Virus record (IMG/VR): IMGVR_UViG_3300012931_000036
Location: 1-41,364 of that record
Length of the DNA: 41,364 bases
Reading direction: 5' to 3' (one strand)
DNA from: a virus
Lineage: Duplodnaviria; Caudoviricetes
Of this stretch, positions 1 through 41,364 are shown in pieces. The number at the start of each line of letters is the position of its first letter. Position 1 is the stretch's first letter. The notes under the pieces are model-generated. The model was given only the letters and a program-made list of their open reading frames with translations. It was not told the DNA's origin and made no database searches. The position numbers and the translations under genes were made by a program.

Positions 1-123
1 CAGCAGCAGCAGAAGCAGCAGCATCAGCAGCAGCAGCAGCATAAGCAGCATAAGCAGCAGTAGAAGCATAAGCAGCAGCAGAAGCATAAGCAGCAGCAGC
101 AGCAGCATAAGCAGCAGCAGAAG
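1..123. repeat. Terminal overlap identical to 41242-41364 (circular contig junction)
   Basis: The first and last 123 nt are identical base by base; both lie inside a low-complexity (AGC)n-type tract. Confidence 0.9.
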
Positions 124-499
124 CATAAGCAGCAGCAGAAGCATAAGCAGCATAAGCAGCAGCAGAAGCATAAGCAGCATAAGCAGCAGCATAAACATCA
201 CGGCGCGCATCTCGCAATTGCTCTACCGTTGCCTCTCCGCGCGTCCATGCTTCAGCAGTTTCAATGCAACGCGAGGCACGCTCATCTTTAGTATATTTGA
301 GCGCAGTCCGTGCGCACTGGCACGCGATGTAAACCAGCGTCTTGCGGTCAAGTCCGCGTTTCGCAGCGAGCCACAGTAGCCAGTCTCCACGCTCGCACTT
401 ATCCCAAACTTCGTCGAGCGTCGCGATGTTGTTTTTCGTTACCCAGTCTAAGCCGGGTGTACATGCGTCGTATGATTTTAGGAGTGATATCAGGTTCAT
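1..499 (-). CDS. 5' part of an Ala-rich repeat protein with an Imm5-like N-terminus; spans the circular junction and continues 41241->41036
   Basis: ATG at 499 reads MNLISLLKSYDACTPGLDWV...CERGDWLLWLAAK...ACQCARTAL...CIETAEAWTRGEAT...AAAYAAYASAA. 499+206 nt = 235 codons, in frame across the junction. Missed by the ORF track. Confidence 0.8.
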   Translation of the reverse strand, partial: MNLISLLKSYDACTPGLDWVTKNNIATLDEVWDKCERGDWLLWLAAKRGLDRKTLVYIACQCARTALKYTKDERASRCIETAEAWTRGEATVEQLRDARRDVYAAAYAAYASAAAYAAYASAAAYASAAAYAAAAAAYASAAAYASTAAYAAYAAAAADAAASAAA

Positions 500-529
500 T
501 TGGTTTTGACAGGGTTGGTTACTGGGCTT

Positions 530-757
530 TCAGCGAGATTCAGATGGCATTTCGCTCAGGCAGGCTTCGGCGTAGGCAACGAACGGATACCGCTTGCCAT
601 TGATGAGCGCGCCAGATCTGGCATGCTGTACGACGGACTCGGCATACGTGATGTAGGCGCGTCGAGCGTCATTGAGCGTCTGGATGCTTGGCTTGTCTTC
701 GTAACGAGCGGCGGCATCCCACGCGGCGGTTTCAAGATTCATTAGGGTGGTATTCAT
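530..757 (-). CDS. Hypothetical early protein (MNTTLMNLETAAW...)
   Basis: ORF downstream of a leftward promoter; ATG at 757 preferred over the track start at 820. Confidence 0.6.
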   Translation of the reverse strand: MNTTLMNLETAAWDAAARYEDKPSIQTLNDARRAYITYAESVVQHARSGALINGKRYPFVAYAEACLSEMPSESR

Positions 758-800
758 AGTTTTGATTGTCTCGGGGCTCCATTGCCTCTTCGACGCGCAC

Positions 801-828
801 AATGTACACTTTCGCCACATTATGTCAA
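801..828 (-). promoter_or_regulatory. Leftward sigma70-like early promoter
   Basis: Minus strand reads TTGACA-16 nt-TACATT, at the divergence between the early and late arms. Confidence 0.6.
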
Positions 829-934
829 GGGGTAGATGTGATTTTTTCGCACCATTACGTAACCGGCATTGCCAATGAGTGTTCCGACGATTATTCTTTA
901 CGCCAGTCGCTTTCCAGCCAAGCTCGCAACCATT

Positions 935-1702
935 ATGGTGGGACCAACGCAGTACGGCTCAGATTACTTCACTCAAGCAGCTCTAGGCTATGCCCCAAGG
1001 GTTTCTTTACGCATCAAGACAGGCCGAAATAGGGCTATCGACACGACTACCGACCCTGAGGATATTTGGTCGGGCGGCGGCATCTATCCGGGGCTTCCAA
1101 TAGCAGGAATTGCCGAGACGGTATCCGTCGTTTCTACGAGCGCAAATGATACGTCGGATGGAACGGGAGCGCGTACGATTCGCATAATCGGCATCGGCGA
1201 CGACGATAACTGGCTCTCACAAGAGGAAACGGTCGCACTCAATGGGACCACGCCAGTCGTGACCACAACGCTTTGGCGGCGAGTAGAGTTTATGGAAGTC
1301 TTAACGGCAGGTTCGGGCGGTTCAAATGCCGGGCGTATAAGCGTCAAGCACTCCACCACTACTGCTAACGTTTTCATAGATTGCGATATTGGCGATAACC
1401 GCTCAGCCGTGTGTGCATGGACAATTCCGGGCAACAAGATCGCTATCTTAGCTCAGATCACAGCGACCTCAAAGACAAAGCTGGCGGACATTGAAATGGG
1501 GTTTTTCTATCGTCCCTACGGAGGCACTTGGCAGCAATTGGTATCTTTCACGTTGACAGCCGAATCTACAAATTACCTACAAAATTTTGTCGGCGGCCAT
1601 AAACTCTATCCTAAGGGCGATGTTGTTGTTCGCGCAATTTCAGTTACTCAAGTCTGCGATGTATCAGCATCTTTCACGGTTTTACAGTATGACGTGATCT
1701 AG
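935..1702 (+). CDS. Hypothetical Thr/Gly-rich, probably virion-associated beta protein (start could be 875)
   Basis: Long ORF with DIW.GG..Y, SVVSTSANDT..GTGART and E.V.LNGTT motifs resembling a common phage hypothetical family. Confidence 0.6.
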   Translation: MVGPTQYGSDYFTQAALGYAPRVSLRIKTGRNRAIDTTTDPEDIWSGGGIYPGLPIAGIAETVSVVSTSANDTSDGTGARTIRIIGIGDDDNWLSQEETVALNGTTPVVTTTLWRRVEFMEVLTAGSGGSNAGRISVKHSTTTANVFIDCDIGDNRSAVCAWTIPGNKIAILAQITATSKTKLADIEMGFFYRPYGGTWQQLVSFTLTAESTNYLQNFVGGHKLYPKGDVVVRAISVTQVCDVSASFTVLQYDVI

Positions 1703-1817
1703 TTTTAGCTTGACATACTTTAGCCCTAGACCCTTTAGAACCCTGTTGTTCAAACCGCGATAATAGTCTTGCAAACCGCTACAGCAAACGCCACTTGACT
1801 GTAAAGCAAACGATCCC

Positions 1818-2273
1818 ATGGCCGACAGCGACAAACAAAAGAAAAACATAGCCGACGTTTTCGAGGATATTTGCTCTCGCATTGCTTGTGGTGAGCTTCT
1901 CTGCGATCTCTGCGACGAATACGGCTTTTCACGAGTGTGGTTTTGGAAATGGGTAAATGCAGATAAAGAGCGCGTTAACGCTTACGCGAGCGCGCGCATA
2001 GAGCAGCAACACACGTTTGCCGACGAGATTCTTAAGATTGCCGATGATAGCACACATGATACAATGACTAAGACTACAAAGAGCGGTGAGGAATATGATG
2101 CGTGCGATAACGAATGGATTAACCGCTCGCGGGTTCGTATTGACACGCGGAAGTTCCTCATGGCTCGCATTGCGGCCAAGGACTACGGGGATAAGATTCA
2201 GACCGAGATCAGCGGCAAGGATGGCGGTCCTGTTCAGATTATTGTTAATCGCGGGAAAGAGCCAACAAAGTAA
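1818..2273 (+). CDS. terS: Terminase small subunit (Sf6/P22-like)
   Basis: N-terminal HTH, YA.AR...ADEI..IADD, R.RIDTRKF....A.KDYGDK and EISGKDGGPVQI motifs; immediately upstream of TerL. Confidence 0.88.
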   Translation: MADSDKQKKNIADVFEDICSRIACGELLCDLCDEYGFSRVWFWKWVNADKERVNAYASARIEQQHTFADEILKIADDSTHDTMTKTTKSGEEYDACDNEWINRSRVRIDTRKFLMARIAAKDYGDKIQTEISGKDGGPVQIIVNRGKEPTK

Positions 2274-3688
2274 TGCCAACGGTTAATGTTTATACGGGTT
2301 ACGAGCCGCGAAAGCCGTTCATAGCGTTTCACAATCGAAAGCAGCGTTGGGCTGTTATGATTTGCCACCGCCGAGCGGGGAAAACGGTGTCCGCGTTGTG
2401 GGAGCTAATCGAGCGCGCACTATGCTTTCAGGTGCCAGAAGGATTCGAGGGTCCAGGGCGATTTGCATTCATGGCTCCAAGCCGTGTTCGTGCTAAGGAA
2501 ATTGCGTGGGAATATCTGAAGCGATTCGCAACAAAGATTCCAGACACGAAGACTAATGAAAGTGAGCTTTACGTTGAGTTTGTGAACGGGGCCAGGGTTA
2601 CGCTTTACGGCGCTGAGAATGAACGTGGCATGGGTTTGTACATGGACGGGATTGTGTACGACGAATGCGACGACATCCCGCCGAGCGTAGACGCTATCAT
2701 TGAACCAGCGCTTTCGGATCGCAAGGGATGGACGGTTCACATGGGTATTTTGCGCGGTCGGCATAACCTCTTTAATCGATACGAGAAGCTGAAGAATAAT
2801 CCCGACTATTTTACCATGATGGTGCGTGCATCGGAGAGCGGAATTATCGACGATACAGAGCTGACACGCATAAAGTCAGACCCTCCTATTGGGATTGGGG
2901 AAAGCGCGTATTTGATGCAGTACGAGCTTGATGCGTCGGCATCCATCGCAAACGCGATATACGGCCGGCAGATGGATGCGGTAAGGCGAAGCAATAAGAT
3001 TACGAATCTTACCGTTGATCCTACGATCCCAGTAAACTTCTTTTTCGACATTGGGCACAGCTTGACCGGCGATGACTGGTCTCTGTGGGGCGTGCAGCTT
3101 GATCGGCGCGATATTCTTGTTCAGACCTATCACGCTCGAACAGGGGAGCTTCCAAGCTATTACGCGAAGATTTGCATGGATTTTTGGGATCAGCACGACA
3201 TGCCGCAAGGGACGATCTATTTGCCCCACGACGGAGACCGCAAGGACAGGCATGGCCGCACGGCTAAGGACGATCTCATGGCCGCAGGTATCAAGCGAAT
3301 CAAGACCGTGCATCGGACGCCTAATCTCTGGGATAGCATCAATTACCTTCGCGCAATCTTCCCGCGCTTCATATTCGATCAAAAGCGATGTGAGGAGACA
3401 TGGAAGCTAGGTGAGCGGAAGATGCCATCGGGTATTGATTGCTTGGACTTCTACACGAAGAAGGAAGAGGAAAGCACTGGCATGATACTGGATGTTGTCG
3501 TGCATAACGAATACTCACACGGAGCTGACGCGATTAGAACGATGGCGGAAGCGCATCGAGCCGGTTTGATTGTAGGATCAGAGAACGTGAGCAGGGCAGC
3601 AGATGGTAAACCCCGCGAAATCCTGCGCGCACACACCGGACACGCGCCTTCGTCCTTTACAAATCGCCAGCGCGCGATTATACGCTGA
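2273..3688 (+). CDS. terL: Terminase large subunit
   Basis: Walker A HRRAGKT, Walker B GIVYDE, RNase H-like nuclease motifs FDIG, YLPHDG and SHGADA. Confidence 0.95.
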   Translation: MPTVNVYTGYEPRKPFIAFHNRKQRWAVMICHRRAGKTVSALWELIERALCFQVPEGFEGPGRFAFMAPSRVRAKEIAWEYLKRFATKIPDTKTNESELYVEFVNGARVTLYGAENERGMGLYMDGIVYDECDDIPPSVDAIIEPALSDRKGWTVHMGILRGRHNLFNRYEKLKNNPDYFTMMVRASESGIIDDTELTRIKSDPPIGIGESAYLMQYELDASASIANAIYGRQMDAVRRSNKITNLTVDPTIPVNFFFDIGHSLTGDDWSLWGVQLDRRDILVQTYHARTGELPSYYAKICMDFWDQHDMPQGTIYLPHDGDRKDRHGRTAKDDLMAAGIKRIKTVHRTPNLWDSINYLRAIFPRFIFDQKRCEETWKLGERKMPSGIDCLDFYTKKEEESTGMILDVVVHNEYSHGADAIRTMAEAHRAGLIVGSENVSRAADGKPREILRAHTGHAPSSFTNRQRAIIR

Positions 3689-3712
3689 TTAACCACTTAA
3701 CAAAGGCAATCT

Positions 3713-3988
3713 ATGGCAACACCAGCACAGGTCACTGTTAATACTTCTGAAACGACTATTTATGCGGGCGGCCAGGGGCGCTGCCTTTTTGTTTCAAATA
3801 CAGGAGCAACGGTAATGACTATCTCTGTAAATGGAGATACTACCGTAACGGCAACGAACGGAATCCCAATTTCTCCTGGTAGCACATATGAGTATCCAGC
3901 CGCCTATTATGGGACGAATCAATTACCCGTAATTAAAGGTATCGCAACTGGTAGTGCAACTACTGCTGGCGTGCAAGTCATCCAATAA
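3713..3988 (+). CDS. Small Thr-rich hypothetical virion protein
   Basis: 91-aa beta-rich ORF in the late operon. Confidence 0.6.
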   Translation: MATPAQVTVNTSETTIYAGGQGRCLFVSNTGATVMTISVNGDTTVTATNGIPISPGSTYEYPAAYYGTNQLPVIKGIATGSATTAGVQVIQ

Positions 3989-4006
3989 CAATCAACCACT
4001 AAGATC

Positions 4007-4579
4007 ATGCCTATTTTAAACAATGGTGGGTTAGGTATAACTCCTGCATCAGGAGTTACTACATTTCTAGCGAGTCCTTCGTCTGCAAATCTTCGTGCTG
4101 CTTTGACAGATGAAACAGGCACTGGTGCTTTAGTTTTTGCAGGGGGTGCGTTAGGCGCAGCTACGGCAACGACTCCTGAATCTTTTCAAAATAATACCAA
4201 AGTCGCAACTACGGCATTTGTACATTGGCTTGCTGATTCTACACAAATTGGTACTCATGCAAACCCATCGACTACAACCCCACAGAATCCAAGCACCTAT
4301 GGTCCTCTGCGTGCCATTTGGTACGGCGTAACGGGAACTATTAATCTTCCCGCTGCTAGCGACAATTCTGGTAGAGGGGTTTTGGTATATAATACAGGAG
4401 CATTTACAATTACTCTTGAACCAAACGGAAGCGAGGTTATCGTACGTGATGGGACTGTGCAAACTGGCGGAGTTTCAATGACGCTTAGTTCTGGAGCCGG
4501 GAATTATGTGTATATCATAAGCGACGGAGTCAGATGGGTCACGCTTTGGTATAAAGGCACTCTTACTGAGGGCACTTAA
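4007..4579 (+). CDS. Fibre-like virion protein
   Basis: PSSANLRAALTDETGTGALVFA and NNTKVATTAFV fibre-repeat motifs; C-terminal ISDGVRW module. Confidence 0.65.
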   Translation: MPILNNGGLGITPASGVTTFLASPSSANLRAALTDETGTGALVFAGGALGAATATTPESFQNNTKVATTAFVHWLADSTQIGTHANPSTTTPQNPSTYGPLRAIWYGVTGTINLPAASDNSGRGVLVYNTGAFTITLEPNGSEVIVRDGTVQTGGVSMTLSSGAGNYVYIISDGVRWVTLWYKGTLTEGT

Positions 4580-4594
4580 TATATTTTCAAACTA

Positions 4595-4861
4595 ATGCCG
4601 GAACCCCATCAGAACAGGGCTGCCCAAGAGGCAGAGCTTGCTGCCGCAAGAGAGAAGCAACAGCGTATTGCGCTGGCTTACCATAGGTTGTTTAGCCGAG
4701 AAGGCGCGCGGACTCCAGATCAGCAGATTGTTATGCAAGACATGGAGGAACGCGGCCTGACGAGCAGCGCGGTAATTTCGGCTACATTCACCATTACAGA
4801 CCCGCCTGCTTCGCCGTTGACCTTTACAGCGCTGACGGTCGGCACGCTGGTTATCTCATGA
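4595..4861 (+). CDS. Chimeric ORF: Bbp19-like N-terminal half fused to an unrelated beta-strand tail
   Basis: AYHRLFSREGARTPDQQIVMQDM parallels AFLSVFGDPKRRSSDQEIVLEHL of 7385-7693. Confidence 0.5.
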   Translation: MPEPHQNRAAQEAELAAAREKQQRIALAYHRLFSREGARTPDQQIVMQDMEERGLTSSAVISATFTITDPPASPLTFTALTVGTLVIS

Positions 4862-5265
4862 GCCCGGCAATAACAGCCTACGAGCGGATTAAAGAGGAAT
4901 ACCGCGTAAGGCCGGAGGAAATGCCGTTTGAATGGTATGTAGAAAAGCACCTAGAGAGCGGATTTGTGTTTAGTCGCCCTGATGTATTCTTGGCATGCAG
5001 GCCAGTTGTAAGCGATTCCCCTGAACTTATGGTTACGTCATGTGATTATCGTTTCCCGTGGGAGATTTGCGACTGTTGGTATGTCTCTATGCTGGCCGGT
5101 AATCTCGCAAGGGCATGGGAGTTCATGCCTTGGTTTCTACCGCTCATGTGCTTCCAGCGCGCTAACGACCCCACTAAGAGCTTGAGATTTTACAAAACAG
5201 AGTCATTGCAGAGACTAACGCTAAAGATTAGCAACTTTCAACTTAACTACCATGCAACCGCATAA
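4858..5265 (+). CDS. Hypothetical protein (pre-portal)
   Basis: 135-aa ORF with ATGA overlap to the previous gene. Confidence 0.7.
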   Translation: MSPAITAYERIKEEYRVRPEEMPFEWYVEKHLESGFVFSRPDVFLACRPVVSDSPELMVTSCDYRFPWEICDCWYVSMLAGNLARAWEFMPWFLPLMCFQRANDPTKSLRFYKTESLQRLTLKISNFQLNYHATA

Positions 5266-5638
5266 TCCGTTCTGGCCAAAGCACACAATGAAATTCAAGG
5301 TTGGCGGCGGCGAGGTTTTCCCAAATCCGCTAAAACCAAAGAAGGGACTAGGTAATCCGCTGATCCCGTTGCAGCAGACTAAGAACGTTTTCACAAAAGG
5401 CGATTTCGCTACGGATGAGCAGGTTAGAGCGGCTGAAGCAGAGGCAGCACTAGCGGGAAATCAGGCATTGCCTAACACGCAGGCGGCGGCAATGGCCACA
5501 CAGATCAACGCGCAACAGGATTTGATTCAGCGCGAGGCGTCAAAAAAGAGCATTCGCAAGACGATATTTGCCGGAGAAACAGGCGGATTCAAACCCTATG
5601 GAAGTGCAGCTACCGGCATGTCTGGCAAGGCGTTTTAA
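5252..5638 (+). CDS. Small pre-portal virion protein
   Basis: Basic C-terminal KKSIRKTIFAGETGG motif typical of the gene preceding podophage portals; start uncertain (5252 or 5288). Confidence 0.65.
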   Translation: MQPHNPFWPKHTMKFKVGGGEVFPNPLKPKKGLGNPLIPLQQTKNVFTKGDFATDEQVRAAEAEAALAGNQALPNTQAAAMATQINAQQDLIQREASKKSIRKTIFAGETGGFKPYGSAATGMSGKAF

Positions 5639-5640
5639 CC

Positions 5641-7344
5641 ATGAGCGACCAAAAACTAGCTGAAGAGCAAATCAAGGCGTTCGAAGCTGGCGAGGCCAAG
5701 CGCAAGGGCAACTGGGATTCCGCGTGGCAGCAGGTCACGAACTACTTTCTTCCGCAGCAGTCGAACGTGCAGACGCAAAAGATGGAAGGCACTACGGGCT
5801 GGGCAGATAAACTTTACGATACGACGGCGGTACTCGCGGCCAAGACATTGCGCGCGGGTCAACTCAATTGGCTTACGCCTGCAAACGAACCGTGGGCAGC
5901 GTTCGAGCCGCCAGAGGAATTGTCTGCGGCAGGCAAGGAAGATGATAAGGACGAAGCCGCGCAGTGGCTTTCTAATGCGACGGATGTAACGATGCGCGAG
6001 CTGGCCAAGTCGAATTTCTATGCGATGGTTTCTATCGACTATTTGCAGTGCGGCACGGTCGGAACTGGGATGTTGTTTTGCGATGAGGGCAAAACCACCA
6101 CGCTCAACTTTCGCCAGTTCAAGCCGTGGCATTGCACCATTGAAGAGAATGACGAGGGAATCGTTGATACGCTGCGCCGTGAATTCGAACTGACGGCTAG
6201 ACAGGCTGCGCAGTGGTTCGGCGAGGACGCTCTGAGTAAAAAGATGCAGGACGAACTCAAGAGGAACAGCGACCCCTCTAAGAAGCACAAATTCATTCAC
6301 GCAATTTTCCCACGCGAGGACAGCAAGCGTTTGCCGGGCCGCAAGGATGGTGCCAACAAGCCGATTGCCAGCGTCTACATTGAACGCGATGCCAAGAACT
6401 GCGTTGAGGTCGGCGGATACGATGAAATGCCAATGTTTGTTACGCGCTTTGATGGTTGGGGAACAGATTCAGTTTGGGGATACTCGCCCGCCTTCGATGC
6501 CTTGGCTGATGCCCGTCAGGCAAACTACGTAAAACAGTACGGCCATGCGTTGCACGAATTGCAGGCGTATCCCCGTTTTATCGAGCCCGACACTATGGAA
6601 GGCGACACAGATTTGCGCCCTGGCGGTCGGACGACGGTCAACGCTGACGATATGGTGCGCGGCGCTGTACCGCGTGAGTGGATGACGGCTGGCCAGTCGA
6701 AGGGCTTGCAAGACGACTTGGAAGAGCTGAAAGACGCGATCAACAAGCATTTTTACGTGAACATGTTTACGATGCTAGAGCAACTGGCCGACAAGCGCAT
6801 GACGGCTTACGAGATCGCGCAGCGCGTAGGTGAGAAGCTAGAGCAGTTCACGCCGATCTTTTACCGCCGTGTGAGCGAATTTTTAAATCCGCTGCTTCGC
6901 CGCGTGTTTGGTATTCTGTATCGGGCTGGCAAGTTCGGCCCGGCTCCGCAGTCGCTTATGGTTCCTGTGCCGGGTACGCGCGATGTCTCGCGGCTGGCTC
7001 TGCCAGAGATCGCAATCACGAGCCGAATCAGCCTTGCGCTAAAGGCACTGCAAAATGCTGGCATCAATAATACGCTGGCCGGGCTTGAAGGACTGGCGAC
7101 GGCGCGGCCTGACATCTTCGACAATTTCGACTTGGACAAAGCGGCTCGCGAGTACGCCCGCAATAACGGCGTGCCCCCCGACTTTTTGCGTCCAATCAAG
7201 CAGATCAATGAAATCCGCTCACAGCGCGCCCAGCAGCAGGCACAGCAGCAAGCGCTGGCCGATGCCGAAACCGCGTCGAAGGCCGCAAAGAACGTCGGCG
7301 GTATGCCGCCCGAGATGCGTCAAGCGGCAATGAGCGCAGCATGA
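5641..7344 (+). CDS. Portal (head-to-tail connector), BPP-1/T7 gp8 family
   Basis: 567 aa; W..V.NYFLP, YDTTA, WGYSPA, MTAYEI.QR..EK and Gln-rich C-terminus. Confidence 0.93.
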   Translation: MSDQKLAEEQIKAFEAGEAKRKGNWDSAWQQVTNYFLPQQSNVQTQKMEGTTGWADKLYDTTAVLAAKTLRAGQLNWLTPANEPWAAFEPPEELSAAGKEDDKDEAAQWLSNATDVTMRELAKSNFYAMVSIDYLQCGTVGTGMLFCDEGKTTTLNFRQFKPWHCTIEENDEGIVDTLRREFELTARQAAQWFGEDALSKKMQDELKRNSDPSKKHKFIHAIFPREDSKRLPGRKDGANKPIASVYIERDAKNCVEVGGYDEMPMFVTRFDGWGTDSVWGYSPAFDALADARQANYVKQYGHALHELQAYPRFIEPDTMEGDTDLRPGGRTTVNADDMVRGAVPREWMTAGQSKGLQDDLEELKDAINKHFYVNMFTMLEQLADKRMTAYEIAQRVGEKLEQFTPIFYRRVSEFLNPLLRRVFGILYRAGKFGPAPQSLMVPVPGTRDVSRLALPEIAITSRISLALKALQNAGINNTLAGLEGLATARPDIFDNFDLDKAAREYARNNGVPPDFLRPIKQINEIRSQRAQQQAQQQALADAETASKAAKNVGGMPPEMRQAAMSAA

Positions 7345-7346
7345 GA

Positions 7347-7362
7347 TTGACATTACTGTAAA
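7347..7362 (+). promoter_or_regulatory. Palindromic late promoter/operator motif TTGACATTACTGTAAA
   Basis: Near-identical copies at 12090-12105 and 13778-13793, all intergenic upstream of structural genes. Confidence 0.65.
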
Positions 7363-7384
7363 GCAGTGCAGTTCTTGAGGCACA

Positions 7385-7693
7385 ATGAGTGAGCCAGAGA
7401 ATCCGGTTATTGCCGAGTCTATCGGCAAAACCAAGCGTCTGAACAAGGCGTTCCTTAGCGTTTTCGGCGATCCGAAGCGGCGCAGCTCCGATCAGGAGAT
7501 AGTGCTTGAGCATTTGAAGGAGTGCAGCGGAAAAGACAACCTGATGTTTGGCGGCTCACGAAACATCGAGTTCAACCCTTACGTAGCAGCTCATTTGGAT
7601 GGCGCGAGGTCCCAATTTCTCATTATCGAGCGGCGCGTTGCGAATGCAATGAAAGAGCCCGATAATAAAACCAAACGGATAGTCAAAAAATAA
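7385..7693 (+). CDS. Bbp19-like post-portal protein
   Basis: Position after the portal; F..VF....EIVLEHL...FNPY.AA..DG.R pattern. Confidence 0.75.
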   Translation: MSEPENPVIAESIGKTKRLNKAFLSVFGDPKRRSSDQEIVLEHLKECSGKDNLMFGGSRNIEFNPYVAAHLDGARSQFLIIERRVANAMKEPDNKTKRIVKK

Positions 7694-7699
7694 CACAAC

Positions 7700-8314
7700 A
7701 TGTCTGCCGAAAATGCAGAGGGTAAGCAACCGAAGTTCGAGCGTCTTGAAGACGGCTCTATTGTACGCTGGGTCAAGGGTCAGCCCGTAAAGCTGGCGCA
7801 GTACGACGAAGAAGAGGGTGTTCTCACCTATGAAAACGAAGAGGCGCAAGCCAAGTTCGCAGCCAAGATCATCAATCTGGTGGAATTTACCGATGAGGGC
7901 AAAACCGCAACAGGCGATCCCATTAAACGCATGACCATCAAAGGTCGTACTGAAGACAAAATTTCACCGAAAGAGCCGCCATGCCCGAAGCCGACGAAGG
8001 GTCTCGGCGACAAGTCCAAGCCTGTCGTTGAATGGCGGTTTCGCTGGCGTCCGCAGGAAGCGTATGTTCGCTACGGCGTGCAGCTCGACGGACACGGCGA
8101 ACCGATCCGCGTCCACGGCATACGCAAGAACATGCTTCAGCGCGAGAACCCCGTCACTGGCCTGCGCGAGTACGTGGAGGAAATTTACGAGAAGGAAGAC
8201 GGCTTCCTCGCCCTGCGCGGTACGCACCTGACGTTTACCAAAGAGGAAGTTGTTGGCTACGCTGACGGCAGCGACGCCACCAACGAGTACGCACCCGAAT
8301 CCCAAGATGAATAA
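7700..8314 (+). CDS. Hypothetical charged protein
   Basis: 204-aa ORF whose codon usage resembles highly expressed genes. Confidence 0.75.
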   Translation: MSAENAEGKQPKFERLEDGSIVRWVKGQPVKLAQYDEEEGVLTYENEEAQAKFAAKIINLVEFTDEGKTATGDPIKRMTIKGRTEDKISPKEPPCPKPTKGLGDKSKPVVEWRFRWRPQEAYVRYGVQLDGHGEPIRVHGIRKNMLQRENPVTGLREYVEEIYEKEDGFLALRGTHLTFTKEEVVGYADGSDATNEYAPESQDE

Positions 8315-8322
8315 TCCACGCC

Positions 8323-9300
8323 ATGAGTGAAATCATAACTTCTTCCACTGCTGCCACAGGCAATGCCGACGCTACAACTCAAACGGGTGGCTCTACGAGT
8401 TCGGTATCTGCGGCGGCTTTTACTTCGACGGCTTCAACTACTACGGCCACGACCAACACAAGCGGCGCGGTTGAGCCATGGCATAAGGACTGGCTGCATG
8501 CTGACGGCTCTGTGAACAACAAGGCGCTCGACCGCCTGCCCGATGACATCAAGCACATCGCTCCTTCGCTGGCCAATGCCCGCAACATCGAGGACGTGAT
8601 GCGCAAGATTTCAACGCTAAATCTGATGGCTGGAAAGAAAGGGCTCGCCCCGTTGCCCGCTGATGCCCCTGCTGACGCCGTAAAGGCCCGCAATGAGCTG
8701 ATGCGACAGATTAACGGCGTGCCCGAGAAAGCCGCCGATTACGGCATTACGCGGCCTGATAACGTGCCGCCAGAGATGTGGAACGATGGCTACGTCAACG
8801 GAGCGCTCGACATCATGCACAAGTTCAACGCCCCGCCCGAAATGGTGAAGGCGCTTGTTGCACACAACATGCAGACTACTCAAGGACAGCAGGCCCAGCA
8901 AGCCGAGGCCGAAAAGGCATTCTTCGCCGATCAGAATAAGGCGGCTGCTGCGATGTTCGTTAAAGACGGCATGTCGGCTGAGAAGGGCTTTGACCTTGCT
9001 GCGCGTACAGCCCGACAGCTCGGAATTGATCCTGATGCTGACCCAGAGTTCAAGAGCGCAAAGACGATCTACGCCTTTGCTAAAGTAGCTCAGATGATTG
9101 GAGAGCCAAAGCTCGTAACGGGTGAAGGTAAGAACTTGGCCGGTAGCGCTGACCCTGCGTCGCTAGCGCATGACGTGCGGACCAACAAGGCGAATCCGCT
9201 CTACGCCGAATATTACAACGGCAATAAGGCCGTAATCGCCAAAGTGCAAGGATGGGAATTTGAAGCGCGTGCGCTCAAGGCGAAGGCAGGTGCGCGATGA
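8323..9300 (+). CDS. Capsid scaffolding/assembly protein
   Basis: Thr/Ser-rich N-terminus, GVPEKA.DY motif, helical body, position between portal and capsid. Confidence 0.8.
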   Translation: MSEIITSSTAATGNADATTQTGGSTSSVSAAAFTSTASTTTATTNTSGAVEPWHKDWLHADGSVNNKALDRLPDDIKHIAPSLANARNIEDVMRKISTLNLMAGKKGLAPLPADAPADAVKARNELMRQINGVPEKAADYGITRPDNVPPEMWNDGYVNGALDIMHKFNAPPEMVKALVAHNMQTTQGQQAQQAEAEKAFFADQNKAAAAMFVKDGMSAEKGFDLAARTARQLGIDPDADPEFKSAKTIYAFAKVAQMIGEPKLVTGEGKNLAGSADPASLAHDVRTNKANPLYAEYYNGNKAVIAKVQGWEFEARALKAKAGAR

Positions 9301-9563
9301 TTAAGCCTCTACGCGACGTGATTTTTTTTACACCCATTGAACTGCAAGACAAGATCGGTGGCATCTACGTCACCGACACGACCAAGATGGAAAGGAATCA
9401 GCGATTCGTGAAGGCGCGTGTTGTGGCGGCTGGGCCTCAGTGCATCGCTAAGGTTGGCGATATGATTCTCGTAACTGAGTGGGCTGATACTAGCAAGATG
9501 CAGATTGACGGTTTGGAAGTCTGGAATAAACGTGAACGCGACATAGTTGGGATATGCACATGA
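9297..9563 (+). CDS. groES: GroES/Cpn10-like co-chaperonin
   Basis: IKPLRD, GGIY mobile loop, ARVVAAGP, KVGD.ILV and RERDIVG motifs. Confidence 0.88.
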   Translation: MIKPLRDVIFFTPIELQDKIGGIYVTDTTKMERNQRFVKARVVAAGPQCIAKVGDMILVTEWADTSKMQIDGLEVWNKRERDIVGICT

Positions 9564-10039
9564 TTACACAAAAAACACTTAAGGAGTGGGTTAATTATTA
9601 CCCACTGAGCGGTAATTTCTACTGGCTGAAAGGTAAGAATATTCACAAAATGGCCGGAAGCAAGAACTCACAGGGGTACTATAAAATACGCATTTGTGGT
9701 TCGTTAATACCAGCGCATAAACTGGCATGGCTTTATGTCACTGGTAAATGGCCTACAAATGAGATAGATCACAAAGACTGCGATCCATCCAATAATTGTT
9801 TCGATAATCTGAGAGAAGCTACGCACGCAGAAAATTGCAGGAATAGACGCAAGCGAAGCGATCTCACTTCGAGATTTAAGGGTGTATCTTGGAAAAAACG
9901 GAATAAGAAGTGGTGTGCTCAAATTAAGACATCCGGTAAAGTATACCATCTTGGGCTGTTCCATACGGAGGAGCTTGCGCATCAATCCTATCAGTCAAAA
10001 GCGATTCAGTTATTCAAGGAGTTCGCTCGCCTAGTGTGA
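9560..10039 (+). CDS. HNH homing endonuclease with AP2 domain
   Basis: AHKLAWLY, EIDHKD..PSNN..DNLREAT..EN and AP2 FKGVSW...KW.AQI....HLG.F. Confidence 0.92.
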   Translation: MITQKTLKEWVNYYPLSGNFYWLKGKNIHKMAGSKNSQGYYKIRICGSLIPAHKLAWLYVTGKWPTNEIDHKDCDPSNNCFDNLREATHAENCRNRRKRSDLTSRFKGVSWKKRNKKWCAQIKTSGKVYHLGLFHTEELAHQSYQSKAIQLFKEFARLV

Positions 10040-10081
10040 TGTAACCGCAAATACGTTACGCAACTTACGCATTGACAAATC

Positions 10082-10107
10082 CAGAGCCGGACCTCAATCC
10101 GGCTCTG
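10082..10107 (+). promoter_or_regulatory. 10-bp hairpin directly after a TTGACA box (10072-10077)
   Basis: CAGAGCCGGA-cctcaa-TCCGGCTCTG; no long U tract follows. Confidence 0.45.
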
Positions 10108-10134
10108 TTCATTTAACCTCAAAGCACACATATC

Positions 10135-10944
10135 ATGTCACAAACTACCGTCTTTAGTCTTAGCAATCGTTGCGATGGCCTCTCACAAATCACCGGCAGC
10201 AACGGCGCTCCGACCATTCAGCCGACCTATGCCGCCACCGTTACGATCAATCCTGACCTTGGCATCGTTCAGGAAATTCTAGGCGTCAATGCGACCTCGG
10301 CAACCTGTACTGTCTCGGCGGCTGGCGCTGGCAAGCACGGCCAATGCCTCAGGCTGATCCTCGCCGACACGGGCGGCGTTACCTACACGTTTACCGCCAC
10401 GGCTGGCAATTTCGTCAACACTGGCACGGTCAATCCTGGCACCGGCAAAAAGATCATTGTCGATTTCATCAGCGACGGCACTAACTGGCGCGAGGTCACG
10501 CGTACTCGAGTTGCTGGCGCAATTGCCGGTACTGCAACCAATGATTCTGCCGCCGCCGGCCAAGTCGGGGAGTTCGTTCAAACGCTAGTCGCTACTGGCG
10601 CGGCCGTCTCGCTCACTACTGCCACCCCGGCTAATGTCGGCAACGTTTCGCTTACCGCTGGCGATTGGGACGTGGAAGCTGGGCTGAATATCAACTTTGG
10701 ATCGGCCACCACTACGGCCAGTTCTGGCGGCATCAGCGCAACCACTGCAACGCTGCCTACTGATGGCTCTGAGGCTCCGATTGGCGTGCAGATGACCACC
10801 ACGACAGCCATTGTAGGCCGCGCTCTACAGCGTAAGCGCGTGAGCATCGCTACCACCACCACGATTTACCTTGTGGCCTCTGCTACGTTCTCGGCTGGTA
10901 CTGCCGCCGCGTGGGGCTGCATCAACGCCCGCCGCGTCCGCTAA
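10135..10944 (+). CDS. Two-domain Thr/Ala/Gly-rich virion protein (head fibre/decoration candidate)
   Basis: Contains an ...FISDGTNWREV.R module and a GT.TND.AAAG.VGE...SLTAGDWDV module, both resembling phage fibre tips. Confidence 0.7.
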   Translation: MSQTTVFSLSNRCDGLSQITGSNGAPTIQPTYAATVTINPDLGIVQEILGVNATSATCTVSAAGAGKHGQCLRLILADTGGVTYTFTATAGNFVNTGTVNPGTGKKIIVDFISDGTNWREVTRTRVAGAIAGTATNDSAAAGQVGEFVQTLVATGAAVSLTTATPANVGNVSLTAGDWDVEAGLNINFGSATTTASSGGISATTATLPTDGSEAPIGVQMTTTTAIVGRALQRKRVSIATTTTIYLVASATFSAGTAAAWGCINARRVR

Positions 10945-10949
10945 TCAAC

Positions 10950-11132
10950 ATGGATAGCACGTCCAAATTCTTAGATGGAGACGATCTCGTGCTTTATCGA
11001 GACGGCCGAAAAATAGAAGGTGCGTATAAGTTCAGGTTAGCTATTTTCGGCCCATGCGCTGAGTCTCCTGATAGGAGAACGGTATTCGACCTCGATTTAT
11101 TTCAAGGCGAAGTACAAAGGGCTGTCAGCTAA
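10950..11132 (+). CDS. Small hypothetical protein
   Basis: ATG 5 nt after the previous stop; followed by a terminator. Confidence 0.5.
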   Translation: MDSTSKFLDGDDLVLYRDGRKIEGAYKFRLAIFGPCAESPDRRTVFDLDLFQGEVQRAVS

Positions 11133-11168
11133 TTTGGGTTCGGTTCATAATAGGGGTATTATGGGTCT

Positions 11169-11197
11169 GCCTGCATCTTAACCGGTGCAGGCTTTTT
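11169..11197 (+). terminator. Rho-independent terminator
   Basis: GCCTGCA-10 nt-TGCAGGC-TTTTT. Confidence 0.75.
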
Positions 11198-11235
11198 GTT
11201 GGTCAATTCCGGGCAAAGATGTAGGAATACGGTCA

Positions 11236-11950
11236 TAGCTCACCCATCCAAGGATGAGCTACGGTTGAATCAACTCCGTTCAAAGAGAGATGAGGTTTCC
11301 GGTATTGGAGCATGTCGTCGGGTGGTAACTTCATTCTTCCCTAGTGCTCCGGCTCACTGGTGATAGCGTTGTTGAGCGTGTGACTAGCTTCGGTTCTATG
11401 GCTCAGGACTGCCGCCATAGATTGCTCGCATCGTCGGGTCCTAACCGACCGGTACTTGTTATGGATGTTTCTCCACCTATTGCTAGGCCAAGCCTAACCG
11501 TATTTCTACGGAAAGTTGCGTGTCACGCTCAACAACGGCATCACGCAAAGTAATATTAAGCCTAGATGGTGGGCGATGGCATTGTGAGGAGAACAGCGGG
11601 AGTTTGTTTTCAACTCAGCATTTCCCTTGCGGGTCGGTAGCTACGCACTTGTTGCTGTTCAGTTGCGCCCCTCACAATGCCATCGACCTTGCCGCGAGGC
11701 GATCTAGGCACCGTAAATGAAGGCTCTATGGAGTTTATCCACGAAACAGATGTAACGCATAAGAGGGGTTATTTCCTCTATACTCCACAAGTGGGGGACT
11801 TAGATTTCTCTATGGTGCTTTAGTGTTAATCCTTACTAGAGATCATTAACCTGAATGGCAAATAAACTCCATAGAGCCTTCATTATCTGAATCTGTCACC
11901 GGGCTGTTTAGGCTCCGTTCGTTCTGTGTGCTCTATCCTGAGCGTTGGTC
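11236..11950. ncRNA. Putative large structured ncRNA or sRNA array with three long-stem-closed domains
   Basis: Perfect inverted repeats 11367-11380/11524-11537 (14 bp), 11574-11589/11670-11685 (16 bp) and 11716-11738/11862-11884 (23 bp), each enclosing several short hairpins. No convincing ORF; strand unresolved. Confidence 0.65.
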
Positions 11951-11953
11951 CAC

Positions 11954-12034
11954 AAAAAAACCGACGGGATGAGAAGCGTCGGTTTTAAGGCAGAATAACT
12001 CGCCGAATAACCAGCAAGTCTCATCCTGCTGTTG
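11954..12034 (-). promoter_or_regulatory. Two-hairpin attenuator with complementary loops, ending in an intrinsic terminator (copy 1)
   Basis: Minus strand CAGCA-GGATGAGA-CTTGCTG ... AAAACCGACG-CTTCTCATCC-CGTCGGTTTTTTT; homologous to 38540-38617. Confidence 0.75.
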
Positions 12035-12089
12035 AGCGAAACCGTGCCGATCTTAGCGGGCTTTGCAAGAACTATTTTCGGAAATATTC

Positions 12090-12118
12090 TTTACATTACT
12101 GTCAAGTTGTGGTGTCTT
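12090..12118 (+). promoter_or_regulatory. Capsid promoter overlapping the palindromic motif TTTACATTACTGTCAA
   Basis: TTTACA-17 nt-TGTCTT; repeated motif. Confidence 0.55.
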
Positions 12119-12135
12119 GTGGGCGAGGCAGGTTA

Positions 12136-12213
12136 GGACACCCGGCGCAAGCCGATCCGGTAGCCCCCTCAGAATTATTGTTCTGAGTGCCGATCCGCAT
12201 AGCGGACACCCGG
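12136..12213 (+). promoter_or_regulatory. Structured 5' leader of the capsid gene
   Basis: GGACACCCGG twice, GCCGATCCG twice, a GCAA tetraloop and a CTCAGAAT/GTTCTGAG hairpin. Confidence 0.65.
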
Positions 12214-12255
12214 AGTCTCGAACGCTGAACAGTCACGTTTGTTATTCTTACTTCA

Positions 12256-13152
12256 ATGCCTATTCCAAATTTTCCGTCTCAATACGAGACAGCATTCTCG
12301 GATCATTTCTGGGAAATTCAGGCTCAGCAAAAGGATCATCGCCTTGCTGGCCTTTACGAAAGCGACACCATCTCGGGCAACCAGAAACGCTATTCGCAGT
12401 CCGGCTCTTCGACCTATGCCTTCCGCCAGAAAACGGCGCGTGTGCAGAAAACCGAATGGACCGATCTGCCTTTGGCTGATCGTTGGGTCCGTCCGCGTCC
12501 ATACGATCTATCGACCGTCATTGACGAGCAGGACAAAATCGCCCTCGGCTCTCTTGGCGATCCGCAAAGCACGATTGTAAAAAATCACGCTATCGCAGCC
12601 GCCCGTCTCAAGGATCAGATTCTCATCAACGCCGCGCTCGGCACCGCCTACACCGGCACTCAGGGCACTACTGCCACTACCTTCCTTGCTGCCAATCAGG
12701 TTGCGGTGAACCAGGGCGGCGGCGCTAACACCGGCATGACGCTGGCCAAACTCATTCTGGCCTCGTACTACATGGATCGTTACGACGTAGCCGACGATGA
12801 CCGCATTTTGGTTTATGCGTCCAAGCAGCTCAACAACATGCTGACCAACGTGGACCAGGTGAACAACGCCCTCTACAACAGCATTCAGGCGCTCAAGGAC
12901 GGTCGAATCAAAGACTTCATGGGCTTCAAGTTCATCCGTACCGAGCTGCTCCCGGTCGTGTCGAATGTCCGCACCTGTGTCGCCTACCAGAAGAGCTATT
13001 TGCTCCTCGGCCTCGGCGAAGACCAGAAAACGCACATCGACATTCTCCCTGAGAACTCGCACGCCACGCAAGTCCGCACGGTCTTCTTGGCCGATGCCAC
13101 CCGCATGGAGGAAAAGGGTTTCGTTTCCATCGCCTGCGATGAGAGCGTGTGA
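12256..13152 (+). CDS. Major capsid protein (BPP-1-like HK97 fold)
   Basis: 298 aa; AQQK..RL, IDEQDKI, A.AAAR.KD..LI.AA.G, ALKDG.I..FMGFKFI and A.RMEEKG.V.I.CDE; strong codon bias. Confidence 0.9.
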   Translation: MPIPNFPSQYETAFSDHFWEIQAQQKDHRLAGLYESDTISGNQKRYSQSGSSTYAFRQKTARVQKTEWTDLPLADRWVRPRPYDLSTVIDEQDKIALGSLGDPQSTIVKNHAIAAARLKDQILINAALGTAYTGTQGTTATTFLAANQVAVNQGGGANTGMTLAKLILASYYMDRYDVADDDRILVYASKQLNNMLTNVDQVNNALYNSIQALKDGRIKDFMGFKFIRTELLPVVSNVRTCVAYQKSYLLLGLGEDQKTHIDILPENSHATQVRTVFLADATRMEEKGFVSIACDESV

Positions 13153-13197
13153 GTGAATAACTCATAATCAAACACTTAACTAAAAGGACAAACTAAA

Positions 13198-13707
13198 ATG
13201 GCTTCTTATTACACAGACATCGCCGCAAATCAACGCGACGGCCTCAACTTCCTTGGCGGTGGCATCACCACTCAGCCAGGGCAGATGAACGAGCCCTCCG
13301 TCCAGTATGGCACTGCCTCGCGAATCATAGCGGTACATACCATTGCTGGCACGGAAACCTCCGGTGAAACGATCTACATTGCCCGCGTCCCCGCTGGCAC
13401 CTATGTGGACCCGTCTTCGAACGTCACCAACAACGGCGCTGCTACCACAGCCTTCAATTTCACTGTCGGCGACACCGACACGATTGGCGGCACGGTTTCG
13501 GCGGACGTGGATCGTTACAGCGCGAACTTGGAAATCCACACCGCTGTTACTACGACCCCGACGCAGTTCACTGGCGGCGCGATTCTCAATGCGCCCGCTC
13601 GCACGACCGATGATGACGTTTGGATCACTGCCACTCTCGGCACGATCACCACGCCGACCGCTGGCGGCAAAATCGTCTTCCGTCTCAACGTCAGCAACAC
13701 AGTCTAA
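13198..13707 (+). CDS. Post-capsid virion protein (cement/decoration candidate)
   Basis: AAGGA RBS, jelly-roll-like composition (VGD...DRY), lies between the capsid gene and its terminator. Confidence 0.7.
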   Translation: MASYYTDIAANQRDGLNFLGGGITTQPGQMNEPSVQYGTASRIIAVHTIAGTETSGETIYIARVPAGTYVDPSSNVTNNGAATTAFNFTVGDTDTIGGTVSADVDRYSANLEIHTAVTTTPTQFTGGAILNAPARTTDDDVWITATLGTITTPTAGGKIVFRLNVSNTV

Positions 13708-13735
13708 GTTTCGGTAATTAGGTTTCACTCATGGC

Positions 13736-13776
13736 GAGCCGGGATGCGCGTTACCGACGTGCTCCCGGCTCTTTTT
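13736..13776 (+). terminator. Rho-independent terminator after the capsid operon
   Basis: GAGCCGGGA...TCCCGGCTC-TTTTT. Confidence 0.75.
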
Positions 13777-13812
13777 CTTTACATTACAGTAATCTTATAC
13801 TAGCAAAAGCCA

Positions 13813-14625
13813 ATGCCGACACCGCTCAATCAACTGGACATCTGTAACTTATCTCTTTCCAGAATCGGCGCTAAGGCGATTTCTTCACTCAGCGACCTCA
13901 CCAATAAATCCGCAATCGCATGCAATGCGAGCTACACATCGGTACTCACAGAAGTTTCCAGGGCGCATCCTTGGAACTGCCTGATGCGTGCCAGTGTTCT
14001 AAGCTCGACACCGCAGACACCGATAACAGCCACGGCTACGATAAGTTCGACTCCTTGGGCACCACTTACGGCTTATGCGGTTGGTGTTTGGGTAACGCTT
14101 GGCGCTGGGACATATCAATGTCTGATCGCGCACACTAGCACGGCTAATTTTACCATAGATTTGACTATGGGTTACTGGATGCAGGAAAATCCGCTTACAA
14201 CCAATATTACAAGCGGTGCTGAATATGCTTCTGGATGGGCCTATCAATACCCGCTTCCGGCTGATTTCCTGCTTTTGGTCGAACTGAATGAAATGGCAGA
14301 AGGCCCACAAAACGAATTTGAGATTCAAGGACTGAATCTTTACACAGATGCCGATCAGGCGGTAGTGAAGTACACGGCACTTATCGACGATGCCACGCAG
14401 TATGACAGTTTATTCACCAACGCCCTTTCCTTGCGTTTAGCGGCCCCAATTGCTACCGTCTTGAGGCAAGATGGCGGACAGATGGCAGCGGGCTTGAATG
14501 CGCTCTATGAGCGAGCATTGGGCGAAGCGCGCACACAAGATGGGAACGAACGTAAATGGAAGCGATACAATCCAATTCAAGACTCCCTTTTTATCAGTTC
14601 GCGTTGGTGGTCAACTAACGGATGA
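13813..14625 (+). CDS. Tail tubular protein A (T7 gp11-like adaptor) with an inserted CBM5/12-like module
   Basis: DICNLSL.RIG, HPWN, W.YQY.LP.DFL and FD/YD.LF..AL..RLA motifs. Confidence 0.88.
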   Translation: MPTPLNQLDICNLSLSRIGAKAISSLSDLTNKSAIACNASYTSVLTEVSRAHPWNCLMRASVLSSTPQTPITATATISSTPWAPLTAYAVGVWVTLGAGTYQCLIAHTSTANFTIDLTMGYWMQENPLTTNITSGAEYASGWAYQYPLPADFLLLVELNEMAEGPQNEFEIQGLNLYTDADQAVVKYTALIDDATQYDSLFTNALSLRLAAPIATVLRQDGGQMAAGLNALYERALGEARTQDGNERKWKRYNPIQDSLFISSRWWSTNG

Positions 14626-14630
14626 AGAGC

Positions 14631-17249
14631 ATGGCTAAATCACTAGAAAATCAGGTTAGCTTTAGCGGAGGCGAGTGGAGCCCGCAGATGGATGCGCGGA
14701 TTGACCACCCGAAGTACAAGCACGCATGTCGCCGGATGCGGAATATGATTCCGCTAAAAAATGGCGGAGCGACGCGTAGGCCGGGAACTAGGTATATCGG
14801 GCAAACCGGAAGCCCGGCCCGATTTATAAGCTTTCAGTATTCAACGACAACCTCATTTCAGATTTCGTTTTCTAACGAGCAAATCCGGTTTTTCTCTAAT
14901 CGTGTTCCAGTAACATTGGCGTTGGCTGATGTGAGTGCGTGGGTGAGTATGCAGGCGTACACGCCTTACCAGTATGTAAAATCGGTTGGCACCATTTACC
15001 GCTGTCTTCTTTCTGTTACGAGTGCAACTGCTCCAGCGTCAGACCCGACGCACTGGCTAGCCGATCCTACGTATGTTATTTCCAGCCCTTATAGTTCTTA
15101 CGTAAGCGGGGAAGCAAGTTATGATTCGGATGTTTGGACAATTACGCCGTGCCAAATAAACGATGTGGTTTATCTCGCCAGCCCGCGATTTCCGACCTAT
15201 TCGCTTACACGCCTATCAGATATTAGTTGGCAACTCGCACAGGTGGATTTCTTAGTTCCGCCACTGCTTGACCAGAACATCACGAACACAACGATTGCGG
15301 CGAGTGCAACGACAGGATCAGGCATCACGTTGACAGCCTCGGCTCCGGCTTGGGTTACGGCTAAATACTACGTGCCGAGCAACAGCGTTTTGCAGGGCGG
15401 ATTGCTCTATGCGTGTAAAGTCTCTCACACGTCGGGCACGTTTTCCACCGATCTTGCGGCTGGCAAATGGGAGCAGCAATTTCCGTTTCATTCGACGAAT
15501 GCTATTGTAGGTTCAACTTACCAACTTTCTTATCTAAAAAACGCATCCTATGTTACGTATGACATCACGGCCAATGGTTCATCTTCTACGCTGCTGACAC
15601 TTGGCGCATGGGAGGCCAAAACGTTCGGAGTTTGGGTGGGCGACGTCACGGTGCAGCGCTCTTTCGATGGCGGTACGACATGGGATGACGTGCAGGTCGT
15701 GACTTCGCGCGAGGACAATAATGCAGCCATTGCAGGTAATGCTACAAAACTGGCGCTGTATCGCGTGACTGTAAGCAACTACGCCGCTCCGGTCACTCCT
15801 GGCACAGTAACACCGCGCGTTGTGTTCAGCGTGTTGAATGCCTTCGTGCGTGGACTCGTAAAAATTACAGCTTGGGCTACAACCGTGAGCGTAACGGCTG
15901 ACGTACTTTCCGATCTAGATTCTACGAGCGCTACCCGGTATTGGTCCGAAGGCGCATGGTCAGCTGTTCGCGGTTATCCACGTGCAGTTACGACCTATCA
16001 ACAGCGCATGGTTTACGGTGGTTCATCGTATGAACCGCAACGCATTTGGGGCAGTGTAACGAACGATCTTGAAAACTTTGACCGTGGCGACGCTACTAAG
16101 GCGACCGACTCCTATGCCTTCGACTTGGCGGCGATTGGGCGTGGGCCAATTCAATGGCTGATTTCGCAGAGCGATTTGTTTGCAGGATTTAGCGGCGCTG
16201 AATGGATTATTAATTCCGGGAGTACCGGAAGCTCAGCAATAACTCCAACGTCAATCAATGCGGTTGAGCTTTCATCTTGGGGAAGCGCAGCCAATGTGCA
16301 GCCCTACGTTGTCGGAAACGCGGTATTCTACACGCAGCGGCAGGCGCGCACAATCCAGCAGATGCTTTTCAGCGTCTACACTAACAAGTACATGTCATCC
16401 GACATGACTGCGTTGAGCGAGCATCTTTTTACGGATGGAATTGCGCAGATCGCCTATCAGCCACGTTATAACAATCAAGGCATGATTTGGATAATAACAA
16501 AAACGGGTGCGCTACTTTCGATGACGTATAGTTTGGAGCAGGAAGTTTTCGGCTGGGCTCGTCATGATACAGTTTCAGGTATATTTGAAAGCGTGGCAGT
16601 TGTACAGGGCAGTGGTACGGATGATGATGAGGTTTGGGTGATTGTTCGACGCGATCAGCCGTCATCTGATCCTTTGCGCTATGTGGAATTGATTGATCCA
16701 GTATTGACCGACGAGTTTGTATCTTCGTATGTGGATAGTTCGTTTCATCAGACCGGAACGCTCTCTAATGTCATTGGTAGCCTAAGCCACTTAGAGGGGA
16801 AGTCCGTGGTTGGAACGATCAGCGGGAACATTACCTTTGGTCCTCTTACTGTAAGTGGCGGTGCGATCACGATTCCAAATTACACGGCAAATGGAGAGAC
16901 TGTGTGGGTCGGACTACCGATCAGCTACGAGTTGCAACCTATGCGCTTAGACCAAGACGCGCGAATTGGCGGAACTCAAGGGCTTGTTAAAATCATATCA
17001 GATATTTACCTACGCTTGCTTAATTCGTTGGGCGGTAAAATATCTGACGGTGTGGATGAAACACCGATTGAGTACCGCGATCCGCTTGTGCCACTCGGGC
17101 AAGGTCCGGCGCTGTTCACGGGGGAAACCCGCATTCCGCCTTTCAGCGACTATTCAACCGATCCAGTCTATATCATCAAAGGCGAGGACGCTTTGCCGCT
17201 GACAGTTCTTGCAATTATTCTCAAATACGAAATATCTGGCACACCATGA
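14631..17249 (+). CDS. Tail tubular protein B (T7 gp12-like nozzle) with two CBM-like inserts
   Basis: SFSGGEWSP....R.D, N.IP...GGATRRPGT, GYP.AV..YQQR, W.RH.T, L.HLEGK.V and PLTVLAI. Confidence 0.9.
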   Translation: MAKSLENQVSFSGGEWSPQMDARIDHPKYKHACRRMRNMIPLKNGGATRRPGTRYIGQTGSPARFISFQYSTTTSFQISFSNEQIRFFSNRVPVTLALADVSAWVSMQAYTPYQYVKSVGTIYRCLLSVTSATAPASDPTHWLADPTYVISSPYSSYVSGEASYDSDVWTITPCQINDVVYLASPRFPTYSLTRLSDISWQLAQVDFLVPPLLDQNITNTTIAASATTGSGITLTASAPAWVTAKYYVPSNSVLQGGLLYACKVSHTSGTFSTDLAAGKWEQQFPFHSTNAIVGSTYQLSYLKNASYVTYDITANGSSSTLLTLGAWEAKTFGVWVGDVTVQRSFDGGTTWDDVQVVTSREDNNAAIAGNATKLALYRVTVSNYAAPVTPGTVTPRVVFSVLNAFVRGLVKITAWATTVSVTADVLSDLDSTSATRYWSEGAWSAVRGYPRAVTTYQQRMVYGGSSYEPQRIWGSVTNDLENFDRGDATKATDSYAFDLAAIGRGPIQWLISQSDLFAGFSGAEWIINSGSTGSSAITPTSINAVELSSWGSAANVQPYVVGNAVFYTQRQARTIQQMLFSVYTNKYMSSDMTALSEHLFTDGIAQIAYQPRYNNQGMIWIITKTGALLSMTYSLEQEVFGWARHDTVSGIFESVAVVQGSGTDDDEVWVIVRRDQPSSDPLRYVELIDPVLTDEFVSSYVDSSFHQTGTLSNVIGSLSHLEGKSVVGTISGNITFGPLTVSGGAITIPNYTANGETVWVGLPISYELQPMRLDQDARIGGTQGLVKIISDIYLRLLNSLGGKISDGVDETPIEYRDPLVPLGQGPALFTGETRIPPFSDYSTDPVYIIKGEDALPLTVLAIILKYEISGTP

Positions 17250-17662
17250 TTACAGTAAGAAAAGCTGATTTAGAGCAGTTTTTTCCGACGCTTGAGAAGT
17301 GGCTCAAGCGGCACAACAGCGCGGAAGTTCCGAAGGCTATCATTGATGAAATCTACGTGGCGGAGTCCGGCGGCGTCGAGATTGCCAGCCTTTGCCTTTA
17401 CGTTTGCCGCAATGGGCGAATCGCTGTTGCTGAATGGCTCGTGAGTAATCCTATGGTCTGCCACTCGCGCGATTTGGTGCAGGCAGTTCACGCGCTTTAC
17501 GCGCATGTTGAAAACGAGGCGCGGGCGGCTGGTTGCACGGCAATGATCGGCTGGGTTGAACCGGGCAAGGGCGAAGAGCATATTGTTTTAAAACGAGGCT
17601 TCAAAACCTCAGATCAGGGGGCGCACAAGTTGTACGCCAAACCACTTTACGGAGAAATCTAA
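17246..17662 (+). CDS. GNAT-fold protein (T7 gp13-like position)
   Basis: Synteny after the nozzle gene; ITVR start, AR.AGC and KRGF motifs. Confidence 0.6.
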   Translation: MITVRKADLEQFFPTLEKWLKRHNSAEVPKAIIDEIYVAESGGVEIASLCLYVCRNGRIAVAEWLVSNPMVCHSRDLVQAVHALYAHVENEARAAGCTAMIGWVEPGKGEEHIVLKRGFKTSDQGAHKLYAKPLYGEI

Positions 17663-17664
17663 CT

Positions 17665-18213
17665 ATGCCAGCTGTCGCGATTGTGGGTATAGCTCTAACT
17701 ATAGGATCAATGGCAATGCAGGCCAAAGCGGCCAGCGATGCCAAAAAGCTTGCGCTCAAAACCGGCAATCAGAACCAGCAGATTGACGAGCAGGGCGTGC
17801 GGCAGCTCGAAATCAACACAGAGGCCAACATTCGTGCCGAGCGAAAGGAGAATGACGTTTACATTTCGCGTCAGCAGGCGGCCTACTCGGCAAGCGGCGT
17901 TTTGTCTTCAGGCTCTCCGCTCGACGTTGAGGCTACGACCGCAGGGCGATTGGAGCAGGCAGTTCAGCAACGGTGGATTGATTCGCAGGTGCAGGCGACT
18001 AACATGCGAATTCAGGGCGCTATGGGGCGTGAATACGCGGGCGCACAGGCAAGCGCGATTCAGACTCAGGCCAACATTGCAATGCTCAAGGGCGGTGCGC
18101 AACTCGCCTCGCAGGCTTACGGCGCATACCAGTCGGGCGCTTTCAGTTCTGCGCCGAAAACTGAGACCTCGTTTCCAGCATCTTCAACCGTGAGAACTGA
18201 CTACATCGCTTAA
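17665..18213 (+). CDS. Internal virion (ejection) protein, gp14-like
   Basis: Hydrophobic N-terminus, Q.AAYSASGV..GSPLDV motif, Ala/Gln-rich. Confidence 0.8.
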   Translation: MPAVAIVGIALTIGSMAMQAKAASDAKKLALKTGNQNQQIDEQGVRQLEINTEANIRAERKENDVYISRQQAAYSASGVLSSGSPLDVEATTAGRLEQAVQQRWIDSQVQATNMRIQGAMGREYAGAQASAIQTQANIAMLKGGAQLASQAYGAYQSGAFSSAPKTETSFPASSTVRTDYIA

Positions 18214-18214
18214 C

Positions 18215-19561
18215 ATGGCTATCGCAACAGTTCCAGGCTCCGAAATGATCCAAACGCCCGGCATGGGCGTGAAGCGGAACTTTGCTGCGCTGAACGTGGC
18301 GAATGAAGCGCGTGCCCAGATGGGCGAAGCCGTTGCTCAGGTTGGCCAAGCGGTCGGCGAGTTCAGTCAGAAATTGCAGGCGGCTAAAAACTACGGCATC
18401 GCTGCTGATGCGTCGCGCCAGATGCAACAGGCGTGGGGCGATTTCGTGCAATCGCGCGAAGGGCGAGACGACGAAGACAATTGGGTTGGCGAGTGGAAAG
18501 AGAAAGCACAGTCGCTCAAGTCGAGCGTCTACGAACAACACGCCGTTGGCCCAGCGCTCAAACGGCAACTAGAGCAGAATTTCAAGGACTGGGAGCAGAC
18601 CAACGCCATCGAAACGAGCACGATTGCGAACAAGAAGGCCATCCGCACGGCGAACCTGCGCGTTGACGAGGCTATCAATGAAGCGGCTAAGACAGGCCAG
18701 CCAGAGGCCGCAGATTCGCAGATTCGCGAGTTGATTAACGGCAAGGTAAAGGCGGGACTTATCGCTCCGCAGTTGGGTAAAGCGGAATTACAGGCCGCGC
18801 TCAATAAAGTAGATGAGTACGGCGCACGAAACTACATCGCAAGTAATCCGGCTGGTGCTGTCGATTATCTCAAAGACAACAAGAACTTTTCGCGGCTCGA
18901 TCCTGACCAACGATTCCGACTCATGACAGCAGCGCGTGAAAGGATGCACCAATACCAGAGCGATAACGCGATGGAGATCATGACGACAGCTCCGACTGAC
19001 GATGAACTTTCGATGCAGGTAAAAAGCGGTATCATAAGCGAACGCGGTGCAAAGCAGATTCGTATTTATCGCGACAAGGCGAACTATGACAGCGCTCGGG
19101 CCAATGCCGGTGAGATCGGCGGCGACATCGCCGACTACGCGCCCGACTACGACAAAGATCAGCAGCAATTTAACGAACTGAAGGTTCGCATCAAGGCGCT
19201 ACCCGATTTCATGGACCGTTACAAAAACAGTCTGATGAACCGCCTGACTAAGAAAACGAAGGAAGGCGCGGGCGGTGACGACGGCTACAAGGTCATTAAC
19301 GACATGTACCAACAGAAACTTTTTGGCGACTGGATGACTTTTGACGAGAAAGCGAAAAAGAATGTGCATGACCCGGCAGGATGGAAAAAAGCCAATGACA
19401 CGCGCTGGGCCATTCAAGACGAGCTTGAGCAGTGGCGGCAGGAACACCCGACAGCCAGCCGCTCAGAAGAACGCGACCAGGTTTTCAAGATTTCGCAGAA
19501 GCATTTTGACGGAAAGGCTACGCAGGCTGTATTTGATGGGCTAACCCAAGAAACGAAATGA
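18215..19561 (+). CDS. Internal virion protein, gp15-like position
   Basis: Helical 448-aa ORF; synteny. Confidence 0.65.
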   Translation: MAIATVPGSEMIQTPGMGVKRNFAALNVANEARAQMGEAVAQVGQAVGEFSQKLQAAKNYGIAADASRQMQQAWGDFVQSREGRDDEDNWVGEWKEKAQSLKSSVYEQHAVGPALKRQLEQNFKDWEQTNAIETSTIANKKAIRTANLRVDEAINEAAKTGQPEAADSQIRELINGKVKAGLIAPQLGKAELQAALNKVDEYGARNYIASNPAGAVDYLKDNKNFSRLDPDQRFRLMTAARERMHQYQSDNAMEIMTTAPTDDELSMQVKSGIISERGAKQIRIYRDKANYDSARANAGEIGGDIADYAPDYDKDQQQFNELKVRIKALPDFMDRYKNSLMNRLTKKTKEGAGGDDGYKVINDMYQQKLFGDWMTFDEKAKKNVHDPAGWKKANDTRWAIQDELEQWRQEHPTASRSEERDQVFKISQKHFDGKATQAVFDGLTQETK

Positions 19562-22500
19562 TGGAAACGCCCTCAGTAGCCTCTAGCGATCCGAGAAACC
19601 CGCCTGAAATCGAATTTGACCGACTACACAGTCTCTTTCAGGGGGTCGATAAGTTTGACTCGGCATTACCAGAGCAATCGCGCAAAGCGATTGAGCCTGT
19701 GCTCAAGATCAGCATTGATCCGAATGGGCAACGTCAGCGCATCGCCAATCAGCTACTTTTAGCTAATCGCTATAAGCGACCCGTATCGGAGATTACGCAG
19801 AACTACCCGGCCTTTCGTGATGACTACGCGAAAAAGATGTTCGGAAAGGAAACGGTAAGTGATGGCGATTTTTATGGCAGCGCAGCCGGATTACTGAACA
19901 ACGAAAAAGATGAACGTGTCATGCTGGGCGACATCCAAGCTGATATTTATAACAGTGCGATTGAAGGAAAGCCTGTTGCCGACTACTGGACAAGGAAGCA
20001 GCCGGAAATCAGCAGAATCAAAGGCTACAACGCCGCGCATCTCGATTTTTACCACCAGCACGTTCAAGACGTGTTTAGCTATGTTCAGCGCGAGGGCGAA
20101 CGACTCGAGGAGCCGATTGCAACGGTCAAGGATTACTTGACGCTTGCTCAAGGCGCTTCGCCGTCTGGCCAGCTTGGGCTTACGCCGAATGTTTCGCGTG
20201 AAATCGCGCCCGCTGCTTTCGATCTCGCGCAGGCACGCCGCGCAGCCATGAACGCGCTAGCCTCACTTCCGGCCGATCAGCAGGACTTCGCACTTGCGAT
20301 GGCCGCACGCGGAATGCAGCCAAAGGCGACCGACGAAAAGGCCGCACGCAGACTAGAACGCGGAACGGCTGAGTTTGTAAATGAAGCGATTGGGTTTTTT
20401 CGCGAAAACTTTACGATTGCGGGAAGTGAAGCGGAGCAGCAAGTAATCGAGCAGGATTACGCAGCCGGATTGTCGATGCGTAAGGCTGAGCGTAAGCTAA
20501 ACGATTTCGTTACAGGAAAAGTTGATCCGCTAACATCTACGTCATGGGCAGGCCGGGCCGCGTTGAATACGGTCGAAGGCTTACCTAAGCTCGCCGCCAT
20601 GTTTACCGGGCCGGGCATAGCGCTGAATTTAGCGGCAACGCAAAATCAGATTCAGGGGCAATTTGAAGATCGCGGAATTTCCCCTGAGAAATCCAAGAAT
20701 TTAGCCATTGCCGCCGCCGTTCCGATTACAGCGCTTCAGTTCGTCACCACGAAAATGGTAACGGGAAAAGTCCCAGGGATGGATAAATGGATTTCTAGCC
20801 TAGGCTCGCGCATTACCAGGACGATGGCGCTAGGCGCAGCAGAAACGGGCGTCATCGGCGCTTCTACGCTCGTGCAAATGGAGATTCCAAACGCCTTTCA
20901 GCAGATCACGGCCAGTCTTGACGATGCCGTGCCAGATGTTGACTGGAAGCACGAGTTTTCCGGGCTGAAAGATGCCGCGCCTGATATTTTTGGCCAGATG
21001 CTTCCATTGATTTTGGTCGGTACTGCGGTTGGCTCATTCAAGAATGAGGTTTACGGTAAGAATATGGTGGGGAATCGCACGGTTCTCGAAGCGATGGGGC
21101 ACAAGCCAGAGACGATTGAAGCCGTATTTGACGCGCTGACGCTCAAAGAGAAAGAGGCGATTTTGCAGGCGAATCACGCGAATCGTGAAATCGGAACGCC
21201 TACGCAAAAGGACGCGATAATCAAACTCCAGACTGAATCCGTTGTTAAGCCAACTGAGAACCCAGACTTTTCCCGCTATCAGGAAATTCAGGCATGGATG
21301 CGTGAGCATATCACACAGGCATCGAAAGAAAACACGCCAATCGACACGCCTGAATATCAGGCAATGTGGGCAGAGAGCGAAGGCATTAAAAATCGTAACG
21401 GCGGAATGCCGCCTGGTCAAACTACTGCTGCTCCTACCGTGAGCAAGAGCGATGATGGCACGTTCACCGTTACAAAGCCAACCGGCGAAATCGTCGCACA
21501 GGCGAATACACCCGAGATGGCCGCAAAGGCTGTCCGCGATAGCGTCGAGCGTGAAACCACTAGCATCAAGAACGCCAAGGCAAACGAAATGCGGGCCAAG
21601 GAGGGTTTGCCGCCGCTCAATGAGCATGATATTCTTACCGACAAGGCCGCATTTGATGAAGCGAAGCGCACACTTGAAAACGACCCGGAGGCCGGTCAAC
21701 GTCTAGTTGAGCGCATCGAAAAAGGCCACGTTCCGAACGGCCAAGAAATGACATTACTTCAGGTTGAAGCTGCACGGCTGGCTAGCGAAATCGACGCGGC
21801 GAATACGCGTCTAAACAAGGCCAGCGGGGAATCGGAAATAACCACCGCGCAGCAAGACCTCAACCGACTTCTTGACAGCTATCAGCGCTTGACCGATGCA
21901 AGCAAGTCGAGCGGAACTGACGTTGCGCAGGCTTTGCAGAAGCGTAAAATGGAGATCACTCGCGATTTCTCGCTTGCCGAAATGACCCGTAAGGCGACTG
22001 AAGCACTTGGAAAGAAGCCGTCAAAAGAGCAGCTCCAAGAAATTCAGGCACTCCAAAAGAAACATGCCGAATTACAGCGGGCCTACGACAATTACAAATC
22101 TCGCATGAGTGAACTTCTCATGTCGGATGAGCCAGCATCGGTGCGCGTTCCACGTGGCAATCCTCCGGGAAAGTTCAAAGCGTACTTTTCGGAAAGAGCG
22201 GACGCAGCGAAGGCGCGTATTTCCGCACGTCTTGAAAAGATTGTCGCGGCTGGTGTGGTCGAAGGTGAAGGTGTCAGCAGCCTATTGAGCGCCGATAATT
22301 TGGCTGACCTAGCCGTTGTAGGTGCAGACTACATTATCAAGTTCGGCTCTGATTTTGGCGATTTCAGCAAGCGGATGATGGCTGATTTTGGCGACAAGTT
22401 TAAGGACAAGCTTACGCCGCATCTAGCGAAGATTTATGACTCGGCGAAAGAAATGGTGACGACACAACGCAGGCTGATTGCAGCCGAGGCGGCGGCTGAT

Positions 22501-24078
22501 CGTCAGATTGCATTGCTTGAAGAGCAGATCAAAAATGAAGCCCCTTTTTCTCCATCGAAAACGGAGGTACCGACTAACGCAAAGATTGAAGCTAAACGCG
22601 CTCGCGTGGCAGAGCTTAAATACATTCGCGACAACATACGCGACATGCTTCAGCCCAAAGAGCCCATCACCAAAGAATCGACGGCAAACAAGGCATTCAA
22701 GACACGCACCGAAAAGCGCATCGCCGAACTTGAAAAGAAGATAGCCGAAAACGACTTCACGAAGAAGGAGCGCACGCCGCTGCATCTCGACGAAGAGGCC
22801 AACTTACTTCAGGCCAAAAAAGAGCGCGTCGAACAGGAGTATTACGACCGCCTTGCGAAATGGGAATACGACCAAAAAGGCGCTGTAGCTAAATTTGGCG
22901 AAAATGTGCTGAATGTCTATGACGCAGCTCGCGCAATAAAGACGACTGGCGAGGTATCTTTCATTCTGCGTCAAGGGCTGATGGCTACTGTTTCGCATCC
23001 CGTTATGGTAGCGAAACAACTACCGGCTGCGTTCAAGGCTTTCATTGGTACGCCAGAAAAAGCGCACGCCATCAATCTCGCGATTTTAAATCATCCCGAC
23101 ATGCCGCTTGCCCAAAAGGCAAAGCTTCACATTTTGAAGCCAGGCCAAGGATTAACAGCGCGGGAGGAAATGTTTGCAGCAAAGATGGTCGGCAAGATTC
23201 CTGTTGTTCACCGCTTCGAGCAGATGGCTACTGTTTTCCTGAACGCGACGCGCTTTGAACTCTGGCAGGCCATGCGGGCCGGTAGCAGCCAATCTAAGCC
23301 CGTTCTGGAGCATATTTCGGCCTACGTGAACGAATCTACCGGGCGAGGTAGTTTAGGCCGATTTGAGGGTGCAGCGGTACCTCTAGCACGTCTGCTGTTC
23401 TCACCGCGCTTCCTGATGAGCCGTATTCAGTACGCAACCGGGCATTCGCTTTGGCGTGGCGACGCTGAATCGCGGCGCATCATCGCCAAAGAGTATGCGC
23501 GCACGTTGGTAGGCCTTACCGCCTATTACGCCGCGCAATCGCTGTATTTTAGTGCGACATCGGACAGCGAAGAAACAAAGCCGACAATTGGCGCTGATCC
23601 GACTTCTTCCGACTTTGGCAAAATTGTAATTGGCAACGCTCGGCTTGATCCAATCGCCGGGTTAGCGCAGGTCATCGTTTTTATGTCGCGCTCGATTCTC
23701 GGGAAAACGACTAGCATCAGCGGAAAAACTAAAGAGGCTCCGATTGGCGGTGATGAGTGGGCAAAAATAGCAATGCGGTTTGCGCGCTCGAAGGCTCATC
23801 CCGTTATTGGCTCTGCGCTGAATCTTGCAATTGGCAAAGACCTCGGCGGAGATGATGTAGATATTTTCAAAGAGACCGCTCAATATCTCTATCCGATCAC
23901 ATACCCTGATATTTATCAGGCTTTTGAAGAGCAGAATATCCCAACGGCTTCAGCAATGGCTATACTCGCATTTCTTGGAGAAGGGTTACAGTCATACACC
24001 AAGCAAGACAAAGACACGGCATCGTTTTTTGAGAAGCTGACCGGCAAGAAAACCGAAGAGCAGAAAAAGCAGCCTTGA
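19558..24078 (+). CDS. Large internal virion (ejection) protein, gp16-like position
   Basis: 1506 aa with hydrophobic helices, coiled coils and a C-terminal DPTSSDFGKI.IG..R.D motif. Confidence 0.7.
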   Translation: MMETPSVASSDPRNPPEIEFDRLHSLFQGVDKFDSALPEQSRKAIEPVLKISIDPNGQRQRIANQLLLANRYKRPVSEITQNYPAFRDDYAKKMFGKETVSDGDFYGSAAGLLNNEKDERVMLGDIQADIYNSAIEGKPVADYWTRKQPEISRIKGYNAAHLDFYHQHVQDVFSYVQREGERLEEPIATVKDYLTLAQGASPSGQLGLTPNVSREIAPAAFDLAQARRAAMNALASLPADQQDFALAMAARGMQPKATDEKAARRLERGTAEFVNEAIGFFRENFTIAGSEAEQQVIEQDYAAGLSMRKAERKLNDFVTGKVDPLTSTSWAGRAALNTVEGLPKLAAMFTGPGIALNLAATQNQIQGQFEDRGISPEKSKNLAIAAAVPITALQFVTTKMVTGKVPGMDKWISSLGSRITRTMALGAAETGVIGASTLVQMEIPNAFQQITASLDDAVPDVDWKHEFSGLKDAAPDIFGQMLPLILVGTAVGSFKNEVYGKNMVGNRTVLEAMGHKPETIEAVFDALTLKEKEAILQANHANREIGTPTQKDAIIKLQTESVVKPTENPDFSRYQEIQAWMREHITQASKENTPIDTPEYQAMWAESEGIKNRNGGMPPGQTTAAPTVSKSDDGTFTVTKPTGEIVAQANTPEMAAKAVRDSVERETTSIKNAKANEMRAKEGLPPLNEHDILTDKAAFDEAKRTLENDPEAGQRLVERIEKGHVPNGQEMTLLQVEAARLASEIDAANTRLNKASGESEITTAQQDLNRLLDSYQRLTDASKSSGTDVAQALQKRKMEITRDFSLAEMTRKATEALGKKPSKEQLQEIQALQKKHAELQRAYDNYKSRMSELLMSDEPASVRVPRGNPPGKFKAYFSERADAAKARISARLEKIVAAGVVEGEGVSSLLSADNLADLAVVGADYIIKFGSDFGDFSKRMMADFGDKFKDKLTPHLAKIYDSAKEMVTTQRRLIAAEAAADRQIALLEEQIKNEAPFSPSKTEVPTNAKIEAKRARVAELKYIRDNIRDMLQPKEPITKESTANKAFKTRTEKRIAELEKKIAENDFTKKERTPLHLDEEANLLQAKKERVEQEYYDRLAKWEYDQKGAVAKFGENVLNVYDAARAIKTTGEVSFILRQGLMATVSHPVMVAKQLPAAFKAFIGTPEKAHAINLAILNHPDMPLAQKAKLHILKPGQGLTAREEMFAAKMVGKIPVVHRFEQMATVFLNATRFELWQAMRAGSSQSKPVLEHISAYVNESTGRGSLGRFEGAAVPLARLLFSPRFLMSRIQYATGHSLWRGDAESRRIIAKEYARTLVGLTAYYAAQSLYFSATSDSEETKPTIGADPTSSDFGKIVIGNARLDPIAGLAQVIVFMSRSILGKTTSISGKTKEAPIGGDEWAKIAMRFARSKAHPVIGSALNLAIGKDLGGDDVDIFKETAQYLYPITYPDIYQAFEEQNIPTASAMAILAFLGEGLQSYTKQDKDTASFFEKLTGKKTEEQKKQP

Positions 24079-24119
24079 ACCTTTACAAATCATAGCCTTA
24101 ACAATAACAAGGAAATACA

Positions 24120-26195
24120 ATGAGCTTATCCAATACGACTGCCCAAGTCGGGCCTTACACAATCGCCAGCTTTCCGGCTACCCTAGCAGTTTCATTTCCG
24201 TTCGCGATTGGAACTGACTTGCTAGTACAGAGCCTTGGAACCTCGCTAACGCCCAATGATCCGCCTGTTACACTCACCTACAACTCTGATTATACGGTTA
24301 CTGGTGGCGGCTTCAATTCAGCCAATGCCATGCTTACAGGCTCAGTTGTTTGCGTCGGCACGGGAGCCCATCTAGTGGAGGTCGGTGAACGTATCGTTAT
24401 TACTCTAGCGACACCAGAAACGCAGCTCACTAGTTTTCAACTTACAGGTCTTCTTACAGTGCCGATGATTGAGCGGGCATTCGATAAGCTGACCAACATC
24501 ACAAAGACGATTTCAGAAGGGCTCAAGCGCACGCTTCGCGTTCCTGCATCAACGACTTCTCTTAACGAGATAGATACCTCGCCGTTTAAAAGCATGGTAC
24601 TTGGATTTGATGCGAACATGCAGCCTACCCCGTATGCTCCAACGCCTGGGGCTGCTATGCCTGTTGCCACATCAAGCACGGTAGGATCTGTAAAGCCTGA
24701 CAATTCCACGACGATTGTAAGTGCATCGGGTGTGCTTTCAGCGCCTAGCGGAACGCGCATTGCAAGCGTAGCTGACTTAAAGCTGGTGGATTACTCAGCA
24801 TTCCCGGATAACACGCCAATCGAGCTTCTTGGCTACTACGCCGCAGGCGACGGCGGCGGGCAGAAACTCTACATTGACAAGGCCGATACGACTACGGCGG
24901 ATGATGGCGTGTTTACCTTTGTAGCGTCGGACGGGACTCGCATTAAAGCAGTGGATACTTCGTCGGTTACGCTCTGGCAGGCTGGCGCATTTTCAAGTTC
25001 ATCCGACTGCACGGCGCGTGCGCAGGCCGCGCTTAACGCATGTAAAAGCGTAATCATCCCTCCGGGCGTTTTTATCGTAGATGGCCTTACTGGCGGACTT
25101 AGCGGGCAAACCATTTCTGGCGTTGGAACCTTGAAGCTGAAAGCGGCTTCAGCTGCTGATGAAATCGTCAATGTAAACGCGAAGACAGACATAGTGATTC
25201 ACGGCGTTACATTTGACGGGAATAACGGTGCGCATGGCGCGTGGACTGAAGCGAGGGACTGCGTAAAAATTACAAGTTGCCAGCGGGTGCTTTTTGACGG
25301 CGTAACATTTAAAGGCATCACAAACGACGGTATTTATATACAGTCTGTCACCACAGCTACGACAGACGTAAAGGTTTTGGGTTGCCATTTCTACGGAGCC
25401 AATGACAACCGAAATGGAATCTCGATTATTTACGCTAAACGAGTTTCAATTACAGGGTGCCAATTTACAGGCATGTCCCGGTCTAATATGCCCGGTGCAA
25501 TCGACCTAGAACCGAATTTGAATTATGAGATTGTCGAAGATGTCGCCATATCCGGCAATACCTTCACGGATTGCAGGACGGCCGTACTTGGCTATAACGG
25601 AGTTACCGCAACTTGCAGGAACATTTCGGTAGGTATTAACACGGTAACGACACCAACCCTCAACCATAGCGCGAACTATGGATATTATTTTGATGGATTT
25701 ACCAATGTGTCGATTAGTGGTGGAGTCATTGATGACGTTTACAATTCCGCATGGTTTGATAATTGCGCAGTCGTTTCAATTTCCGGCCTAACTGTAACAA
25801 ATTGGACAGCGGGCGGGTTTGGGATCAAGTTCGAGGATGGAAACACGGATTGCCATGCAATTTACCAAGCTAAAGGGCCTGACGGTAACTATATCTCTAT
25901 TGTAGCGGGGGCCGAGGTCGTTCATGCTGTTCAGGTAGATGGATCGTGGAGATTTGGAGCTACAAGTCTAGTTTCTTACTGGGATATGGGCCTGCGTCCG
26001 GCATACGATCAATCTCACGCATTGGGAGCGCCAACGTATAGATGGGGTAATTTATATGTAGATGACGGATTTCTTGCAAGCCTTGTACTTTCGTCGTTGC
26101 CCACGTATGCAGATAATGCAGCAGCAGTAACTGCGGGCTGGCCAGTCAATAAGCTATATAAAACATCGACTGGCCAGGTAATGATTAGATACTAG
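24120..26195 (+). CDS. Tailspike/tail fibre with T7-type N-terminal adaptor and a pectate-lyase-like parallel beta-helix (probable depolymerase)
   Basis: IERAFDKLT adaptor motif, LLGYYAAGDGGG, AQAALNA...IIP.G.F, GVTFDGN, DGIYI, RNGISI and IDLEPN. Confidence 0.88.
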   Translation: MSLSNTTAQVGPYTIASFPATLAVSFPFAIGTDLLVQSLGTSLTPNDPPVTLTYNSDYTVTGGGFNSANAMLTGSVVCVGTGAHLVEVGERIVITLATPETQLTSFQLTGLLTVPMIERAFDKLTNITKTISEGLKRTLRVPASTTSLNEIDTSPFKSMVLGFDANMQPTPYAPTPGAAMPVATSSTVGSVKPDNSTTIVSASGVLSAPSGTRIASVADLKLVDYSAFPDNTPIELLGYYAAGDGGGQKLYIDKADTTTADDGVFTFVASDGTRIKAVDTSSVTLWQAGAFSSSSDCTARAQAALNACKSVIIPPGVFIVDGLTGGLSGQTISGVGTLKLKAASAADEIVNVNAKTDIVIHGVTFDGNNGAHGAWTEARDCVKITSCQRVLFDGVTFKGITNDGIYIQSVTTATTDVKVLGCHFYGANDNRNGISIIYAKRVSITGCQFTGMSRSNMPGAIDLEPNLNYEIVEDVAISGNTFTDCRTAVLGYNGVTATCRNISVGINTVTTPTLNHSANYGYYFDGFTNVSISGGVIDDVYNSAWFDNCAVVSISGLTVTNWTAGGFGIKFEDGNTDCHAIYQAKGPDGNYISIVAGAEVVHAVQVDGSWRFGATSLVSYWDMGLRPAYDQSHALGAPTYRWGNLYVDDGFLASLVLSSLPTYADNAAAVTAGWPVNKLYKTSTGQVMIRY

Positions 26196-26196
26196 C

Positions 26197-26832
26197 ATGA
26201 GCACCACCGACGCATCCAAACTACGTTTTACGCTTATCGCGGCATTGATTCTCCCGTCTGGCTGCAACGCTCCGCAATGGCGAGTGTTCCAGTCGAAGGT
26301 GCCTGCGCCGTTGGCAAAGCCTGCGATTCAGGTCGAGGCAGAGCGGGCGTCGGCTGACTTGGTAGCGCGCACTGTAACGGCCCCATCCGAGATCATCCCG
26401 GTCGCCCAGAAGCTATCATATAGCCTTGGCGCGCCCGAGCATCCAATCACACAGGCTAACCAAGCAAATGCCGCAAAACAGGCCGTAACGAGCCTTACGA
26501 TGGGAATTGTCGAAGCGCAGCAACTTCGTGATGGCCTAAACGACAAGCTTGCCAAGTACGACGGCAAGAAAATCGAAGGAACGGGAGTCAATCTGTTCGG
26601 ATTTGCGGTATCGCTTCCAGTGCTCGGGCTGATCGTGCTGGCTATATTCTGTCCCGGCGTACTCCTATGGCTTCTGGCAAATAGTCGAGGCGCACTGATT
26701 GCTACGATTAAAGGCATCCAATCATTCAAGGCCTTCAACCCGTCCGCTTCTATTTCACTTAACTCCGCGCTGGACTCGGCTCAGGATGCGGCACACAAAG
26801 CATTGGTAAAAAAACTGAAGGCGAAATTATGA
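26197..26832 (+). CDS. Lipoprotein with C-terminal transmembrane segment (unimolecular spanin candidate)
   Basis: KLRFTLIAALILPSG-C lipobox-like signal; FAVSLPVLGLIVLAIFCPGVLLWLL transmembrane segment followed by a Lys-rich tail. Confidence 0.55.
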   Translation: MSTTDASKLRFTLIAALILPSGCNAPQWRVFQSKVPAPLAKPAIQVEAERASADLVARTVTAPSEIIPVAQKLSYSLGAPEHPITQANQANAAKQAVTSLTMGIVEAQQLRDGLNDKLAKYDGKKIEGTGVNLFGFAVSLPVLGLIVLAIFCPGVLLWLLANSRGALIATIKGIQSFKAFNPSASISLNSALDSAQDAAHKALVKKLKAKL

Positions 26833-27212
26833 GTGCACAACGCAACAGCCTAAACGGGCGAACGAAGGCCGCTGAGTATATCGAGCCGCCCGTTGTGTCT
26901 GCTACGGGTGACACCGAAATCAAAACTACGCCCAAAGTAATCGGGGCTCTGATAGTCGGATGCGTCACGGCGGCAATCATGTGGGTTACGCTCTCTCTGA
27001 ACGTCTCAGCACACGGCGCAAGGATAGGGCAGGCTGAGGGCGACGTTGTGGAGTTGAAGCGTGGATCAGCAAACTCCAGCCGTCAGATTGAGAAGCTTGA
27101 CGATAGAACGGCCTCGCTTGAGGCATGGCGGAAAGAAATGGAGCAGCAACGGGCAGACATTCGCGCCATACGCGCAATGCTCGAAGCACAGGCGAAGCAA
27201 CAGAAACCTTAG
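26829..27212 (+). CDS. Single-TM coiled-coil protein (holin-like/lysis-associated)
   Basis: VIGALIVGCVTAAIMWVTLSL transmembrane segment then coiled coil; last gene of the late arm. Confidence 0.55.
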   Translation: MSAQRNSLNGRTKAAEYIEPPVVSATGDTEIKTTPKVIGALIVGCVTAAIMWVTLSLNVSAHGARIGQAEGDVVELKRGSANSSRQIEKLDDRTASLEAWRKEMEQQRADIRAIRAMLEAQAKQQKP

Positions 27213-27394
27213 TGAATCCACATCCCGTGCGGTCGGTTTGAATTGTAAAACTGGATGCCTCTTTCAGCGTCGCGTTTTAATTCCTCCATTCCAACCCATT
27301 TTTTCTTTTCAACGATAAGTTTATTACCGTGAGTTTTGACGCCGACTCTCCTATTCAATTTTGCTGCTGATGTTGCTGCGCCGATGGTTCCCAT
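27209..27394 (-). CDS. Small basic hypothetical protein
   Basis: Last ORF of the leftward operon, converging on the late arm. Confidence 0.5.
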   Translation of the reverse strand: MGTIGAATSAAKLNRRVGVKTHGNKLIVEKKKWVGMEELKRDAERGIQFYNSNRPHGMWIH

Positions 27395-27416
27395 GATGAT
27401 TTAGTTGTGTTGATTG

Positions 27417-27740
27417 TTATTTGTGCTGCGCGTAAAAGCATTGGCCGATTATTCCGATGGTTGCCGTTGTCATGAGTTGCTGAGGCGTGAACTTGAGCAC
27501 GCGCCATCCGAGCACGGCGGCTGAGTTGAACTTTTCCATTGAAGCGATGATACCGCTGCCTGTTGAGTGCCGTCCTTTCTTCCAGATTCCGCCGTCAACT
27601 TCGAGGGCGAGCTTGTACTCAGGCCATGCGAAATCGAATGCCCATTTGCGCTCAGGGTTGAATCTGAGTTCCTCGACCGGCCGAGGCAGGCCCATCGAAA
27701 TGCAGAGCGGGCCGAACATTGGATACCGCTGCTTAGTCAT
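27417..27740 (-). CDS. DUF559/Vsr-like PD-(D/E)XK endonuclease (possible resolvase)
   Basis: ELRF.PERKW.FDFAWP..KLALEVDGG.W..GRH...EKFN.AA.LGWRVLKF. Confidence 0.85.
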   Translation of the reverse strand: MTKQRYPMFGPLCISMGLPRPVEELRFNPERKWAFDFAWPEYKLALEVDGGIWKKGRHSTGSGIIASMEKFNSAAVLGWRVLKFTPQQLMTTATIGIIGQCFYAQHK

Positions 27741-27946
27741 AGTGCGGTCTCTCCATAGATTTGTTTGTAAATTTCCATGTGTGCTATCGTGCGTTTACGT
27801 TCGTAGTCTACGCGCTCCTTTTCAGTAACGGGAGCAAAGTCAGGCAGCTCATCGTGCTCATTGTCCCACTTCGCCTTTGCTCGCAGGTATTGCTTAAACA
27901 GCTCTATCTCGTGCCTATCGTTATCGGTTAACTTTACTGTGCTCAT
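27737..27946 (-). CDS. Hypothetical protein
   Basis: Tightly coupled ORF (MSTVKLTD start). Confidence 0.6.
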   Translation of the reverse strand: MSTVKLTDNDRHEIELFKQYLRAKAKWDNEHDELPDFAPVTEKERVDYERKRTIAHMEIYKQIYGETAL

Positions 27947-28293
27947 ACCGCCCATCCTTTCGCTTTTAGCTCGCTAGCCTGCTTAATCAGATCATCTAGC
28001 GATGGGTGGCGATCTGCGAAACTATCTCCATCAATAGCCGGTGCGCGTTTCGACAGCCATACTCCAATTCGCTGCGGCCCGCTTTGTACTATCTCAGCGC
28101 GTAAAAACATCGCATGGGCTGCAAGTACTAGCTTGGTAAGTTGGTCAAAGTCGTAGGTTGAGAATCCGCCTTGATACACCGTGAAGTACGCAGCGTCATT
28201 AAATCGTTTCTCCTGCTTGCTAACATGGTTCCATCCGCAAAATGCGTGATTCACCACGACGTTGAAACGCTCTTCGATTGTAAGTGTGTTCAT
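27943..28293 (-). CDS. Hypothetical protein
   Basis: STYDFDQLTKLVLAAH...R.EI motif resembles a common phage early family; ATGA coupling. Confidence 0.7.
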   Translation of the reverse strand: MNTLTIEERFNVVVNHAFCGWNHVSKQEKRFNDAAYFTVYQGGFSTYDFDQLTKLVLAAHAMFLRAEIVQSGPQRIGVWLSKRAPAIDGDSFADRHPSLDDLIKQASELKAKGWAV

Positions 28294-29180
28294 CGGTTCG
28301 TCTCTCCTTTCGCGTCGGCTTTCGGGGCGATGGCCTGCTTGTTGGTTAGTTCGATAAAGTTAGCTAACGACTCGTCTGGATTTAGGAGCAGCCTTGAGCG
28401 TGGCACCTCGGCCAAGATAAACTTTGCGAACATTTCGCATTTACTGCGCAGCGTCGCGATCTCGTCGGCCTGCCGAAATAATTCCTTGTCGATGCAGGTT
28501 AGACAGACGTATCCGCCCATGTTGTCGTTGCGCAACGGCGTGTGCTTGTCCTGTCCGCAGACCGCGCAGCAGGTGTGCTGCGTTGAGTGGTAGGTAGCAG
28601 ACGCCATCTTGGCCTCGGCGGATTCGGCGCGCTTTGTTAAATATTCGTCGCGCTCAGCGTAATTACGCAACGATGAACGGTGCATTTCATCGTCAAACTT
28701 AAGTTCAGCAATCCGCCTGTCCTTTTCGGCCAGTCGATCTACCTGCTGCTTATTGATAACCAACGCAGCTTCTACGCTCTGATTCGCAAGGCGCGTCTTT
28801 TGCTGTTCATCGCTGAGTTGTTGTTGCAGCGCGGCTAGTTCGTCCGCTACAGTGGCGGGCGTGAGTGCAATAGCGTCACGCAACATGTCTTGTGTTGTTT
28901 CGCAAAATCTATTTCGGAAGTCGTAAATATAGTTCAGCGCCTCTTTCTGCTTCGCGCAGATCGTTCGAAGGGCACTAGCTTCTAATGCTATGTCAATAAG
29001 CGGATCACTGGAGTTTTTTAGTTCATCGTACTGACGATCCTTTTCCGCCGCCACCTGCTCGACGTGCGCCGTGATTAGCGCGACGGCTTCTTCATGGGTT
29101 AATTTATCGCGAATTTCTCCGTTGTCGGATATTCCTTCGCGTATTTTATCAACGATCTGCTCTGCTGTTTGTTTGCTCAT
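28290..29180 (-). CDS. Mosaic coiled-coil protein with a CxxC...CxxC Zn-binding module
   Basis: CAVCGQDKHTPLR...YVCLTC embedded in heptad-rich sequence. Confidence 0.7.
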   Translation of the reverse strand: MSKQTAEQIVDKIREGISDNGEIRDKLTHEEAVALITAHVEQVAAEKDRQYDELKNSSDPLIDIALEASALRTICAKQKEALNYIYDFRNRFCETTQDMLRDAIALTPATVADELAALQQQLSDEQQKTRLANQSVEAALVINKQQVDRLAEKDRRIAELKFDDEMHRSSLRNYAERDEYLTKRAESAEAKMASATYHSTQHTCCAVCGQDKHTPLRNDNMGGYVCLTCIDKELFRQADEIATLRSKCEMFAKFILAEVPRSRLLLNPDESLANFIELTNKQAIAPKADAKGETNR

Positions 29181-29209
29181 GACATTGCCTTTATTTTGGC
29201 GATTGGTGG

Positions 29210-30064
29210 TTAAGGTATTGGCATTTCCTGAATGTAGTCAGGAACGCTTATCGGCGTGATTTCATCGCTTGATCCTGGCCAAACGCCAGAGTCATAGCAC
29301 TGTTTCAGCCGTGCGAGATCGGACATGATGTGACGGCGAGCAACGTCTAGCGTGATTTCGTCGGGTTCCCTCACCTCAACTTGGTGCGGCTCCTCCTTTT
29401 CAATGACGACGAACAGGAATCGAGGGAATGGACCTCCCAGATTTGCCGCCTCTTGCGTGACGATGCGATAAAACGCAGCCTGTTTCCAGTAGTTGAACTT
29501 CAGGAATTGGCGGTTGAAGTTGCTCAGGTGGTCAATCGTCTTCACGTCTACAATGAGCGGCCTGCCGTACTTGTCTAGCGTGTCATCAAACCAGTCTAGG
29601 CGGCTCTGTATGTCGAAAGAGGCCATCTTGACCCTTGCGACTATTTCAGGCGTTCCTTTTTCAAACAGACGGGCGGCTACGGGCTTTGCACGGATCGCCT
29701 TCGTCATCTTCCACGCTAAGTCTAGGTCTTCTTCGGAGATTACGGACTTCCCTGCGTTTTTGCTGGCGAACGCTTCGGCGTCTGCCTTGCCTTGTTTCGT
29801 GCGGCGGTCGAATGAAGGCGACACACAGAATCTCTCTGCGAAGGCCGATTCACCTTCGAGCGTGAGGCAGTGAAAGGCTTCCCCGAAAGACATCGCCTCA
29901 GACTGGATGTTTTCCTTGGCGGCTTCTTTACTGATGTGTCTGCGGTAGTAGAGAAGCGGAAGGTTTGGCGCTGAGAAATCTGCCAGCCGATGGGAACTGA
30001 CGCCCTCGGTGGCGTGATATTTCGCGCTAGATTCGTTTCGGATTAGGCCGTATGCGGTGCTCAT
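29210..30064 (-). CDS. recE: RecE/exonuclease VIII-like PD-(D/E)XK nuclease (DUF3799-type)
   Basis: YHA..GVSS, FG.AFH..LE, DRRTK.GK, RLD, VDVKT, Y..QAAFY and FLFVVIEKE.P. Confidence 0.88.
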   Translation of the reverse strand: MSTAYGLIRNESSAKYHATEGVSSHRLADFSAPNLPLLYYRRHISKEAAKENIQSEAMSFGEAFHCLTLEGESAFAERFCVSPSFDRRTKQGKADAEAFASKNAGKSVISEEDLDLAWKMTKAIRAKPVAARLFEKGTPEIVARVKMASFDIQSRLDWFDDTLDKYGRPLIVDVKTIDHLSNFNRQFLKFNYWKQAAFYRIVTQEAANLGGPFPRFLFVVIEKEEPHQVEVREPDEITLDVARRHIMSDLARLKQCYDSGVWPGSSDEITPISVPDYIQEMPIP

Positions 30065-30774
30065 GATTTGGCCTTGCTTGCTTCGATGTCGGCGCGGATC
30101 TGTTCGTCACCTTGGAATAAATCTTCAGTGACAGGCAGTGTTTCCAGCTTTGGAGCGTCGAGCGCGGAAAGCCTTTCGACTGGCGCGGGCGGCGTAACGT
30201 TGCGCGGTTCAGGCGGAATATCCCGCGCCTCCTCAGAGGCCATGCAGCCCTTGAGGACGTCGCTAAATCCATCGCGCAAGGCCCAGCTACGGGCACGCAT
30301 CAAGAGCATGCGCTGAGGGTAGGAAGTCCATGGGCCAGCCTTACCCCACAATCCCGCTTTCCTTGCGTCATCAATTGAGAACGTGCGGATAATCGGCTCA
30401 GAGTTACCGCGCCGTTTCACCGTCACGCGAGCGAAGGTAGGCTGAATATCGTCCTTGTAGTCTTCGAGGAGGCCGGACGCGTCAACGATTGCCTTCATGG
30501 CATCGCCCCAAATCGAGGGACGGCCATTGATGACAGCGATTGAACTAAGTGCGGTCATTGGAGGAAGGCCAAGTTCTGCACCGAACTGCATGGCGACTAG
30601 AACGGCCTGAGGCGTTTTGAAATCCTTTGGAGCCCAGCCGCCATCAATTACGGCTTTAGCGAAGATCAGCGCTTGCTCCATGGTCTGGAGCGCTACGCCG
30701 TTTTGGCCAAAGTGCATTAGTGACGATTGTTTGGGTGCTCCAGCGATTGGGATGGTAGGCGTTTCGTTATTCAT
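30061..30774 (-). CDS. recT: RecT-like ssDNA annealing protein
   Basis: G.ELGL.PM.AL..I.VINGRPSIWGD, A.KAGLWGK.GPW..YP.RML..RA...ALRD.F.DVLKG; paired with RecE. Confidence 0.88.
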   Translation of the reverse strand: MNNETPTIPIAGAPKQSSLMHFGQNGVALQTMEQALIFAKAVIDGGWAPKDFKTPQAVLVAMQFGAELGLPPMTALSSIAVINGRPSIWGDAMKAIVDASGLLEDYKDDIQPTFARVTVKRRGNSEPIIRTFSIDDARKAGLWGKAGPWTSYPQRMLLMRARSWALRDGFSDVLKGCMASEEARDIPPEPRNVTPPAPVERLSALDAPKLETLPVTEDLFQGDEQIRADIEASKAKS

Positions 30775-30856
30775 AGGTAAAAACTCAGTCCGTTAAACGG
30801 AAAATTAAAAGAAACAGTAAAGAAAGAGGGAGGATGGGAGGGAGATGGTAAAAAAG

Positions 30857-31066
30857 TCAACATTCAAGTTCTCCGAATGCAACTTTTATTGCAAGTGCTT
30901 CACCGAGTTTAGCAAGTGTGCTGTATTGAGGGTTGCCCATTCCATTTTCTATCTTGGAAAGATTGCCTTTGGATATGTCTGCTTGCTTGGCCAGGGCAGG
31001 AAGAGACATATTGCGCAGATGGCGAACGGCGCGAATGTAAGCGCCGAGTTTGGCTGTGTTTTTCAT
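30857..31066 (-). CDS. XRE-family HTH regulator
   Basis: IR.VR...MSL..LAKQADISKGNLSKIENG..NP...TL.KL..AL. Confidence 0.92.
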   Translation of the reverse strand: MKNTAKLGAYIRAVRHLRNMSLPALAKQADISKGNLSKIENGMGNPQYSTLAKLGEALAIKVAFGELEC

Positions 31067-31139
31067 AGGTTAAATTATGCCTCAGATTACGCGCTGAGGC
31101 TCCGCGTTTACTGATTACGTGCTGAACGAATAGCCTGTT

Positions 31140-31415
31140 TTAGGCACGGCAATCGAAGGTAAGATTACATTCTATTGATCCGTCACCTTTCGGCACGAGG
31201 ACAGTCTCGTTTACGTCTGATGCTCGAATTGTTCCTACTCCTGGAAGATGCACTACAGCACCAGATTTAAACCAGTTTTGCACTATGTCAATTATAGCGT
31301 CTCTTGCTGAATACCTCGTTAGGATTGGCTCATTTTGGCACATATATGGAGGTTGCAGAGTAGCGCCGCCGATTTGGAGGCCTACGGATTTACTTTGTTT
31401 GGTTTTGTTTTTCAT
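31140..31415 (-). CDS. Hypothetical protein
   Basis: ORF in the leftward operon. Confidence 0.55.
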   Translation of the reverse strand: MKNKTKQSKSVGLQIGGATLQPPYMCQNEPILTRYSARDAIIDIVQNWFKSGAVVHLPGVGTIRASDVNETVLVPKGDGSIECNLTFDCRA

Positions 31416-31425
31416 GGGATGAAAA

Positions 31426-31650
31426 TTACTGTGTTGGTTTATTCTTCGTTAAAACGGTTCCGTCGTTGGCGACAATGGCGTTTTTATCGACGTAGTACGT
31501 GGTGTACTTGCCGTTTAGCAGTACTTCAACGCTAACTGGCTTTGTCTTGGCGTCTATTTCATCTCGCAGCCTATCTACGCGCTTTTCTATCTGGCGCACG
31601 ATTAAGGCGAGCAGGACGATAAGGATCAGGAGTAGGAATGATGCAATCAT
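31426..31650 (-). CDS. Small membrane-anchored protein
   Basis: N-terminal hydrophobic helix. Confidence 0.65.
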   Translation of the reverse strand: MIASFLLLILIVLLALIVRQIEKRVDRLRDEIDAKTKPVSVEVLLNGKYTTYYVDKNAIVANDGTVLTKNKPTQ

Positions 31651-31652
31651 GG

Positions 31653-32186
31653 TTATCTATTATCACCAAGCGATTTTACTTTGATTAGTTCGTTAAGGTA
31701 TTCGTCACAGCGTTTCTGCGCGTCTGCCCGCATGGCATCCTTGAATGCTCCGACTAGATCAACCATATTCTGTTTTACTACTTTATCAAATTCCTCGCCA
31801 GCGATCCTTTTGAATAAGAATTCATGCCTTGGATGCGTACCCCAACCGCGAGGATCAGGTTTCCCTTTTTCGTCAACTTTCTCCATCCAATAGTCGCGCG
31901 CACGAACAGCAATGGCGGCGCGTATAGTTGTCGGATCGCCAACTTTATCACCAAAAATATCAACTGGGATAATCTCCTTGGATAGGATGCGCTCCATTTC
32001 TTCTGATAGCGCCGAGTCAACGCAGGCATTAAGCTTTTCCTTTACTAGTTTTTCTATGCGGGCGTTTATTTCTTTTCTGGCAATATCGCCTAAATCGCTA
32101 TCGTCCGCGTATTGGTCTGCTAGTTTTGTTGCGGCAAGATTTAGAATCTCTTCGCGTGTAATATTGAATGGGTTTTCGTTTTTCAT
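31653..32186 (-). CDS. Hypothetical helical protein
   Basis: Start MKNENPF at 32186 preferred; PVD.FG...G..TT and YW.EKVD..GK pattern. Confidence 0.7.
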   Translation of the reverse strand: MKNENPFNITREEILNLAATKLADQYADDSDLGDIARKEINARIEKLVKEKLNACVDSALSEEMERILSKEIIPVDIFGDKVGDPTTIRAAIAVRARDYWMEKVDEKGKPDPRGWGTHPRHEFLFKRIAGEEFDKVVKQNMVDLVGAFKDAMRADAQKRCDEYLNELIKVKSLGDNR

Positions 32187-32190
32187 GTGG

Positions 32191-32445
32191 TTATTTTTGG
32201 TTATTGTTAAGTAGTCGGTGTGCGTTGAGGATGCGAGCCATCTGCTGCATTGCCCAGCCGGTCGGCCTTCTACCTGCATACCAGCCGTTGACCGTGCGGA
32301 CAGATGCACCAGTCGCGCGAGCTAGTTCCTTGGCCGTAAATCCGGTTTCTTGGCGGAATAGGTGCATGCCAATTCTCGTATGAAGCGGATTACCGCCATC
32401 GTCGGTGAAAATCGGACGCTTAACTCCAATTGTTTTGATTATCAT
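32191..32445 (-). CDS. HTH (Cro/XRE-like) DNA-binding protein
   Basis: FRQETGFTAKELARATGASVRTVNGWYAGRRP. Confidence 0.8.
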   Translation of the reverse strand: MIIKTIGVKRPIFTDDGGNPLHTRIGMHLFRQETGFTAKELARATGASVRTVNGWYAGRRPTGWAMQQMARILNAHRLLNNNQK

Positions 32446-32578
32446 GGTTATTGTCTTCTAGGTTTTTGTTGAAAGGTATGCTAACGAGCACGCCAGCAAT
32501 TAGGCCGATGCAGAACGATAGGAAAAGGCAGGCTACGAAGTAGCTGGCCGGGATGTGGAGGGTTGGCGACGATAGCAT
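32420..32578 (-). CDS. Small membrane protein
   Basis: YFVACLFLSFCIGLIAGVLVSI transmembrane segment. Confidence 0.45.
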   Translation of the reverse strand: MLSSPTLHIPASYFVACLFLSFCIGLIAGVLVSIPFNKNLEDNNHDNQNNWS

Positions 32579-32582
32579 TTGA

Positions 32583-32849
32583 TTATTTATTATTGCGTTC
32601 AAGAATTGCGCCATTCCGTAGAGTGTTATCGGCAAGCTTTAAGAATTCAGGCAACGAGTGTATCCTACGATACTCTTTATTTACGATAAACGCAACGCAA
32701 TCTCCTTCAATTGAGATTACATCGCAAATTGATTTCGGCACAACGGAGCCGATTCTGCTAAGAGGATCAATATATATTGATCCTGGTTTTACGAATCGAT
32801 CCCCGCTGATGGGTATATAGTCGGCTGGAAGTGTCGTGCATTGGCTCAT
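32583..32849 (-). CDS. Hypothetical protein
   Basis: Coupled ORF in the leftward operon. Confidence 0.55.
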   Translation of the reverse strand: MSQCTTLPADYIPISGDRFVKPGSIYIDPLSRIGSVVPKSICDVISIEGDCVAFIVNKEYRRIHSLPEFLKLADNTLRNGAILERNNK

Positions 32850-33115
32850 AGTGCGGATTCTTGTAGGAATTTAAGTTGATATGGAGTAGGCGAGTGCTCA
32901 GCGCCGGTTTCGGCGTTGACGCACTCGTGAAGGTCTAGGCAAATCTGACCAGAGAATTGGCCAGCGTGGTTAACGGGGCATCCGATTGCGTCTGCCATGC
33001 TCTCGGCGGAGAACGTAGCGCGCAAAATTATGCCATCATCATCGAAATACTCTTCTGCGACTATCATGTCAGGTCCTTGTATTTGGCGAGTGTAAACCTT
33101 GCTGACAGCGCGCAC
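32846..33115 (-). CDS. Hypothetical protein (start may be 33067)
   Basis: Coupled ORF. Confidence 0.5.
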   Translation of the reverse strand: MRAVSKVYTRQIQGPDMIVAEEYFDDDGIILRATFSAESMADAIGCPVNHAGQFSGQICLDLHECVNAETGAEHSPTPYQLKFLQESAL

Positions 33116-33363
33116 TCACGAAGCAATTCCGCTGCCGCACCTATTTCGGACAGACACTCAGAATTGCTAGCGATAAATATCGTGCGTGCGTGTTCATCAT
33201 AATTTAGCAGCGCATCAACTAGCTCCTTTACTGCTGGCTTTATAGCGTGCTCTTGGATTATGGCGGACAGCCTTTCCTCTGTGCTTACGGCTATATTGAT
33301 AGTGAGCATCTTACTCATTGCTTCACATGTCGCGTTTTTAGCGTATTGAGATGTAGCATTCAT
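33064..33363 (-). CDS. Hypothetical protein
   Basis: ATGA-coupled ORF. Confidence 0.6.
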   Translation of the reverse strand: MNATSQYAKNATCEAMSKMLTINIAVSTEERLSAIIQEHAIKPAVKELVDALLNYDEHARTIFIASNSECLSEIGAAAELLRECALSARFTLAKYKDLT

Positions 33364-33656
33364 TTCAGTTCCTTTGACTTGGCCGCGTTGTAGCGGGCGA
33401 GTGCCGCCCTAATTAGGTCAATATCGGAACCCTGCGTCACCTTTAAGTTTAGATCATAAACATCACCGCGAATCCTATCAGAATATCGTAGGCATTCTAC
33501 TAGGGCAATATTTAGTTCGTCGGCTATCGCGTTAGTGTGCGCGTCGATAATACGGGCCCAGTCTTCAGTAGGAAGCCCCTTGGAGTCCTGCGCGGCTTGG
33601 ATAGCTCCAGCCGTTGTTATAGCGCCTGGGCTCGGCTTGTTTTCGTCGGTTGTCAT
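33360..33656 (-). CDS. Hypothetical protein
   Basis: ATGA-coupled ORF. Confidence 0.65.
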   Translation of the reverse strand: MTTDENKPSPGAITTAGAIQAAQDSKGLPTEDWARIIDAHTNAIADELNIALVECLRYSDRIRGDVYDLNLKVTQGSDIDLIRAALARYNAAKSKELK

Positions 33657-33910
33657 AGTGTTGGTTTAGTAGTTGTTTCTCGTGCGATTATCATGGCGTC
33701 GGCTATGTCGTATGCCCAACGCGCGATTTTAGCTGGATCAGATGATGACGACCCATCTTGCAGGGGCATAGACGCCGATGTAATGGCTTTACCGGCGAAC
33801 CAGTCGCGCAGCGTCATGCCGGAATCATTATAATCCCGACGTTCGCCGTTTATACTTAGTGACCCAGATGATGGGAATGCCGATCCACCGTCGTTTATTC
33901 GTGTGCTCAT
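33653..33910 (-). CDS. Conserved small phage protein (DGG.AFP...GMTLRDWFAG.A family)
   Basis: INDGGSAFP, GMTLRDWFAGKA and A.WAYDIADAMI.AR motifs. Confidence 0.85.
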   Translation of the reverse strand: MSTRINDGGSAFPSSGSLSINGERRDYNDSGMTLRDWFAGKAITSASMPLQDGSSSSDPAKIARWAYDIADAMIIARETTTKPTL

Positions 33911-34143
33911 TTGACCTTCGTTTTCTTCCACACTGTAAACTTGTCGTCATGCGTTGGCGTGATCTCCGACAAGCCTTCGCCTATTTGATTAAAAAGTGGC
34001 TGGAGTAAAAACTCGCGGTGGCCTTCGTCGTCTACGGTCAAAGCGCGGATAACTCGCCACAGGCATCCGTTAACCTCCGGTGTAGTTATCGCCAGCATGT
34101 CGCCCACGGTAATCTCGCATGCTCGTATGGTTTCTATTTTCAT
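33907..34143 (-). CDS. Hypothetical SH3-like small protein; first gene of the leftward operon
   Basis: I.A.EI.VGD pattern; follows the divergent intergenic region 34144-34308. Confidence 0.6.
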   Translation of the reverse strand: MKIETIRACEITVGDMLAITTPEVNGCLWRVIRALTVDDEGHREFLLQPLFNQIGEGLSEITPTHDDKFTVWKKTKVK

Positions 34144-34308
34144 AGGTTATGTTTACGCCGACAAGGGGTACGCAAAAAACGCTATACGACAAGCAGAATC
34201 TTACGATTTCACTTTATTGATACGCAACTAGTTGATTTGCTAGTCTTTAAGCTGAGATAAAATATTTAGGATTGAATCTCTGATTAAAATCGTAGAGGGT
34301 TTTCGCTA

Positions 34309-34824
34309 ATGAAGAAGATCCCATTAACAAAAGGCAAGTTCGCCATTGTAGATGACGAAGACTACGACAGGCTAATGAAATATAAATGGCACGAATCGAA
34401 TGGCTACGCGATACGTGTAATTAAACGTAAACCAAGAAAGAATGGTAAAAAGTCCAAATCTTTTTTGATGCATCGTGTAATAATGAAAGCTAGACGCGGG
34501 CAGTTTATCGATCATAAAAACATAGATAAACTCGATAATAGAAAAGAAAACCTCAGATTCTGCACGCCCCAACAGAATGCGTTTAATTTTGATATTTCAC
34601 GGAATAATAAAACAGGATACAAGGGAGTGCATATGCAGCCCAACGGAACGTATATAGCGATAATATACGTAGATGGGAAGGCGCGACGCCTTGGGTTGTT
34701 TTCAACCGCAAAAGAAGCAGGGGAGGCATATGATAAAGTCGCGCTAAAACACTTCGGTGAGTTTGCTAGAACCAATGCAATGATTCACGCTAACCGAACA
34801 ATGAATAACCCGCAACACATATGA
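34309..34824 (+). CDS. HNH-AP2 homing endonuclease
   Basis: IPLTKGKFAIVDDEDY, MHRVIM, IDHKN.DKLDNRKENLR, GYKGV, LG.F.TA.EA..AYD and FGEFA. Confidence 0.93.
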   Translation: MKKIPLTKGKFAIVDDEDYDRLMKYKWHESNGYAIRVIKRKPRKNGKKSKSFLMHRVIMKARRGQFIDHKNIDKLDNRKENLRFCTPQQNAFNFDISRNNKTGYKGVHMQPNGTYIAIIYVDGKARRLGLFSTAKEAGEAYDKVALKHFGEFARTNAMIHANRTMNNPQHI

Positions 34825-35237
34825 CAACTCAAAACTCAGATACACAAAATACCGTCGCCGAAGCCCCAGTCAATGGCGTTGGCCCTGGAGATTTGTTAGC
34901 TAATCTTACCCTGAAACAGAGTACGTGCCCACTATCCGATGTTGCCGCGCATAGCAGCAGTCCTAAAAACAACCTATACGTTTTAAGCGTCAAGCTTGAA
35001 CGCGAGAACGCAGCACTTCGAGCAGCTCTTGAACCATTCTCCCGCGAGTGGGCATCATGGCACGGCAAAAGCGCAAAGGCTGTGATGATATGCGAGGCCG
35101 GGTTTAGCCCAGTCGAAGCCGAGTTTACGCAGGACGACCTCCAGCGCGCTGCCGATATTTTGCTTAACAACCCAGTCAGCAACGCCGTGAGCGGGACTGA
35201 ACAACAGAACGGGCCAAGCAACGGCGTTGCGCTGTAG
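34821..35237 (+). CDS. Cassette 1 ORF, hypothetical
   Basis: N-terminus passes through attC half-site A; C-terminus is encoded by attC B. Confidence 0.65.
   Translation: MTTQNSDTQNTVAEAPVNGVGPGDLLANLTLKQSTCPLSDVAAHSSSPKNNLYVLSVKLERENAALRAALEPFSREWASWHGKSAKAVMICEAGFSPVEAEFTQDDLQRAADILLNNPVSNAVSGTEQQNGPSNGVAL
34875..34901 (-). mobile_element. attC-like half-site A (right arm only)
   Basis: GGCGTTGGCCC-T-GGAGATTT-GTTAGCT has the same geometry as the right arms of sites B-D; no matching left arm found. Confidence 0.5.
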
Positions 35238-35250
35238 TGGCTGGTTAGGC
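35162..35250 (-). mobile_element. attC-like site B (89 bp)
   Basis: GCTTAAC...AGTCAGCAACGCC / GGCGTT(GC)GCTG(T)AGT...GTTAGGC. Confidence 0.8.
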
Positions 35251-35261
35251 ATCTTTTACCT

Positions 35262-35507
35262 GTGAAACCAATAAATACAAAAACCCTCATTAACGTAATC
35301 AATCGCCTTCCTGCACCATCGCGGAAGGGCGAGGTGCATCAGGCGTATATTCGAAATCGCGTGGCCGAGCTGAACGAAGACTGGCCAATCTCAATCGAAG
35401 GTACTCCAGGCCGCGAAATATCGGGCATTGTAATACAGTTCATAGCCGTCGCGTACGTCAAAGATCGGAACCAGTGGCTGGAATGGGAGATCCTCAGTCT
35501 TGTCTAA
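35262..35507 (+). CDS. Cassette 2 ORF, hypothetical
   Basis: GTG start after site B; its TAA stop lies inside GTCTAAC of site C. Confidence 0.65.
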   Translation: MKPINTKTLINVINRLPAPSRKGEVHQAYIRNRVAELNEDWPISIEGTPGREISGIVIQFIAVAYVKDRNQWLEWEILSLV

Positions 35508-35596
35508 CGCCGGGGATGAGCAACGGCGAGCCAAGGACTAAATCTATGAACGAAAAGACACAATCCGAGCCGTTGCGCTCTAGCCCATTGTTAGGC
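35502..35596 (-). mobile_element. attC-like site C (95 bp) with AAGGA and ATG in its loop
   Basis: GTCTAAC...GATGAGCAACGGC / GCCGTT(GC)GCTC(T)AGC...GTTAGGC. Confidence 0.82.
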
Positions 35597-35827
35597 AATC
35601 TTAAAGTCGGTGATACTGTTGTCGCGACAACGATAATAACCCGCGTTGATAAGAAAGCCCGGCTCTGGCACGGGGATAAAGCGACCATTACGGATTTATT
35701 TAGGACTGAAGATGCGGTGATTGTCGGAGTCGAAACGGATAACGGGAGGCGTATTGGTGATATTGTTCTTTGGGGGAAACCGACCGACCTGTTGATTGCG
35801 GAGCCTAACAACCCGCATCAGCCATGA
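35546..35827 (+). CDS. Cassette 3 ORF, SH3/KOW-like small protein
   Basis: Starts within site C and stops within site D; LKVGDTVV...GDKATI pattern. Confidence 0.7.
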   Translation: MNEKTQSEPLRSSPLLGNLKVGDTVVATTIITRVDKKARLWHGDKATITDLFRTEDAVIVGVETDNGRRIGDIVLWGKPTDLLIAEPNNPHQP

Positions 35828-35897
35828 GCGACGAACAACAGAACGATAACGCCGCAGCCCCCGAGCAAGCGAATTGCGCTGTGGGCGATGGTTCGGC
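35803..35897 (-). mobile_element. attC-like site D (95 bp, inner stem degenerate)
   Basis: GCCTAAC...CATCAGC / GCTG(T)GGG...GTTCGGC; loop shares GAACAACAGAACG with site B. Confidence 0.7.
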
Positions 35898-36063
35898 GTC
35901 TTCCGTGGACGCAGCATTTATGGCCGAGTGGGCGAATATGTTTCCGGTAGGTGACGACGGAGGACTATCTCCAACTGCCGTGCATATCGCCATGGAGTGC
36001 TTCAGGCGCGGAGCACTCTGGCAAGCCTGTCAGCCGAACATCCGCCGATCAGACACGCCGTAG
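35824..36063 (+). CDS. Cassette 4 ORF, hypothetical
   Basis: Starts within site D and stops within site E. Confidence 0.6.
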   Translation: MSDEQQNDNAAAPEQANCAVGDGSASSVDAAFMAEWANMFPVGDDGGLSPTAVHIAMECFRRGALWQACQPNIRRSDTP

Positions 36064-36091
36064 GGCGTTGTCTGTATCGCGCTGGTTGGGG
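36033..36091 (-). mobile_element. attC-like site E (59 bp)
   Basis: GCCGAAC-6 nt-CGATCAGACACGCC-gtag-GGCGT(T)GTCTG(T)ATCG-5 nt-GTTGGGG, with two extrahelical bases. Confidence 0.88.
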
Positions 36092-36136
36092 CTCCGATTT
36101 TAACGCAACGACAACAATCAAATAACAGGAAATACT

Positions 36137-36475
36137 ATGAGTGGTGGAAGCTGGGATTACTTTTACGGGCGACTTGAAGAAGTCGCTTCACGTCTTCAAT
36201 GCGAGCGCGACCCGCTCCGCAAAGCATTTGGCTCGCATCTCCAAAAATGCGCGAAGGCGCTCCACGACATCGAGTGGGTGGACTCGTGCGACTCTGCGCC
36301 GGGCGACGAAGTGAAGGCGATCAAGGCCGTGCTCGGCACCGACGGCCCGGCGCTCGTTCTTTCTGAATCTCGCAAGCAGGCAGAAGCGGCGCTAGAACAA
36401 CTCAAGGCGGCGCTGGCAGATTGCCCTAACAACCGGGGTCAGACAATGGCGCTAGATAAACGGAAAACGATATGA
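36137..36475 (+). CDS. Cassette 5 ORF, MSGGS.DY phage family hypothetical
   Basis: AGGA RBS; MSGGSWDY...KALHDIEW.DS.D motif; reads through half-site F. Confidence 0.8.
   Translation: MSGGSWDYFYGRLEEVASRLQCERDPLRKAFGSHLQKCAKALHDIEWVDSCDSAPGDEVKAIKAVLGTDGPALVLSESRKQAEAALEQLKAALADCPNNRGQTMALDKRKTI
36423..36444 (-). mobile_element. attC-like half-site F (left arm only)
   Basis: GCCCTAAC-AACCGG-GGTCAGAC; its AAC box complements GTTGGGGC of site E. Confidence 0.6.
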
Positions 36476-36930
36476 AACACGAACGCAGGATTAGCATACA
36501 GGAATGTGCGGACGCTATTGGCATTTCTAGACAAGAAGTACGTACGATAATTATCGGCGCTGGCATAAACACAACACAAAGGAAATCGCCCAGATATTTT
36601 GGCCGCAAATTCATCAAAGTTTTAAAGCTGTCTGAGGTTAAGGCGGCACTCGCAAAACGCAGAAGCGAATCCGCTTTCATTAAGGAGTCGCGCGCAACCG
36701 CGTCGCTAATGATTCGGCGAAAGTACGGCACAGGAAAATGGGAAATACTGAAGGCAGGGCAATTCCCAAAACTGCCAGCGCACGCCAGCATGAAAACAAT
36801 TGCCGAAATCGAGCAGCACTTGAACAACGGGCTACTCTGCGAACAGGCAGAAGCCGCTTACCCGCGAATGGGCATGCACAGCCACGCAATTTACAAGGTC
36901 AGCCCAATCTACAAAAAGACGAGCCCATGA
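36472..36930 (+). CDS. Basic protein with an N-terminal HTH
   Basis: ISIQECADAIGISRQEVR. Confidence 0.65.
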   Translation: MKHERRISIQECADAIGISRQEVRTIIIGAGINTTQRKSPRYFGRKFIKVLKLSEVKAALAKRRSESAFIKESRATASLMIRRKYGTGKWEILKAGQFPKLPAHASMKTIAEIEQHLNNGLLCEQAEAAYPRMGMHSHAIYKVSPIYKKTSP

Positions 36931-37235
36931 CCTACGACATGTTCAGGCAAGTTTCTCCGGATAACGCACACTCGTATTATTCCGGCGAGCTTGCGAAGCA
37001 ATGCGCGCAATCGACGGACAAGGCCATAACTGACGCTCTAGGCAAACTTGGCATAGCGTTCGTGGACTATCATGCGTTGTCCAAGCGCATGACCTGCGAA
37101 ATCGACCCGCGCGACAATACCGAGACCTATACGCTCGACGGTGAGCCGATAATCAAATTCTGGCCGCTTGAGATCAAGACGGTGAACGAAGGTGCCAGCG
37201 TCAAGATAGTGGCCAGACGGAAATTTATCACATGA
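36927..37235 (+). CDS. Hypothetical protein
   Basis: ATGA-coupled start (MTYDMF). Confidence 0.65.
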   Translation: MTYDMFRQVSPDNAHSYYSGELAKQCAQSTDKAITDALGKLGIAFVDYHALSKRMTCEIDPRDNTETYTLDGEPIIKFWPLEIKTVNEGASVKIVARRKFIT

Positions 37236-37873
37236 GCACGAATCGCAAAGGAGCTTGGACGCCTAAAGGCAAAGGCCCGAACGGTCGCAACCTCTGCTAC
37301 TGCGGATGCGGTCGCGAAGTGCCGAAAGGATGCCGAACTACGTTCTCGCCGAAATGCTATTCTGACTGGTGTGCTAAATACGATCCAGCTACTCAAAGAA
37401 GGCTTGTTTATAAGCGCGATAAAGGAATTTGCGCAGCGTGCGGAGCCGATACCGAACAGCGAGCTAAAGAGGCTAGTGAAACAAAGCAGCTTATCCTTTG
37501 GCTAGCTAGGCGGCGCGCTGACGAATTATTCGCATGCGGAGAACTTCCAATGTACTCAGGGAGTACGCCACAGCAGAAAGCCTATGCTGAAGCCAGAAAG
37601 GCTGATGGCGAAAGGCCACACCCATACGATGCATACCGGTGGGCAGAGCATTGGACTAACGAGGAGATGCGCGAAAGGTTCGGCGAAGTTCGTGCGCACG
37701 ACGGCCACACATGGGAAGCAGACCACATTTTGCCCGTAATCGAGGGCGGCGGTGAGTGCGACCTGTCGAACCTCCGCACGCTCTGCTTAAAATGCCACCG
37801 GAAGGAAACGGCGGCACTGGCCAAGCGTCGCGCGGAAAAAAGAAAAACAGTGAAACAGCTTTCGTTATTATGA
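37232..37873 (+). CDS. Zn-binding HNH endonuclease with a helical insertion
   Basis: CYCGC, VYKRDKGICAACG and WEADHILPV.EGGG.C.L.NLRTLCLKCH. Confidence 0.9.
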   Translation: MSTNRKGAWTPKGKGPNGRNLCYCGCGREVPKGCRTTFSPKCYSDWCAKYDPATQRRLVYKRDKGICAACGADTEQRAKEASETKQLILWLARRRADELFACGELPMYSGSTPQQKAYAEARKADGERPHPYDAYRWAEHWTNEEMRERFGEVRAHDGHTWEADHILPVIEGGGECDLSNLRTLCLKCHRKETAALAKRRAEKRKTVKQLSLL

Positions 37874-38490
37874 CGCTCGAATCCGACCATCCAGCCAAGC
37901 AAACGCCCGGTAAGGCCATCGCGGCCCGGCTCTGGCAAGAAAAGGCCAGGGCAGGCAAGCCGATGACCGAGGCGCAAGTCGGCAATGTCATCGACGGTAT
38001 GCTAAAGGAACTCGGCATGTCAAAGAAGCGTGCGCGTGTAGGAGGCCGAGATTTGCTTTTTGACGCCCTTTGCGTGGCGTGTGGCACAAACCCTCAAGAG
38101 GTCACTCGGATGGCCGCTACTGGGATTGGAACGGCCCTAGCTGACATTGCAGCGGTGACGCCAAACCTTACGCCGGAAGAATTCGGCATCCGTGCGGCGA
38201 AATACCGTCGCGAGCATCCCGACTGGGAGTTGACGCCAACAGCGCTTTGCACGCACTGGGGCGAACTCGGGACCGGCGACGCTGGGCAGACCGTGGCATC
38301 AATGCACGCGGCGGAGCCTAACGGGTGGCAGGAAGTAGCGACGCGTATGTTTCAAGAGGCCGAATGGGATGCTGGATCAATAGCCGTCATCCTGCAAAAT
38401 GGATGGTCAGGCATGTCGCTAGGACACCGTAAGGCGATCCAGAATCGAATCACCCGCTCAGCCGTAGTCACAAGAAATATTTCAGATTGA
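37870..38490 (+). CDS. Hypothetical protein, possibly related to replication-initiator C-terminal domains
   Basis: ATGA-coupled start; RD.LFDAL..ACG and LTPTAL..HW motifs. Confidence 0.5.
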   Translation: MTLESDHPAKQTPGKAIAARLWQEKARAGKPMTEAQVGNVIDGMLKELGMSKKRARVGGRDLLFDALCVACGTNPQEVTRMAATGIGTALADIAAVTPNLTPEEFGIRAAKYRREHPDWELTPTALCTHWGELGTGDAGQTVASMHAAEPNGWQEVATRMFQEAEWDAGSIAVILQNGWSGMSLGHRKAIQNRITRSAVVTRNISD

Positions 38491-38539
38491 TCGAAAATTT
38501 GCTTGCAAATCTAAAATTCATATGACTTCTTCACTCCAA

Positions 38540-38617
38540 CAACAGCAGGATGCACTTGCTGGTTTACCAGTAGGTCTCCTGCCGATAATCCACCGATTGC
38601 ATCCCGGTGGATTTTTT
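38540..38617 (+). promoter_or_regulatory. Two-hairpin attenuator with complementary loops (copy 2)
   Basis: CAGCA-GGATGCA-CTTGCTG ... AATCCACCG-ATTGCATCC-CGGTGGATTTTTT. Confidence 0.75.
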
Positions 38618-38881
38618 GTTTTTAGAAATCTCCGCCGCTCTAATGCCTCGGCGTTGGCTACCTCAAACGCTGGTTTTTTGGCTAGCGTCTTAAGTCCTGA
38701 AGGTGTGGTAGAGCCCCTACTTCAGGCAGGGGGTTCAAATGGAACTCACAGATTGGGCAAACGCGACGCGACAAGCACAGCAGATGTGCGCCAAAAGGCC
38801 GGACCTCACCTAGTCCGCTAGGGGGCTCTGTATTTCTCCTGATCGGGCAAACTTTAGACAGACAACCAAACCAGAAACCAA

Positions 38882-39073
38882 ATGCAAAACAAAAACATAG
38901 TTCCATTCACGCAGGACGTCGGAAACGCCGTCGCTGCTTTGCCAGTATCGGTGCAACTGATTGAGGTTGGCAAATGGCGTGTGAATTTCTGCGGCACTGA
39001 GCAGATCGTCAAATCTGGCACCATCAACTTTCGCGCCGATGGAAAACTTGATGTGGAGACCGTATTTTCATGA
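38882..39073 (+). CDS. Hypothetical protein
   Basis: A-rich leader; first ORF after the structured region. Confidence 0.6.
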   Translation: MQNKNIVPFTQDVGNAVAALPVSVQLIEVGKWRVNFCGTEQIVKSGTINFRADGKLDVETVFS

Positions 39074-39303
39074 AAATACGAGACTGGCAGGTAATCACCA
39101 TCATATCTGATGAAGTCTACGAAGAAGTAGATTGTAACTCTGGCGACCGCCGCACGATGCATAAAGGAGGAATATGCTTTAACTGTGGAGAAACAAAGCC
39201 ATGTGCGCACACTGATCTAGGGCCTGTGTGCTCTGACGCATGCGAAAACGGCTTATTTAGTAGAGATAATCGAGCTGACCGAACCCCATGCGCGACAAAA
39301 TAA
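39070..39303 (+). CDS. Small Cys-rich (Zn-finger-like) protein
   Basis: CFNCG...CSDAC. Confidence 0.6.
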   Translation: MKIRDWQVITIISDEVYEEVDCNSGDRRTMHKGGICFNCGETKPCAHTDLGPVCSDACENGLFSRDNRADRTPCATK

Positions 39304-39518
39304 CCCTAGAGATGCACGAGACAATTATCCGGTTGAGAAAAGAGGCTAAAATGGGCGACCATAGAATAGCAAATCTGCTTGGGCTGGACCACAGGTCGAT
39401 CTATTACGACCGCTGCAAACGAAAGACGCCATACCGTGAAGACGTAACTGGTGCAGCCATCCCAATCCTAGAAACCGCTCTTGCCAAACTCCGCGCCAAG
39501 CCGACGCAACCAAATTGA
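39288..39518 (+). CDS. Small HTH-like protein
   Basis: IIRLRKE..MG..RIANLLGLDHRSI. Confidence 0.6.
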   Translation: MRDKITLEMHETIIRLRKEAKMGDHRIANLLGLDHRSIYYDRCKRKTPYREDVTGAAIPILETALAKLRAKPTQPN

Positions 39519-39534
39519 ATCACCATGAAAAAAC

Positions 39535-39735
39535 ATGAAGCCCGACCTCTGCGAGAAATGCGCCGCGCATGGCATAATCGCCACAAAGCATGGCCCGACG
39601 TGCTCGCACTCGACGCCTGCTGGCGAGAGCTGGTGGCCTGCTGAGTGGGCGACAATGCTAGAGGCGCAAAGACTTTCTTGGATTAAGGAAAACCGTCAGA
39701 CTAAATCAACCTATGAAAATCGAACTAAACGATAA
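39535..39735 (+). CDS. Hypothetical protein
   Basis: ORF in the rightward operon; CEKC motif. Confidence 0.5.
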   Translation: MKPDLCEKCAAHGIIATKHGPTCSHSTPAGESWWPAEWATMLEAQRLSWIKENRQTKSTYENRTKR

Positions 39736-39844
39736 TGCCGCATTTGCGGTTTTAGTTTTGGCAATATTGACGATTTCAATCGTCGGATTGACAATGAGTA
39801 ATCATGAACAGCCAGCTCCAGTAGAGCAGCACCAAACAAAATAA
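39713..39844 (+). CDS. 43-aa membrane peptide (below the track cutoff)
   Basis: MKIELNDNAAFAVLVLAILTISIVGLTMSN...; fills the gap before the next gene. Confidence 0.55.
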   Translation: MKIELNDNAAFAVLVLAILTISIVGLTMSNHEQPAPVEQHQTK

Positions 39845-39847
39845 TCT

Positions 39848-40246
39848 ATGAGCACACAAAACAGATGGGTTGCACTAAAAGATCAACAGCCAGGAGAAGA
39901 TCAGTTTCCCGTTTCACTTGGGTTCTGGGATGAAGACGACTGGGTAGAATCCCACGACTGGCGTCATTCAGAATTCCCCGCGTACTACACGCACTGGTAC
40001 TCGACCAAAGTCGATCTTCCGCCGCCTCCGAGGGGAGAGCCGACGCTGGCTGAGTTGGATGCTGATATTGTTAAGAGTATTTTGGACCAGCATGACCTAA
40101 GGTATGCAAACATGGGTGATCTCGTAAGAAACACCATCGCCTACGAGCGCGCCGAGGTCGCCAGAATTATTGACTCATCGCCAATAGGGAAAAGTTGGTC
40201 TGCTGTCTTGAAAGAAATTGAGACCCGCGTGAAAGGCAACCCATGA
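39848..40246 (+). CDS. DUF551-like phage protein
   Basis: RWV.LKDQQP...YTHW.....LPPPP. Confidence 0.65.
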   Translation: MSTQNRWVALKDQQPGEDQFPVSLGFWDEDDWVESHDWRHSEFPAYYTHWYSTKVDLPPPPRGEPTLAELDADIVKSILDQHDLRYANMGDLVRNTIAYERAEVARIIDSSPIGKSWSAVLKEIETRVKGNP

Positions 40247-40253
40247 GCCAATC

Positions 40254-40451
40254 ATGAACAACCCAAAAACCGAGGCAGCCGTCAGGCGCGCAGGTTGCAT
40301 AGGATCACTTGCGCTCTACGAACTTGCAAGTGAGTTTGAAAACGAGACGCGCCTACTGCGTAGTCAACTGGCCGGCGAGATGCGCAGGTGCGAAGAGCTT
40401 GAGAAGCTATTGGCGCTTGAGCAAAAGCATCTAGGCCCTCAGCCAATGTGA
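40254..40451 (+). CDS. Small coiled-coil protein
   Basis: Last rightward ORF before the terminator. Confidence 0.6.
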   Translation: MNNPKTEAAVRRAGCIGSLALYELASEFENETRLLRSQLAGEMRRCEELEKLLALEQKHLGPQPM

Positions 40452-40506
40452 TGTGTAAAGTATCGCTATATTCTATGCACGTTCGCCAGACATGCATACC
40501 AAACGA

Positions 40507-40537
40507 AAAGAACCGCTAGCTTTGCTAGCGGTTCTTT
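40507..40537. terminator. Bidirectional intrinsic terminator
   Basis: AAAGAACCGCTAGC-TTT-GCTAGCGGTTCTTT perfect 14-bp stem between convergent operons. Confidence 0.85.
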
Positions 40538-40557
40538 GGTGTAGGTTGGCTTTTAGC

Positions 40558-40734
40558 CTATTTACTCAAATGAAATGCAATCCATCGAAGAGCACAAACT
40601 GCTTCCTCCGAGATCGGGTATACCCCGCGCTCCCTCCTGCATATCGTCGTTCGCCTTAGCTCCAATAGCTCGGCCAACTTGGTCTGAGTAAGCCCCAAGG
40701 ACTTTCGTATGGCTCGATACTCGGCGGGGCTCAT
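40558..40734 (-). CDS. XRE-type HTH protein
   Basis: MSPAEYRAIRKSLGLTQTKLAELLEL...TICRRERG..PI. Confidence 0.88.
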   Translation of the reverse strand: MSPAEYRAIRKSLGLTQTKLAELLELRRTTICRRERGVYPISEEAVCALRWIAFHLSK

Positions 40735-41039
40735 TGACGGCCCTCCGCTTCGGAGATAGCTTTGCGAATTTCGGCAAGCCAAGGCGTGTAGATATACGGA
40801 CGTGCGGCGCATAGGCTGGATACGTTGCCTTCGCACAGCTTTAGTGCCTGCAAAAGCTCAGGCGCGGCGGCGATCAGATGGGCGTTAGCAGCATCCATTT
40901 CCACGGTATCAGGCCGACCGCTTTTGTGGACAACCGCGAAATTACCGTAGGATGGCGAGCTTAGATAATAGCCAGCGTCGTCTTCAATATAAGTCCAAGG
41001 GCCGGGCGCGTGCTGCGATTTATTGTCGTAGGTTTTCAT
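40731..41039 (-). CDS. Conserved phage early protein (H.PGPW...ANA.LIAAAPELL.AL family)
   Basis: HAPGPW and ANAHLIAAAPELLQAL motifs; ATG overlaps the stop of the Ala-rich gene. Confidence 0.85.
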   Translation of the reverse strand: MKTYDNKSQHAPGPWTYIEDDAGYYLSSPSYGNFAVVHKSGRPDTVEMDAANAHLIAAAPELLQALKLCEGNVSSLCAARPYIYTPWLAEIRKAISEAEGRQ

Positions 41040-41364
41040 GGGCATTTCGGCAGGTGTTTGCGGACGATTTCGGCGCATTCTTTAATAGCTTTGGTTCTAG
41101 CAGCATCAGCATCAGCAGAAGCATCAGCATCAGCAGCAGCAGAAGCATCAGCAGCAGCATCAGCATCAGCATCAGCAGCATAAGCATCAGCAGCAGCAGC
41201 AGCATCAGCAGCAGCAGCAGCATCAGCAGCAGCAGAAGCATCAGCAGCAGCAGAAGCAGCAGCATCAGCAGCAGCAGCAGCATAAGCAGCATAAGCAGCA
41301 GTAGAAGCATAAGCAGCAGCAGAAGCATAAGCAGCAGCAGCAGCAGCATAAGCAGCAGCAGAAG
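41036..41364 (-). CDS. 3' part of the Ala-rich repeat protein (joins 499->1)
   Basis: Frame reads ...AAADADAARTKAIKECAEIVRKHLPKCP*. Confidence 0.8.
   Translation of the reverse strand, partial: SAAAYAAAAAAYASAAAYASTAAYAAYAAAAADAAASAAADASAAADAAAAADAAAAADAYAADADADAAADASAAADADASADADAARTKAIKECAEIVRKHLPKCP

What the first reader, a model, noticed from the sequence alone, without database searches (positions are those of the whole stretch)
11360..11884. Three tandem multi-hairpin domains, each clamped by a long perfect stem: candidate ncRNA array
Seen in sequence, in an otherwise gene-dense genome: domain 1 (11360-11544, 14-bp core stem), domain 2 (11560-11709, 8-bp, 16-bp and 7-bp nested stems) and domain 3 (11716-11884, 23-bp perfect stem) lie only 15 and 6 nt apart. 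They share no obvious sequence but have the same architecture, each enclosing several short hairpins, e.g. CTATGGC/GCCATAG, GTCGG/CCGAC, CCTA-ttgc-TAGG, CCGTA-tttc-TACGG, CCC-ttgc-GGG and AGAGG/CCTCT. Strand evidence is mixed: three loops read GNRA on the minus strand, while G-U pairs and a cUUCGg loop favour plus. Inference: either a large structured RNA or a polycistron cut at RNase III-like stems into 100-150-nt RNAs. The size and closing stems recall retron/RT-associated ncRNAs, so decoy or anti-defence RNAs are one hypothesis. No RT is encoded here.
Basis: partly seen in the sequence, partly recalled or inferred. Interest (0 to 1): 0.85.

Follow-up and report, generated by a model that had tools for sequence, protein, structure and literature searches.

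The report
Phage RNA frame with swappable modules
Three related uncultured phages share a near-identical non-coding frame whose two or three long stems each hold a different folded RNA module, so it is likely one antisense RNA that phages reload with ready-made small RNAs, possibly as decoys against host defences.

Summary
The three stems are real and far beyond chance, but they are not three free-standing RNAs. They are the slots of one element of about 720 nt (11205-11925) upstream of the capsid gene of a 41-kb podovirus. Two related phages (capsid 86% and 70% identical) keep the outer stems and linkers at 95-100% identity but carry other interiors: 7 unrelated modules in 8 filled slots. The window's module 1 sits in slot 2 of one relative, which lacks slot 3. 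Contig fragments from four further studies show more combinations. One relative's module is a hammerhead-in-pseudoknot unit that also stands alone in 22 other phage loci; another resembles the tRNA-like domain of YrlA Y RNAs. Conserved GNRA loops, compensated stems, a covarying kissing loop and the hammerhead point to the minus strand. No Rfam family matches (GOLLD and ROOL included); no RT, integrase or Tas protein was found. Best reading: a large antisense ncRNA whose fixed core carries exchangeable modules, swapped by recombination at the stem arms, likely as host-interfering decoys. Transcription, processing and function are untested; only three full copies were found.

The parts
11890..11923 (-). 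5' conserved core segment of the predicted RNA; its inner part is predicted to pair with the RNA's 3' end (P1)
   Evidence: 34/34 identical in window, L001, L002; P1b pair probability 0.59 and 0.94 in window and L001, 0.02 in L002
11716..11884 (-). Slot 3 (optional): 23-bp perfect stem holding module W3, which has a possible H-type pseudoknot
   Evidence: L001 has the same outer 13 bp with a hammerhead-pseudoknot module inside; L002 has only 4 nt here; the stem is homologous to the closing stem of the free-standing unit in L308; run X4 has W3 behind another slot-2 module
11676..11715 (-). Core linker 2: P2 5' strand (pairs with 11228-11233), P3 5' strand, small hairpin, slot-2 arm
   Evidence: 39/40 and 38/40 identical to L001, L002; P2 probability 0.87/0.86/0.43 on minus
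11571..11688 (-). Slot 2: stem of about 23 pairs holding module W2
   Evidence: Different interiors in L001 and L002; L002 holds the window's module 1 here (81% identity over 188 nt)
11527..11584 (-). Core linker 1, from slot-2 arm through P3 3' strand and a palindromic 8-mer (11551-11558) to slot-1 arm
   Evidence: 56/58 identical to both relatives; found with other stems on both sides in run X3
11360..11544 (-). Slot 1: stem of about 20 pairs holding module W1 (two GNRA hairpins, covarying kissing loop)
   Evidence: W1 also in slot 1 of L002-type frames in runs X6, X7
11205..11359 (-). 3' core domain: several conserved helices with compensatory changes; closes P2 and P1
   Evidence: 98% and 78% identical in L001, L002; 3 of 39 predicted pairs change on both sides in 3 sequences
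11954..12026 (-). Leader: intrinsic-terminator-like hairpin (11961-11982, U-run 11954-11960) whose loop is complementary to 12019-12026; predicted attenuator
   Evidence: L001/L002 have an unrelated leader with the same layout and a compensatory change (CTAGCGG/CCGCTAG vs CTAGCAG/CTGCTAG)
11169..11197 (+). Terminator-like hairpin ending the upstream late genes; left boundary
12256..13152 (+). Major capsid protein gene; right neighbour, transcribed away from the element
   Evidence: phrog_3437 E 2e-49
29210..30774 (-). Exonuclease VIII and RecT-like single-strand annealing genes; candidate swapping machinery (inferred)
   Evidence: the L002 phage has an Erf-like annealing protein instead

Best explanation
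The three domains are exchangeable modules held at the ends of long stems in a conserved non-coding core, which is likely transcribed from the minus strand as one RNA of about 720 nt and likely serves the phage as a reloadable carrier of decoy RNAs against host defences. Shown: a fixed core (95-100% identical) with 2-3 slots; unrelated interiors in close relatives; one module found in two different slots; one module family that also stands alone in unrelated phages. Inferred, about 0.8: one minus-strand RNA, made from a promoter divergent to the capsid promoter and read through an attenuator. Inferred, about 0.55: modules enter and move by annealing-protein (RecT/Erf) recombination at the related stem arms, which leaves a paired helix so the core fold survives. 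Inferred, about 0.35-0.4: the modules act on the host as mimics (a tRNA/Y-RNA shape, a self-cleaving RNA that would leave repair-substrate ends, unknown aptamer-like folds); the fast turnover of content in a constant frame is what an arms race would produce. Modules may work while attached or after RNase III release; the two are not exclusive.
For: Core linkers 27-28/28, 56/58, 38-39/40, 34/34 identical while flanking genes are 65-75% identical at DNA level. 7 unrelated interiors in 8 filled slots: local scores 14-21 for all pairs but W1/L002-slot 2 (140). New combinations in runs X3, X4, X6, X7 (X6 and X7 may be one campaign). L001 slot-3 module: type I hammerhead core on the minus strand, 22 other loci match it by BLAST (20 distinct), all with both pseudoknot stems; 14 of 29 consensus pairs covary in 6 sequences. 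L002 slot-1 module: YrlA match on the same strand, 22.7 bits, E 0.09. W1 GNRA loops kept through changes (GAAA/GUAA, GCAA/GAAA; GCGA with a compensated stem in X7) and kissing loop UUAGGAC:GUCCUGA vs UUGGAAC:AUUCCGA. Shared helices P2 and P3 form on minus in 3 of 3 phages, on plus in 1 of 3. L002's capsid is 79-84% identical to array-less phages and 65-70% to array-bearing ones, so the element moves sideways or is lost repeatedly. Precedents for RNA mimics: Racrs (PMC10651486, abstract), pseudo-ToxI (PMC12926258, passage).
Against: No transcript data. Only three full copies; two (window, L001) have 98% identical cores, so core covariation is thin. Strand evidence in the core is mixed: 8 wobble positions favour minus, 4 favour plus (not independent counts), a GNRA hairpin (GTA-GGAA-TAC) is conserved on plus, and the MFE is 4-9 kcal/mol lower on plus in all three. 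P1b is not predicted in L002. No canonical minus-strand promoter is shared, and a terminator lies just upstream. None of the window's own three modules was found free-standing or identified. No host target is known. The YrlA score is far below the 69-bit cut-off. The tree does not exclude a single origin (26% of bootstrap trees; the topology test did not finish).
Confidence: 0.5

Rival explanations
1. A polycistron of independent small RNAs: the core is only an expression and processing frame, and host RNase III cuts the stems to release 100-150-nt RNAs.
For: Outer helices of 18-35 pairs on minus match the two-turn, 22-bp ideal substrate (PMC3867540, passages). Free-standing hammerhead units carry their own closing helices of 7-24 pairs, and slot 3's stem came with such a unit.
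Against: RNase III reads little sequence, yet single-stranded linkers are 95-100% conserved and the 3' core has its own covarying helices.
Confidence: 0.2
2. A selfish mobile RNA element (intron- or retrozyme-like): the core is a catalytic or retro-mobile unit, and the modules are passengers that landed in tolerant helices.
For: Patchy distribution against the capsid tree; very high core conservation; a 9-nt direct repeat flanks the element in L001 and (8/9) L002; one passenger is a ribozyme.
Against: No group I/II or other Rfam match; intergenic position interrupts no gene; same site in all three phages; one copy per genome; no RT found; the window has only one copy of the 9-mer.
Confidence: 0.13
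3. A cis or antisense regulator of the late operon: the RNA, or its transcription, tunes capsid-gene expression, and module identity is unimportant.
For: Lies between a late terminator and the capsid leader; divergent promoter-like hexamers; attenuator-like leader.
Against: None of 171 other capsid loci has it; it overlaps no mRNA; modules keep tertiary-structure signatures under selection.
Confidence: 0.08
4. A DNA-level cassette or inversion platform (integron- or shufflon-like): the arms are recombination sites and RNA structure is secondary.
For: Slot-1 arms in all three phages and slot-2 arms in L002 read GTTGAGC/GCTCAAC, fitting the recalled integron core GTTRRRY/RYYYAAC; arms of slots 1 and 2 are related.
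Against: The motif is absent from slot 3 and from slot 2 of window and L001; no recombinase found; every module that can be oriented points the same way; no inversion joints in 8 runs laid (contigs drop rare variants); G-U wobbles and GNRA loops are RNA signatures.
Confidence: 0.06

Closest known systems
GOLLD (RF02032) and ROOL (RF03087) RNAs (PMC12286853; sections 6, 7 and passages read)
   Same: Large, ornate phage ncRNAs of unknown function; conserved parts around a variable linker that in GOLLD sometimes holds tRNAs; kissing loops; non-essential and patchy.
   Different: No model match. Here 2-3 defined stem-closed slots, each with a whole folded module, a core of only about 330 nt, no tRNA island. 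Cage formation untested.
YrlA Y RNAs (RF02553; PMC4201824, passages read) - for the L002 slot-1 module only
   Same: T arm, acceptor-like stem, D arm in permuted order inside a long terminal stem; GNCGAAG present.
   Different: 22.7 of 69 bits; GNCGAAG lies 3' of the tRNA domain, not near the 5' end; no Ro60 gene seen among the 16 L002-phage proteins scanned or the shared ones; embedded in a larger RNA.
Type I hammerhead ribozymes of prophages (PMC3088659, passages read) - for the L001 slot-3 module only
   Same: CUGANGA, GAAA, GUC triplet, stems I and III, two-pair stem II.
   Different: A-A at the 10.1-11.1 position, nested in a double-pseudoknot domain; no Rfam hammerhead match; cleavage untested.
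Phage RNA mimics: Racrs (PMC10651486, abstract), pseudo-ToxI (PMC12926258, passage)
   Same: Phage ncRNAs that imitate host RNAs to blunt defence; proposed role of the modules.
   Different: Those are short single mimics or repeats; no shared carrier, no sequence link, no target known here.
RNase III-processed phage polycistrons such as T7 early RNA (PMC3867540, passages read)
   Same: Stems of about two helical turns in a long transcript.
   Different: There the stems separate genes; here they enclose non-coding modules inside a conserved folded core.

Membership tests
GOLLD | Match to RF02032 (conserved 3' domain) | tested here: not met
   0 of 3 phages at E<=10; cmscan blank
ROOL | Match to RF03087 | tested here: not met
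   0 of 3 phages (the controls did not ring either, so that search alone is weak); cmscan blank
GOLLD/ROOL | Homo-oligomeric nanocage | not testable with these tools
   Needs cryo-EM or native gels; palindromic 8-mer at 11551-11558 is only a hint
Retron ncRNA (features recalled) | Adjacent reverse transcriptase gene | tested here: not met
   No RT among 70 window ORFs (PHROGs), 52 (Pfam), 20 (NCBIfam), or 16 of 53 listed L002-phage ORFs
Retron ncRNA (features recalled) | Terminal a1/a2 repeat around msr and one long msd hairpin | tested here: not met
   Terminal stems present, but interiors hold only helices of 9 bp or fewer
MITE (features recalled) | Several copies and target-site duplications | tested here: not met
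   One copy; no duplication beside any slot; stems shared while interiors differ
Integron cassettes (features recalled) | Integrase plus repeated attC sites with GTTRRRY/RYYYAAC cores | tested here: not met
   Core-like words in 4 of 8 slots only; linkers not repeated; no integrase
TIGR arrays (PMC12045711, passages) | Repeated units with two 8-12-nt spacers, next to a Nop-domain Tas gene | tested here: not met
   Units are 118-192 nt and unrepeated; no Nop domain hit
Group I/II introns, RNase P, tmRNA, tRNA | Covariance-model or ARAGORN match | tested here: not met
   large inserts could hide a divergent core
YrlA (L002 slot-1 module) | T, acceptor, D arms in permuted order | tested here: met
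   Alignment to model positions 28-81
YrlA (L002 slot-1 module) | GNCGAAG motif near the 5' end; score over cut-off; Ro60 gene within 4 kb | tested here: not met
   Motif lies 3' of the domain; 22.7 < 69 bits; neighbours are virion genes
Type I hammerhead (L001 slot-3 module) | CUGANGA / GAAA / UH core with stems I and III | tested here: met
   Descriptor hit with 7-pair stem I and 6-pair stem III; covariation in relatives
Type I hammerhead (L001 slot-3 module) | Self-cleavage | not testable with these tools
   A-A at 10.1-11.1 is non-canonical; a U-U mismatch there is reported in PMC3088659
RNase III substrate | Helix of 11-22 bp or more | tested here: met
   18-35 pairs in 8 of 8 slots; boxes and cleavage not tested
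Protein-coding gene (ORF 11344-11553) | Third-position substitution bias, in-frame indels | tested here: not met
   11/5/11 substitutions by codon position against 72/39/169 for the capsid gene; 1- and 2-nt indels. A homologous frame is open in L002, so a peptide is not fully excluded

The most novel reading that the evidence does not exclude
A natural RNA cassette holder: a folded (perhaps oligomeric or catalytic) core with standard stem sockets into which phages plug whole RNA domains taken from a shared pool, displaying several decoys at once; the RNA counterpart of anti-defence gene hotspots, whose contents would list the host RNA-binding defences under attack.
Probability: 0.3. Interest if true: 0.92.

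Novelty: categorically new. Interest (0 to 1): 0.8.

Why it matters
Large phage ncRNAs (GOLLD, ROOL) have no known function, and their variable linkers are unexplained. This element makes the question testable: a constant core, defined slots and natural swaps give ready controls. If the modules are decoys, each points to an unknown host RNA-binding or RNA-cleaving defence. The core would also be a natural scaffold for displaying folded RNAs. The slots already yielded an uncatalogued, widespread hammerhead-pseudoknot family.

Tried and rejected
Rfam on window, relatives and isolated modules: only the weak YrlA match. GenBank phages and plasmids: no match. 401 genomes of the phylum of G007: 1 hit, a chance match in a repeat protein gene. 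Exact linker scans of viral contigs: only L001 and L002 plus one chance hit. Gapped core pattern: 42 hits, 41 unrelated. Model R1 of the 3' core: 0 hits in 98 and in 97 loci. Free-standing W1: two pattern scans gave only L002 and chance hits. 50 related or hammerhead-bearing virus records: only 16-29-nt chance matches. rRNA mimicry, suggested by recalled words: not supported; 5 of 120 comparisons had 0 of 40 shuffles as high, on both strands, and the best-looking case had z 1.3. RF00163 gave no match. No RNA holder listed among 11 runs; this says nothing on expression. Run X8 showed no cover. HDV-like, group I, group II and RNase P layouts were checked by eye from recalled consensus and did not fit. 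The one-clade test did not finish. Host unknown: 11 of 14 genome hits were Verrucomicrobiota, but at only 32-36% capsid identity.

Full report
Setting. The window is a whole 41,364-bp virus record with terminal repeats. Its genes are those of a podovirus: terminase, portal, capsid, tail tube, RecT and exonuclease VIII; the capsid's nearest cultured relatives are HTVC010P-type and Ralstonia phages at 33-36%. The finding lies in a gap between a tail-fibre-like gene (ends 10944, followed by a 60-codon ORF to 11132) and the capsid gene (12256). No tRNA or Rfam family is found in the window.

Observation. The three long stems are the only perfect 12-bp-plus stems spaced 60-260 nt in the genome; shuffled genomes give 0-2. 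Folding is far beyond chance on both strands.

What relatives show. A capsid-gene search gave L001 (86%), L002 (70%) and L003 (66%). L001 and L002 match the window in short blocks only: the outer stem arms, the linkers between domains, a 150-nt block left of domain 1 and a 34-nt block right of domain 3. The interiors do not match. The blocks are 27-28/28, 56/58, 38-39/40 and 34/34 identical, while neighbouring genes of L002 are 65-75% identical at DNA level. Of 8 filled slots, 7 interiors are unrelated; the exception is the window's module 1, which sits in slot 2 of L002. L002 has 4 nt where slot 3 would be. L003 and 170 further capsid loci (redundant, some with little upstream DNA) lack the element and mostly have a 160-260-nt gap. 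L002's capsid is closer to array-less phages (79-84%) than to the other two carriers (65-70%); the tree needs two changes but does not exclude one origin.

Independent fragments. Contigs of 8 runs were laid on the region; X2 may be the source and X8 gave nothing. X4 has module W3 preceded by a different slot-2 end. X6 and X7 have W1 in slot 1 behind an L002-type core; in X7, 397 unshown letters follow, and linker 2 was not reported there, so I cannot say its core is whole. X3 has linker 1 with other stems on both sides. X4 and X9 carry variants of the 3' core. All are short, low-depth contigs.

What the modules are. None of the window's three modules could be named. W1 is a compact fold: two GNRA hairpins that stay GNRA through changes, a compensated 8-bp helix and a loop-loop pairing that covaries between window and L002; X7 adds a third GNRA variant with a compensated stem. 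An ORF across W1 lacks third-position bias and has 1- and 2-nt indels, though a homologous frame is open in L002. L001's slot-3 module holds a type I hammerhead core on the minus strand. A pattern scan gave 98 loci; 40 passed a loose stem test (L001's own and some chance hits included) and 22 others match the module by BLAST, L308 at 80% over 168 nt. All 22 have the two pseudoknot stems and their own closing helix of 7-24 pairs; 14 of 29 consensus pairs covary in a 6-sequence alignment. In 20 of these loci Rfam found only tRNAs nearby (5 loci) and no hammerhead, and none holds the core. The slot-3 stem itself is homologous to L308's closing stem, so slot 3 arrived with such a unit and the window's lineage holds another interior in it. 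L002's slot-1 module aligns weakly to YrlA in the permuted T-acceptor-D order; the GNCGAAG motif that PMC4201824 (passages) places near the 5' end lies 3' of the domain here.

Strand and unit. Minus is favoured by the hammerhead, the YrlA-like domain, the GNRA behaviour of W1, 8 against 4 wobble positions in core helices and by P2 and P3 forming on minus in all three phages but on plus only in the window. Against: plus has slightly lower energy in all three, a GNRA hairpin is conserved on plus, and the outermost helix is not predicted in L002. P2 joins 11715 to 11228 and so encloses slots 1 and 2 and the 3' core in one molecule. Upstream on minus lies a terminator whose loop is complementary to an earlier segment; L001 and L002 have an unrelated leader with the same layout and a compensatory change. 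I read this as an attenuator. No shared canonical promoter was found.

Mechanism. The arms of slots 1 and 2 are related, giving 15-20 nt of homology on each side; both complete phages encode single-strand annealing proteins. Recombination at the arms would move a module between slots or phages and keep the helix paired. No RT, integrase or transposase was found. Why carry modules? Near-total turnover of content between phages with 98% identical cores is what selection by changing host defences would give, and the two recognisable modules mimic or generate substrates of tRNA-cleaving and RNA-repair systems (inference; precedents in PMC10651486 abstract, PMC12926258 and PMC11455837 passages). 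This step is unproven, about 0.35-0.4. RNase III release fits the 18-35-pair helices (PMC3867540 passages) but does not explain the conserved linkers.

Novelty. GOLLD and ROOL are the nearest kind: phage RNAs with a variable linker that can hold tRNAs (PMC12286853, sections 6 and 7, passages). Neither model matches. Ten full-text searches showed no fixed core with stem-closed exchangeable RNA slots; the library lacks most subscription papers and I read no supplements, where motif catalogues could list the hammerhead unit or a module. PMC6765202, PMC3088659 and PMC12045711 were read as passages only. Earlier unreviewed notes of this scan describe similar modular RNAs in other phages, with no sequence look-alike to this one; they are leads, not support, but suggest the design recurs.

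Verdict. Real, larger than reported and of an undescribed design. Architecture well supported from three full and several partial copies; expression and function untested. Interest 0.8.

Noticed in passing
L001 3457-3640 (-); L308 728-908; 21 more loci among L255-L352: Uncatalogued phage RNA family: variant type I hammerhead (CUGANGA-AGCGNRAGCA-GAAAC) nested in a double pseudoknot with a closing stem; some copies beside tRNAs; a second subtype with other pseudoknot sequences (L263, L278, L285, L303).
   Followed up: partly
L263 78-750: Another tandem chain: four units closed by alternating copies of one arm (TTGATGGT/CCATCAA), holding tRNA-like halves with large inserts and one tRNA, then a hammerhead unit. 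Possibly the same design with other parts.
   Followed up: partly
L257 about 275-495: tRNA-like 5' and 3' halves separated by about 170 nt, just before the hammerhead unit (seen, not tested).
   Followed up: no
window 12130-12250 (+): Conserved structured leader of the capsid gene, shared with array-less relatives (74-90% local identity in 11 loci); separate from the finding, no Rfam match.
   Followed up: partly
window 10950-11132 (+): 60-codon ORF absent from L001 and from a minor contig in run X2; no family match.
   Followed up: partly
window 11305-11328 (+): A 7-codon TTG-to-TAA frame behind a purine-rich SD-like run keeps its length in window, L002 and run X4 but not its peptide; may be chance.
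   Followed up: no
L001 2944 and 3696; L002 3107 and 3704; window 11211: A 9-nt word (GGGCAAAGA) flanks the element on both sides in the relatives but only on one side in the window.
   Followed up: partly
window 11551-11558 and 11637-11644: Self-complementary 8-mers, one in the invariant linker and one in module W2; possible dimerisation sites.
   Followed up: no
window 9297-9563, 9554-10039, 34309-34824, 37232-37873: A GroES-like gene among the head genes and three HNH endonuclease genes.
   Followed up: no
L274, L275, L313, L317, L318, L323, L334: Canonical-looking type I hammerheads about 270-580 nt from the pattern hit in these viral loci.
   Followed up: no

Follow-up and report, generated by a model that had tools for sequence, protein, structure and literature searches.

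How a phage genome that encodes no integrase comes to carry a row of small genes set between integron-type recombination sites is the question raised by the window analysed here, the whole 41,364-nt phage record IMGVR_UViG_3300012931_000036. The array of five small genes among attC-type sites is real: it consists of four attC sites (B, C, D and E) within 930 nt and two terminal half-sites (A and F; Table 1). The sites are of the Opitutaceae type and the genes are flipped relative to them, and we consider it likely that the units are cut and joined at the AAC of the left core box by an IntI acting from outside this phage.

Table 1. Coordinates of sites, genes and predicted cassette units of the array, and of the phage recombination genes, counted from the first letter of the window.
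Feature	Position	Strand	Length	Remarks
RecE-like exonuclease and RecT-like annealing protein	29210..30774	-		rival route to gene exchange
Site A	34821..34901	+		gene 1 start and right arm only; GTTAGCT box at 34895-34901; upstream anchor
Gene 1	34821..35237	+	138 aa	starts in A, runs through hairpin B, stops in right arm of B
attC site B	35162..35250	+ (recombining, bottom strand)	89 nt	predicted crossover 35167/35168
Gene 2	35262..35507	+	up to 81 aa	stop is the TAA within the left box of C
Gene 2 unit	35168-35507		340 nt	
attC site C	35502..35596	+	95 nt	loop with likely ribosome-binding site and gene 3 ATG (35549)
Gene 3	35549..35827	+	92 aa from loop ATG	stops in left arm of D, overlapping the next ATG
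Gene 3 unit	35508-35808		301 nt	
attC site D	35803..35897	+	95 nt	L boxes pair, inner stem poor
Gene 4	35824..36063	+	79 aa	starts in loop of D, stops at tip of hairpin E
Gene 4 unit	35809-36038		230 nt	
attC site E	36033..36091	+	59 nt	two bulged T, separated by six pairs; spacers of 7 and 6
E-gene 5 unit common to relative L001	36037..36434	+		hairpin E and gene 5 to left box of F
E-gene 5 cassette	36039-36429		391 nt	
Gene 5	36137..36475	+	112 aa	widespread phage family
Site F	36424..36475	+		left arm only; position of attI/intI in related phage integrons (G014, G018)

The record belongs to the class with direct terminal repeats. The 123-nt repeat sits within low-complexity sequence, and the CheckV figure for the record is 74%. 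A low-complexity repeat gene (Ala-rich, minus strand) extends across the contig ends (41020-41364 and 1-200) and contains this repeat. The relative G001 is collinear with the window through its end junction at similar spacing (1.1 vs 1.2 kb), so that an integrase-sized gene is unlikely to be missing from the record. The gene content comprises terminase, portal, capsid and tail genes, a RecE/RecT pair and several HNH genes, and many ORFs are without a family match. One of the HNH genes (34309-34824, plus strand) separates site A from the intergenic region ahead of it; the relatives L001 and L162 have no HNH gene at this position, and its final 21 nt are similar to the left arm of site D (repeat D7). 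A GroES-like gene and two further HNH genes lie at 9297-9563, 9554-10039 and 37232-37873. In comparison with G001 the structural module is far more diverged than the early module, and G001 has about 3.6 kb extra (35959-39574) between blocks shared with the window at 848-1004. An Rfam search of the window and a blastn search against 50,697 cultured-phage records returned no match, and searches with the portal and RecT indicated no phage host.

The sites are attC sites of the integron type, as was originally proposed. Such sites have inverted core boxes with conserved AAC and GTT and a length of 57-141 nt (PMC5027507, consulted in part), and B, C, D and E combine inverted AAC/GTT boxes with lengths inside this range. 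Their spacers measure 5/5, 6/5, 6/5 and 7/6 nt, respectively, next to the 5-6 nt of attC sites, and their L boxes pair with a bulge on the right arm of the plus strand, most weakly in D. Site E is indeed 59 nt long with two bulged bases, both of them T and both on the right arm of the plus strand. The second bulged T, six pairs from the first, is clear in E; in B and C it occurs with one mismatch, and the stem of D is poor. The first bulged base is T in all four sites and not G as is usual for attC, although C was as frequent as G among 93 general bacterial sites. This T is not diagnostic against attC, since chromosomal arrays of Opitutaceae type beside intI share it. The base after AAC is A in B, D, E and F, as opposed to G in 89/90 and 70/70 bacterial sites.

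Covariance models lead to the same identification. Our general bacterial set of 84 loci (80 intI loci and four annotated records) yielded 93 clustered sites, called by rule in 22 of the loci, and 43 of 49 genes between them were in the usual polarity. A general model built from 47 of these sites gave 29.6 bits for C, 26.2 for B, 14.9 for E and 10-11 for D on the plus strand; three published sites of Tetrasphaera phage TJE1 scored 25-35 bits. A second model, built from 31 Verrucomicrobiota chromosomal sites (7 of them from loci found with site B), gave C 42.2, B 40.5, E 28.8 and D 20.5 bits, which are the top four matches of the genome, all on the plus strand. B and C thus exceed 25 bits in the general model and all four sites exceed 20 bits in the Verrucomicrobiota model, the E-values of both being rough and the models our own, not those of IntegronFinder. 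The next match after D reaches 15 bits (33794-33847) and was treated as chance because it lies inside a coding gene. The Verrucomicrobiota model also scores attC sites of other bacteria highly and is therefore no test of host. Our first rule-based scanner recovered only B and E plus two background matches in the window, and it missed most Shewanella sites.

With four sites in 930 nt and no intI, the locus is a CALIN, defined as at least two clustered attC sites with no nearby intI (PMC4889954, available in part). It probably functions as an integron cassette array does, without amounting to a complete integron: an intI gene is absent, and in place of top-strand genes ending before their own attC it has bottom-strand genes behind their hairpin. 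Site F stands at the attI end but resembles the left arm of an attC site, and the terminal halves vary among relatives.

The core boxes carry the signature of cassettes. The original prediction held that the box before a gene complements the box after the same gene, for sites D and E better than the two boxes of one hairpin pair with each other; over three phages the cross-gene pairing is the better of the two. Scored on the four outer box bases per gene, cross-gene pairing in the window is 1, 3, 4, 4 and 3 (15/20) and pairing within the hairpins is 3, 3, 3 and 2; the window alone is borderline, with 15/20 reached by 6 of 120 permutations. For the window, L001 and L162 together, 48 of 56 bases pair across genes compared to 28 of 48 within hairpins, and none of 100,000 permutations reached the cross-gene value, also without the shared cassette. 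Cassette 1 of the window, for which a poorer match had been noted from the start, pairs at 1/4 bases, and the last cassette of L162 at 2/4. Host arrays display the same cross-gene pairing in 38 of 39 gaps, in agreement with its interpretation as a cassette signature.

Folding is less uniform among the sites. B and C form long hairpins, but D does not in its lowest-energy fold; the hairpins, boxes and five ORFs first described are present at their positions, with the exception that D had been counted as a complete hairpin. The computed probability of a recombination-ready fold is 0.0002 for D and 0.07-0.33 for B, C and E, in a test in which host attC sites range from 0.0 to 0.87, and site D may be inactive. 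A loose scan for AAC-to-GTT folds was non-discriminating (76 of 466 pairs passed).

Cross-gene pairing is valid in either polarity and cannot decide how genes and sites are oriented to each other; the bulges can be used for this. In an attC site the AAC that is cut belongs to the bottom strand, and the bulges occupy the opposite arm (PMC5027507). In the window they lie on the right arm of the plus strand, which is therefore the bottom strand and at the same time the coding strand. With weight matrices derived from 90 bacterial sites, the plus strand is preferred as bottom strand for B (30.6 vs 12.0), C (39.7 vs 13.9) and E (20.6 vs -2.8), while D is ambiguous (22.9 vs 22.1). Among 53 gaps of 11 phage-type arrays, the window included, 19 are open on the bottom strand only, none on the top strand only, 30 on both and 4 on neither; in four host arrays (39 gaps) 28 are open on the top strand only and 1 on the bottom strand only. 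By the cruder longest-ORF rule, 35 of 45 genes in phage-type arrays are flipped and 10 canonical. The sites are thus inverted with respect to the genes, which places the predicted crossover in the left AAC box and assigns each hairpin to its downstream gene. The attC reading first given for the locus was correct in itself and overlooked this inversion.

Further arrays (L030, L033, L036, L040 and L048) are flipped with ordinary G or C bulges, so that the flip is not confined to the Opitutaceae type. Some of their hairpins are close to those of an Aquabacterium integron (L080).

The unusual site type of the window is, judged from the site sequences, that of Opitutaceae chromosomal integrons, a point likewise overlooked at first. 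T occupies the first bulge in 1 of the 93 general bacterial sites and in 20/20, 9/9, 12/14 and 4/4 sites of four Verrucomicrobiota arrays beside intI. The corresponding count in phage-type arrays (32/57) is biased, as these arrays were picked with T-bulge patterns. Of 401 genomes from the class to which an Opitutus record belongs, 6 contain a pattern for the T-bulge subtype; G186 has 17 copies and G195 has 9, many of them adjoining intI. The array of G186 has 22 sites in the stretch examined, in usual polarity, with perfect cross-gene boxes in 21/21 gaps. The idea that the T bulge is a phage-specific trait was rejected because of its presence in such chromosomal arrays. For site B itself, matches at E <= 1e-4 were obtained in 8 of 201 Opitutaceae genomes, the best with 75-80% identity over about 80 nt; here the family name rests on G009 and G186, members of the same family sample, and on L135 (Opitutus sp.). 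No site of the window matched among 201 Planctomycetota, 145 Verrucomicrobiaceae or 201 Acidobacteriota genomes, and the matches in two of the latter were short and in gene 5. No cassette gene matched any of the 201 Opitutaceae genomes. From the similarity of the sites, Opitutaceae are the likely hosts of the phage.

Comparison with relatives provides insight into how the array changes. In L001 an array lies at the same place with other genes, except for one block shared with the window (Table 1), which is 398 nt long, 99.5% identical and bordered by unrelated sequence on both flanks. The block extends from the AAC of the left box of E to four bases past the AAC of F, which is the unit expected from an IntI cut between A and C in the left box on the plus strand. 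Its identity indicates that it moved recently. The unit of E and gene 5 is also present in the run X5 contig. L162 carries six other cassettes at the same locus, five of them with perfect cross-gene boxes, together with a site 93% identical to B; the segment 34821-34886 of the window is 91% identical to its first array element. The three related early modules accordingly differ almost wholly in their arrays and keep the cross-gene pairing intact. A 151-nt public contig with gene 3 diverges from the window right after 35809, at the AAC of D (12 loose bases only), and L257 and L258 have a hairpin and its downstream gene in common and differ before the AAC. Cassette content therefore changes among relatives with breaks at the core box (L001, L257/L258, the gene 3 contig), as the cassette interpretation had implied. 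Across 12 arrays, two pairs share an identical hairpin with its downstream gene and none shares a hairpin with its upstream gene; L164/L170, L166/L175, L171/L172, L173/L178 and L001/L161 were counted once, as same contigs or near-copies. One relative search had no array in three of its six loci, nor was there one in L174, and a further search returned L001 and one chance match.

Other pairs share less. Five pairs (four of them independent) have only the hairpin in common, with different genes on both sides, B and D being among these hairpins, so that crossover in the left box alone is insufficient as an explanation. The look-alike hairpin pair L256 1213 / L263 4945 stands outside this count because the ungapped rule missed it. 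We rejected the view of D as a one-off chimera, since both of its arms recur in one site of phage L164. On the reverse strand of L164 (2494-2560 and 3998-4060) one left arm with its loop is found twice, identical from the AAC onward, and one of the two copies is without a right arm. The tail of F (36449-36475, from the loop to the next start codon) is common to the window, L001 (about 4560-4590) and the run X6 contig, in each behind a different left arm.

The reading frames extend into the sites. The start codons of genes 3 and 4 lie within the loops of C and D. In genes 1, 3, 4 and 5 the left AAC serves as a codon, and the stop follows 21-72 nt further on, within the next site. Of 45 arriving reading frames in phage-type arrays, 35 have the AAC in frame, 8 have it in phase 1 and 2 in phase 2. 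A unit inserted behind any gene would therefore usually provide a stop and a new start. The cassette genes themselves are diverse. The family of gene 5 comprises 57 viral loci, most of them outside arrays, in mostly viral clusters, and it recurs in flipped arrays of another site type (L030/L033, L040, L048). The head and body of gene 1 match different proteins separately among relatives. No relative was found for genes 2 and 3 (the gene 3 search returned only itself), PADLOC and NCBIfam searches of the cassette genes gave nothing, and gene 1 had no family match.

Searches of the phage genome with PF00589 and TIGR02249 gave no match, and a profile that included phage-type IntIs detected neither intI nor a remnant in six frames of the window and G001, where its control scored 511 bits; no tyrosine recombinase was thus found in the genome, as stated at the outset. 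Past site F follows an unrelated 152-aa gene for which no viral relative was found. IntI is present in 86 of the 301 Verrucomicrobiota genomes searched. Among 13 virus records, many of them fragments, two encode IntI (G014 and the provirus G018), nine are without an integrase match, one has a different tyrosine recombinase and one a weak match. The tyrosine recombinase of G005 was rejected as an IntI because it is without the IntI insert. In G014 and G018 the last half-site is directly followed by intI, encoded on the strand of the genes, which means that the sites face intI as in bacteria, that only the genes are flipped, and that F stands at the attI end. The Opitutaceae genome G771 has a prophage-like contig with the same layout of array and intI, near a transposase and an anti-repressor. 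Catalytic residues and IntI insert are preserved in the IntIs of these three sources, whose identity is 33-37% to host IntIs and 38-46% among themselves. In a quick tree of 95 proteins the IntIs of G014 and G018 stand apart on long branches, whereby a phage clade is perhaps exaggerated.

Many Verrucomicrobiota IntI frames span 430-560 aa with an N-terminal extension of at least 100 aa (L231, L259, L260 and others). The last cassette of G014 before intI (L256, about 4090-4740), with a DPPY motif seen by eye, presumably encodes a DNA methyltransferase, and an A-rich stretch resembling an attI site comes after its far box.

With two phages and a prophage-like contig encoding divergent IntIs of their own, the enzyme need not be that of the host. 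The original prediction invoked the host integron integrase acting in trans; supply from outside is likely, and the host is one candidate source among others, as phage-encoded IntIs stand right behind related arrays. An enzyme from a prophage in the same cell, or from an ancestral phage, is about as good an explanation.

By analogy with known integron chemistry, the plus strand would fold into a hairpin, IntI would cut the left box between A and C, and hairpin and downstream gene would leave together as a circle that is then inserted elsewhere, at a different site. As each hairpin stands ahead of its own gene, the loop would provide the start codon and the left arm the stop of the preceding gene, and reshuffled units would in this way remain translated from a phage promoter upstream. 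The IntI could be that of a chromosomal integron in the host, or a phage-type IntI supplied by a prophage resident in the same cell. We weigh both about equally, with a slight lean to the prophage, as such a donor would supply both the enzyme and the flipped cassettes. It may also be that a donor or an ancestor formed the junctions and that they reached this phage as blocks.

The last point leads to the question of whether the array is still subject to site-specific recombination at all. It could be a relic, with junctions built by donor phages or by an ancestor with its own IntI, the integrase lost at F, and only homologous or illegitimate recombination now acting, for example by RecE/RecT. 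Related phages do have intI exactly at the position of F, sites A, D and F are partial or fold poorly, the RecE/RecT genes are present, and the early region is mosaic compared to G001 well beyond the limits of the array too. The unit shared with L001, however, has nothing but AAC in common at its left edge, which is too little for homologous pairing, and at 99.5% identity it is recent. Nor do the almost wholly different arrays of the three early modules with their intact cross-gene pairing, or the absence of an intI remnant from the window and G001, fit a relic, and we regard this explanation as unlikely. Another origin of the enzyme, an unrecognised recombinase of the phage itself such as a small Xer-like protein, might hide among the many ORFs without a family match. 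The genome yields no PF00589 or TIGR02249 match and the six-frame IntI profile is empty, the sites match those beside true IntI genes, and the collinearity of G001 over the contig ends leaves no room for a missing gene; such an enzyme would be very surprising.

The hairpins shared without their genes raise a different possibility, namely that both strands recombine and that crossovers in left and right boxes reassort hairpins, with the heads and tails they encode, independently of gene bodies. Apart from the occurrence of B and D between different genes in other phages, this would account for the right box in the D pair, which matches the far box of the new downstream gene, for the public contig that tracks the right arm of B for 45 nt without a difference and leaves it inside the right box, and for the heads and bodies of gene 1 with their separate matches. 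Yet in the two pairs whose hairpins are identical the break falls at the left box, and no pair includes the upstream gene. Host arrays such as that of G186, moreover, regularly have near-identical hairpins on different genes, which are ascribed there to cassette creation. We therefore give recombination of both strands little credence and retain joining at the left box by an outside IntI as the probable explanation.

Clusters of attC sites in phages without an integrase are already published: 17 phage CALINs are described in PMC9892861, with IntI1 active on five of six phage sites, including two of the three sites of Tetrasphaera phage TJE1. TJE1 resembles the window in having several attC sites between small ORFs and no intI, and B and C score like its sites. 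Its three sites, however, are in usual polarity, with the bottom strand opposite the genes, whereas the window is reversed. The accessible text of that paper reports for its phages no cassette exchange between relatives, no gene starts within hairpins and no Opitutaceae type. The window hence differs from the published phage examples in polarity (judged on TJE1), in site type and in documented exchange. In a literature search whose coverage left out most subscription papers, none of the papers listed dealt with flipped phage cassettes, with IntIs specific to phages or with an attC type of Opitutaceae.

The Opitutaceae chromosomal integrons of G186, G195, G078 and related genomes have the same T-bulge subtype, often the extra bulged base, cross-gene pairing and similarity to site B. 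They differ in having intI, long uniform arrays in usual polarity (40/41) and no cassette gene in common with the phage, while the phage sites are varied and often coding and their genes flipped. The phage integrons of G014, G018 and the G771 contig share site type, flipped genes and a terminal left half-site with the window; in these, the last half-site is followed by intI on the strand of the genes, in contrast to the unrelated gene at that place in the window. Class 1 attC sites (attCaadA7 type) share AAC/GTT, L boxes, an unpaired spacer, bulges opposite the cut AAC and the length range; according to the consulted part of PMC5027507 their first bulge is usually G, while the window has T, mostly A after AAC, and spacers one base longer in E.

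The few published phage attC clusters have been discussed as a route for moving bacterial cassettes. Three early modules with different arrays at one locus and a recent swap at the predicted base point to a working system by which phages shuffle accessory genes. The hairpins reused on different genes bear on how new cassettes are made, and concrete substrates and enzymes for a standard assay are available in the flipped genes, the site type matched to the host and the divergent IntIs of phages. Tentatively, and with the chances somewhat against it, we also propose that Opitutaceae phages have an integron branch of their own, with a group of phage IntIs and a shared pool of flipped cassettes whose hairpins carry starts and stops, in which phages without an integrase would use the enzymes of prophages and the flip would act as a firewall. 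The idea of a firewall was suggested by the frequent presence of phage defence genes in integron cassettes (10.1101/2024.07.02.601719, seen in part). If it is true, host cassettes, defence genes included, would land antisense to the phage promoter and be silent, and phage cassettes would in turn be silent in a host array.

Follow-up and report, generated by a model that had tools for sequence, protein, structure and literature searches.

Why does a phage without an integron integrase open an early operon with a row of attC sites, and why do the genes between these sites run backwards? Integron cassettes are taught as gene-then-attC units, in which attC is at most a brake on expression. The stretch of DNA analyzed here (the window, 41,364 nt) is an entire phage record bounded by direct terminal repeats. 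It has genes for terminase, a T7-like connector, capsid, tail and RecE/RecT, and two divergent early arms; the attC array is the opening of the rightward arm. The sequencing runs that contain the array are wetland metagenomes, and no RNA run is listed among them. Promoter and terminator scans gave chance-level results only.

The reading that we favor, with a probability of about 0.7, is that the phage carries Opitutaceae-type attC sites in an integrase-less array with reversed genes, where an integron integrase (IntI) acting in trans likely moves each attC together with the gene that follows it. At the level of sequence comparison, the orientation of the genes, the family of the sites, a moved unit bounded by AAC and swapped protein tails are all evident.

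The attC sites

The array consists of four whole attC sites (B to E), one decayed site (A) and one half-site (F), all on the minus strand and presumably lettered from left to right. Sites B (35162-35250; AAC at 35166-35168, GTT at 35244) and C (35502-35596) are intact. Site D (35803-35897) belongs to a subfamily with an ATG straight after the L box, and its inner stem is imperfect. Site E (36033-36091; AAC at 36037-36039) is short, with spacers one base longer. In site A (34800-34901) the AAC has become AAT and the L-box stem is lost; half-site F (36424-36474) is an attC left arm, after which the next gene of the operon begins. B, C and D have R boxes with AAC and GTT, and L boxes after spacers of 5-6 nt.

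The original prediction placed an extrahelical base on the GTT-side arm, 8 nt from GTT in A to D and 9 nt in E, and concluded that the sites are flipped relative to the genes. On that arm B (35235), C (35581) and D (35882) do have an unpaired T at 8 nt from GTT, and E (36075) has one at 9 nt; site A also has the T (34886), but its arms no longer pair, so the base is at most a candidate extrahelical base there. In attC sites, as sections of PMC5027507 describe, the bottom strand bears the extrahelical bases, which face the AAC triplet, and crossover falls between A and C. In B, C, D and E the extrahelical base faces AAC on the plus strand, and the coding (plus) strand therefore corresponds to the integron bottom strand. 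The sites are thus flipped, and related genomes agree.

Are these sites distinguishable from chance hairpins? An attC profile trained on genome and metagenome (non-viral) sites, the right-arm seed of which came from a window-derived pattern, gave 50 bits for B, 50 for C and 35 for D; the top score in 30 resampled windows was 13.7. No site in the window other than B, C and D exceeded the threshold, E failing on its longer spacers. A left-arm-only profile (35 genome sites) also put B, D and C on top. A scan of both strands of the whole window for geometry alone found only B, C and E, every one flipped; D failed because its inner stem is broken. Folding placed B, C and E, with the R boxes paired, at or within 0.3 kcal/mol of the plus-strand minimum; D takes another fold, and A gives no attC fold. 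In alignments the left part of site A resembles site D and its loop resembles other members of the attC family, and site A recurs in other contigs as an isolated shared piece. The site B type, with its tail, occurs in two further loci (L148 and L073).

Several candidates were discarded. Starts of site A at 34858 or 34788 were dropped for 34800 after alignment, and the idea that site D is a chimera was ruled out by the identical arm pairing in L059, L063 and L066. A motif search with site B gave a single match, judged to be chance, and a strict right-arm pattern had zero matches in viral contigs. Half-site F was ruled out as an attI, its L box being of the attC type and unlike the attI beside 12 intI genes. 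Since F resembles an attC arm and not an attI, the window phage carries a CALIN that would need IntI in trans: it has four attC sites and no integron integrase. Of the parts of a complete integron, intI and attI are missing, and no Pc stood out from chance in the promoter scan.

A host attC family with its cargo reversed

The right-arm pattern was found in 85 stretches of genome contigs; among the 80 listed, most are from Opitutaceae or other Verrucomicrobiota, and many lie in long arrays. In four of five such genomes an IntI above the TIGR02249 cut-off adjoins the array. The arms of the phage sites are near-identical to those of chromosomal attC sites beside IntI. As the array matches the Opitutaceae attC family, the host of the phage is likely an Opitutaceae bacterium. 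Sedentary chromosomal integrons of this family (Nibricoccus and others) share the arms, spacers, bulge and intI-to-attC geometry of the phage sites, and show read-through as well. They differ in their loops, which are G-rich where those of the phages are A/C-rich, and in their cargo, which lies on the opposite strand from that of the window phage, i.e. in the normal orientation.

The extent of this reversal was gauged by assigning the gene after each GTT box to a strand by ORF length. It lies on the strand that has AAC at left in 37 of 62 viral sites (10 opposite, 15 ambiguous or at an edge), against 12 of 167 genome sites (117 opposite, 38 ambiguous; the set includes flipped prophages, e.g. 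L148 and L164) and 29 of 248 metagenome sites (163 opposite), the sites being non-independent, with 18 viral loci and few chromosomal genomes that hold near-copy sites. About one-third of 36 matches from one search had no matching left arm and were excluded. AT skew agrees with orientation in 52 of 59 viral sites and is uninformative for genome sites (81 vs 74 of 163).

Some normal-orientation chromosomal sites have long A-rich loops (L107:722-848; L151:6321-6448 and 7252-7378; L123), like the leader loops of site A and L204, and some of this group still hold an ATG. Because of this resemblance, attC traffic between the phage and host pools seems possible. In two chromosomal loci (L113 and L145), in one case just before an intI-like gene, a loop ATG opens a frame of 102 or 163 aa on the phage-type strand. 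Such frames may reflect phage-type cassettes within host arrays or else be shadow ORFs; neither of the two in L113 had an NCBIfam match. In another locus (L059, reverse strand, ~2475-2600 and ~4240-4470) a cassette head is duplicated inside one flipped array of ~7 sites.

Integrases and the geometry of the platform

No tyrosine recombinase was detected among the 47 phage proteins scanned, there was no six-frame PF00589 match at E<=1, and no attI was found in the window phage. Elsewhere, an IntI above the TIGR02249 cut-off occurs in 5 of the 18 viral records with this attC family. In all five the intI gene is 3' of the sites, on the cargo strand and on the strand with AAC at left, as in chromosomal integrons, and in the records inspected by eye an attI-like AAC stands just ahead of it. 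In one of these (L094) intI is immediately preceded by a methyltransferase cassette on the same strand. Because intI has the same position and strand as in chromosomes, the sequences argue that the intI-attC platform is regular in phage records and that only the cargo is flipped. In the Spirochaetes-type inverted-integrase integrons, as far as parts of the two accounts go (PMC13323075, 10.1101/2022.02.06.479319), intI is likewise co-directional with the cassette genes; there it is intI that is flipped relative to attC, whereas in the five phage records intI-attC geometry is regular. Orientation relative to replication also affects excision, according to PMC5371416.

Could the hairpins be substrates of another, phage-specific recombinase? 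We regard this as very improbable. The phage IntI-like proteins are short, reach just 272-313 bits where the cut-off is 265, and form branches separate from the main chromosomal group, and two records have only weak tyrosine-recombinase matches. The phage enzymes nevertheless match almost the full length of TIGR02249, the window phage has no tyrosine recombinase of any kind, and the site arms are those of chromosomal attC beside IntI. As to the proteins themselves, the phage IntI (L322-L326) are shorter than most chromosomal IntI, and one IntI from a bacterial chromosome (L321) groups with a proviral one and may be prophage-borne.

Genes that borrow stops, and probably some starts, from the sites

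All genes of the array are on the plus strand, and most of them enter or leave through an attC site (tails are quoted up to the stop). At the head is an HNH endonuclease gene (34309..34824), the last codons of which enter site A and the TGA of which overlaps the ATG at 34821. Gene A (34821..35237, 138 aa) takes the tail NNPVSN..VAL from site B. Gene B (35262..35507, 81 aa) starts with GTG 11 nt past site B and stops on the TAA of site C's box. Gene C (35546..35827, 93 aa) draws its first 17 residues from site C and the tail PNNPHQP from site D, and gene D (35824..36063, 79 aa) takes PNIRRSDTP from site E. Gene E (36137..36475, 112 aa), a widespread phage protein, takes its tail from half-site F, and its TGA overlaps the ATG at 36472.

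It had been proposed that the sites supply both translation starts and stops, with an AAGGA and ATG 35546 inside C, ATG 35824 inside D in an ATGA overlap, an ORF from 34821 running through A, and four of five ORFs reading into the next site for a stop. These positions are correct, ATG 34821 falling inside the decayed A, as are the four tails; the fifth gene is B. The stops are thus supplied by the sites. The starts are so supplied only in A (34821), C (35546) and D (35824), the genes after B and E starting outside. The start of gene C must lie in site C: its conserved core begins just past the GTT box, and from that box up to 35717 the frame offers no start codon; one of its homologues has an attC-like leader of its own and the others do not.

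Homologues place genes A, C and E on the plus (bottom) strand. None was found for gene B or gene D, which we take as putative coding sequences, and no cargo gene of the array matched an informative Pfam or PHROG family. Gene E has 57 related loci; among 45 distinct homologous proteins a flipped attC lies upstream of 5, a canonical one of 0, and no site of 40. Homologues of gene E in L030, L033, L040 and L048 are headed by flipped attC of unrelated sequence families, and gene E therefore rides backwards cassettes in other phage groups too. A related contig runs from 34144 to 34821 without the HNH gene, which for that reason may be a late insertion at the array head. The TAG at 35235, whose first base is the unpaired T of site B, was considered as a nonsense mutation splitting one gene; this was ruled out by the identical stop and tail in L148 and L073.

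Is such borrowing a general property of the phage sites? Frames were examined in 56 non-redundant viral sites from 18 loci, with L030, L048 and L051 excluded as other attC families. An open ATG inside the site and in the cargo frame was found in 22 of the 36 viral sites with a clear frame, vs 7.1 expected from loop shuffles, and in 14 of 82 chromosomal sites read in their own direction. The frame that reads AAC as Asn stops inside the site in 56 of 56 viral sites (the other frames in 23 and 40) and in 74 of 95 chromosomal ones (Fisher p 4e-5 vs viral, with sites non-independent). The upstream gene is in this Asn register at 32 of 43 viral sites and at 5 of 6 junctions in the window; site C has an unused Asn-frame TAA (35539-35541) four bases ahead of its ATG. 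Read-through into attC is in itself not special, because chromosomal sites also show it (stop in the site in 29 and in the box in 26 of 99 sites) and overlap of stop and attC is the published rule in cassettes, at least in parts of PMC11511950.

There are three ATGA overlaps in the window (34821, 35824, 36472); among viral sites they occur at 5 of 10 that are testable vs 1.9 expected, in a small set of related sites. From this arrangement, translational coupling across the sites appears probable. The case for the AAGGA of site C (35533-35537) as a ribosome binding site is weak, since SD-like motifs precede only 12 of 49 starts checked in the window phage. Coupling across a recombination site, and stops on attC, are likewise known from ORF-11 of attI1 and from attC-stop overlaps, as sections of PMC8876359 and PMC11511950 describe; in the window the coupling element would be carried by each cassette's own attC, and on the other strand.

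Two features of the starts are recorded here in their own right. The ATG of the D subfamily (window 35821-35827) occupies the stem position of a consensus ACG, so that a single C-to-T change would give ATG at a cost in pairing. The majority of gene starts in the window phage are A/C-rich without a Shine-Dalgarno motif, and a AACCTATGAAA-type context recurs at gene starts (30763-30778, 31048-31074, 34125-34151, 39702-39724).

What moves, and by what route?

A related 41.4-kb phage (L001) shares window positions 36037-36434 at 99.5% identity. The match opens with the first A of the AAC in site E and stops four bases past the next AAC, these four bases being common to several sites. The shared unit ends, in that phage, in an attC remnant like half-site F. 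Gene E ends in PNNRGQTMALDKRKTI in the window and in PNNPQQP in the related phage, and the gene upstream of the unit is unrelated there, yet has the tail NIRRSDTP in both phages. Both phages also have long alanine-rich, low-complexity genes made of 9-nt repeats (window 41020-41364 and 1-499; L001:2657-3391), which differ in sequence.

Other loci point the same way. L083 and L095 have a common unit of 649 bp that runs from AAC to AAC, and contigs from another study repeat the unit 36037-36434, possibly from the L001 population. Among the contigs of that study, gene C ends on the C of AAC 35809 (depth 3), and site B stands alone, without cargo (35165-35247, the piece ending at the GTTA of 35247). 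Two homologues of gene A match as far as the Asn and then have other tails, and sites of the D subfamily precede cargo that differs between the window, L001, L059, L063 and L066. Seven alignments among loci comprise three overlaps or core genes and four at the level of cassettes. The latter start at AAC in two cases (L001/window and L083/L095) and in the right arm in two (L068/L164 and L094/L204); three of the four end at AAC. As AAC-adjacent bases are common to sites, the end points carry 3-6 nt of micro-homology. Taken together, the junctions and the gene A homologues indicate that the usual border is AAC, and that attC and cargo can separate at the GTT end as well.

The original prediction had each mobile unit as an upstream attC, with ribosome binding site and start, plus its gene. 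The attC-plus-gene unit is recovered (L001, L083/L095); the start lies in the site for three of five genes only, the ribosome binding site is doubtful as noted, and some natural breakpoints are at the GTT end or within the right arm. It also held that shuffling would swap C-terminal tails, and it proposed to check whether similarity among homologues ends at the AAC box. The tail swap is borne out: gene E has a new tail in the related phage, the upstream gene there has the same one as in the window, and the gene A homologues diverge after the Asn.

Do these exchanges require an integrase at all? The window phage encodes RecT-like and exonuclease VIII proteins (29210-30774), and integron-derived sites might now be shuffled by RecE/RecT homologous recombination at shared attC. 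The absence of an integrase from this phage is consistent with that route, and its strongest ground is the set of junctions that map to the right arm or the GTT box. We nonetheless consider it unlikely, as the identity with L001 sets in at the first A of AAC, is preceded by unrelated sequence and breaks off after just 10 shared bases; of four units, three have AAC as their end; and B, C and E retain their bulge geometry. The integrase and RecE/RecT routes may both operate.

It is more improbable that the array is a frozen relic, shuffled once and now serving only as start and stop signals. The decay of A and F, the imperfection of D and the loss of intI and attI fit such a relic, as does the fact that, in contigs of the run that has the whole stretch, no excision joint was found within the array. 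Yet two different arrays carry the E unit with 99.5% identity, so the move was recent; B, C and E fold as attC; and Opitutaceae genomes encode IntI.

Relation to known cassettes

Phage CALINs are already known: in parts of Qi et al. 2023 (PMC9892861), which describe clusters of attC sites without integrase in phages, as here, IntI1 recombined 5 of 6 tested sites, the bottom strand more than the top. The text of that paper describes arrays typical of bacterial cassettes and has no inverted genes, in-attC starts or swapped tails in the parts consulted; its supplementary annotations may hold cases. Canonical cassettes, from sections of Nivina et al. 2016 (PMC5027507), likewise have R and L boxes, an extrahelical base opposite AAC on the recombined strand and crossover between A and C. 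In them an attC closes the top-strand gene to which it belongs, whereas in the window each bottom-strand gene is preceded by its attC. The unit is thus attC then gene and not the canonical order, in which attC comes second; on shuffling a gene keeps its 5' leader and acquires another 3' tail, a mirror image of the canonical arrangement. Our searches, subscription literature aside, found no paper that describes phage cassettes in inverted form, starts inside the sites or exchange of tails. The inverted cargo appears to be new, and natural sequences document both the unit that moves and the exchange of tails with unusual directness.

A model and its implications

In the integrase reading, an integron integrase from the host or from another phage likely cuts the folded coding strand at AA/C, and the mobile unit would be an attC followed by its gene. 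The grammar that we propose is that genes usually lack a stop of their own, read AAC as Asn and stop in the site. Since the stop in the site is often at or near the loop ATG, most new orders would yield a closed, coupled operon. The flip may have originated in an intI-attI at the 3' end of a phage early operon, pointing in the same direction as its promoter. With such a sense intI-attI at the operon end only backwards cassettes would be expressed, which would select a reversed pool. The window phage would later have lost intI and attI, with A, D and F decaying into translation signals.

A broader proposal, which we consider possible but doubtful, is that Opitutaceae phages keep a mirror-image cassette pool with its own translational grammar and closed, coupled operons, in which host and phage cassettes are mutually silent and in which GTT-end exchanges, together with relic-leader-like loops in hosts, mark a route of cassette birth. 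Anti-phage cassettes have been reported from integrons. If the proposal is true, host cassettes, including anti-phage ones, would go unexpressed in phage arrays, as would phage cassettes at the host attI, and the GTT-end exchanges would show attC joined to new genes, i.e. cassette birth made visible.

For annotation, tools pair the genes of such reversed cassettes with the wrong attC. A site that recurs with different cargo could help to trace how cassettes first arise, and the array is a testable case of one DNA structure serving both recombination and translation. Phages here appear to use a host attC family in mirror image, with a leader that moves with its gene and a universal stop for the gene upstream, and the array suggests that phages vary their early genes via host integron integrases.
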